In this document: positions 1 through 64,000 of the stretch, in pieces
Layout of the letters: the number at the start of each line of letters is the position of its first letter
Numbering within the stretch: position 1 is the stretch's first letter
Assembly: GCA_964016885.1 (NCBI GenBank)
Contig: OZ024740.1
Span: 360,468,001-360,532,000 of the forward strand
Direction: 5' to 3'
Length of the DNA stretch: 64,000 nt
From: Eledone cirrhosa
Taxonomy: Eukaryota
Program-made: the position numbers and the translations under genes
The notes under the pieces: generated by a model
What the model was told of the DNA's origin: nothing
Seen by the model: only the letters and a program-made list of their open reading frames with translations
The model's database searches: none

Positions 1-624
1 TTGGAAAGGTAGATGTAGGCTGGTGAAGGGTGGGATGTAAGGATGAGGGTGAAGAGTGAAGTGTTAAGATGTGGGTGGAGGTATATGAAAGGAGGGGAGG
101 GAAAATGGTAAATACACGATGTATGCTTCAACCCATGCACATGGGATGGTGGATCTTCTGTATTACTGAATAATGCCATAATTAACTATATCCCCCCCCC
201 CCCCCCCCCCCAATGTTTGTTGCCTGGTGTGCACTGTATTAGTAAGCCGGGCAAAATCCTTTCAGGTTCTGAGTTCATATCCCATCAAATTATCATCCTT
301 TTGAGTTTAATAAAATATGTACTACTATCATACTGAACCGATTGATTAAAATTGACATGGTTGGATTAAGCTTGCATGAGTCCCTTACATCAAACTGAAA
401 TGATTGGAGAGGTCCTTTAAATATTGCAAGGCACCTGGCTACAGTTCAACCAGCCACCTAGTGCCTTTAATCTTCTGCCGTTGACACTCCTTTCCCCAAA
501 CATGTGACCTTGTGTGCTAATACGAAAAATCATTAAATTGTTATCCTTATTATTATGCAACTGCTAAGTGATGGTAGAGATGAGTTCCTAATAAACAAAG
601 TCCATGACTTGGTTTTGATTCTCT

Positions 625-790
625 GGTCTTCTTTTACTAGTTTCAGTCATGAGAACTGAGGCCATGCTGTTGCACTGCTTTCAAGGGATTTAGTTGGTCG
701 TATTGGCCTCAGTATATATTTTTTCAATGCTGTTATTTATTTTATCGATCTCTTTTTATCAAACTGCTAAGTTATGACTAGATAATTTAT
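625..790 (-). mobile_element. SINE 3' half (same family as 11140-11430)
   Basis: TCTTTTACTAGTTTCAGTCAT...GGCCATGCT...TTTATCGATC...CTAAGTTATG is the reverse complement of the 3' half of the copies at 11140-11430 and 22840-23045. Confidence 0.55.
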
Positions 791-2362
791 TTCATGTATG
801 CTTTTCATACTTTTCAGAAAAGCATGAACCCCCCCCCCCTCTCTCTCTCTATATATACACAAACTCACCTCAATGTACCACTGCCAACCATAGTTCTTAT
901 TTAAGAGATCAATCAATATTGTGCAAACTCCTAGAATGGCTATGCTCCCACTAACACACCTCACTGGTTAGATTACATAACTAATACGCATTGTAGCATC
1001 TCATTTCTTTGATTAAAAATCTGCCATACCAGTAATATCATGGGAATATTAATTTCACTATAGGCCTAATCCTACTCCTCCTTATTATGTAGCTTAGAAC
1101 CTTGCAGCATTATTTTAGCCCGGGATTCCAAGCCCGCCAGGGCTATATTTTGCTATTCATCTCTCCAGGGTCGGTATATAATAAGTACTGAGATCGATAA
1201 AATCGACTACGAAAAATCATTATTATGCAGCTATTAGAATGCGTCTGTGCAGTGGTATTTTCTGCTGTTGCTAGACATGAGATTATCCAGGACTACGCTT
1301 TGCTGCAATGTGTCAATCTTGATTCAAGTGTGTGTATATATGTGCATATGGTTGTCGTGTGTGTGTGTGTGTTTATTATTATCGTGTTTGTATCGACAGA
1401 GATTTTAATTTATGCATAGAACCGTGCAAATAGATGTGTGTGTGTGTGTGTTTATATATACATATACAGAGTGTCCCCCCAAAATGTATACACTTTGATT
1501 ACCTGTACAGGCAATATTTATTAGAATGCACAGCCTTTGTGTATACATTTTGGGGGAAGACCCTGTATATATATATATATATATATGTGTGTGTGCGTGT
1601 GAACATCCTTTTGACCTAAACATTGGGAAAATGTGTAATGTCGTCTCAATGTAAATGACTAATAAAGTCGACCACTATGAAAATCGGGTAACGTACCCCT
1701 GGAGTCGAAAAGAATGGTCATATTTTCCGTCTCCAAGTGTAATTTAGCCATTTACTCAACTATTATAGCGACTTTTATTATAGTCGTTCGCATTGGAACG
1801 AATACATCACACACACACACATCTGTATGTGGTTGACGGCAGGAGCGAACTTTTTTATATAGACACTTGTGGCTGTGTATATTCAGTATATGAGATGTAT
1901 AAGTATACATACTATTTACATATATGTTTAGTTCTAACACTCTTCCTTTAGTCACGCTAACAATACAGATTCTCGTGTTTGCTCTTTGTACAGTGATTTT
2001 CAATTTAATTTTCTTCTTTCTGGCTTTGATTCCAACATCGTGACGATACCAAATTGGGAAATCTAGTTAATGTGAAAACTGCTGGGTTGGTCTGCTAGCT
2101 TGTGGTGGTTAATTAACGACGAGTGTGTCAAACGTGTGTCAGTTAACCTGGTCACGTTGATTTACTTTCTCTTTCTCAACACCACCACTGCATTTCTTAT
2201 GCGTCAGCAGACTTTCATTCATGCGTGCAGTTTTCCATGAAATGTTGGGTGTGTTGGCAGTTACAACGTGATTTTGTATCTTCGTTAATTTTTCTGGGAA
2301 AAAAACAAGTTTAACGATGTAAAACTAAGTTGATACTAAAGGAGGGATGGGGGAAAAGATCT

Positions 2363-2427
2363 TGCTGACGTCACAAGTTTTCTGGCTTTTTGATTGGCTG
2401 CTAACCTGTAGGCGAAGCTTTTAAATA
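2363..2427 (+). promoter_or_regulatory. Core promoter: palindromic CRE, inverted CCAAT box, TATA-like element
   Basis: TGACGTCA at 2366-2373. TGATTGGCT at 2391-2399 is AGCCAATCA (NF-Y consensus) on the minus strand. TTTAAATA at 2420-2427 lies about 180 bp before the ATG. Confidence 0.65.
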
Positions 2428-2607
2428 GAGTGAGCACATTCTTTTCATCCATTTATTAACTTTTTGCTAAATTGTTGTAGTGTTGCCAAAACCTTTGCTC
2501 TCTTCATACTTAAACAATTTCTCTCTCCATACAAACTAACAAAATCTGTTGAATTAATTCACTTGAACTCTATTATCTGGACGAGCTGATTTTATTATAT
2601 TTAAACT

Positions 2608-3303
2608 ATGACTGGAAAACGTCAAGAAGAAAAGGAGTCGGTTATGATGAAAACTTTCCCTCGTAGAATGCGACGGAATGCTCTGGCTTATATCTTTGAG
2701 AACGTTGAAGTTCATTTGAATGGTGATGGTGAAATTGATATCATGTCGGATGAGAAGCTGGAAGATCTAAAACAAAGTGTCGAATCTACAGACCAAGAGG
2801 TGTCGCAGGGTTCAGAAAACTTGTCCTGTCGCGACACAACAGGCTGTAGAGAAACTACGAAAGTGCTGTCCTTGCAAATTAGTCCGGAGGAAAGACTGGG
2901 TGGAAGCACCTTACAACTTTGCCCAGATATTAACCGACCAAGTTGTTTAATAAATATCTGTACTGCGGCAACTTCATCGACTTCTTCCTGTCAATTCATT
3001 TCTTCCAACTTCGATTCTTCCAACTTATCACCATCTGCTGAGATGTTAACCATAAACTTTCCCGACGACTCTTCATCGGACCTGTTGTCTCCGGAATCTA
3101 ATATTCCAAAATGCTTCTCAATGTCTCGAACCCGACGAAATGCTTTACATGATTTGCTGGAAACGTTAACCGAAGCGGATTTGGAGAAGCTGAAATCTTT
3201 GTACCAGTCATCTCTGGCAAATGCATCTTCTTATTCTTACACGTCGCCTTTCTCTGATCTATATCAGGGCCCCACGAGGAACCTCCACGAGTGTACGGCA
3301 TGA
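2608..3303 (+). CDS. Intronless 231-aa acidic/Ser-rich protein with two PKI-like pseudosubstrate motifs (RRMRRNAL, RTRRNALHDLL)
   Basis: Longest non-repeat ORF in the window, with normal amino-acid composition, A at -3 of the ATG and no upstream ATG back to the TATA-like box. Motif 2 (3127-3159) aligns with PKI-alpha RTGRRNAIHDIL; motif 1 is at 2662-2685. Confidence 0.7.
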   Translation: MTGKRQEEKESVMMKTFPRRMRRNALAYIFENVEVHLNGDGEIDIMSDEKLEDLKQSVESTDQEVSQGSENLSCRDTTGCRETTKVLSLQISPEERLGGSTLQLCPDINRPSCLINICTAATSSTSSCQFISSNFDSSNLSPSAEMLTINFPDDSSSDLLSPESNIPKCFSMSRTRRNALHDLLETLTEADLEKLKSLYQSSLANASSYSYTSPFSDLYQGPTRNLHECTA

Positions 3304-4505
3304 ACATAGCATTCTATCGGAATTATTGACCGCTGATAGAATATTTTGTATACCCTGGAGTGAGAATTTCTCCTCCTCGTTTGCCCACTCGACAAGTGAT
3401 GCGCTGTCCGCTGAGGAAATACGAGCTTGGCATGGAAAAATTATACTGATGCCGATAATGAAGAAGCCAATCGTCCTAACAACTCTAAACTGGCAGTAAT
3501 GAAGGAAGGGGGAAAAAAGAAAACAAGTGACAGAAAAAAAAGGAACTGTTCAATTGTAGACTGATTTTTTTTAAAATTTTGTTTATACTGTGATGTAAAC
3601 TCTCTTCATTTCTTGATCTGGAGAAAGTGCTCACCTTGATGTAACACCGAACTGTAGTTTTACTTACATTCGAGTCGCTTGTTGTTGAGGCTAATTCTGC
3701 CTTTGATCCCACTGAATCCTGTGGCATAATGGTCGTGGTATTTATGTGTATCTTTTATGATATTCCATTGAAAAAAACAAAAAACAGAAGCTATACACAG
3801 ACATTAAAACACAAATATATTACACATGCTAAAGAATACAAGAAGCTTTCTGTAAGTTAAATATTCCCGGGTATGAAATAAGCTTTTTTTTTTTCTGATT
3901 GTAAAATTTATCTCTCCATTCGTCTGTCTATCCCTTTCTCGCTCTGTCTACACACTAACAGTCACTTAGTTCATTCAACCTCTTATCTCTTAATTACATT
4001 TTTTTTTTTATAAGTGAACTTTTGTAATAAATGTTTCACAATTAATTTATACATTAATTTCACCTCAGCAATTTTATATATATTTTTCATTTTTATTAAA
4101 CAATTGAAACTTCGAATTTCAATTATTTACTTGGCTTTATTATTTACAAAATAATTTATATTTCGGGGTGTCTTCATAGAAAGAGCGTTTTCTTATTCCT
4201 TGCAATTCTCGTATATCGGGATTAATGTAGGTACAAACCAGGAAGATGGAGTGGCGAATTAAATATTTCATAAGTAATTTAGTCTCGTCTCTCTGCTTTC
4301 TTAGTTCAAATACTATTAGTGGGTGCCAGCTTTACTTTTTGTCTCTTCGGAGGGAGGGGAGTCGATAAAATAAGTACCAGTCGTGTACTGACGATAGTTC
4401 AATTGACTAAACCCACCCTCTTACAAAATCGAGGCCTTATAATAAGGATAATAATAATGAATTATTATATGGCCTTGCTCTTTCCACAAGACTCACACAC
4501 GCGCT

Positions 4506-4538
<33 letters not shown>

Positions 4539-6104
4539 CCAAATTATCAACATATCATCATTTACTTATCACTGTTTGCCTTCGAAACATTTATCTTTTT
4601 AATAAATGTATTTAAATAAGTCAAAGTATTTCTCAGTTTCTTTTTCTCAATGTTTGAGAAGGTGTTGAAGAGAAAAATGAAAATGTTTGGCGATATCGCC
4701 AAATGTTTAAATGCATTTACATTTTTTAACTGTTTTATTTTGTGATTGGACCGTTGTGTTTTTTAAATATCGTTTGATTGATCGATTTACTGTTTGATGC
4801 TTACTGCTTTTAAATGTTATCACTATTCAAAAGATGTTGCTATGTGAAAACAATATATTATTATTTGTTACTGTGATCCTTTTTGCGCTAATGACATCTA
4901 CATATCCGTTATATGTGTGTGTTCTATAGCCCCAAGTCAGCCCTGATTGAGCACGGTTATGATTATCTCGCATTTTTCAGGCCTAGTGCACTTTGGACCA
5001 CACAAGCTAATGAAAGTTTTTTTTTAAAGGAATTCTTCATCATTCTCATACATTTGATAATGTCGTCCTAGACTCACTACGTCTGAAAGAAGATGGAATG
5101 ATCGCGGCTTCAATAATTTTGATCATAGGTCTCCTCCTTCGGGGCTGTCCTCTATATGTACAAGTTCAGGGAGTTTAGTGTATATAATAAGGTGCTCTTT
5201 CAGAACACTAACATTCAGATATTTTGTTATCTTCGTTGTAGTTAAAAAACATTTTTTTTTAAGTAGAGAAAATGAATGAATAAAAATATTGCTGTGTGGT
5301 TAAGGTGTTCGCTTCGCAACCACATGATTTCGGGTTTCGATAAAAGTCATTGACCAATGTCTCGAGTGAAATTTGGTTGATGGAAACTGCAGATGCTCGT
5401 CATGCATATAAAGTAAAAACAAGTTACCAGACATAATAAACGAATGTATATGACAAGTTCATAAATTTAACAAGAAAAAAAAAACAATCAAATATATATT
5501 TGATTCTTTTCTTCGGCTTTGTTTTCCTCATAAGCTTTTAATAATGCATATTTTTAGTTACATTTTGCAGAGATACGTTTGTTTCCACTGTTGAAATATA
5601 TATAAAAATGTATTCAATGCTTTCATTTGCTTAATACTTTCTATTTGTGTTTGTATTAGATTAAAGGGCTGAAACACTCGCTTGAGGAGGGCCTTTTTTC
5701 TGAAAACCTTCTGCTGTCCAACTCTCCTGAGTTTCTAACCACAATGTAAATTTGGACGTTTTATTCATCATGCCTTCCAATTTTTTGTAAATAGTGAGCA
5801 ATTTCGGGTAAATAATGAATAATAATGCCATTTGCTCTACGCCTTCGAAAATGTATCTCTGCAAAATTTAATTTTTGAAATATTCAGAAAGTTATGAAAG
5901 TAAGTCGATGGGACATTGAACGAGTTATGCCCGTTAGGTTTCGCCAATATTTGTATAGATGTTTGTTTATTTAAAGAAAAAATATTGTGATACATGTACT
6001 ATTTCTAATAACACCCAACTGTTAATCTCTATTTATTCCCCCTAATTCTTGAACAGCGCGCGATAGTTACAAGAACTGAACATGTTTTTCTAGTGTACTT
6101 AAAT

Positions 6105-6378
6105 TTACTGGATTTAGTCGATCATATCGACCCCTTAGTACTTATATTTTTCAAGTGCTACTTATTTTATCGATCACTTTTTGTCAAATCTCTAATTTCC
6201 GGATCCTAAAGAAAAAGGCACACATACACGACGGGCTTCTGCATTTTCCGTCTACCAAATTCCAATCACAAGGCATCTTTCCACCTGAAGTTATAGTAGA
6301 AGACACTTGCCCAAGGTACTGCGCTGTGGTACTGAACCAAGAACCGTGTGTTTGCGAAGCGAATCCTTAACTACACAA
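6105..6378 (-). mobile_element. tRNA-derived CORE-type SINE
   Basis: Minus strand reads a tRNA-like head with GGTTC, then CCTTGGGCAAGTGTCTTCTACTATA (CORE-like), then ATTTGGTAGACGGAAA. Homologous to 11140-11430 and 14575-14745. Confidence 0.65.
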
Positions 6379-6734
6379 TATCATCGAACCGTTTAATTGT
6401 GCTCCATAATGATGTGTATAGGACTGTTGGGCAAAAAAAAAAAAATATTGTTTCAGCCATAGGTGACTTGTAGGACTGCCGTTAATATCTTGTCAACGGT
6501 CCACGATGTACCACCAGCTAATTTCTGTGACTTCTCAACCACGTTAGAAACTCTTGTCCAGTCGTTACAAATGGTATACCACAAAAGGGTCGTTAAGCTC
6601 AATTGTATAGAGCTCAGCTGGAATTTGAGAGGTACAGAGTTAGATTCTCTATAGCGGTTGCCGACCACTTTTCCCTATAGATAGTGGTATTTTACCCGAT
6701 TTTCTAAGCTGTGTTCAGTTATTTCCTGCGTTTG

Positions 6735-6770
<36 letters not shown>

Positions 6771-7574
6771 TGCATTTTCTAAGCATTTCATCTCATTCGA
6801 CGTTCCAATGTTTATTTACAAATGCTGTTACATTAAAATTAAAATTAGCCAAATATAAATTGAAATTCTATATATAATATATCAACAAAGACTAAAATAG
6901 TACACCGTTTTTTTTTTGTAGTTTAATATATATTTGTTTTTGTAATATTTATAATGCTAAAATAAAGAACTTAAAGGGATTTAATAAAATAACAAAAAAT
7001 AAGTTTTTACATAAAATTATGATTGAAGGTTGTTTTTTTTTTTAGATAAATAACCCTTACAATATTTCTAAAGAAAAACGCTGCATATGATTTGCAATTT
7101 ATTTTGAAGTGTGACTGTTGTAAAAATGAAAGTTCAGGAATCTCAGGTCAGCTGTGACTAAATATCTTCCAAATTCCCTGCAAAACACCCTTGCTGTCTT
7201 CAAAATGAAGTGGGTTAAAATTCACTGTGCCTGTCAAGAGGGTTGCAGCATAAATCTACTCACTCACTCGGATTTAATAATTGTTTCTACTTTTGGCACA
7301 AGACCACCAATTACCCCAATGCATTACTGGTGCTTTAAGTTAACCTTGGGTTAAATAATAGCAACTTCTAACATAACAATTGCTTTGCCTCCAGAACTGA
7401 TCGCATCAACCATCATTCTTTTTGATATAAAGAAACACACAAGGGTAAGTATTGTGTATTAAGTACAACTACCTAAAAAAACTCTACATTTGTGGAGAAA
7501 CAATCTTAATGTGGCTATTGGAAAGTTCAATTACCTTTTATTAGTTAGAATCTTCATCCTAGACTGGATAGAGA

Positions 7575-7606
<32 letters not shown>

Positions 7607-7616
7607 ATCAGTTTAA

Positions 7617-8033
7617 TCCTTTAGCATTTAAACCAGCCAAATTTCTCTCACCCCTTTCTGTTCAAACCGGCCAGAATTCTCCACCTCTTTCTGTTGAAAC
7701 TGGCTGTAACTGGTTGCTCAAACTGATAAAGTATTGTTCTCAAAATAAATACTTTCAAAATCTCAGATTCGATATTATGAAAATATAATAGTATATATAA
7801 AATAATATGAATGCTAAAGGGTTAATCCTTTAGCATTTAAACTGGCCGAAATTCTCTCATCCCTTTCTATTCAAGCTGGTCATAACCAGCTACTCATACC
7901 AACATTAAGGTATTGTTCTCAAAATAAATATCAATCTCATAGATTCATTATTACATGAGATAATTATGTAAGGTAAAGCCTTTACCATGAAAATATAGCA
8001 GTATATATATAGAGTAATGTAAATGCTAAAGGG
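7617..8033. mobile_element. Two tandem ~205-bp TTAA-targeting (piggyBac-like) MITEs
   Basis: TIRs CCTTTAGCATT / AATGCTAAAGG. TTAA at 7613-7616, and a TTAA at 7822-7825 shared between the two copies (7617-7821 and 7826-8033). Confidence 0.65.
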
Positions 8034-10557
8034 ACCATCATTAGAGGGGTTGTCTTTTTTTATAGCATGAAGCTCTAGTCAAACATGGTCCTTAAAGTTC
8101 AAAGGTTTTATTTAATAAATAGCCAGGTTCTGGCACCTGCCTTGGCTCTTGATACCAATTTGCAATAAAATAGCCTCTAAATTCATAAAACAATACAACC
8201 CATTTTAAAGAGTTCCTATTTAAATTTTCCAACATATATAAGAATCTTTCAAGTTATGTTACAAAAACCATCTAAATAATGAAATAATAAATTTAGTAAA
8301 TCCCTTCAAATGCTTCATTAATTAATCCAAATTCAATATATTTCATTAGAAATATAACAACAAAAGGGTTAAAAAGTTTTAATCATGTGTAAGCATGTAA
8401 AACTCTTGTAATGCTACAATCACACAGCATAACATTGGCATCATAGTTTTCATAGGAGTATAATACACCAGAGATGTTCAATCATTCCAACCTGCAACAC
8501 ATTGTATAAGGCACAGTAGGTGTTAAAGCATGCCATCAGCTTTTTAGAAATCAGTGATGGATGCATGTGTAGAACTTTGCATTAAAACACTCAAGTTTTT
8601 TTTAATATCCTGTCATTTTCTCACTTAATTCTTTTGATATAAAGTTGTTTTCAAGTGCTTATGTTTTATCTGAAGCACTTCCAACCTTTGTTAAGTTGTG
8701 CTCCAAACACAAGCTTAATAATGAAAAATATATTTTTTATTACAAAATTTCTCCAAATTCTTGATTATTTTTATAATTATTTGAAAATCATAGGCAGTTT
8801 TTTTCATTAGAAATATGGGAGTGAAAGAGTTAGTGTTTATAATTATCTAAAAACCTTCCATCATAATTTGATATAAAAACCTATAAATTATACTCCAAAC
8901 ACTAGCTTAATAAGACATTTAGTTATTAAATCCCTTCAAATTCTTGATTATTTTCAAAATTATTTGAAAATCATAAGCAGTGTCTTTCATTTAAATATGG
9001 AAGGGTTAATTTATAGTGGAGGAAATGTTATTCCCTAAGGAATAGAAGCCAGTGTTTCAGGTAACACCAATTAAGTGTTCACCTCTCACCAAGAAATGAT
9101 TCTACTCACAACTTCTCTTCCCCACCGCATAAAATTTATTCCACTGTTTGAACAGATTGTATTACTAATTGTCGATACAAATCATCATTAGTTTCATCAG
9201 ATTCTACTGCTTTAATTTATTTGTATATGTGTGTGTGATATAAACATCACATTTGGCATATATATACAATATATATATTTAGGATCTATGTGATATTAAC
9301 CCTTTTGTCACCATAATTGTAATGAGAGACAGACACAGTCTATAATTTTCAAATCAAGATTTTGGTAGGATTTAGTAATATAAAAAACTTTCTCATTATT
9401 AAACCAGCATTTGGAACATAACTTAACAAAGATCCTTACATAACATTTTGGTAAGTTTTTAGGTTAATATAAAAGAGTTAGAGAACTATTTCCAAGGTGG
9501 TTTTCAAACTTGGAGAATATCACTCCTGTTACAGTAAATATCCTTTTGTACAGGTATCCTACACTAATCCATACATCATTAAAGTAAATACCATCTTATA
9601 CAAGTATCCTGCAACTATCCATACAAAATTATGAAAGTATTAGTAAAATATTTTCTTTTTTAATAGTATTTTCTAAATACTAAAAGCAGTGAAATAACTG
9701 AGTTGCTAGAATATCAGATAAAATATTTTGGCTTAAACCAACCCAAAACAAAGCAAAACCTAGTCACCTGACCATGCAAGCATGGAAAATAGACATTAAA
9801 CAATGATAACAATGAATACTTTATGGTATTCATTCCTGCTCTCTGCAATCTGAGTTCAAATCTTGCTATGAACTTTGCCTTTCATCCTTTCGAGCTCAAT
9901 AAACAAAAAACTACCAATCCTATGCTGGGGTGGAGTAGTTTTCCTTGCCCCTATCTCTCTCTCACACAGAAGAAGAAGAAGTAATCAACTTCATTCAGAC
10001 CTGGAGAGAAATGAGCTCTGCTAGGTTTTAATGCTCAAAAGAATGTATATCACTACTGTGCCCTAACAACTCCACGAGGAGTTAAGGGCCCATGCATTTT
10101 GGAGAGAACCCATTCAAAAATTGATAGAAATTGAAATGGGGTTGTCTTCCCTTGCTTAATTCCACTTTCATCTTAGAAATAATTTACTTGGATATTCGCC
10201 ACAATAGAGTGACTTTGTCTAACATGTGCAAGTTTTTAACTTTGTTTAAAATATGTGTGTATGTGTAAAGAGTATTAAAAATAATGAGGACCCTGTTGTA
10301 CTGTACTTCCTCAACACCCGACTGATGGTGCTTCTCTACAACTGATTGGCCTACTAGAAATAATAGTCAAATTTTACCCGTACCCTCTAAAATACAGCAT
10401 AGTTCTAGGTACATTAAATATATGATTCTCAACTAAACTGTTAGTATACTATAGAGTATAGTTATTGTAGTAGCAGCAGCAGCAGTTTTATTTGACACTG
10501 CATGTATATTAAATATACCAGGAGAATGTAAACAAATGCATATTCAATCCATCCATG

Positions 10558-10700
10558 TAGGTGGTTGAGCTTTGCAGCAAACAGTTACGGCCCTTTGTGG
10601 TCTGAGTTCAAATCTCGACGAGGTTAGCTTTGCCTTTCATCCTTACGGAGTCGATAAAATAAAATACCAGTAATACACTGGCCTCTTGCCAAAAGTAGAA
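10558..10700 (+). mobile_element. tRNA-derived SINE with central domain GCCTTTCATCCTT..GTCGATAAAATAA.TACCAG
   Basis: B-box-like GAGTTCAAATC followed by the conserved domain. Degenerate copies lie near 260, 1130, 4330, 9850 and 14030, with a good copy at 37360-37545. Confidence 0.6.
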
Positions 10701-11139
10701 ACAATTTTTAATACGCTTTAAACACACACACACATCTTTTCATATTGGATAGATATTAAAAATATACTATCTTTCCAACAATTTTTGTGGTGGCAGTATG
10801 TGTTGTACTGTGTAAATCTCATCTATACATCCTTTTTATCAATATATTATCTTCAGCTAACATACTTTCACATGTTTACAACAAGTTAGTAAGAGAGATC
10901 ACAAAATTACATACCAGCGACCTTGCTATGATACAAAGCACATTTGGAATAGTGGTATGGATGCCTTGCTACAACACAAAGGAGCTCTGGAATTTCTCTA
11001 GAAATTCTGGCAGCTTGACAGTTAAAACATGTGCCATATATACCTCATTAGTATATAGTTACAGGACAACCTTGAAATGTAATCAAACAACAACTAAGAA
11101 AGTTGTTAGAATCTATAGCTATTTTCAGTTGGCTTTGCA

Positions 11140-11430
11140 ACAACATGGTTCTGGGTTCAGTCTTGTTGTGCATTACCTTGGAGAACTGACTTCTACCATA
11201 GCCTCATGTTGACCAATGCCTTGTGAGTGGAATTTGGTAGGTGGAAACTGTGTGTATCTCTGTTCATGTCTATATTTGTGTCTTCGTTTATGTCACATAA
11301 CTTAGCACATCAACAAAAAAAGATATCAATAAAATAAAAATAAGAAAGAATAAGTACTAGAGTCAATATGATCAACTGAATCAAGGCAGTGCCTCAGTAT
11401 GGTTGTCAAATGACTGAAACAAGTAAAAGA
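11140..11430 (+). mobile_element. Near full-length degenerate CORE-type SINE
   Basis: GGGTTCAGTC head, CORE-like segment, internal TG-rich part and 3' end ATGACTGAAACAAGTAAAAGA. Confidence 0.6.
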
Positions 11431-11672
11431 AAAATAGAATCAAAGAATACCTAGGTAAGCTGATTAGTATTGAATATTGTTGTAGTGAGATGATATTAAC
11501 TATTGTTAAAATAAGTTAAATAAATAAACAGGTGGAAAATGTGTTCTTTCATCAACAAATGTATGTCTATAAAAGTGAATCTATAATATAATCAGGGCCA
11601 GTGTAACCATGAAAGCCAATTAGGCAGCTGCCAAAGGTGCAGAGCTCTGAGTAGCACATTACTGAACCTTAA

Positions 11673-11924
11673 CCCTTTTGGTACCAAACCACATGAAACC
11701 AGCTCTGGTTCTAGGATACAATACCATTTGTTATAAGTTATTTATATTTATCCTAAAAGCATCTATCATAATTTTATTTAAGAACCTTTAAGTTATGTTC
11801 CATATACCAGTTTAATAATGAGAGATTTAATTATATTACTAAATCCCCAAAGTTCTTATTGTTTAAAAAAATGATTTGAAAACCAGTGGTAGTGTCTTTC
11901 ATTAGAAATATGGTAATGAAAGGG
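11673..11924. mobile_element. TTAA-targeting MITE (second family), possibly nested in a hAT-like remnant at 11593-12231
   Basis: TTAA|CCCTTTTGGTACCA ... TGGTAATGAAAGGG|TTAA. Fragments of the same family occur at about 8130-8372, 8630-9010, 9297-9480, 12570-13090, 13340-13735 and 23265-23580. Confidence 0.6.
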
Positions 11925-14574
11925 TTAAAGGATCTCAGTTTATACAAATTTGTATAATTAAATTAAATATATAATAATTTCCTACAATCAGTAAATAAAT
12001 CACTGAACATCTTTGCCACATAAGCAACATTGTGGAAATATTCAAAGAAGTGGAGATGATTGTATACTGTTTTGAACTGTCACATGTGTAGGCTTAGTCA
12101 TTTTCTTTCTGTGGTCAGAGCAATAGGTTCGTCAACTTAGCAAACTGTAAATTACCCTTGTTTTATTTGCTAGAATGGAGCACATATTGTAGGGCTAACC
12201 TAGGGCACTAAATATCCAGGCACCAGCCTTGAAAACGTCCTCCTGCAATGTATAGTGAGGAGCAGATGGAAATGGGGAAGACAGAAAAAATAGTGGGAAT
12301 GTAACATCAAAGGGTGGACAAGCCTCAACTTGGCAGTCACACGGTGCAGCTGAATCTACACAGAGATAGCAAGGACTGTTTGTGTAATCGACAGTGGTAC
12401 CCTCCCAAGGTTTATGGGGTTACACAGCACAAGATAGTATGAGATTTACATAAAAAAACAAGGTACTACACGGCTTTATTACATATAAATCTGAAAAGAA
12501 ATAGGTTGAGCATGATCTGTAGGATATGCAAGTGAGATAACAAAATTGCTGATTTGACATTAAATCACTTGAAACTGCCCTTGGTTCTATGATATAAAGT
12601 GTTTTATATTAAAGCACCTGAAACCAACCCTGGTTCTACAGTACATGTCTATTTATTTTAAAGTGTCTATATTTATTTAAAAATCTGTTGTTATTTTATG
12701 AAAGAACCTTTAAGTTATACTACTAAATTGTTCCAAATTCTTGATTGTTTTCAATATGCAAGAAGCATTCTCGTTGAGCTGGGATGCATCATCAGTGATG
12801 TGACCTAGAGGGGTGATTGGGTGTTTCAGATGTTTCAATATGATACATACACCCATGCCCAGGTGACCTGACCCAGTCAAGTTTGATAAGACCCTGGCAT
12901 GCATCCCAGCAACAACCAGTCATGGATCAGCTCTTCCTTTCAAAAGCCACCTTATAGCTTTTTGGTTATGTATCAAACTCAAGATACATCATGTGAAAGT
13001 TAATTATGTTACTAAATCCCTTCAAATTTCTCATTATTTTTAAATTGTAGGCAGTTCCTATTATTAGAAGTATGGTAAGGAAAAGGTTACTGATATTTGT
13101 CAATATGTTATGGTGAGGCAGTTACATATTTGATTCAAATGAATGAAAACATGCCATGTGTGGATAGTAGAAGGTATCCATGGCAGAGGAATATATAGGG
13201 GACAGATAACATAGAATTGTGTTCTCTTGTCAGTAAAGCCCAGCATTCTATATTGCTAACCTGTTCAATCCATGTTAGCATGGTAGAATATGTTATAATG
13301 ATGATAGAATTGTGTTCTTGATTTTATGCTTGAAAGCTTTTAACCCTTTTGATACCAATCCACCCAGGACTACCCTTGGTTCTATGATACAAAGCAATGT
13401 CTCAATGTATTAGTAAATTTAAATCTGTTTTGTTTTCTTTTTTTGTGGGGTTATGTTCTAAACATCAACACTATCAAAAACGCTGGTGCCATGATAAATG
13501 TACCCAGCCCACTCTATATAGTGCCATGACAAAGTGGACCCATTACATTCATAATGTGGTAGTGCTGTGATAAAATCTCAAACCATGATGACCCATCCAA
13601 GCCATATGAGCATGGAAAATGTATGTTAAATGATGGTGGTTATTATTTTATGAAACAACTCTAAACTTTTGATTTTTCTAAAAAATAAATTGCAACACAT
13701 GAGTAGAACATTTTAAAAGAAATATAGTCTGAAAGGAGTATCATTTCTCCCTAAAATAAATACCAGCTGTTAACTTAGTCGATTTTGATCAAATATAACC
13801 CCTTTTCTTTTAAAAACAGACGCGTGTCTTATTCTAAAACAAACCAAGGAAAGGTTATTTTAATCTAGTGTTAGGATAACCTGGTTTTTCAAATGTTTGT
13901 TGATTTAACCATTGTTATTGTCATGTAATTCTAGGTTTGTGTTAATGTTTCATGTAATGTTAATGTTGGAATAACAAAGTAGTTGTAGTAATGTGTGTGT
14001 GCGCAGTGGGGGGTGATGGGGCTCATTAGAGAGTTCAAGCCTGCTAACATTGACTTTGACTTTCATCCTTGTGGGGAAGGTGGGGAATAAAAGAATGTAC
14101 CAGTCCAATTAGCAAAATATTAGAGTATTTATTACAAATGTTTGTGTTCTGAGCTCAAATCCTACTGTGGCTCACCTGAGTGGTAGACTTAATCCATAAC
14201 TCAGATTAATAACACCACAAGGTCCTTGGGTGTCTTTAACACTGTCCAGTCTGTTGCATGCATTCAGGGATTGAGGATAACTTTCTCAATCTCTCCCACA
14301 ACTCTCAGAGGCCCTGAAAAGGATCATGGGTACTTCTCCCTCCCTGACTAAACAGTCAAAATAAATTTTGAGATGTATCCTATATTCTATGTTCAATGCA
14401 TGTTGTGGTTCACTTTGCCTTTTTGTTGTCCCTGTGTGATGCATGATAAAACAGGAGTGATATACTAGGTTGAATTTAATTAATTTGACTTCTCACTTGT
14501 GCTAATTTAAGAAACTATCATTGTACACAATTCTGGACAATGTTTACACACGATTGTATATTATTTGCATGTAG

Positions 14575-14745
14575 GTATGGCTGTGTGATTAAGGAATTCA
14601 TTTTGCATGGTTTGGGGTTTAGTCTCACTGTGTGGCACCTTGGCAAGTGACTTCTACTATAGTCTTGGGTTGGTCAATGCCCTGTGAGTAAAAATTGGAC
14701 CATGAAAACTGTGGAAGCCTGTTGTATATATATATTTGTATGTGT
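14575..14745 (+). mobile_element. CORE-type SINE 5' half (3' half displaced to 22840-23045)
   Basis: GTGGCACCTTGGCAAGTGACTTCTACTATAG...GAAAACTGTGGAAGCC runs into (TA)/(TG)n. Confidence 0.6.
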
Positions 14746-14746
14746 A

Positions 14747-14794
<48 letters not shown>

Positions 14795-14849
14795 TAAACA
14801 AATAATGAATAAAACAATGAAACAGTTCCTTATATTAAACAAAAAAAGT

Positions 14850-15001
14850 TCATTATTTAACGATCGTTTCTAGGATATATATGTGTTAGAATTGGCATGC
14901 ATATTCAACAGATCTATGTACAAAATTATACAAAATTATACAAACTATCAAGATTAAATATACATACCAACACATATATACGCCGTCTTCAGAAATAATG
15001 A
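14850..15001 (-). ncRNA. Type I hammerhead ribozyme with long stem II (mirror copy of 21059-21210)
   Basis: Reverse complement of 21059-21210. Confidence 0.65.
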
Positions 15002-15615
15002 AATATATTTATTGATAATAACAACAATTCAAAATTTCAGGTCCGTTTGGGAACAAAATTGACCAATGAAAATACAAAAGGTTTTATGCAGTTCGGTGTG
15101 TGTATATACATGTAACTACCCTTACACATATTTTACAAAAATGTATGCTCAACATGTATACGCATACCAAAAGGATGGATGCAAATACAACATTTCAAGG
15201 TTAATGTCTCTGTAAGTTTATAATGCACAGATAAGATGCGTATAGACACATAAATATGAAATAAGTGTATACACATATTCTCATACTCACACATATCCGT
15301 ACAATCACACACACGCGCGCGTATATGCATAAACATACACATAATTACGAACATACAAACACACACACACCCCCACTCACATATATATATGTGGATATAA
15401 TATCATAAGCACATGGATATTAATTCACTCACATAAACACTGTCACACACATTTAGATCAAGATACAGAAATTAGGTGGGAGGGGGGGAGAGGTCAGTAT
15501 TCAACGGTTTGGGCAGACTGCTTATTATAGATGTATCTATAAACTAAGAAAATAAAAAATAAAAATTAAAAAGGAAAGAAAAGAAAAAGAAAAAAGAAAA
15601 AAGAAATATATCAAG

Positions 15616-15688
<73 letters not shown>

Positions 15689-15785
15689 ACATACATACAT
15701 ATACACACATCCACACTTAGAACATACATACACACACATATATAAACATATACATATACACACATACACACATATACACACATAC

Positions 15786-15841
<56 letters not shown>

Positions 15842-16141
15842 ACATATAATCACACATACTATATAGACACACATATATATACACACATACACGCACATAT
15901 ACATACACATACATACTTATATACATACAGATATACACATACATACCTATATATAGACACAAATACATACAGATATACATACATACATACACACAAATAC
16001 TTACGCATCCATATATCGGTATATACATACAAACACCACTACACTCTCACACAACTCAGACATACAAAGAAAAAGGTATATACCTATATACATATACATA
16101 TACAAATAGAGATACACATACATATATATATATATATATAC

Positions 16142-16172
<31 letters not shown>

Positions 16173-16360
16173 TACACATATACACACATATACATACATA
16201 CACATACATACATGTACACACACATACATATACATACATACACACATACATACATACATATATAGTCATACACACACATACACCTACACGAACATACACA
16301 TACACATATATAAAGATATATATATACACACATACACACACACACATATATATAAAATAA

Positions 16361-16401
<41 letters not shown>

Positions 16402-16965
16402 CATATACATACACACATACATAGACATATATGTACATACATACACATACATACATACATACACACACATATATACATATATATACACACATAGACACAT
16501 ACATACATACACACACAACATGCATACACACACATATATACTCATACATAGAATTAGATATATATTCATACATACATACGCACTTACATATACTCATATA
16601 TACAAATACATACGCATCCATATATGCGTATATACATACAAACACCACTACACCCTCACACAACTCAGACATACAAAGAAAAAGGCATATACATATACAT
16701 ATATACACGCATTGATAGAGATATATATACACATATATATATATATACACATACATTTATATATATACACCCACACACACATACAACCATAAACACACAT
16801 ACAAAACATACAAACACACACATACACATACACATACACATATATACACACACACAAAAAACAGACATACATATATATATTTTTTTACACATATATATAC
16901 ACATATATATACATATACACACCCTCACATATACACACATACACATAAGTTATATTATAATAATA

Positions 16966-17010
<45 letters not shown>

Positions 17011-17255
17011 CGAATATAGACATATATACACACATAGATATATATATATATATATACATATACACACACACACACACACACTCACATATATATGTGCGCA
17101 CACGCACATATATACACATACACACATATACACGTAAACACATACATGTGCATACATGCACATACACACATATACCCACATAGATACGAAGATAGACATA
17201 TAAATAGAGACATACATATATATACACACACATATATACATACATACATACACAC

Positions 17256-17294
<39 letters not shown>

Positions 17295-18075
17295 CATACA
17301 CACATACATGCCCACACACATATACACATATATATACATACACACATACACATACACATATATATAGACATGCATATATACACATATATATATATACATA
17401 CACACATATATATACACACAATCTTACATTCTTATTTGCATGCGCATATATGTATTTTTATATTCAGATATAAATACCCAAACATATATACACCTACCTA
17501 CATATATATTCATACATACACGCTTACAAACACAGATGATAATAGTATGGGGGAAAGGGGGGGGTTGGAGAAGGGGATTATAGTAAATATATGTTTCAAG
17601 AAACATAGAATATTATCTGTATCTGGATCCAATGTATGTTTTTACATAGTTTCAGTGTTAGGAAATACAAGAAATAAGGCAAAATTTATGCATTTCAAAA
17701 TAAATAAGTATACCATTAATTATATGTTAACTAAACTAAAGATAGTTAACATATTGATTTCTAAGGTGTAAATTAGTTAGGTTTATAATATTTGAAGCAG
17801 AATTTTGAAGTTAAATAGTAGTAGAGTATTAATTATAGTATAACTAAATTAAAGTTAATAACGTTATGGTATCAATATTAGGAAATGAATTTAGTAATAG
17901 GGAAAAAACAAATAAAGTATTACATCGGTAGTAGAATATAAATTATAGGTTAACTAAATTAAAAATTATATATTAATTTCTATAGTATATGTTAATTAGG
18001 TATATAATAAATAAAACAGATATTGTATTTTATCAATAGCAGAATATAATTATATGCAAATAGAAATCAAAATTA

Positions 18076-18106
<31 letters not shown>

Positions 18107-18121
18107 CACATATATATATAC

Positions 18122-18170
<49 letters not shown>

Positions 18171-18751
18171 TACACATACATATACATACATACATATACA
18201 TATTTTTTCAAAAATTGCAAAGAATATATTAACTAGGTATATATCCAAAACACATCCCATTCTATGATTACATGATATTCTGCAATCCGTCTGTATAAGG
18301 ATACTAATTTTAAGCCAATTAAATTAAATTTTTAGGTTGACTAAATTTAAAACCAAATTATAAATATATTTCTAAAATGTATTTCCTAACACTGAAACTA
18401 TGTAAAAACATACATTGGATCCAGATACAGATAATATTCTATGTTTCTTGAAACATATATTTACTATAATCCCCTTCTCCAACCCCCCCCCTTTCCCCCA
18501 TACTATTATCATCTGTGTTTGTAAGCGTGTATGTATGAATATATGTAGGTAGGTGTATATATGTTTGGGTATTTATATCTGAATATAAAAATACATATAT
18601 GCGCATGCAAATAAGAATGTAAGATTGTGTGTATATATATGTGTGTATGTATATATATATATGTGTATATATGCATGTCTATATATATGTGTATGTGTAT
18701 GTGTGTATGTATATATATGTGTATATGTGTGTGGGCGTGTATGTGTGTATG

Positions 18752-18790
<39 letters not shown>

Positions 18791-19037
18791 GTGTGTATGT
18801 ATGTATGTATATATGTGTGTGTATATATATGTATGTCTCTCTATTTATATGTCTATCTTCGTATCTATGTGGGTATATGTGTGTATGTGCATGTATGCAC
18901 ATGTATGTGTTTACGTGTATATGTGTGTATGTGTATATATGTGCGTGTGCGCACATATATATGTGAGTGTGTGTGTGTGTGTGTGTATATGTATATATAT
19001 ATATATATATCTATGTGTGTATATATGTCTATATTCG

Positions 19038-19086
<49 letters not shown>

Positions 19087-19292
19087 TATTATTATAATAT
19101 AACTTATGTGTATGTGTGTATATGTGAGGGTGTGTATATGTATATATATGTGTAAAAAAATATATATATGTATGTCTGTTTTTTGTGTGTGTGTATATAT
19201 ATGTATGTGTATATATATGTGTATGTGTGTGTTTGTATGTTTTGTATGTGTGTTTATGGTTGTATGTGTGTGTGGGTGTATATATATAAATG

Positions 19293-19331
<39 letters not shown>

Positions 19332-19664
19332 ATATATATCTCTATCAATGCGTGTATATATGTATATGTATATGCCTTTTTCTTTGTATGTCTGAGTTGT
19401 GTGAGGGTGTAGTGGTGTTTGTATGTATATACGCATATATGGATGCGTATGTATTTGTATATATGAGTATATGTAAGTGCGTATGTATGTATGAATATAT
19501 ATCTAATTCTATGTATGAGTATATATGTGTGTGTATGTATGTTGTGTGTGTATGTATGTATGTGTCTATGTGTGTATATATATGTATATATGTGTGTGTA
19601 TGTATGTATGTATGTGTATGTATGTACATATATGTCTATGTATGTGTGTATGTATATGTATGTA

Positions 19665-19705
<41 letters not shown>

Positions 19706-19887
19706 TTATTTTATATATATGTGTGTGTGTGTATGTGTGTGTGTATATATATATCTTTATATATGTGTATGTGTATGTTCGTGTAGGTGTATGTGTGTGT
19801 ATGACTATATATGTATGTATGTATGTGTGTATGTATGTATATGTATGTGTGTGTACATGTATGTATGTGTATGTATGTATATGTGTA

Positions 19888-19918
<31 letters not shown>

Positions 19919-20217
19919 GTATATATATATATATGTATGTGTATCTCTATTTGTATATGTATATGTATATAGGTATATACCTTTTTCTTTGTATGTCTGA
20001 GTTGTGTGAGAGTGTAGTGGTGTTTGTATGTATATACCGATATATGGATGCGTAAGTATTTGTGTGTATGTATGTATGTATATCTGTATGTATTTGTGTC
20101 TATATATAGGTATGTATGTGTATATCTGTATGTATATAAGTATGTATGTGTATGTATATGTGCGTGTATGTGTGTATATATATGTGTGTCTATATAGTAT
20201 GTGTGATTATATGTGTA

Positions 20218-20248
<31 letters not shown>

Positions 20249-20351
20249 TTATATGTATGTGTGTATATGTGTGTATGTGTGTATATGTATATGTTTATAT
20301 ATGTGTGTGTATGTATGTTCTAAGTGTGGATGTGTGTATATGTATGTATGT

Positions 20352-20444
<93 letters not shown>

Positions 20445-21058
20445 CTTGATATATTTCTTTTTTCTTTTTTCTTTTTCTTTTCTTTCCTTTTTAATTTTTA
20501 TTTTTTATTTTCTTAGTTTATAGATACATCTATAATAAGCAGTCTGCCCAAACCGTTGAATACTGACCTCTCCCCCCCTCCCACCTAATTTCTGTATCTT
20601 GATCTAAATGTGTGTGACAGTGTTTATGTGAGTGAATTAATATCCATGTGCTTATGATATTATATCCACATATATATATGTGAGTGGGGGTGTGTGTGTG
20701 TTTGTATGTTCGTAATTATGTGTATGTTTATGCATATACGCGCGCGTGTGTGTGATTGTACGGATATGTGTGAGTATGAGAATATGTGTATACACTTATT
20801 TCATATTTATGTGTCTATACGCATCTTATCTGTGCATTATAAACTTACAGAGACATTAACCTTGAAATGTTGTATTTGCATCCATCCTTTTGGTATGCGT
20901 ATACATGTTGAGCATACATTTTTGTAAAATATGTGTAAGGGTAGTTACATGTATATACACACACCGAACTGCATAAAACCTTTTGTATTTTCATTGGTCA
21001 ATTTTGTTCCCAAACGGACCTGAAATTTTGAATTGTTGTTATTATCAATAAATATATT

Positions 21059-21210
21059 TCATTATTTCTGAAGACGGCGTATATATGTGTTGGTATGTAT
21101 ATTTAATCTTGATAGTTTGTATAATTTTGTATAATTTTGTACATAGATCTGTTGAATATGCATGCCAATTCTAACACATATATATCCTAGAAACGATCGT
21201 TAAATAATGA
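21059..21210 (+). ncRNA. Type I hammerhead ribozyme with ~115-nt stem II
   Basis: Stem I TCATTATTT (21059-67) / AAATAATGA (21202-10); CTGAAGA 21068-74; GAAA 21190-93; minimal stem III C-GATC-G; GUU cleavage triplet. Confidence 0.7.
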
Positions 21211-21405
21211 ACTTTTTTTGTTTAATATAAGGAACTGTTTCATTGTTTTATTCATTATTTGTTTAATATTTTATCTTGACTCTGTATACCGTTTATCTTT
21301 CACCGAAAGTGATTTTTCATTACATCTCTTCTTTCCATGATATCCGGAATACATTGAGTTCTTCATACGGATTGGACACTACCGTAAACTCTTGGTAGAT
21401 TTATC

Positions 21406-21456
<51 letters not shown>

Positions 21457-21459
21457 TTG

Positions 21460-22835
21460 ATAAGGTGGGATGCCATCCAGGCTTTGTGAGAATGTTCAAA
21501 CAGCTTCATCAAGGTATGAAGGGAGGCTTAACTTCAATGGTTCTCTGTCTGAACCCATAGCCATTGACAATGGAGTTGAGCAAGGAGACATCCCAGCACC
21601 AACTCTGTTCTCTATCTTTCTTGCTATGACTCACATATGCGTTTTAGAATTGCAATGTCAGTGAGTATCTGTGTTCTCAGGACCACAGGTAACATTTTTA
21701 ACTTGACACGCTTTAAGGCCAAATCAAATACTTTGCAGTATCATCAGAGAGTTGCTCTATGCTGACAATGCAAACCTGGCTGCTCATACCAAAGGGGACC
21801 TGTTTTCTGGGGCAATGTATTGCTTTCGGGCTTACTATCAACACAGAAAAGATTATGGTCATATACACACCACCTCCTGGGTAACATTATGCTAGCCCAA
21901 CATCTTTGTTCAGGGTCAGAGGTTGAAGGTTGTTAATACATTTGTCTACTTTAGTAGTACTCTCTCCAGAGATGGTTCATTGGACTCTAAAATGAAACTG
22001 AGGATCTAAAAAGCCAGAAAAGCATTCAGTTGGTTAGAGGAATGAGTCTGGTCAGACAGAGGCATCTCATTTAGCTTTTAGATAAGTGTCTACCAATCCT
22101 TTGTCTCGACTGCTCTCTTGTACTCTTTTGAAACTTGAACATTAAGTAGCAGTTAATCATACCTGACACCATTGTTCTGCAGTGGGACAGTACATCCAGT
22201 ATAGAAAAAATGCTCATTCGAAACTAACTGCATTTTAGGCAGATAGAAGAGAGGTTGCCTAAGCGAATTTGGTATGGAGAGCTAACTCTTGGTAAATGCC
22301 AAGAAATGTTTCAGGGATGTTAAAGGCAACCAGATGACTCTTGGTATTAGTGTTGAGGATTGGGAAGATTTGGCTGGAGAAGGCTGCCTAATGATGGTTG
22401 TAATTACTTTGAGATCAAAGGGATTGAGCATTCAGTGTTTAAAAGAACACTTAAGAAAAGTGATGTAGACTCAGTGCTGGAGGATATCTGGTCAGAGCAT
22501 GTCTGTAACAACTGTAGAAAGGTTGTTCTTTCTTGTGCTGAAGTTGCTAGTCATTTAAGAGTTCACAGAAATCAACAGTTTGGGACCAATTATGTTGATA
22601 TCCTCCCTGAAAGGCCTGCGGGATAGTCATGTTAGTTTTACGACAAAGCTTGTAGATCTGCTTCTCGACTCAAGTGGCACATGAGAATGCATAAGGAGCA
22701 AGTTACATTCAAGACTATCCTAGAGCCTTAAGGGCATCACATTTATAAAAGGATATGCAGGAACGAGGCAAGTTTGCAGTCATTTGCAGGTTCATGGCAT
22801 TGGAGAGATGGCCTTCTTCTGTAAAGATTGGCAGT
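21460..22835 (+). pseudogene. Old degenerate RTE/BovB-like LINE fragment: RT motifs plus C-terminal C2H2-like fingers
   Basis: Broken frames read NGVEQGDIPAPTLFSIF, ELLYAD, and HVCNNCRKVVLSCAEVASHLRVH. Many stops and frameshifts. Confidence 0.7.
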
Positions 22836-22839
22836 TATC

Positions 22840-23045
22840 GTGTGTGTGTGTGTGTGTGTTTGTCTCTGTTTATGTTTACTATTTGTTTCTGTTCATAACT
22901 TAGTGGTTCAACAAATAAATTTTGGATGAAATAAGTACCAAACTTGAAAAAAATGTAAGTACTAGAGTTGATAGGATTAACTAAGTCCCTTGAAAGTGAT
23001 GCTCCAGCATGGTCACAGTCTAGTGACTTAAACCAATAAAAAGAA
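22840..23045 (+). mobile_element. CORE-type SINE 3' half
   Basis: (TG)n, then ATAACTTAGTGGTTC...AATAAGTACC...GCTCCAGCATGGTCACAGTC...GACTTAAACCAATAAAAAGA. Confidence 0.6.
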
Positions 23046-23589
23046 TTTAAAAAAAAAACGTGAAAATATTTACCCAATATAATTCAACATTGCTTGAAAA
23101 TATTTACACATCGTCCCCGTGTTGTGTAAATTTATATTCATTGTTTACACAGACTTTCTACAATACAATAGAGTAAAGTCTGCTAGTTAAGAAGCAGAAG
23201 CCAAAAAAAGAAAAAGAAAACTGTAAAATTGTTAAAACAACTATGCAACCAAATTGGTGTGGTTAACCCTTTTTTAACTATATTTCTAATGAAATACACT
23301 ACCTTTCATTTTTAGATAAATTTGAAACTAATCAAGAATTTGGAGGCATTTAGTCATATAAGTTTTTCATTATCATGCTGGTGTTTGGAACATAACTTAA
23401 TAAAGGTTCTTGCATAAAATAATGACAGAAGGCTTTTAGATAAATATAAACACTTAATTAAACCTTATTGTGACTATATTTCTATAGAAAGATACTGCCT
23501 ATCATTTTCAATTCATTTTGAAGATAATCAAGTATTTGGAGGGATTTAGTAATATAGCTAACTTTCACATTATTAAGCTGGGTGGTCAT

Positions 23590-24077
23590 GTGTCATGACA
23601 AAAAGCACCCAGCCCTCACTGTAAAGTGGTCAGGTAGGAGTCACAACAAAAAGCACCCAGCACACACTGTACATGTGGTTGGCATTAGGAAGGGCATCCA
23701 GCTGTAGAAAGCTAGCCAGAAACAGTTCTATATGAGCAAGACACATTCACCCGACCCAACTTGCCTCTAATGGGACAACCCGTCTAACCCATGCTAGCGC
23801 GAAAAATGGACGTTAAACGATGATGATGTGTGTCATCATCATTATCATCACCGTTTTACGTCCATTCTTCCACGCTGGCATAGGTTCCTGTTATGGGCAA
23901 TGCCAGGTAGGGTGACTGTCTTGCTCTTACGGGAACTGATTTTGGCTTGATTTCTACAGCTGGATGCCCTGCCTAACACCAACCTTATTTACAGAGAGTA
24001 CTAGGTGCTTTTTTATCGTGGCACCTAAACGACCACTTTACAGTGTGGACTGGATGCTTTTTTTGTTGTGACACCTA

Positions 24078-24078
<1 letters not shown>
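23590..24078. mobile_element. Two RTE-type 3' UTR fragments arranged tail-to-tail
   Basis: GTTGGCATTAGGAAGGGCATCCAGCTGTAGAAA...GACGTTAAACGATGATGATG on + (to ~23828), and the reverse-complement equivalent from ~23833. Confidence 0.7.
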
Positions 24079-24119
<41 letters not shown>

Positions 24120-24269
24120 GCTGCCTGGATTTGCAACCGGTAGACAGTATTAGCAATTGGAAAGACCAATGGAAACATTTTTTCCTTGGTCCGATTGGAC
24201 GGACTTCACCCTATTCGTTAAGCGAATGTGGTCTGGTATCTTGTCGATCAACTGTTATATATGTATATA

Positions 24270-24665
<396 letters not shown>

Positions 24666-24666
24666 C

Positions 24667-25154
24667 TCCGACATCACACACTTATACCTCTCCAAGACAA
24701 TGTCACTGGACCGAGACCTTTGGCGGTACTCAGTAATAGAGAAGACCCGCCTTACCTAAATATATAGTAAAACCTACTCCAACCAGTAGGCATCTCTAAC
24801 AAAATACACCCCGTCCCACCACCACCACCCCCACCCCATCCACACCACCCCGTTCTATGTAAAGTTATGTTGGTGCCGCGCCATAGGCCGAAACAAATGA
24901 GATCGTGTAGGTGTCACAAAAAAAAAAACACACAGTCCACGCTGTAATGTGGCCGTGTAGGCAACACGGTAAAAACCTCCCAGACCCACACTGTAAATGT
25001 CGTTGGTGTTAGGAAGGGCATCCAACTGTAGAAAACCTGCCAGACAGTCCTATGCGAGCAAGACAATCACTCTTGCCTCAAGTGGGACTACCCCCGTCCA
25101 AACCCATGCAAGCGTGGAACACGGACGTTAAACGTTGATGATGATGATGATGAT
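24667..25154 (+). mobile_element. RTE family B 3' fragment with (GAT)n tail
   Basis: Matches 59890-60484 and the reverse complement of 56207-56700. Confidence 0.85.
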
Positions 25155-25409
25155 ATTAATAAAAGGAATTCCAACTTTGTCTGATATACTCATTTTATTT
25201 ACGATCCTTTAAAATTTATAATGGTATTAGAATGAAATAGTATGGTAGAATAATAAATGTAAAGTGTTAATTGAACAAGTACTTTCATGCTTTCGCAATC
25301 TTCAGGTTCATATTCTGTGGTGACAGTCAAATTTGCAATTTTCAACTGTTGAAAATTGTTAACTTGACTGTCACCACATATATATATGTGTAAATGAAGT
25401 AATTCCGTC

Positions 25410-28400
25410 GGAAAAGTGGAATGAGCGGTATTCTGGGTATGAAGACATCCTCACCACTGGCTGGTCCATTTAAGACAGTAGCCTCTAAGACTTTTGACAT
25501 CATGGTCTTAATGGTCAGCCGCGTTCCGTTACAAAGTTTCGGAGGGTCTAAGTTTCTTAACAGCATAACTGGAGAGCCTCTTTTAAGTAGCAAATTATGC
25601 TGGGGAAGTCTTTGTGGTGTAAGGCTGTTTAGAAATTCAACCGGGTAATGCACCACCTCGTCCGTGTTGGGAACAGAGTCTATGGACTTGTAACTGATGG
25701 AATCACCAGGGAGTTGTTCTAGGAGTCTAAAATTTAATGCATCCACAGTGAAATTTTTTCGGCGCTAAGATTGCGCGCTGCTTCAGCCAATCGGGATCAG
25801 TGTAATTTCTGGGTAGGTAAGGAAACACCGTTGACATGAGATTTTCGGCTTTAGGTACAACATGCCCAAACGGAAGACATATAGGACCGTCATTTTCGCC
25901 AACTATAGTGCCATTGCCTATTTCCAATAGTTGCCTGGAGAACACCGTGGTCTCTTCATCACCACTAAGATGGACTCTCATGTTAGTTGTAAGATGCATC
26001 GTTTTTATATTTTGCCACAAGTAGGAACACTTGATGCTTGCGTTCACCTCGTCTGCCCTTGTTCCTTTCGAAATAATAGGAAGGGTCTGTCGAAAATCCC
26101 CAGCAAGCAAAACTGTCACGCCACCCATAAGCCGTGTATTCTGCCTAAGATCCTGAAGGGTACGGTCGAGAGCCTCGAAGGCGCCTTTATGGCTCATTGG
26201 CGCTTCATCCCAAATGATGAGGTTGCACTCGTTCAGAATTTTGCCTTTTGTCGAGCCGCGACTGATATTGCAGGTGGGCGTTTCTCTCTTGGATAAATCT
26301 AAGGGTAGCCTAAATAATGAATGGGCTGTACGACCGCCATGTATCAGGGTTGCCGCTATGCCACTGGAGGCCACTCCTAAAGCAATGTGTCCGCATTGCC
26401 TAACTTTAGCCAGAAGCAAGTTGATGACGAAGGTTTTGCCTGTTCCCGCCGGAGCATCAAGAAAAGAAATACCTCCCGCTTTGCAGTCAATACTGGAGAT
26501 TATCATGTTGTAGGCAGTCCTCTGGTCTGACAAAAGTCGAGGCTCGTTGAGCTGTACATAAGCTGCCAAATGCACCTGGTCGTAGCTAATCTCGCGCATG
26601 TACTCAATGTTTAATGAACTGGATGCTTGCTGTGGTTGGGGCAAACCGAAGGTAGCGACGCCCTGACCTCCCATTGCTTGGACTCGTTTATCTAGGTCGA
26701 GTAAGGCCTCGTTGTAGATAGCAGAATTATATTCAAACCCAGCCGTAGGGTCCTGACGCGGAAGTCGGCGGAGGAAGTCTTCGGACATTCTGTTTTTGTG
26801 TGCCTCCCAAAGCTTTAAGGGGTCACTCAAACCGCATGTCATCAGCATGATCGAAAACAGCTGGCGCAGTTGAATTGATGCTTTGAAGGCAGTAGCCTCC
26901 TCCAGAGTCTGATCCCATTGAGCGTCATCTTCCAAGAGTCCAAGTTTGGCACATGCCTCCCTATACGTAGTGCAGAGTTTGCCATTGATGCGCCGTAGCT
27001 CAGTGAAAGAAGTAGGACCCCTAACACCGTGCAGCAACATACGTAAATAAAAGCACTCATGGTAATTTGGATGCACTGTGTACACCCTCCCGATGGCATC
27101 GCTTTTAAAAACGTCTTCTCCGTTCACGTGAACGTGTGCTCCCTGTCGGCGCCTGGTCCATTTATTATGTGCCCAGGTGTAGTAGGTTGGGACGTCGGCA
27201 TAATGAAGCGTTTTAGCAAACGGATCTTCTTGGCACAATTGAAAGAAAGCCGTTAATTTTGTTGCAGGTGGGTTGGCCACCATGCGGCTGGCGGTTTCGT
27301 CAGTATAGTACACTCTTTGCCCATTCTCCAAGTGAATATTCAAGTTTACGACTGTTGGTGAACGCTGATGAATGTCAAAACCAAAAATCCTCCAAATCGC
27401 CTGATTGGATGAAATGTACCTGCCGATTTGATATTGTTGTATTTCATCAGGTTGTGCCCTGCCACCTTGGAGTTCAATGACAGCCATATCCCCTCTCTTG
27501 TTTATGTACTTGCATATGTACTTAATGCTCTTCACCGACGTACATGACTCAACATTGATGTAAGCATTAAAAATCTTGGCAAGAAGAGGGTTATATGGTA
27601 CCACCCACCTGTTGTCGAGGACAATCTCCTGCCCGTGCAGCTTTATTTTTGCTGTAGCCCCACCATCCGCGGGTGCGCGCCGTCTATAGATAGGATAGCC
27701 GTCGATCCCTGTGCGTGTTTCCCGTGTAAAAGATCGTGGAAACCTTTTAGTGCACTTGTTATTCTCCATGCAAGGTGAATTAAAGTTAAGGGTGCCGCAG
27801 GGTCCGTGCATCAATTGTTTGCTCACGGTGTTGAACAATTGCACATCGGTTTGCGGATTGGGCAGTTCTGCGCAAATAATGTTGTCCATGTCCGCTGTTC
27901 GTATCCTGTCCTTGCACCATATAAGGATGTGAGCATGTGGTAGTCCCCGCTTCTGCCACTCCACGGTATACATCCATGCATTAAGACCACCAAATATTTT
28001 GCCGTCTTTCAGTAGCCACATCAATTTCTTGAGTTTCTGCTGGAAGACTCTGGCTATGAGGTCGTGCCTGTCACTACTCACCTGGCCCCGGAAGAAGTAG
28101 GTTTGAATTTCCTCCCATTTTGGATTGCAAGTGAGAGTGATGAAAAGATCAGGCCTGCCAAATTTACGAACACAAGACATTGCATCCTGCATTCTTTGGT
28201 GCATATACCGAGGGGATCCTGTGAAACTTGATGGAAGGATCACCTGTTGTCCGACGTTTCCGGCATAGCCATCACGAATCAGGGCGTCCTGTAAATGGAT
28301 GTATTCCTCCGCACGCAGTTTCTTTTGGTTGAGTCGAATAAAAAGCAGACGTTCTGCCTCGATTTTGGCAAACATATTCACAATGTATTGATTCGTCAGC

Positions 28401-29925
28401 TGCCTGAATCGAAGAAGCTGATTAAAATCTCCACTCCTTACCATAAAGCGGTAGGCATAAAAGTCCATACATGAAATGGATTTCCGTGATTCACTACCAT
28501 TGGAATAATTTACGAAGAGCAAAATTGTATCCGTCCTCTCCGTGGGGGAATAAAAGAGGATACTGAAGGCAATCATACGATCTATGTGTCTCTGTGACAA
28601 ACACCAGCCGACTGTCACGGTGCTGAAGGACAATATCGCGTTTACCATGCTCCTCGCCAACCAAAATCACTGCTACCTTATTGGTATTTGGTGCATTGAA
28701 ACGACGGGCATGCTCGCCAGCTGGTCGCCTGTCAGCCCTTATAATCACCTTGATGTTCGGCGTGGTTTCAATTTGTTCCAAGGCAAACTTGAAATCGTGA
28801 ACGTAGGGATGAGTCACATGGAGCATTGTCTGCAGACTTGCTATTATTCGCCTATCTACACCCTCGTTTAACTTGCAGCGTTGGTCAATCTCGGCCTCAC
28901 CTCCACCCAAAAAGAAAACCTGCAGAAACTTTGACTCTTCATTTGGACGCGGACGAAGACTACCCATGCGATGGTAGCATTGGCCTTGAAGTCTGAATGT
29001 AGTGAAAACGTTGTTGTTGGGGTTCACGCTGTTGTTGGTGTTGTTATTGTCTACACCAAAGGAGGTCATCATGAAACAGGAGTTGTATTTCCACATATTA
29101 CGGCGGAACGTTGTAGCCGTAGTGTCGTCACCTGTAAGTAGATTCAGAAGAGCATATGGCGGGTCAGCCAATGCTCCTAGTTGCACCTTACCTCCTGCAC
29201 AGCACATAGAAGGCGCCTCGCCTGGCCACTTCATTGCGTTGCAGGATGTACAGACATTATCCATTTTACCGATGGAAATTGTAGGCAGAAGTCCGTAATC
29301 CTCAGAGGGGTTATATCTGAAGGCTGCTTTTACCCAGCCTGAGCTCTTGTTAGTAGTAGTTAACGTATGCCGGGAACGCTTAGCAGCAAGCCTGTTGTCT
29401 CTGTCTGCCGTGGACTCCTCTGCAAGTGCTTGTTGACGATGAAGGCGAACACCAGCAAGCCTCGTCTGACGGTATGTTGGTGATTCCTCTGCCAGCGCTT
29501 GTTGGCGATGAAGGCGAACATCAGCAAGCCTTGTCGTACGTGATGTTGGTGACTCAACCAGCCGGGAAAGACGTCTATCAGCGAGTCGAGATTCGCGCTC
29601 AGCAGGTGTTTCCTAGAGAAAATTAATTAATTCTTCTGGTTAGCTAAGCCAATGGCAGTGTCAATAGTAAATGAGAAAAGTCTAACATGAACAAAAGGGA
29701 ATCAAGGTAAGACAAATTTAATATAACTACGATTAGAATGTTGTAGTTGCTTAAAAGTGGTGACAGTTAGGATAAACGCAGTACTTGCTAACATTAAGGG
29801 AGAATATTGCATAAAGGATTAATCAATTGTGAATGAACTCATACCTGAGAACGCCTAATTCGTTGTCTCAAAGCAGTAGCTGTACCTTTTTTGGAGGTAA
29901 GTCTTGAACGTTTCCGTGTAGGCAT
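25410..29925 (-). pseudogene. Helitron Rep/PIF1-helicase (RepHel): spliced N-terminus, two frameshifts, C-terminus missing
   Basis: Zn motif CTSC..CCAGG. HUH Rep motifs DLFITLTCNPKW, VEWQKRGLPHAHIL and KYICKYINK. Helicase motifs APAGTGKT, IIWDEAPM, GDFRQTLP and LCNGTRL. Frameshifts near 28500 and 25750. Predicted exon 1 29925-29845, intron 29844-29613. Confidence 0.9.
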
Positions 29926-30047
29926 AACGACGTGTAACGAAGCTGTTAGGTTAGAGAGAGGTGATTAAGTACAGAGAGAGATGACACCAGATTCGCTAGC
30001 ATGGTTACTGGTGAATGGGAAAGTTTGGAAATATGATTACAATAACT

Positions 30048-30306
30048 TACCGAATTTTCCGGTCTATAAATTGCACTTAAAATAATTAAATTTAATCAAA
30101 AAACAGCTCTGTGCTTTATACTCTGGTGAGCCTTATGTATAAATAATACAATGGTAATCAATCACGGCTCTAACAGAAGTAATAGATCTAGACTAAAAGT
30201 AAAGAAGATAGCATTTTCCTGGTTGGCCTTACACGCCGTTGCGCGGACCTGATTTTAAATGATACGCCTTATATCCTGGTGAGCCTTATAGAGCGTAAAA
30301 TATCTA
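30048..30306. mobile_element. Degenerate TA-flanked MITE (Tc1/pogo-like) inside the Helitron 5' region
   Basis: Imperfect TIRs TACCGAATTTTCCGGTCTATAA / TTATAGAGCGTAAAATATCTA, with internal GGTGAGCCTTAT repeats. Confidence 0.45.
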
Positions 30307-31454
30307 TTGGAAAAGAATGCGAATTCATGACCAAGGTGTGACAAAATAGGCGTCTATACAGCGCCTGAAACAAACTTGTCCAAAACCCTAGGATTTTTCT
30401 CGTTAAGTATCCACCCAAAAGGAACCGTTTTTTAGTTACAAAAAATAACCAAAGTGTATAGTAGCTATATTTCTGACATATCATGCCAAAAAGAACAATA
30501 TACTAAAAAAATGTTCTAAAGTACATTCAATCTCTCTTTTTGACCGATATCTTAATAAGCAAGTTATCGATATTTTTTTGCCTGTCAGTGTCTATCTGCA
30601 TGCAGGTGTGCACGTGTGCGCAATTAATTGCAAATGCGCTCATAACATTGTCGTAAGCAGAACAAAAAATGCCATTAGAGGTGGGCTAATAATGAAGACA
30701 CAAACCCTGGTGAACTTACGTTTATACACCCGAAAAGTTACTCACTTCCTGTGCAAAAGACTGTAACAGTAGTATTATAAATTAAGTAATTTTTTAGAAC
30801 CTTTTGTTTAAAAAAGGAAAACATTGTTACGGACGTAACATTTTTTACAACGTTGTATGTGTACAATACAACTTGGTCAACGTATTATTTAGTAATTTTT
30901 TTTTTCAAAAAGCATGATTATTTAAGACTGTTTGAAAATTTACTCACAGCTTTTAGCATCACAAAAGACACCATTAAATTTGGTTCCCTTTTCAGATAAA
31001 GATAATACTGTATTTCCACTTGAATAAGGTTGAATATGAAAAGATAAACTCTTTAATGGTCGGTCGTTTACTGAGACGGCTGGGAAGACATGCAGCTGGC
31101 CGTCCAATCAATAACGCACGTCCTTATATGGGCATATGAAATTTATTTTTATTGCGCCAGATGTAAACTAAGAGTTCTTGTGTTCGAATTCACATAAAAT
31201 TTCATTGGAATCGAAAAACATTCTGTCATAGGGGCCGATTATCGATTTTTCGAAAATTTCAAGTAGCCTATTCCACTCTATGCATTGAGTTTTATATATG
31301 TGTGAGGTTTCGTGAAAATTGGATGAACGGTGTAGCATGCAAGTTCGGAACACCAAACAATGCCCATCTTCACTTTATATATATATATATAGAATATATA
31401 TATATATATATATATACATATATAGTATATGTATGTATATATATTTATGTATAG

Positions 31455-31487
<33 letters not shown>

Positions 31488-31499
31488 TTATATGTATAT

Positions 31500-31532
<33 letters not shown>

Positions 31533-31659
31533 GTATAGTATATGTATGTATATATATCATCATCATCATCGTTTAACGTCCATGTTCCACGCTTGCATGG
31601 GTTTGTATATATGTATGTATATATATATATGTATGTATATATATATATATAGTATATGT

Positions 31660-32122
31660 ATGTATATTACTTTCACATACACACACACACACACGTACAC
31701 CTATACACACACACCACCTTCAGCCCTCCCCGCTCGGACACCCCGTCTCCCTCTCCCCACTCCACCCGCCACCACCCCTACACACCCCACACCCTTCCAC
31801 CACCTGTTTTACCCCTTTTTAATTTCAGTTTATTTTGATCATGCTTTTATATTTAATTTTATTTCCTTCCTTGTATTTTGATCATGCTTTATTTTTATTT
31901 TTATTTTTATTTTTAATTTCATTCGCACCATTTCCTTTCGCTATATGTCTCTCCACCACTCCCCTACACACCCTTTGAACTCTGTTCCCACACACTTCTC
32001 ACCTGAGGAAGGGCTTATGCCCGAAACGTCGTTCCCCACCACCACCCCACTCTCCAGAGCGTGAAATTAATAAACATTCGTTGTACTGCCTCTCTGTTTT
32101 GTTCCTGTTCAAATTTTTCCAT
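31660..32122 (+). mobile_element. Probable PLE 3' end with hammerhead core and AATAAA
   Basis: CTGAGGA-A-GGGC-TTAT-GCCC-GAAACGTCGT at 32003-32032. Stem I is not evident. Flanked by TA arrays. Confidence 0.45.
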
Positions 32123-33217
<1,095 letters not shown>

Positions 33218-36145
33218 ATCATCATCATCATCATCATCATCACCGTTTTACGTCCGTTCGTCCACGCTAGCATGGGTTAGACGGGTTGTCCTGTTGTGGG
33301 CAGTGTCTGGTCGGCTGACCATGCCTTGCTCATACAGGAACTGATCTGGCTTGATTTCTACAGCTGGATGCCCTTCCTAACACCAACCTCATTTACAGTG
33401 AGTGCTGGGTGCTTTTTCGTGGCGCCTACACGTCCACTTTACAGTGTGGGCTGGGTGCTTTTTTGCCGTGGCACCTCCACGACCACCTTGCGGTGGGGGG
33501 AGTGGGGGCATATTGTCTATATGCTTCAGCATGTACCCATGGGAGGTCGGGTACCCTGTATTACTGCGTGACGCCAGAAGTCACGGTCGTGCGTCATTGT
33601 CTTTGAGAGGTGTAGTTGGGTAAGGTCGGCTTTTATCACCTCATCCCAAGTCATCTTGGGTCTCCCCACTCCGCGGTTTCCATCAACTTCTAGTGCTCTG
33701 CACCTTTTTATGCAGCTGTCATCCTTCATACGCATCACATGTCCATACCAGCGTAACCGCCTTTCCTGCACGCAGCATTTGATTCCTCTTATGCTCAGTC
33801 TCTCTCTCAATTCCTTTATGCTTTGTCGTTCACGTATATTACTGTTACACATCCATCGGAGCATGCAGGCTTCGTTTCTCTCTAATCTACGTAAGTCTTC
33901 CACCTTCAGCGCCCAGGTCTCACTACCATGCAACATCGCTGTTCGGATACACGCATCATACAGTCTGCCTTTCATTCTGAGGGAGAAGCCTTTTGCAGCT
34001 AGCAGTGGTAGTAGTTCCCTAAACTTCTTCCATCCCGTTCTTACCCTAGTTATTGTACTTTCTGAGCACCCACCTCCGTTACTAATTCGGTCACCTAGGT
34101 AGCAGAAGCTGTCTACTGTTTCTACAGGGCCCTCCCAGAGATTGGTGGTACTTGTTTCCTGTGGCTGTTTACTTGCTGTTTCAGCACAGCTGCTGCATGT
34201 GAATCCTACATTCTTAATTAAGCTTCCTGAGATCCCGCTACATCTCTTGTGTACCCATTGTTTGCATTTGGGGCAGAGAATGGAGTTCCTACCTACACCT
34301 TTCCTACATACTGAGCAAGGCCATTTCCCTGAGGGGATCTGGGTTCTGTTTTCTCGTCTACTTACAAGGACCTTAGTCTTTGTCATGTTGACTTTGAGGC
34401 CCTTTCTCTCTAGTCCCTGCTTCCAGGTTTGGAATTTCTTCTCTAGTTCTACCATAGATTCATCTATGAGTGCGAGGCCATCAGCATACAGGAGTTCCCA
34501 TGGGCATCCGGTCTTAAACTCCTCCGTTATTGCCTGCAGGACTATGATGAACAGGAGAGGGCTAAGAACAGAGCCCTGGTGGACCCCAACCTGTACGCTA
34601 AATTCCTCGTTATACTCATTGCTAATCCTAACTTTGCTGACTGCTCCCCTATACATGGCTTGTACCGCTTTCACAAGCCATTCATCTACTCCTAGTTTTC
34701 TAAGAGCCCACCAGATTACAGCACGTGGAACTCTGTCAAAGGCTTTCTCAAGGTCGACAAATGCCAAGTAGAGTGGCTTACTTTTAGCTAGGTACTTTTC
34801 CTGTAATTGCCTCACAAGGAAGAGGGCATCAGTGGTGCCTCTCCCTGGTACAAACCCAAATTGCATCTCGTCTATATTCACCCGGTCCCTAATCAGCTGT
34901 GCTATAACTCTTTCTGTTACTTTCATGACCTGGTCCATCAACTTTATACCTCTATAGTTTCCTCTATCTAGTGCATCGCCTTTACCTTTGTAGCAGTTGA
35001 CAATGATGCTACTGCACCAATCTTTTGGTATGGCCCCTTCTAGTATTATCTGGTTAACGATACGTGTGGTTATAGTGTGACCTACAGACCCAGATGCCTT
35101 CAGCATCTCGGCAGCTATACCCGATGGACCGGTTGCCTTCCCCATCTTCATATCTCTGATTGCCTTACTTACTACGCTGCCGCTGACTTGTACTGCTGGT
35201 CCCTCTATAGGGTCTACATGGGGTAGGGTCTCTTCTTCCCATGCATTCTCCTCATTTAGTAATCTATCATAATGACTCTTCCATGCATCTTTCTTCTCAG
35301 CACTTGTGAGGGCAAGCTCACCTTTATCATTCCGGATACACTTCTCTCCAATGACATCGCAACTATCTCTGACACACTGCCTCGCAATCTTGAATACCTC
35401 CTGTTTCTGGTCCTCACGTTGTAAAACATGCTTGAATTTTCTATCCTCTGCTTCCCTCCTAGCTAAGTATACTTGTCGCCTAGCTTCCCTCTTGGTCTCT
35501 ATGTAATGTACCCTGCTCCCCCCGTTCTTCCATTCTTTCCATGCCTGTCTCTTGGCCTTGACTGCTTCATCTACCTTATTGTTCCACCACCAAGTCACTC
35601 TCCTCCTGCTTGAAGTCTTACTCCAGCCACAAACCTCATCCGTCGCCTCTAGTAAGTTATTTTTTAGGAACTCCCAGTTCTCTTCTACGTTAAATGTCTC
35701 TATCTGTTCTTCTTTACTGTCGTAGGCGTTGAGTAAAATATCTTTAAATCTGTTACTGGTTGAGGGGACTTTCAGCTTCCAGATCTTTCTTCTCCAGGTT
35801 GGCCTCTGTTTCAGGGCTCGTCTAGTTCTGACCGTGAGGTCGCTGACAACTAAGCTATGTTGGGATGTACATTCCTCACTAGGGAAGGCTTTTGTGTTTG
35901 CGACCGTCCATCTGTCACGTCCTCTGATGAGGATAAAATCTAACTGACTAGAGTGCTCCCCTGATCTATAGGTGATCAGGTGGTTGTCGGGTTTTTTAAA
36001 GTTTGTGTTACATATCGACATGTCATTGGCGTCGCAGAATTCTAGAAGTCTGAATCCTTCCTCATTCCTTGTGCCAGCTCCATAGCCTCCATGTACTCTA
36101 TTGAAGCCGTCGCAGTGTTTACCTACGTGTCCGTTAAAATCTCCT
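33218..36145 (-). mobile_element. RTE-clade LINE, family A, 5'-truncated, with (GAT)n tail
   Basis: Open frame from GDFNGH (APE endonuclease) through RT to [12 protein letters not shown]; 3' UTR contains TTAGGAAGGGCATCCAGCTGTAGAAA. Confidence 0.95.
33526..36021 (-). CDS. RTE ORF2 (partial APE, RT, PHD-type finger); catalytic YADD mutated to YADG
   Basis: [44 protein letters not shown] and YADG. Confidence 0.9.
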
Positions 36146-36171
36146 ATATATATATATATATAAAGTATATG

Positions 36172-36243
<72 letters not shown>

Positions 36244-36342
36244 ATATGTATATATATATATATATATAAAGTATATGTATATATATAAAGTATATGTATA
36301 TATATATATATATGATGTATATATATATATATAAAGTATATG

Positions 36343-36515
<173 letters not shown>

Positions 36516-36520
36516 ATATG

Positions 36521-36580
<60 letters not shown>

Positions 36581-36585
36581 ATATG

Positions 36586-36647
<62 letters not shown>

Positions 36648-36652
36648 ATATG

Positions 36653-36712
<60 letters not shown>

Positions 36713-36715
36713 AAG

Positions 36716-36765
<50 letters not shown>

Positions 36766-36768
36766 AAG

Positions 36769-36815
<47 letters not shown>

Positions 36816-36946
36816 GTGAGGTTTTTTTTACAAATTGAAAAATAACCGAGGTGTCCTACACGAGTGAAAGTATAAGCAAAAAAAGATGAAATCGAAAATG
36901 CAACTGGAGTCTTATTTTTTTTAAAAAGATATATATTTATTTGGTT

Positions 36947-36981
36947 CCTTTACCGGTTTCGCAGTTCTGCTTTTCAAAAGG
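36947..36981 (-). ncRNA. Minimal type I hammerhead ribozyme, U3-A8 core variant
   Basis: Minus strand CCTT-TTGAAAA-GCAG-AA-CTGC-GAAA-CCGG-TA-AAGG, near the 3' end of the PLE. Confidence 0.7.
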
Positions 36982-37359
36982 TGAGTTGAGATGGAGGGTC
37001 TGTGGTTTTTCTCACATCTGGTTGGTCTCTGAATGTTATTTGAAAAAGTGGCTCGAAATGCCAGGTTTTTCGAGAAGTAATTTGATTGGTTTGTCAATAA
37101 TTATAATAAATTTCGCGCCAGTTTGCGTTACAATAGTTCTTCAAATAAGAGGTGGGGAGGTTGTCACAGGTTGTTTTTTCATATATGAGTGTTTGAATTT
37201 CTTTTTACTTGAAAAAAGGGGCTCACGAAGGCTTTTTGTGGGTTGGTTATAAATGAAATTATGGCTGTCACGTGAACAAGTTTTCATTAAATTTTAGTGC
37301 CCTTATTTGGAAACCCATTCTGTAGACTTTTTAGAGAATTTTAAGATAAGTGAAAGATA

Positions 37360-37545
37360 ATTGTTTCTAGGTTAGGCACAAGGCCAGCAATCACCCAGTG
37401 CATTACTGGTACTTTATTTTATCGACCCCGTAAGGATGAAAGGCAAAGTCAACCTCGGCGGGATTTGAACTCAGATCGTAAAGGGACGTAACTATGCTGG
37501 AAAGCATGGCGTCCGACTCTCTACCGATACTGCCAATCCACCATT
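37360..37545 (-). mobile_element. tRNA-derived SINE inserted in the PLE 3' UTR with a 14-bp target-site duplication
   Basis: TSD ATAAGTGAAAGATA at 37346-37359 and 37546-37559; B box GAGTTCAAATCCC on the minus strand. Confidence 0.8.
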
Positions 37546-37676
37546 ATAAGTGAAAGATAGTGGTCAAGAGAAAGGGATGGGAGAATTGTTCTGGTTCAGT
37601 GAATATGGTTAGTTCGCTGGGGTGTCAGAGTTCAGATTTTCTATTGAAGTAAAGATATGTATGTTTATTTGTGTGC

Positions 37677-37709
<33 letters not shown>

Positions 37710-39410
37710 TATTGGAAGATGATTCTATTAGTAGAAATGGGGGAGGGAGTTGTGTGTATATGGGTGTTATGTGTGTGTGTGCGAGTATGTTAAGATGGAG
37801 AGAATATATATTTTGTGTGTGTGTATATATGTGTGTAGGAAAGTGGTTCTATTAGTAGAAATGGGGGAGGGAGTTGTGGGTGTGGGGGTTGTTATGTGTG
37901 TGTGTTGGAGTATGGTTAGCATGTTAAGATGAAGAGAATATATATATATATTGTGTGTGTGTGTGTGTAGGAAAATGATTCCTTTACTAGGAATATTTTT
38001 GAATGAACATATTTTCCTTACTTATTCGTATTTGTTCTGTTGTATTGTCAGTGCAAACGTATGTTAAGGTTTATTTAGTTCGGGTTTTTATTTTCTAAAG
38101 TAGAAGGTGTTATGTGTGTGTGTGTATGTCATATTATGGTGTTGACATAATGTATATTAAACCATATTTAATGCTGGTCTATATTTTTGAATAAACATAT
38201 TTTCCTTATTTATTCGTATTTGTTCTGTTGTATTGTTAGCGCAAAGGTAAAATGGGAAGACTTGGAATTTGGGTGTCTTATTACTTGCGCAAATGTCTAG
38301 ATCTGCACTTAGTGGTATCTGTCTCGTGGTTGGATCTCGTAATTGTTGGCGATGAACTGTCATTCTGTTTCTGAGTGTGAGTTTAGTTTGTCCTATATAA
38401 TCTTCATTGCATCCTTTACATTTAATGGCATAAATCAGATTTTTTGATGAGCAAGTGAAGTGATTTTTTTACAGTAAAATTTTGTCCTGATTTAAATGTA
38501 TACGTGTTGCCTTCAATGAGGTGAGTGCAGGTTCCACAATTAGAGCGACCACATTTTTTGATACTTGCTTGTGGGTTTGTGGTAGGTAATTTGGCATTGG
38601 TGAGTAATGTTTTCAGTGATTTTGGTTGTCTTTTGCTTTTGATTATTTTGTGTGTTTCAAGGGCTTTTTTCATTCTTGGGTCTTGTTTTAGTAGTGGGAT
38701 GTTCTTGTGAATAGTGTTGTAAGCTTCCGCATTTCTTGGGTTGTGTGTTGAGATATATGATAGAATATTGGACATACCTTGAATTTGTTTCTGTTTCCGT
38801 AATTCATCAATGCCTATTGCTTTAGCCCTTTCTATTCCATTATTTATTAGTAATAGTGGGTACTCTCTCTCGAGTAGAATTTCCTTTAATTCTTGAAGTC
38901 TTTTATTTCGCGTTTCATAATTGGAGACAATTGTAAAAATTCTTCTTGCTAGGTTAAAAGGAATGTTCGTCTTCGTGTGCTTTGGATGGTTGGAGGTGAA
39001 TAGCAGATATTGTTTGGAATCTGTTGGTTTGTAGTGTATGTCAGTTTCGATATTTATGTCTTTTTTTAAGATTAAGATGTCCAGAAATGGGAGTTGATCT
39101 TGGCTGTATTCCATTGTGAATTGGATGTGGTTATTGATGCCGTTTATTAACTTTTTGAAATCCTTCAGTTGGTCGAGTGTGTGGGACCAAAGAATGATGC
39201 AATCATCCAAGTAGCGTTTCCAATTCTCTGATAAATATTTGTGGAAGTTCAATCCATATTTTGATTTGGACTGTTCATATATCTGGACTTCTAAGTATGC
39301 CATGACTAAGTTGGAGCGGCTTTTGTACCCATCGATATTTGCTTGTAAGTATTGCCATCGAAATCAAAAAAGTTGTTCTGTAAGATGAATTTTAATCCCT
39401 ATATATAAAG

Positions 39411-39419
<9 letters not shown>

Positions 39420-39451
<32 letters not shown>

Positions 39452-39693
39452 TATATATATATATATATATATACTATATATCATCATCATCATCATCATC
39501 ACCGTTTAACGTCCGTGTTCCACGCTTGCATGGGTTTGGACGGGGGTAGTCCCACTTGATATATATATATATATATATATATACTATATATATATATATA
39601 TACTATGTATATATATATATATACTATATATATATATATATATACTATATATATATATATACTATATATATATATATACTATATATATATATA

Positions 39694-39786
<93 letters not shown>

Positions 39787-39807
39787 CTATATCTATATAT
39801 ATATATA

Positions 39808-39847
<40 letters not shown>

Positions 39848-39863
39848 TATATCTATATATATA

Positions 39864-39932
<69 letters not shown>

Positions 39933-39956
39933 TATATCTATATATATATATATATA

Positions 39957-39994
<38 letters not shown>

Positions 39995-40066
39995 TATATA
40001 TATATATACTATATATATATTTATATATTTATATATATATATATATATACTATATATATATTTATA

Positions 40067-40101
<35 letters not shown>

Positions 40102-40140
40102 TATATATATATTTATATATATATATATACTATATTTATA

Positions 40141-40172
<32 letters not shown>

Positions 40173-40175
40173 CTA

Positions 40176-40210
<35 letters not shown>

Positions 40211-40227
40211 TATATATATATATACTA

Positions 40228-40262
<35 letters not shown>

Positions 40263-40279
40263 TATATATATATATACTA

Positions 40280-40328
<49 letters not shown>

Positions 40329-40836
40329 TATATATATATATACTATATATATGTATATACTATATATATATATATATACTATATATATGTACTATATATA
40401 TGTATATACTATATATATATATATATACTATATATATGTACTATATATATATATATACTATATATATATATATATATATATACTATATATATATGTATAT
40501 ACTATATATATGTATATACTATATATATATATGTATATACTATATATATATATGTATATACTATATATATATATATACTATATATATATATATATATACT
40601 ATATATATATATATACTATATATATGTATATACTATATATATGTATATACTATATATATATATATATACTATATATATATATACTATATATATGTATATA
40701 TACTATATATATATATACTATATATATGTATATATACTATATATATATATACTATATATATATATATATAGTATATATATGTATATATACTATATATATA
40801 TATACTATATATATGTATATACTATATATATATATA
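39420..40836. repeat. C(TA)n compound microsatellite containing a 77-bp RTE-B tail at 39481-39557 (-)
   Basis: TA runs punctuated by C; CATCAT...CCGTTTAACGTCCGTGTTCCACGC. Confidence 0.9.
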
Positions 40837-40944
40837 TTTTTTTTTTTTAAACGATCGACTTTTTTGTCAAATCGGACCGAGGGAACAATGTTTCCGTTGG
40901 TCTTTCCAATTGCTAATACTATCTATCGGTCGCAACTCCAGGTA

Positions 40945-41068
40945 GAAGGAGCAACGTGAAATAAAGTGTCTTGCTCAAGGACATAACGCATCGCCTGGTC
41001 CAGGAATCGAACTCACAACCTTACGATTGCGAATACAATTCTCTAACCACTTAGCCACACGCCTTCAC
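40945..41068 (-). mobile_element. tRNA-derived SINE head with CORE-like segment; second copy at 41295-41446
   Basis: Minus strand TGGCTAAGTGGTTAG (A box), GAGTTCGATTCC (B box), then CCTTGAGCAAGACACTTTATTTCAC. Confidence 0.7.
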
Positions 41069-41109
41069 ATATATATATATATACTGTATATATATATATA
41101 TATACTATC

Positions 41110-41280
41110 ATTCATTTCATTTTTACGTCCGCTTTTTCCCTGCTTGCAAGGGTGGGACGGGAACTGATTCTGGCTTGATTTCTACAGCTGGATGCCCTTC
41201 CTAACACCAACCTCATTTACAGTGTTTTTTTGCTGGGTGTTTTTTTGCCGTGGCACCTCCAGGACCACTTTGCAGTGGAA
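41110..41280 (-). mobile_element. RTE-type 3' end, third family; a 55-bp copy of its tail is at 60488-60545
   Basis: TTTTACGTCCGCTTTTTCCCTGCTTGCAAGGGTGGGACGGGAACTG at both sites. Confidence 0.65.
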
Positions 41281-41502
41281 TAATAGGGACCCAGTCCTAT
41301 CATCTCTTTTCTACAGCTGAGTAAACTGGAGCAATGTGAAATAAAGTGTCTTGCTCAAGGAAACAACACATCACCCGGTCTGAGAATTGAACTTACAACC
41401 TTTCGATTGCAAGGCCAATGCTCTAACCACTAAGCCATGTGCCTCCATATATACTATATATATGTATATACTATATATGTATATACTATATATATATATA
41501 TA

Positions 41503-41570
<68 letters not shown>

Positions 41571-41756
41571 TATATATATATATATATATACTATATATAT
41601 ATATACTATATATATATATACTATATATATATATACTATATATATATATACTATATATATATACTATATATATATATACTATATATATATATATATACTA
41701 TATATACTATATATATATATATACTATATATACTATATATATATATATACTATATA

Positions 41757-42068
41757 TCATCATCATCATCATCATCAACGTTTAACGTCCGTGTTCCACG
41801 CTTGCATGGGTTTGGACGGGGGTAGTCCCACTTGAGGCAAGAGTGATTGTCTTGCTCGCATAGGACTGTCTGGCAGGTTTTCTACAGTTGGATGCCCTTC
41901 CTAACACCAACCACATTTACAGTGTGGGTCTGGGAGGTTTTTACCGTGTTGCCTACACGGCCACATTATAGCGTGGACTGTGTGTTTTTTTGTCGTGACA
42001 CCTACACGATCTCATTTGTTTCGGCCTGGATGGCGCAGCACCAACATAACTTTACATAGAACGGGGTG

Positions 42069-42071
<3 letters not shown>
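41757..42071 (-). mobile_element. RTE family B 3' UTR fragment
   Basis: Reverse complement of 24840-25154. Confidence 0.85.
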
Positions 42072-42106
<35 letters not shown>

Positions 42107-42118
42107 TATATATATATA

Positions 42119-42158
<40 letters not shown>

Positions 42159-42337
42159 TATATATATATATATATACTATTAAAAACAAAAATTAATAAA
42201 AATAAACTATAGCTTTGTAGAATTAGCTTTTAATGAATTCTCTTTTCTATGAACCAATGACCTACACCCATCCTACTCCCCACCCTCTCCTACCACTTGT
42301 AGAGACCTATAAATACCATATTTATTTTTTGATACCC

Positions 42338-42386
42338 GATTCCTGATGATTTCTAAAGAATGAAACAGTTCTAGTCCTGTAGAATC
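42338..42386 (+). ncRNA. Type I hammerhead ribozyme in an isolated ~210-bp TA-flanked fragment (42181-42392)
   Basis: GATTC-CTGATGA-T-TTC-TAAA-GAA-T-GAAA-CAG-TTCTAGTC-CTG-TA-GAATC; GUA cleavage triplet. Confidence 0.75.
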
Positions 42387-42434
42387 TCATCTATATTATA
42401 CTATATATATATATACTATATATATATATATATG

Positions 42435-42458
42435 TAGTATATATATATATATATATAG

Positions 42459-42489
<31 letters not shown>

Positions 42490-42551
42490 TATATATATAT
42501 ATAGTATATATATATATATAGTATATATATATATATAGTATATATATATAG

Positions 42552-42582
<31 letters not shown>

Positions 42583-42630
42583 TATATATATATATATATA
42601 GTATATATATATATAGTATATATATATATA

Positions 42631-42700
<70 letters not shown>

Positions 42701-42721
42701 TATATATATATATATATAGTG

Positions 42722-42763
<42 letters not shown>

Positions 42764-42766
42764 TAG

Positions 42767-42797
<31 letters not shown>

Positions 42798-43049
42798 TAT
42801 ATATATATATATATATAGTATATATATATATATATATAGTATATATATATATATATATATAGTATATATATATATATATATAGTATATATATATATATAT
42901 ATAGTATATATATATATATATATATAGTATATATATATATATATATATAGTATATATATATATATATATAGTATATATATATATATAAATATATATATAT
43001 ATAGTATATATATATATATATATATAGTATATATATATATATATATATA

Positions 43050-43091
<42 letters not shown>

Positions 43092-43139
43092 TATATATAT
43101 ATATATATATATATAGTATATATAGTATATATATATATA

Positions 43140-43173
<34 letters not shown>

Positions 43174-43219
43174 TATATATATATATATATATATAGTATA
43201 TATAGTATATATATATATA

Positions 43220-43253
<34 letters not shown>

Positions 43254-43838
43254 TATATATATATATATATATATAGTATATATATATATATATAGTATAT
43301 ATAGTATATATATATATAGTATATATATATAGTATATATATATATATATATATATATAGTATATATATATATATATATAGTATATATAGTATATATATAT
43401 ATAGTATATATATATATAGTATATATATATATAGTATATATATATATAGTATATATATATATATAGCATATATATATATAGTATATATATATATAGTATA
43501 TATAGTATATATATATATATATATATATAGCATATATATATATAGTATATATATATATAGTATATATAGTATATATATATATATATATATATAGCATATA
43601 TATATATAGTATATATATATATAGTATATATAGTATATATATATATAGTATATATAGTATATATATATATATAGTATATATAGTATATATATATATAGTA
43701 TATATATATATATAGTATATATAGTATATATAGTATATATAGTATATATATATATAGTATATATATATAGTATATATAGTATATATATATATATAGTATA
43801 TATAGTATATATATATAGTATATATAGTGTATATATAT
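42435..43838. repeat. (TA)nG microsatellite (C(TA)n in inverted orientation)
   Basis: TA runs punctuated by G. Confidence 0.9.
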
Positions 43839-44036
43839 GTAGATAAATCTACCAAGAGTTTACGGTAGTGTCCAATCTGTATGAAGAACTCAATGTAATC
43901 CGGATATCATGGAAAGAAGAGATGCATTCAAAAATCACTTTCGGTGAAAGATAAACGGAATACAGAGTCAAGATAAAATATTTAAAAAATAATGAATAAA
44001 ACAATGAAACAGTTCCTTATATTAAACAAAAAAAGT

Positions 44037-44187
44037 TCATTATTTAACGATCGTTTCTAGGACATATATGTGTTAGAATTGGTATGCATATTCAACAGAT
44101 CTATGTACAAAATTATACAAAATTATACAAATTATCAAATATAATATACATACCAACACATACATATGCCGTCTTCAGAAATAATGA
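44037..44187 (-). ncRNA. Type I hammerhead ribozyme with long stem II (homolog of 21059-21210)
   Basis: Identical core and stems I/III. Stem II substitutions largely retain pairing (GGTATGTATATT / AATATGCATACC). Confidence 0.7.
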
Positions 44188-45084
44188 AATATATTTATTG
44201 ATAATAACAACAATTCAAAATTACAGGTCTGTTTGGGAACAGAGTTCAAATTGACCAATGAAATACACAAAAATATATCAAGAAAATACAGTTAGGTGTG
44301 TGTATATATGTAAGTAACTTCGTTCACAGATATGCATAAAAATATATGTTCACATGCATACGCATGTCGAAAAAATGTATGTAAATACAAAAATTCAGGG
44401 CTAATGTCTCTGTATGTTTATAATCTACAGATAAAATACACATACGCATATAAACATATATAGATTCATATATACACACATATATATACATTCACACACA
44501 CACGCGCATATACACATAAACATACACATACCCACGAACATATACACACACACTCACACACACACACACCCATATGTATATATTATTATTATAACTATAT
44601 GGATATTTAGGCGCACGCATAAACACTGCCACATATATTTTTACATCCAAATGCAGAAGTGGGTAAGGGGGTCCGTAATTACTAAGGGTGTCAGAGAACT
44701 GCCTATTTATAAAATGTATCTATAAATTTAGAAATAAAAAGAAATATATTAAAAAAAATATAAACAAGTAAAATATATACTCATACATAAAATACACACC
44801 GATATACATATATATATATATACACATACACATATATATATACAGACATATATACACATATACATACACACATACATACATAGAGACACATACATATACA
44901 TATATAAATACATAGACACATACAAACACACATATATATATACATATATTCACAACACACATACATATATACCCTTATATGTACATACACATACACACAC
45001 ATATATATATATACACACATATATACATACAGACACATATATATACACACATATATACACACATATATACATATATATATACAT

Positions 45085-45190
<106 letters not shown>

Positions 45191-45298
45191 ATATATACCC
45201 ATATATGTACACACACATACACACACATATATATATATACACATATATACATTCAGACACATATATATACACACATATATACACACATATATACATAC

Positions 45299-45371
<73 letters not shown>

Positions 45372-45481
45372 TATACGTATATATACACACATACACATAT
45401 CCATGTATGTATATACACATACAACCACACGCTCACACAACTCAGACATACATAAATAAAGAGATATACATACACACATAT

Positions 45482-45532
<51 letters not shown>

Positions 45533-45614
45533 CATACACATAAATATATATACACACACACACATATATACATACACTCATATATACATATATATATATA
45601 TATATGTATATATT

Positions 45615-45648
<34 letters not shown>

Positions 45649-45849
45649 TATATATATAAATATATATAAAAATAAATAAATAAATAAATAAATACACACA
45701 GTCAGACAATTATGCACACATATATATATATATACATACACACATCTCTACAAATATATATACACACGCACACATACATATATACATACACACATACTTA
45801 TATATAGACATATATATACACACATATATATACATATATATACATATAT

Positions 45850-45880
<31 letters not shown>

Positions 45881-46528
45881 CAATCATAGACACTTATTTA
45901 CATGCGCACATATGTATTTTTATACTCACATATAAACACCCAAACATACATACCTACTTACATACACATACATTCATCCATGCTTACAAATACAAATAAT
46001 TATAGCGGGGGGGGGGGGGGGGGGGATTAAAATTATTAGTGGGAAATAGTAAATATAGGTTTCAAGGAACATAGAATATTAATCTGCATTTAGATCATAA
46101 TATATGTTTACATAGTAGTTTCAGTATTAGGAAATGTAAGAAAGAAGGCAAAATTATGCATTTTAATATAAGTAGACTATTAATTAAAGGTTAACTAAAT
46201 TAAAATTAGTTAATATATTGATTTCTAAGGTGTATACTACTTAGGTTTATAATATTTGAAGCGGAATGTTAAACAGTAGTAGAGTATTAATTATATCATA
46301 ACTAAATTAAAATATTAACATTATGGTATCAATATTAGGAAATGAATTTAGTAATAGGGAAAACCAAATCAAGTATTTCATCGGTAGTAGAATATAAATT
46401 ATAGGTTAACTAAATTAAAAAATTATATATTAATTTCTATAGTATATGTTAATTAGGTTTATAATAATTAAAGCAGATTTTGTATTTTATCTATAGTAGA
46501 ATATAATTATAGGTTAACAAAAATTAAA

Positions 46529-46581
<53 letters not shown>

Positions 46582-47041
46582 ATTGTAAAGAATATATTAA
46601 TTAGGTATATATTTAAAAATTTATCTCAGTTTATGATTACATGATATTCTGCAATCCATCTGTATTGGAATTTTAATTTTAAGCTAATTAAATTAAAATT
46701 ATAGGTTAACTAAATTAAAATTAATTTATAAATAAGTTTCTAAATTGTACATTAATTAGGTTTATAATATTAAAAAATATCTCTCTGTTATTGATTACAC
46801 GATATTTTGTTATATTTCATCTGTAAAGGAATTTTAATAAAAGGTTAAATAAACTAAAATTAATCTATATATTAATCTCCAAAGTATATATTAATTATGT
46901 TAATAATATTTTAAAGTTTTTCACTATTTATGATTACACAATATTTTTTAATCTCATCTGTATTAGAATTTTAATTAAATTAAATTTATAGGTTAACTAC
47001 ATTTAAATTAAATTATATATTAATTTCTAAAATATATATTA

Positions 47042-48967
47042 TTAATTAGGTTTATAATATTTAAATGTTTTTCTCAGTTTATGATTACATGATATAATTA
47101 ATTCCTGTCGCTTATTTAATAGGATATCCCTAGATTTCATTATTTCAAATAGTTCTTGGGAACATAATCTACATTCATTTCTATTATTTTGATAAGGGGT
47201 GGCTCTTTTGAGCACACTCCAGGTCATATCATATTCTATATTCTTATTTCTATAACTATTAATTTTTTCTGCTAGAGATGTTGTATTAGCCAGTGCGGCA
47301 TTTTTAAAACTATGTTTGTGGGTATTAAACCTTACCTTAAAATTGTTATAAGTAGCTCCTATATATGAGCAAATAGAATCTTTAGTTTTAACTTTACATT
47401 TATAAACTATGTTGTTAACAAGACAATTTCCTTTTAATGGGCAGTTTACTTTGTTTCTACAGTTACAACCTTTCGTTAATTCTGTATTTGAGGAGATATT
47501 ATGGTTAGTTTGATGTATTGGTGGTATACTTATGGTTTTTTTACATTTATATGCATTATAGGCACTTATATTTTGTTTTATGTTTTTGGTTGTTGAGTAT
47601 GAGAATTTAACTGTTGACCTATTTAAGATTTGATGGTATTTGTGGTTTGGCGGGAAGTTTTTCTCTAGGATATAAAAAAATTTTTTAGCAATATTATCCT
47701 TAATTTGTAAATTAAATGGAGCATTATACCAAGTAACTCGTCTATTACGGTTTCTATGTTGTTTATTATTTTTATAGGTTGTATCGTGATGTTTACTAGG
47801 AGGATTAATGTTAATGACCTCACCACGCACATTTTTAGTTAGATTTATTGATTTAGGTGTTTTATCTTGTTTATTAGGAGTTTTATTATTAACATTTATT
47901 AGAGTTGTATGATGAGTAGTTTTTTGAGAGTTACTATACTTTATATTAGAGGAGTTGTTGGTATTTTGGGGTATAGTGTGGGTGGCATTTAGGTGTGTAC
48001 TTTTCATTTGGTGTTTGTTGGTAATATTAGGTTGTATGTTTATAGTATTTTTAGTAGAAGGTATATATTCTAATCTATTTTTGTGGCCACTTCTATCTAG
48101 AGCTTCGTTATAGAAGGTCGCATTTTTATCAAATACATCTTGGTTAGACGAAAGGTTAGAAATTCTAAGTGATATATTATATGCAAGGTTTTTAAGGATA
48201 GATTTAGGGTGATTAGATTGTGAGTGTATGTAGTGTAAGTTTTGGTTGGGTTTATGGTAAGGTTGGTAGATACCCGTAGCTAAGTCTAAAGTTATATCTA
48301 GGAAATTAACTACTTTACTTGTGTTTTCAAAAGTAATATGAAGACTATAATAGTCTTTAAGGAAAGTTCTAATAAGCTTTTTGTTTTTTTCTATTTCTGA
48401 GAGGCTAAGGTTGTTGGAAAGAAGAAGACAGTCATCACGATATAAACCACCTTTAAGGTGGGGAAAGGAAGCATTTATGTTGAAAAGAAGAAAGAGGCCC
48501 ACAAGATCAGTAATTTGGGCAGAATCGCTTGAACCCATAGTAATATCAAATAGATTACTATATGTGTTTCTGGTCCAGTATTCATTCTGAAATTCAATAA
48601 GTGTTAGTCTAGCATGTGTAATAATATTAATGTCATCCAAAGTTAAGTTAGATCTATTTTTACCAAATATCAAAGCTTTGTTCAGGAGTATAGGTGATAT
48701 AGAAGAATAGTAATTATCTATATCAAATTGTAGAAATGAAGCAGAAGATTTACATCTAATATTTTTAAACCAGTTAATTACCTGGGAAGTGTTTTCCCAG
48801 AGTGGTAAATTAACATGTTTTCTTATTTGTGGGATGACTCTATCCAAAATTTTTTTGCTAATTATTCCAATATCAGATTTGGAGGGACATATAAGTCTTA
48901 TAGAAGGATTTGAGTTAAAGTTTGATTTATGATCCTTCAGGTTGAAGTGTGGTCTATTCAATGCCAA
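47042..48967 (-). CDS. PLE reverse transcriptase + C-terminal GIY-YIG endonuclease (N-terminally incomplete)
   Basis: QFDIDNYYSSI, ITMGSSDSA, GLYRDD, VNFLDITL, an Asn/Lys-rich insert, CNCRNKVNCPLKGNC, IVYKC..SYIGAT..FKVRFNTH, and CRLC..SCNH. Confidence 0.9.
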   Translation of the reverse strand: MALNRPHFNLKDHKSNFNSNPSIRLICPSKSDIGIISKKILDRVIPQIRKHVNLPLWENTSQVINWFKNIRCKSSASFLQFDIDNYYSSISPILLNKALIFGKNRSNLTLDDINIITHARLTLIEFQNEYWTRNTYSNLFDITMGSSDSAQITDLVGLFLLFNINASFPHLKGGLYRDDCLLLSNNLSLSEIEKNKKLIRTFLKDYYSLHITFENTSKVVNFLDITLDLATGIYQPYHKPNQNLHYIHSQSNHPKSILKNLAYNISLRISNLSSNQDVFDKNATFYNEALDRSGHKNRLEYIPSTKNTINIQPNITNKHQMKSTHLNATHTIPQNTNNSSNIKYSNSQKTTHHTTLINVNNKTPNKQDKTPKSINLTKNVRGEVININPPSKHHDTTYKNNKQHRNRNRRVTWYNAPFNLQIKDNIAKKFFYILEKNFPPNHKYHQILNRSTVKFSYSTTKNIKQNISAYNAYKCKKTISIPPIHQTNHNISSNTELTKGCNCRNKVNCPLKGNCLVNNIVYKCKVKTKDSICSYIGATYNNFKVRFNTHKHSFKNAALANTTSLAEKINSYRNKNIEYDMTWSVLKRATPYQNNRNECRLCSQELFEIMKSRDILLNKRQELIISCNHKLRKTFKYYKPN

Positions 48968-49420
48968 AGGTTCAGTTCTATCTTCAATGTTTAGTTTTTT
49001 TACTATGTTGTGTGTTTTGTTGTTGATGTTGGTGAGTGACGCATTATTAGATTTTTATAGTTTTTCCTGAGTTCTTTATATATGAACTCATTATAATCTT
49101 CAATATCCATGTGATACAAGTTTCCAGTTTTATCCGAGTGGACATGGATTTTTTTAGACTTTTTTAGGTCCAATAGGGTAGAATCAAGGTCCTTTTGAAG
49201 ACAGATTTATACTTTTAGTGTATATATATATATATAAAGACAGATTTATACTTTTAGTGTATATATATATGTATATATATAGTATATATATATATATAGT
49301 ATATATAGTATATATAGTATATATATATATATTCCAAACCTGAATATATATATATATACTATATATATATATATATATAGTATATATAGTATATATAGTA
49401 TATATAGTATATATATATAT

Positions 49421-50632
49421 ATTCCAAACCTGGAAGCAGGGACTAGAGAGAAAGGGCCTCAAAGTCAACATGACAAAGACTAAGGTCCTTATAAGTAGAC
49501 GAGAAAACAGAACCCAGATCCCCTCAGGGAAATGGCCTTGCTCAGTATGTAGGAAAGGTGTAGGTAGGAACTCCATTCTTTGCCCCAAATGCAAACAATG
49601 GGTACACAAGAGATGTAGCGGGATCTCAGGAAGCTTAATTAAGAATGTAGGATTCACATGCAGCAGCTGTGCTGAAACAGCAAGCAAACAGCCACAGGAA
49701 ACAAGTACCACCAATCTCTGGGAGGGCCCTGTAGAAACAGTAGACAGCTTCTGCTACCTAGGTGACCGAATTAGCAACGGAGGTGGGTGCTCAGAAAGTA
49801 CAATAACTAGGGTAAGAACGGGATGGAAGAAGTTTAGGGAACTACTACCACTGCTAGCTGCAAAAGGCTTCTCCCTCAGAATGAAAGGCAGACTGTATGA
49901 TGCGTGTATCCGAACAGCGATGTTGCATGGTAGTGAGACCTGGGCGCTGAAGGTGGAAGACTTACGTAGATTAGAGAGAAACGAAGCCTGCATGCTCCGA
50001 TGGATGTGTAACAGTAATATACGTGAACGACAAAGCATAATGAATTGAGAGAGAGACTGAGCATAAGAGGAATCAAATGCTGCGTGCAGGAGAGGCGGTT
50101 ACGCTGGTATGGACATGTGATGCGTATGAAGGATGACAGCTGCATAAAAAGGTGCAGAGCACTAGAAGTTGATGGAAACCGCGGAGTGGGGAGACCCAAG
50201 ATGACTTGGGATGAGGTGATAAAAGCCGACCTTACCCAACTACACCTCTCAAAGTCAATGACACACGACCGTGACTTCTGGCGTCACGCAGTAATACAGG
50301 GTACCCGACCTCCCATGGGTACATGCTGAAGCATATAAACAATATGCCCACCCCCCCACCGCAAGGTGGTCGTGGAGGTGCCACGGCAAAAAGAGCACCC
50401 AGCCCACACTGTAAAGTGGACGTGTAGGCGCCACGAAAAAGCACCCAGCACTCACTGTAAATGAGGTTGGTGTTAGGAAGGGCATCCAGCTGTAGAAATC
50501 AAGCCAGATCAGTTCCTGTATGAGCAAGGCATGGTCAGCCGACCAGACACTGCCCACAACAGGACAACCCGTCTAACCCATGCTAGCGTGGAAGAACGGA
50601 CGTAAAACGGTGATGATGATGATGATGATGAT
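49421..50632 (+). mobile_element. RTE family A 3' fragment (inverted duplicate of 52643-53851), 1-bp deletion near 50040
   Basis: ORFs 49470-50048 and 50045-50329 match the C-terminus of 52942-54567. Confidence 0.9.
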
Positions 50633-50829
50633 ATATAGTATATATATATATAGTATATATAGTATATATATATATAGTATATATATATATATAGTATATA
50701 TATATATATATATAGTATATATATATATATAGTATATATATATATATATAGTATATATATATATATAGTATATATATAGTATATATATATATATAGTATA
50801 TATATATATATATAGTATATATATATATA

Positions 50830-50862
<33 letters not shown>

Positions 50863-50865
<3 letters not shown>

Positions 50866-51092
50866 ATAATAATAAAATTGAAGACTAAAATCCAAAGAGG
50901 GCTCGATATAAGTTACACTGGGAGATCCTAGCTAGGGCTAGATCGTATAACGGAAATAAAAGACCATGTGACCTCTGCGCCGCTGAGGCCCTGGAAATAC
51001 TCTACGCCACAGACCACATCTTAAACAAAAAATGTGAGGCAATTTCGGCTTGTAAATTCTTTGCTTAAACTTTAATCTGTTATTTTAATAAA
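50863..51092 (+). mobile_element. Internally deleted inverted copy of the PLE 3' fragment at 51382-52612
   Basis: 50863-51056 is the reverse complement of 52419-52612; 51056-51092 is the reverse complement of 51382-51418. Confidence 0.85.
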
Positions 51093-51127
51093 TATATATA
51101 TATATATACTATATATATATATATATA

Positions 51128-51163
<36 letters not shown>

Positions 51164-51177
51164 TATATATATGTATA

Positions 51178-51211
<34 letters not shown>

Positions 51212-51225
51212 TATATATATGTATA

Positions 51226-51297
<72 letters not shown>

Positions 51298-51381
51298 TAT
51301 ATATATGTATATACTATATATATATATATACTATATATATACTATATATATATATATATAGTATATATATATATATATATA

Positions 51382-52612
51382 TTTATTAAAATAACAGATT
51401 AAAGTTTAAGCAAAGAATCGCTGCTTTCACCCTTAACGGGATCTTCTGAAACTAACAAAGTCAATCTGTAAACGCAGAACTGGATATTTCAAAAAACGTT
51501 GCAACCGGAGGAAGACAGGAAGACGATACTTTCGTTCGTGGTAACGTTCGCTGGCAAAGAACGGGAAAAAACGAATAATACGTCATTAATAGGAGCGGTG
51601 AAAAACAATTACGCGCAAAGACAGAACCACGTTTATGGTATAAAAGAGGTCGTAGACTAATGTTCTTTTAGGTGGTGCATAGAGACGTTCTCTGACAATG
51701 AACGAAAAAACGAAGATAATAAGTCGTATGTGGAGCGTGGAGAACAATAGCACGCAAAGACAAAACCACGTAAATGGTATAGCAGAAGTCATAGACTAAA
51801 ATTAATCTCCGCTACAGAGTTAAGAACAAAGTAAATAAATACAATACAGAAGTAATAGAAACAAATAAATACATACATGCAAACAGATACGTACATACAC
51901 AAGCATACGCAAAACCTTACCATAGGTATACAAAACCACGCACATATAAATATGTGTGTGTGTGTATGCTTGTGTACAAATAAATAAATAATTATATCAA
52001 TGTATATAAGTAAATAAATACGTATATAACAAGCGCACACGCATACCCACATATAAATACACGAATGATCGGAGACGTAAGTCAACTAAAACAAGAAGTA
52101 CACATATACACACACCCACCATACGTACGAACCTGCATACTCACGCAGACGCGAAACTCCCGTATACACATAGCCAAACCCTAAATACCAGACTATGTAA
52201 AAATTATACGCCATAACAGTCAAATATACGTACGAGAAGGTATACATACCTTCACAAAACATACGGGTAATATATACTTACCTATGCAAATAAGTAAAGG
52301 AATAAACAAAACATATACTTAGCTCCCACATCAAGACGTAAATATCCACGTATAGATCGTGCTATCTGTTAGGGTATAACGTGGGGCTGTAATACAGGAA
52401 AGTTTTGGGCAATTTATGTTTACAAGCCGAAATTGCCTCAGATTTTTTGTTTAAGATGTGGTCTGTGGCGTAGAGTATTTCCAGGGCCTCAGCGGCGCAG
52501 AGGTCACATGGTCTTTTATTTCCGTTATACGATCTAGCCCTAGCTAGGATCTCCCAGTGTAACTTATATCGAGCCCTCTTTGGATTTTAGTCTTCAATTT
52601 TATTATTATTAC
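51382..52612 (-). mobile_element. PLE 3' fragment: end of the GIY-YIG ORF plus 3' UTR
   Basis: Minus strand encodes LHWEILARARSYNGNKRPCDLCAAEALEIL..ILNKKSEAISACKHKL, parallel to the C-terminus of 47042-48967. Confidence 0.8.
51403..51453 (-). ncRNA. Type I hammerhead-like fold with U4A core variant
   Basis: AGTTT-CAGAAGA-T-CCC-GTTAA-GGG-T-GAAA-GCA-GCGATTCTT-TGC-TT-AAACT, about 20 nt from the element's 3' end. Confidence 0.55.
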
Positions 52613-52642
52613 TATATATATATATATATATACTATATATAT

Positions 52643-54599
52643 ATCATCATCATCATCATCACCGTTTTACGTCCGTTCTTCCACGCTAGCATGGGTTAGA
52701 CGGGTTGTCCTGTTGTGGGCAGTGTCTGGTCGGCTGACCATGCCTTGCTCATACAGGAACTGATCTGGCTTGATTTCTACAGCTGGATGCCCTTCCTAAC
52801 ACCAACCTCATTTACAGTGAGTGCTGGGTGCTTTTTCGTGGCGCCTACACGTCCACTTTACAGTGTGGGCTGGGTGCTTTTTTGCCGTGGCACCTCCACG
52901 ACCACCTTGCGGTGGGGGGGTGGGCATATTGTTTATATGCTTCAGCATGTACCCATGGGAGGTCGGGTACCCTGTATTACTGCGTGACGCCAGAAGTCAC
53001 GGTCGTGTGTCATTGACTTTGAGAGGTGTAGTTGGGTAAGGTCGGCTTTTATCACCTCATCCCAAGTCATCTTGGGTCTCCCCACTCCGCGGTTTCCATC
53101 AACTTCTAGTGCTCTGCACCTTTTTATGCAGCTGCCATCCTTCATACGCATCACATGTCCATACCAGCGTAACCGCCTCTCCTGCACGCAGCATTTGATT
53201 CCTCTTATGCTCAGTCTCTCTCTCAATTCATTTATGCTTTGTCGTTCACGTATATTACTGTTACACATCCATCGGAGCATGCAGGCTTCGTTTCTCTCTA
53301 ATCTACGTAAGTCTTCCACCTTCAGCGCCCAGGTCTCACTACCATGCAACATTGCTGTTCGGATACACGCATCATACAGTCTGCCTTTCATTCTGAGGGA
53401 GAAGCCTTTTGCAGCTAGCAGTGGTAGTAGTTCCCTAAACTTCTTCCATCCCGTTCTTACCCTAGTTATTGTACTTTCTGAGCACCCACCTCCGTTGCTA
53501 ATTCGGTCACCTAGGTAGCAGAAGCTGTCTACTGTTTCTACAGGGCCCTCCCAGAGATTGGTGGTACTTGTTTCCTGTGGCTGTTTGCTTGCTGTTTCAG
53601 CACAGCTGCTGCATGTGAATCCTACATTCTTAATTAAGCTTCCTGAGATCCCGCTACATCTCTTGTGTACCCATTGTTTGCATTTGGGGCAAAGAATGGA
53701 GTTCCTACCTACACCTTTCCTACATACTGAGCAAGGCCATTTCCCTGAGGGGATCTGGGTTCTGTTTTCTCGTCTACTTATAAGGACCTTAGTCTTTGTC
53801 ATGTTGACTTTGAGGCCCTTTCTCTCTAGTCCCTGCTTCCAGGTTTGGAATTTATTCTCTAGTTCTACCATAGATTCAGCTATGAGTGCGAGGTCATCAG
53901 CATACAGGAGTTCCCATGGGCATCCGGTCTTAAACTCCTCCGTTATTGCCTGCAGGACTATGATGAACAGGAGAGGGCTAAGAACAGAGCCCTGGTGGAC
54001 CCCAACCTGTACGCTAAATTCCTCGCTATACTCATTGCCAATCCTAACTTTGCTGACTGCTCCCCTATACATGGCTTGTACCGCTTTCACAAGCCATTCA
54101 TCTACTCCTAGTTTTCTAAGAGCCCACCAGATTACTGCACGTGGAACTCTGTCAAAGGCTTTCTCAAGGTCGACAAATGCCAAGTAGAGTGGCTTACTTT
54201 TAGCTAGGTACTTTTCCTGTAATTGCCTCACAAGGAAGAGGGCATCAGTGGTGCCTTTCCCTGGTACAAACCCAAATTGCATCTCGTCTATATTCACCCG
54301 GTCCCTAATCAGCTGTGCTATAACTCTTTCTGTTACTTTCATGACCTGGTCCATCAACTTTATACCTCTATAGTTTCCTCTATCTAGTGCATCGCCTTTA
54401 CCTTTGTAGCAGTTGACAATGATGCTACTGCACCAATCTTTTGGTATGGCCCCCTCTAGTATTACCTGGTTAACGATACGTGTGGTTATAGTGTGACCTA
54501 CAGACCCAGATGCCTTCAGCATCTCGGCAGCTATACCCGATGGACCGGTTGCCTTCCCTATCTTCATATCTCTGTTGCCTTCCCTATCTTCATATCTCT
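52643..54599 (-). mobile_element. RTE family A, 5'-truncated; RT ORF 52942-54567 with intact YADD
   Basis: Near-identical to 33218-35160, with a (GAT)n tail. Confidence 0.95.
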
Positions 54600-54613
54600 T
54601 ATATATATATATA

Positions 54614-55672
<1,059 letters not shown>

Positions 55673-55747
55673 ATACTATATATATATATATATAGATATA
55701 TACTATATATATATACTATATATATATACTATATATATATATATATA

Positions 55748-55808
<61 letters not shown>

Positions 55809-55829
55809 ATATATATATATATATACATA

Positions 55830-55860
<31 letters not shown>

Positions 55861-55915
55861 CTATATATATATATATATACTATATATATATATATATACT
55901 ATATATATATATATA

Positions 55916-55946
<31 letters not shown>

Positions 55947-55990
55947 CTATATATATATATATATATATATATACTATATATATATATATA

Positions 55991-56055
<65 letters not shown>

Positions 56056-56071
56056 TATATATATATATATA

Positions 56072-56136
<65 letters not shown>

Positions 56137-56206
56137 TATATATATATATATATACTATATATATACATATATATATATATATATACTATATATATATATA
56201 TATACT

Positions 56207-56785
56207 ATCATCATCATCATCATCATCAACGTTTAACGTCCGTGTTCCATGCTTGCATGGGTTTGGACGGGGGTAGTCCCACTTGAGGCAAGAGTGATTG
56301 TCTTGCTCGCATAGGACTGTCTGGCAGGTTTTCTACAGTTGGATGCCCTTCCTAACACCAACCACATTTACAGTGTGGGTCTGGGAGGTTTTTACCGTGT
56401 TGCCTACACGGCCACATTACAGCGTGGACTGTGTGTTTTTTTGTCGTGACACCTACACGATCTCATTTGTTTCGGCCTCGATGGCGCGGCACCAACATAA
56501 CTTTACATAGAACGGGGTGGTGTGGATCGGGTGGGGGTGGTGGTGGTGGGACGGGGTGTATTTTGTTAGAGATGCCTACTGGCTGGAGTAGGTTTTACTA
56601 TATATTTAGGTAAGGCGGGTCTTCTCTGTTACTGAGTACCGCCAAAGGTCTCGGTCCAGTGACATTGTCTTGGAGAGGTGTAAATGTGTGATGTCGGAGT
56701 TTATCAGCTCGTCCCAGGTTTTTCTAGGTCTGCCTATTCCGTGACTACCGTCTATCTTTATTGCCCTGCACTTTGTTATACAGCT
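56207..56785 (-). mobile_element. RTE family B 3' fragment
   Basis: Reverse complement matches 59800-60484. Confidence 0.85.
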
Positions 56786-56817
56786 ATATATATATATATA
56801 TATACTATATATATATA

Positions 56818-56873
<56 letters not shown>

Positions 56874-57115
56874 TATATATATATATATATATACTATATA
56901 TATCTATATATATATATATATATATACTATATATATCTATATATATATATATATATATAGTATATATAGTATATATAGTATATATATATCTATATATATA
57001 TATATATATAGTATATATAGTATATATAGTATATATATATATATATATATATATAGTATATATATATATATATAGTATATAGTATATATATATATATACT
57101 ATATATAGTATATAT

Positions 57116-59005
57116 ATGCCTGGCGCTATAAAAGACACTTTCTATGAGACACTGATGCTCACTACATCCCAAATAACCGACAGTGACTATATAATTATTG
57201 CTGGCGACCTAAATGGTCACGTTGGACAACATTGTGACGGCTATGATGGAATCCATGGAGGCTATGGGTTTGGTACTAGAAATGAGGAAGGCTCCAGAAT
57301 CCTGGAATTCTGTGACGCAAATAGCCTAACAATCTGTAACACTAACTTTAAAAAACGAGACAATCACTTGATCACCTACAGATCAGGGGAACATACCAGC
57401 CAGGTAGATTATATCCTTACCAGAAGACGTGACAGAGTGTCTGTTGTAAACACTAAATCCCTCCCCCACGAAGAATGCACCTCCCAACACAGACTGATAA
57501 TTAGCGACCTCATAGTCAGGACGAGACGTACCCAACAGCAGAAGAGTCAGGAGAAAAATATGGAAGTTAAAGGACCCCACAGCCAGAAATAAATTTCAAA
57601 GCATATTACTTGATGCTTTAGACAGTAAGGAAGTGCATTTAGAGTCGTACAATATAGAGGAACAGTGGGAATTCCTGAAAGCAAACCTGCTGATGGCGGC
57701 AGACGAAGTCTGTGGCTGGAGCAGGCCTGTAGGCAGGAGGAGAGTAACATGGTGGTGGAACAGTAAGGTGGAGGAGTCAATTAAGGCCAAAAAGCAGGCT
57801 TAGAAAGTATGGTGGAATGGGGGAAGTAGAGAAGACTATCAAGTGGCCAGGAGGGAAGCTAGGAGACAAGTGTACTTCGCAAGAAGGGAAGCAGAGGAAA
57901 GAAAGTTCAAGCATGTTCTACAACGCGAGGACCAAAAACGTGAGGTGTTCAGGATTGCTAGGCAATGTGTCAAGGAAAACCGTGATATTGTCGGGGAGAA
58001 GTGTGTACTAAATGATGATGGCGTACTTGCCATCACTGACGCCGATAAGAAGGTAGCTTGGAAGTGTCACTACGAAAGGCTACTAAATGAGGAGAATAAA
58101 TGGGTGAAAGATAGTCTCCCCCAGATCGATCCAATAGAGGGACCAGCAGTGTTAGTTGAAGGTAGTATAATAAGTAAGGCAATCAAAGATATGAAGACGG
58201 GTAAGGCGGCTGGGCCTTCGGAAATAGTTGCTGAGATGCTGAAAGCCTCTGGAACGGTGGGACACACCATGGCCACCCGGATAGTAAACCAAGTCATACA
58301 GAATGGGGTTGTTCCGAAGGACTGGCGTAGCAGCATCATCATTAACTGCTACAAGGGTAAAGGAGACGCCCTAGATAGGAGTAACTATAGAGGCATTAAA
58401 TTAATCGACCAGGTCATGAAGGTCACGGAAAAAGTAATAGTGCAACTAATCAGAGAGAGAATTGATCTAGATGAAATGCAGTTCGGGTTTGTGTTAGGCA
58501 AAAGTACCACAGACGCTCTTTTCATTGTACGACAACTACAGGAGAAGTACCTAGCTAAAAGTAAACCCCTATACTTAGCTTTTGTTGACTTGGAGAAAGC
58601 CTTCGACAGTGTCCCCCGTTCCATTATCTGGTGGGCTCTTAGAAAATTAGGTGTTGACGAATGGCTTGTGAGAGCTATACAAGCCATGTATAAAGAAACA
58701 GTCAGCAAGGTTAGAATTAACGACGAATATAGTGAAGAGTTTAGCGTAAAAGTTGGTGTTCATCAGGGCTCTGTTCTTAGCCCCCTACTATTTATTATTG
58801 CCCTACAGGCTATAACAGTGGAGTTCAAGACCGGCTGCCCATGGGAACTCCTATACGCAGATGATCTAACGCTGATAGCTGAATCAATGGCCGAGCTAGA
58901 GAAGAAATTCCAAACATGGAAGCACGGCCTAGAATCAAAAGGCCTTAAAATTAACCTGGCTAGTTTGTAGGAAAGAAAATAAGGGGCCGGTCCCTTCCGG
59001 GAAAA
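57116..59005 (+). pseudogene. RTE family B ORF2 remnant (APE + RT) with frameshift and stops
   Basis: [37 protein letters not shown] and YADD. Homology ends at PVPSGK, just before the PHD finger. Confidence 0.9.
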
Positions 59006-59290
59006 TACTCGTAATAATTCTTTACACACATCTCACTGTGTAACACATTTCTCTTTGTGTAATATATACTTGCATTTGAGCTCAGAAGGAAATTCTCTAT
59101 TTCTTCTTTAAGCTAATACTATTATTATTATTACTGTGAACTGAGGAATACTCTTAATTCCGATCTTTGTATACTATACTATACATATATACTATATATA
59201 TATATATATATAGTGTATATATACTATATATATATATACTATATATATATACTATATATATATATATATACTATATATATATATATATAC

Positions 59291-59323
<33 letters not shown>

Positions 59324-59429
59324 TATATATATATATACTATATATATATATACACTATATATATATATACTATATATATATATACTATATATATATATAC
59401 TATATATATATATATATACTATATATATA

Positions 59430-59478
<49 letters not shown>

Positions 59479-59482
<4 letters not shown>

Positions 59483-60484
59483 CTGGATGGAAAAAGTTCA
59501 GAGAGCTTATACCACTATTAGCCGCAAAAGGGTTCTCCCTAAAAATGAAAGGCAGGCTGTATGATGCCTGCATACGAACAGCAATGTTGCATGGCAGTGA
59601 GACCTGGGCATTGTGTGCAGAGGATATACGCAGACTAGAGAGGAACGAAGCTTGCATGCTCCGCTGGATGTGTAATAGTAATATACGCGAACGGCAAAGC
59701 ATAAACGAACTAAGGGAAAAATTAGAAATAAGAGGGATCAGATGTTGTTTACTCGAGAGAAGGCTACGTTGGTATGGTCACGTGATGCGCATGAAAGACG
59801 ACAGCTGTATAAAAAAGTGCAGGGCAATAAAGATAGACAGTAGCCACGGAGTAGGCAGACCCAGAAAAACCTGGGACGACCTGAAAAATTCCGACCTCAC
59901 ACACTTACACCTCTCCAAGACAATGTCACTGGACCGAGATCTTTGGCGGTACTCAGTAAGTAATAGAGAAGACCCGCCTTACCTGAAATACAAAGTAAAA
60001 CCTACTACAGTCAGTAGGGATCTCTAACAAAACACACCCCCGTCCCACCACCCCCACCCCATCCACACCGCCCCTTTCAATGTAAAGTTATGTTGGTGCC
60101 ACAACATCCAGGCCGAAACAAATGAGATCGTGTAGGTGTCACGACAAAAAAACACACAGTCCACGCTGTAATGTGGCCGTGTAGGCAACACGGTAAAAAC
60201 CTCCCAGTCCCACACTGTAAATGTGGTTGGTGTTAGGAAGGGCATCCAGCTGTAGAAAACCCGCCAGACAGTCCACGCTGTAATGTGGCTGTGTAGGCAA
60301 CACGGTAAAAACCTCCCAGCCCCACACTATAAATGTGGTTGGTGTTAGGAAGGGCATCCAGCTGTAGAAAACCCGCCAGACAGTCCTATGCGAACAAGAC
60401 AACCACTCTTGCCTCAAGTGGGAAAACTCTCGTCCAAACCCATGCAAGCGTGGAACATGGACGTTAAACGATGATGATGATGAT
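59479..60484 (+). mobile_element. RTE family B 3' portion with a 112-bp tandem duplication in the 3' UTR (60156-60379)
   Basis: TGWKKFREL...[12 protein letters not shown] and a (GAT)n tail. Confidence 0.9.
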
Positions 60485-60576
60485 ATATCATCATTTCATT
60501 TTACGTCCGCTTTTTCCCTGCTTGCAAGGGTGGGACGGGAACTGTATATATAAAGTATATGTATATATACATAAAG

Positions 60577-60617
<41 letters not shown>

Positions 60618-60674
60618 GTGTATATATGTATATATATATATAAAGTATATGTATATATATATATATATATAAAG

Positions 60675-60775
<101 letters not shown>

Positions 60776-60802
60776 ATATATATATATATATAAAGTATAT
60801 GA

Positions 60803-63575
60803 TATTAAATAAATGGAAACTATATTTATAAAACCATATTTATTTCATTATATATATTTCAGGGATATCATATTAACAATATGCTATGCTTTCCTCAGAC
60901 AAAATACAATATAAACAGTTTTATAGATAAATAGATTTGACATACCGTACAACATCGACTTGTATTTGAAAAGTTGAATTGGCAGTGAAAAAATTGTAAA
61001 CAGAGAGAAAGAAAGAGAGAAAAAAAAAGGAAAGAAAGACAGAAAACGAAGACAAAGAAGAAAAAGAAGAAATGCATGGAACAAAATAGAGAGATGGAAA
61101 GATAGGTAAAGAGAAGAACTTCATGTAAAGAAACAGAGAGAGATATATATAGAGAGAGGAAATAGATAGAGATAGATATATATATAGAAAAATATGTAGT
61201 TGGACATCCGTTGAGTAAACGTATCAATGATACATTTATTTATTTATTTATTTATTTAGCTCTAGTATTAATGTAAGGGAGATATATGTGGTTAGGAGAG
61301 AAACCAGCTGTTATATAGAGAGAAAAATGAAAAGTAACCAGACATATGCGAGGCATTAAAACCCTATGTTTTAATGTAGAAGTATTAATATGTATAAAAA
61401 CCAGGCACTATATTGAAAATATCAGTATTCCTGAATGAGACATGTATCCATAATGTGTGAAAAGTAATGATCTTATGTTTAGTTTTAAAAAATTCATGTT
61501 TATATGATAACTACAAACATCGATGTGAATTTACATGATCAACTCTGCAAATCCTAAGTTCACACGGAAAACATTCTCATTGTGCTATAAAAATTTAAGT
61601 ATACACATATGTGTATATATATACACACATATATATAGAGTCTATATTACTACTATTCATGTCTTTACTCTACAAGATTATCTATCAAGCAGAAATAGAG
61701 AGCAGATTTCAATATATTAATAAAAAATATATCAGAAACAAAAACCAAAAAACAACAATAATAATAATAATAATAATAAATAAATAATAATAAAATAGAA
61801 AACTAAAAAATATTACATATTAAAAATATTACATATTAAAAATAAAAATATTAGAAAATACTACAATAATAAAAATAAACACAAAGATCAACCCTTCAAA
61901 ATTAATTGACAATATATTGCCAAGTTCATTATAAGCATCAGAGTCGAAAACAGATAAAGCTAAAAATTATTTATCAAATCGCATCTAGCAAAAATCATTT
62001 CAAAAAGTTTAGGATGCCCATTTGGTCTACATGTGTTCTTATATTTAATATAGAAGTTTATCTAGTGTAACGTTTATTCGAAATATTTGGAGCATCAACT
62101 TTTAGGGTAGTTTAATTTTTCATGAAGAATGTTTAAATAAAAATAAAAATAAAAAGAAGAATAAAAAGAAGAAATCGAAAGATTTATCGGCTAGTTTCCC
62201 AAATAATTATAAATCAAACTAAATATACTACATTTTAAATTTAAATTTATATTTAAAAGTTGAGTTTAATCTATGTTTGCAGCAACTGAATAAATTTGTC
62301 CATAGATTAAGGGAATTTTTAGATTTTAGTATAAAGAATATCTCCTCTGCGCAGAGGTCACATGTCTCAGAGGATGAATTAAAAGGAATCCCCCTTGAGA
62401 CTATATTCCAAGCCGTCGAATATCTAACGTTATCTAGCTTAAGTTGCCAGAGTACGCCTGATAGTGCCGTTGAAGATTTTTTGCTTGGATCTGTGAAAGA
62501 ATTCTTGTGGTTATTATAGCGAAGTTTAAATTCCGTCGATGTGGAACCGACGTAGTTAAAAGAATTAGAATCAGTTTTAACATTACAATTGTATACTATA
62601 TTTTTAACTAAGCAGTTGTTATTTAACGGACATTTAGATCTATCTCTACAGTTACATTTGTTAACTTGTATATTATTTATGCTATTATCACTAGGTTTTA
62701 AGTTCCTATTATTTATTCTATTAATATTTTGTGCTAAATTTTTGGTGGATGAGTAGGTTAATTTTATAGTATGTCTATTGAAAATTGAGTGATACCTATG
62801 TGTTCTAGGGAAGCGATTATCAAGAGCTTTAAAAAATAGTTTAGCGATGTGGGTTTTAATGTTTAGTGAGAAGGGGGGGGGGGGGGCAAACCAAATTATG
62901 TTCCTAGTTGTATTTCTTTTTTGGCCCTTGGAATTATTGTAATGCTTTCTATTATAGTTGTTAAGGTTGTTGCCGTAATTAAAATAGTTGTTATTTTGTT
63001 TAGTTTGTCTATCATTATCTATGTATATAATCTTATCAGTATATCCTACTCTAGCTAACGCTTCATTGTAGTACTGGGCTTTTTCGTCGAAAATCTTTCT
63101 ATTAGACGAGATTCTAGAGATACGTTTTTGAACAGAGTTTACTATAGTGTTTTTGACAGATCTGGGGTGGTTAGAGTTAAAGCTGACATAGTTTAAGTTT
63201 TCATTAAACTTGTGAAAAGGATAGTGAAGACGTGTTGAGATTTAATGTTATATCTAGGAAATTGACTATTCTATGGTTGTTCTCAATTTCTATTTTAAGA
63301 TTAAAGTAATTAAAAAATTGTGTAATTTGTTTACATTTTCTATTTAGTTCAGAGTTATTATTATCAATAAGTAAAAGCATGTCATCTCTATATAAACCTC
63401 CGGTAGTACCAGGTATTTTCCTATGTGGCGAATTGATTAAAAATAAGCCCACAAGGTCAGTTACCTGAGCTGAGTCGGATGATCCCATAGTAATGTCCAA
63501 ATACTTGTCGAGTGCTTTTATATCAGTTATTAATATTTACTAGTTGTAACCCAACAATTTAAATATAACTTTCCA
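60803..63575 (-). mobile_element. Penelope-like element, 5'-truncated and frameshifted; coding remnant ~63500-62235
   Basis: ITMGSSDSAQVTDLVG, GLYRDD, NFLDITL, CNCRDRSKCPLNNNC, IVYNC..NYVGST..FKLRYNNH, and CDLC..CKH. Confidence 0.85.
60841..60906 (-). ncRNA. Type I hammerhead ribozyme at the PLE 3' end
   Basis: TATTTTGT-CTGAGGA-[..CATATT-GTT-AATATG..]-GAAA-TATATA-TA-ATGAAATA. Stem I has two G-U pairs; palindromic loop III. Confidence 0.6.
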
Positions 63576-63648
63576 TATAAAGTATATGTATATATATATA
63601 TATATAAAGTATATGTATATATATATATGTATATATATATATATAAAG

Positions 63649-63716
<68 letters not shown>

Positions 63717-63969
63717 ATATGTATATATATATATATATATAAAGTGTATATATATATATATATATAAAGTATATGTATATATATATATATAAAGTATATG
63801 TATATATATATATATAAAGTATATATTTATATATATATAAAGTATATGTATATATATATATAAAGTATATATATATATATATATATAAAGTATATATATA
63901 AATATATATATATATAAAGTATATATATATATAAAGTATATGTATATATATATATATATATATATAAAG

Positions 63970-64000
<31 letters not shown>
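63576..64000. repeat. (TA)n-AAGTATATG compound microsatellite
   Basis: Same unit and orientation as 32320-33217. Confidence 0.9.

Follow-up and report, generated by a model that had tools for sequence, protein, structure and literature searches.

The question posed by this locus is whether an octopus genome carries, behind a full CRE, a gene for a protein that would block the kinase by which cAMP signals. In a window of 64,000 bases from Eledone cirrhosa, which is the whole stretch of DNA analyzed here, one uninterrupted open reading frame (ORF) contains the motif RRNAL at two places. By its sequence, the gene encodes a pseudosubstrate, i.e., RR-x-Ala/Gly with no Ser/Thr acceptor. The relatives collected for it form what is, as far as their sequences tell, a spiralian (mollusc and ribbon-worm) family of multivalent PKA-type pseudosubstrates, undescribed in the literature searched. 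In the literature covered there was likewise no description of an endogenous mollusc PKI or of TCIM or AVPI1 as a pseudosubstrate, which does not show absence from print.

The gene and the predicted protein

The ORF occupies positions 2608-3303 of the forward strand and specifies 231 amino acids without an internal stop; no ATG occurs in 2441-2607, that is, just upstream of its start. It had been called intronless in the first-pass annotation, and the reading frame is indeed unbroken over the whole interval and colinear with those of its orthologs. In all four sequencing runs the ORF is spanned by single contigs, with no joint listed inside. Differences between the runs fall within it at positions 2703, 2844, and 3247; two are synonymous and one is P214S, and the modules described below are unaffected.

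The four runs belong to one study, the kind of which is not on record, and no RNA run is listed. One of them, X3, comprises 88 million letters of contigs, as against approximately 1,400 million in the other three. Its contigs cover 2460-4009, 3999-4382, 4384-4490, and 4546-4619, with no listed piece over the promoter, and would fit a single-exon transcript that begins 40 bases downstream of the TATA-like site and ends shortly after the AATAAA at 4601. We do not count this pattern as evidence, since one study of unknown kind shows no start, end, or level of a transcript. The candidate polyadenylation signal itself (AATAAA, 4601-4606, forward strand) has a second copy at 4026. The interval 3304-4620 contains 10 ATTTA elements compared with 5.75 expected, an enrichment of AU-rich elements that is not significant (P=0.058).

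The AlphaFold2 model predicts that the encoded protein is mostly disordered. The mean pLDDT of the 231-residue protein is 47 and its pTM 0.19, and confident segments are found only around the helices at aa 172-186 and 189-208. Serine accounts for 36 of the 231 residues and is concentrated in the linker between the modules, in agreement with the Ser-rich linker that had been noted between the two RRNAL motifs. Searching the PDB with the full protein produced three matches, none of them meaningful (E≥0.97), and with module 1 alone one chance match. Matches to DED/PYRIN structures in the ESM Atlas, scoring up to 0.86 for aa 160-215 (Pfam DED, 14.2 bits), were rejected as a resemblance of amphipathic helices.

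The two modules

The pseudosubstrate pattern R-R-x-Ala-hydrophobic is present at aa 22-26 and aa 176-180, within the segments RRMRRNAL (aa 19-26) and RTRRNALHDLL (aa 174-184) in which the duplicated RRNAL had originally been recognized. Two motifs of this type occurred in none of 5000 shuffles of the protein, and one motif in 31 of the 5000. The two modules are not linked by any DNA repeat, and the module does not recur elsewhere in the 64-kb window.

Module 1 (aa 14-33, with R22-R23-N24-A25-L26; 2647-2706, forward strand) was delineated from the alignment, motif counts, and weak Pfam matches. Upstream of its core it has Arg at P-6 (R19) and a hydrophobic residue at P-11 (M14); among ten coleoid sequences, module 1 has Arg at P-6 in nine and Phe, Leu, or Met at P-11 in eight (Phe in five). 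A helix preceding the module (aa 6-13) is predicted with pLDDT below 50 only. Behind module 1, 14-17 aligned residues of the relatives have no counterpart in the window protein (2716 region, after aa 36), and because the segment behind it is shortened in this way, the module may be weaker or bind differently in the window species.

The first-pass annotation paired the two motifs with two similar helices, MSDEKLEDLK and LTEADLEKLK. The former (aa 46-55; 2743-2772, forward strand), earlier treated as helix 1, does not, according to the alignment, belong to the conserved portion of the module. Its start lies 20 residues past motif 1, and it shows 0-20% identity outside the three closest octopus-type proteins (scored in P0004, P0007, P0017, P0018, and P0028; relatives are numbered in this manner throughout), and the relatives have a different segment directly behind motif 1. 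The equivalence of the two helices was consequently dropped.

Module 2 (aa 174-200, with R176-R177-N178-A179-L180 and then a helix; 3127-3207, forward strand) was delineated from the alignment, Pfam, and the predicted complex. Its 13-residue core, RRNALHDLLETLT, is invariant in all 12 coleoid-type sequences, as are L195, L198, and Y199. The pair His-Asp at P+2/P+3 is common to module 2 and PKI-alpha. A caveat had been attached to this motif, namely that its Arg stands at P-5 and its Phe at P-9, not at P-6 and P-11 as in PKI. The description is correct, module 2 having no Arg at P-6 and a Lys at P-11, and the caveat is softened by module 1 of coleoids, which mostly has the PKI-like residues at both positions. 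The form R-x-R-R-x-A, as in module 2 of paralog 1, also suits kinases of the Akt/RSK/SGK type.

A Leu-rich NES as in PKI had likewise been proposed, and this part of the earlier interpretation did not hold, since the consensus scan found no conserved NES. There is no match in the module 2 helix and none anywhere in P0002, P0004, and P0007; the window protein has a sole match (aa 26-35), which P0002-P0004 and P0007 lack, and every NES class is matched by approximately 48% of shuffles. Nuclear export in the style of PKI is thus not supported by the scanned sequences.

Relatives and conservation

Two full-length relatives were identified among 455 candidate proteins, Octopus bimaculoides A0A0L8HSK0 with 70% identity over 100% of the length and another with 68%. 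An exhaustive profile search gave four matches, adding two relatives with 37-39% identity (relatives at this distance span 37-42% overall) and a protein of the bivalve Dreissena polymorpha in which a related module is present four times. With a profile built from nine stretches of the module, 20 proteins were retrieved among 8000 scored candidates. The relatives include a second coleoid paralog, represented by Argonauta hians GAB1602774.1 and by a cluster that includes Sepia pharaonis CAE1234015.1, a five-module protein of the nemertean Tubulanus polymorphus (XP_074648929.1), and further proteins with six, three, two, or one module, the distant relatives ranging from one to six. The annotations of the named relatives say no more than uncharacterised or hypothetical. 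The two coleoid paralogs are split with full support in a tree of 11 rows that carries a long-branch warning. One relative is present on 109 contigs of up to 3.2 kb and one paralog 2 protein on 134 of up to 2.7 kb, in runs the kind of which is not given.

Judging by these alignments, the octopus-type gene is conserved and constrained, with a second coleoid paralog. The suggestion that conservation should be focused on the RRNAL modules was borne out, as the core of module 2 is 100% identical across both paralogs in the seven relatives scored, compared with a linker identity of 2-29% outside the octopus-type trio.

A pattern blind to position P0 detected 49 modules in 20 of 40 proteins, counted without near-duplicates and read-through forms and with one P0020 module missed. 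The RR pair is present in all 49. The acceptor position P0 is occupied by Ala in 44, Gly in 5, and Ser or Thr in none (Ser and Thr together make up 19.8% of residues), a count that is partly ascertained, since the search profile carried Ala at P0. The proteins P0015, P0016, and P0022 were outside the search profile, and all 14 of their modules obey the rule of RR plus Ala/Gly.

The non-redundant set comprises 25 modules with less than 70% identity, drawn from 46 modules in 18 proteins. The RR pair is again invariant (25/25), and P0 is Ala in 20 modules and Gly in the other 5. Two observations, Ser/Thr at the Ala position and a lack of conservation of RRNA-hydrophobic, had been named beforehand as speaking against a pseudosubstrate, and neither was made. 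Downstream of the acceptor position, P+1 is Leu, Met, or Val in 23/25 modules, P+3 is Asp or Asn in 23/25, P+4 is Ile, Leu, or Val in 25/25, and P+5 is Phe or Tyr in 19/25. Upstream, Arg at P-6 is found in 6/25 modules family-wide and Phe at P-11 in 2/25; Arg or Lys at P-5 is found in 13/25, and module 2 of paralog 2 has lost the basic P-5 residue.

Several minor observations concern these proteins. Outside the modules, paralog 1 keeps two motifs in an otherwise divergent linker and tail. The linker motif RPSCL (2935-2949, forward strand) is invariant in paralog 1 (100% in P0002, P0003, P0004, and P0007) and absent from the aligned paralog 2 sequences. The C-terminal motif R-x-x-H-E-C-x-A (3277-3300, forward strand) has R224, H227, E228, C229, and A231 invariant in all five rows of the paralog 1 alignment. 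All five paralog 2 proteins (P0017, P0018, P0020, P0028, and P0029) end in T-x-V (TQV or THV), an ending that we take to resemble a class I PDZ-binding motif and that could anchor the second paralog. P0006 and P0012 (DPMN_156567 and DPMN_156572) are four-module Dreissena genes, 88% identical and with close locus numbers, that likely arose by tandem duplication; the ESM Atlas gave no usable match with P0006. Forms with Trp where the main form stops were seen in both paralogs (P0005, P0008, P0009, P0010, P0014, and P0021; P0019, P0025, and P0030). Stop codons altered by A-to-I editing were set aside as their origin in favor of a probable gene call under TGA=Trp, because six long extensions hold 3-7% Trp.

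Comparison with PKI

The window protein shares with PKI-alpha SGRTGRRNAIHDIL the core R-R-N-A-hydrophobic-H-D. It further resembles PKI in its predicted disorder and, in module 1 of coleoids, in the Arg at P-6 and the hydrophobic residue at P-11. It is otherwise unlike PKI, which has one site in 76 aa (3wyg_D), in having two sites in 231 aa, and up to six in relatives. Other differences are the absence of the P-6 Arg and P-11 Phe from module 2, its downstream helix predicted to lie on αG, and the lack of a conserved NES in the octopus-type protein. The Phe of PKI at P-11 is situated on an N-terminal helix.

According to the accessible part of one source, the P-6 Arg of PKI contacts E203, and the P+1 pocket of PKA prefers a hydrophobic residue, with Leu, Met, or Val fitting; no mention of the αG and P-11 pockets was found in that part (PMC12184650). 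R-R-X-S/(A/G)-hydrophobic is given as the consensus of all PKA R subunits and PKIs (PMC5059767, partial text), and PKI 14-22 is reported to inhibit a flatworm PKA (PMC2724707, partial text).

Pfam PKI (PF02827) matches the window protein at module 2 with 14.2 bits at a cut-off of 25, and the relatives with 12-20.7 bits, the best being P0004 (20.7 for the whole protein, matching aa 10-31, i.e., module 1). The two best PDB matches of the module profile are both PKI-alpha and both weak (E 0.027 and 0.2). The PKI-like reading of the first-pass annotation stands with respect to the duplicated R-R-x-Ala-hydrophobic pattern but misses the Pfam PKI gathering score.

Comparison with TC1/TCIM, ARHGAP36, and R subunits

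Pfam TC1 (PF15063) matches the window protein with 12.4 bits over aa 11-35 (cut-off 27) and is the best Pfam match for five multi-module relatives, P0015 (17.5 bits), P0006 (23.2), P0012 (24.0), P0022 (25.7), and P0016 (27.6). Among the 19 relatives scanned only P0016 passes the cut-off, with a score summed over repeats. It is the downstream half of the module that aligns with the N-terminal portion of the TC1 profile, with the best stretches inside profile positions 6-42 of 75 and the C-terminal portion left without a match. Unlike TC1, the family has repeated modules and a full RR pair and leaves profile positions 43-75 unmatched. This leaning toward TC1, together with the sub-threshold PKI scores, places the module between PKI and TC1, below both thresholds. 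A common ancestry of PKI, TC1, and the module is, on these profile matches, a lead and not a result.

AVPI1 is a member of the TC1 family (TCIM/C8orf4), and the human TCIM site that matches the module presumably reads R-K-K-A-V. The octopus-type gene, with its uninterrupted ORF and mean pLDDT of 47, resembles TCIM, which is single-exon and disordered. TC-1/TCIM is described as single-exon and reported as confined to jawed vertebrates (PMC5349172, partial text), and the protein as disordered with helical segments and binding Chibby (PMC3506533, partial text). Tcim is on a list of genes that respond to forskolin and to ciliary cAMP (PMC9346484, partial text), and log2 fold changes of 4.1 and 7.0 are given for it after GLP-2 receptor agonists (PMC12073449, partial text).

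A decoy of the form R-R-X-(A/G)-hydrophobic in a non-PKI protein has a precedent in ARHGAP36 (RRGAV), in which the pseudosubstrate also coexists with a second function (PMC5059767, accessible part). Unlike ARHGAP36 and the R subunits, the window protein is multivalent, and Pfam found no RhoGAP or cAMP-binding domain in it. Given the lack of a Pfam match to a cAMP-binding domain, cAMP is not expected to cause release. PKA R subunits likewise engage the surface of αG next to the cleft; the literature search found no supporting paper for this use of αG.

Predicted complex with PKA-C

The complex was predicted for aa 163-204 with an invertebrate-type PKA-C and ATP/Mg. The kinase (L021) comes from another animal and served as a stand-in; its top PDB matches are PKA-C at approximately 690 bits, and its numbering is the mammalian one plus 2. 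The complex score is 0.75, compared with 0.02 for the best of three controls, among which there were no related kinases, and the prediction cannot discriminate between PKA and its kinase relatives. Between runs, the agreement in contacts is 81% or higher, and the partner has a pLDDT of at least 68. The score mark is reached by 51/78 solved and 2/108 mismatched pairs (39/65 and 2/126 for eukaryotes), a calibration that has peptides, disordered chains, and ligands outside its range. PKI(5-24) is contained in 164 PDB entries, and the pass may be driven by memory of PKA:PKI structures.

Module 2 is predicted by this model to sit in the PKA cleft in the canonical P-2/P-3/P0 register, with R177 contacting E172, T203, and E205, R176 contacting F131 and E172, and A179 contacting T203. 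The downstream helix is predicted to pack on αG and on the segment after the APE motif. The lowest-error pairs connect L195 with Y249, E250, V253, and I212, and further low-error pairs connect L198 and Y199 with V253, L213, and E250. That these helix contacts coincide with the invariant L195, L198, and Y199 constitutes independent agreement, as the model did not use the alignment. Kinase residues 237-241, which we take to be the pocket for the P-11 Phe of PKI, are not listed among the predicted contacts, which with this tool is no proof of an absent contact.

Promoter elements

The candidate full palindromic CRE, TGACGTCA, is located at 2366-2373, 235 bases upstream of the ATG. It is the sole full CRE in the 64,000 bases, with 0.2-0.4 expected window-wide, and the chance of finding one in a given 300 bp is approximately 0.1-0.2%; TGACGTCA was obtained in 17 of 5000 dinucleotide shuffles of 2151-2460 (310 bases). 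The perfect CRE of the first-pass annotation is accordingly present and unique in the window. The other two elements listed with it were also found. The CCAAT box is inverted (ATTGG, 2393-2397, reverse strand) and weak alone, given its 46 copies in the window, and the TATA-like element TTTAAATA (2420-2427, forward strand) is non-canonical and has 7 copies in the window.

Proposed mechanism and alternatives

In molluscs, long-term memory is classically formed by way of the cAMP-PKA-CREB loop. We consider it somewhat probable that the two-decoy protein plugs PKA-C and that the upstream CRE makes it a cAMP/CREB-induced feedback brake on PKA. In such a scheme, cAMP would free PKA-C, CREB would become active, and the CRE would drive the octopus-type gene. 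The new protein would then bind up to two free catalytic subunits in a manner that cAMP could not reverse, and the signal would end. In module 2, according to the model, two Arg would contact acidic residues of the cleft, with Ala179 at the phospho-acceptor position; module 1 would instead use PKI-like upstream contacts, Arg at P-6 and a hydrophobic residue at P-11. The linker of approximately 140 residues might let one chain hold two catalytic subunits, and the path from PKA through CREB and the CRE to the new protein would close a delayed negative loop. Inhibition, stoichiometry, specificity, and induction are what we infer for the octopus-type protein. From the original proposal of a two-site PKA pseudosubstrate behind a CRE, motif conservation and predicted docking are retained, whereas the helix equivalence, the NES, and the match to Pfam PKI are not.

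Such a multivalent decoy for PKA, driven by the CRE, would offer a concrete means of shutting off the cAMP-PKA-CREB loop, and a second design for PKA inhibitors, using a downstream helix, is suggested by the family. In Octopus bimaculoides, creb and egr1 are reported to be learning-induced (bioRxiv 2025.10.16.682951, partial text). A broader proposal, which we regard as doubtful, is that the module represents the ancestral unit of PKI and TC1 (TCIM/AVPI1) and that the spiralian proteins are CREB-induced "PKA sponges" gripping αG by the downstream helix. If this were true, the helix grip on αG would be a mode not used by PKI(5-24), molluscs would have a transcriptional off-switch for their cAMP-PKA-CREB memory cascade, and human TCIM, a strongly cAMP-induced single-exon gene, would be an unrecognised PKA feedback inhibitor.

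Other readings of the same data were weighed. The modules may be pseudosubstrates for another basophilic kinase (PKG, a PRKX-type C subunit, Akt/SGK/RSK, or Pim), with or without PKA, which we judge unlikely. Module 2 of paralog 1 does have its Arg at P-5 and not at P-6, basic residues at P-5 are more frequent in the family than Arg at P-6 (13/25 vs. 6/25), and the complex controls included no related kinase; however, RR at P-3/P-2 is fixed in all 25 modules, whereas module 2 of paralog 2 no longer has the P-5 residue, and Arg at P-6 is present in module 1 of 9/10 coleoid sequences. The Leu, Met, or Val at P+1 of 23/25 modules corresponds to the preference of the PKA pocket (PMC12184650, accessible part). 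It is decidedly unlikely, in our estimate, that the protein binds PKA-C but is a multivalent buffer or tether by which free catalytic subunits are stored or localised, and not an induced off-switch. Up to six modules per chain in relatives would suit such a role, RPSCL, the C-terminal motif, and the T-x-V end of paralog 2 could recruit other partners, and ARHGAP36 combines a pseudosubstrate with a second function (PMC5059767, accessible part); yet a full CRE beside an uninterrupted ORF fits induced expression, and occupancy of the cleft inhibits wherever the kinase is located.

A disordered adaptor similar to TC1/TCIM, acting through its helices on Wnt/Chibby or other partners, with RRxA not being a kinase decoy, appears quite improbable. 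It would account for TC1 being the best Pfam match of the five multi-module relatives and would parallel the disorder, helical segments, and Chibby binding of TC-1 (PMC3506533, partial text). Against it, the best stretches are confined to profile positions 6-42 of 75, scores are summed over repeats, the window protein reaches 12.4 bits, and the fixed RR-x-Ala/Gly-hydrophobic matches the PKA consensus and needs no Chibby. Finally, that the ORF or its motifs are a product of chance or a relic is extremely improbable and already refuted by conservation: no Pfam match of the window protein reaches its cut-off, but full-length orthologs and paralogs exist, the 13-residue core is invariant in 12/12 sequences, and two motifs occurred in 0/5000 shuffles.

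Other features of the window

The long ORFs outside 2608-3303 are mobile elements or simple repeats. A 973-aa Helitron-like ORF with Helitron_like_N and PIF1 helicase domains is located at 25727-28648 (reverse strand), and non-LTR retrotransposon ORFs, with a reverse transcriptase followed by a PHD finger, are located at 33526-36021 and 52942-54567 (both reverse strand). The ORFs at 47042-48538 and 38422-39303 (both reverse strand; 498 and 293 aa) have no Pfam match at E 0.001 and are presumably fragments of Penelope-type elements. The interval 7141-8208 shows very high summed contig depth in all four runs and represents a high-copy repeat.
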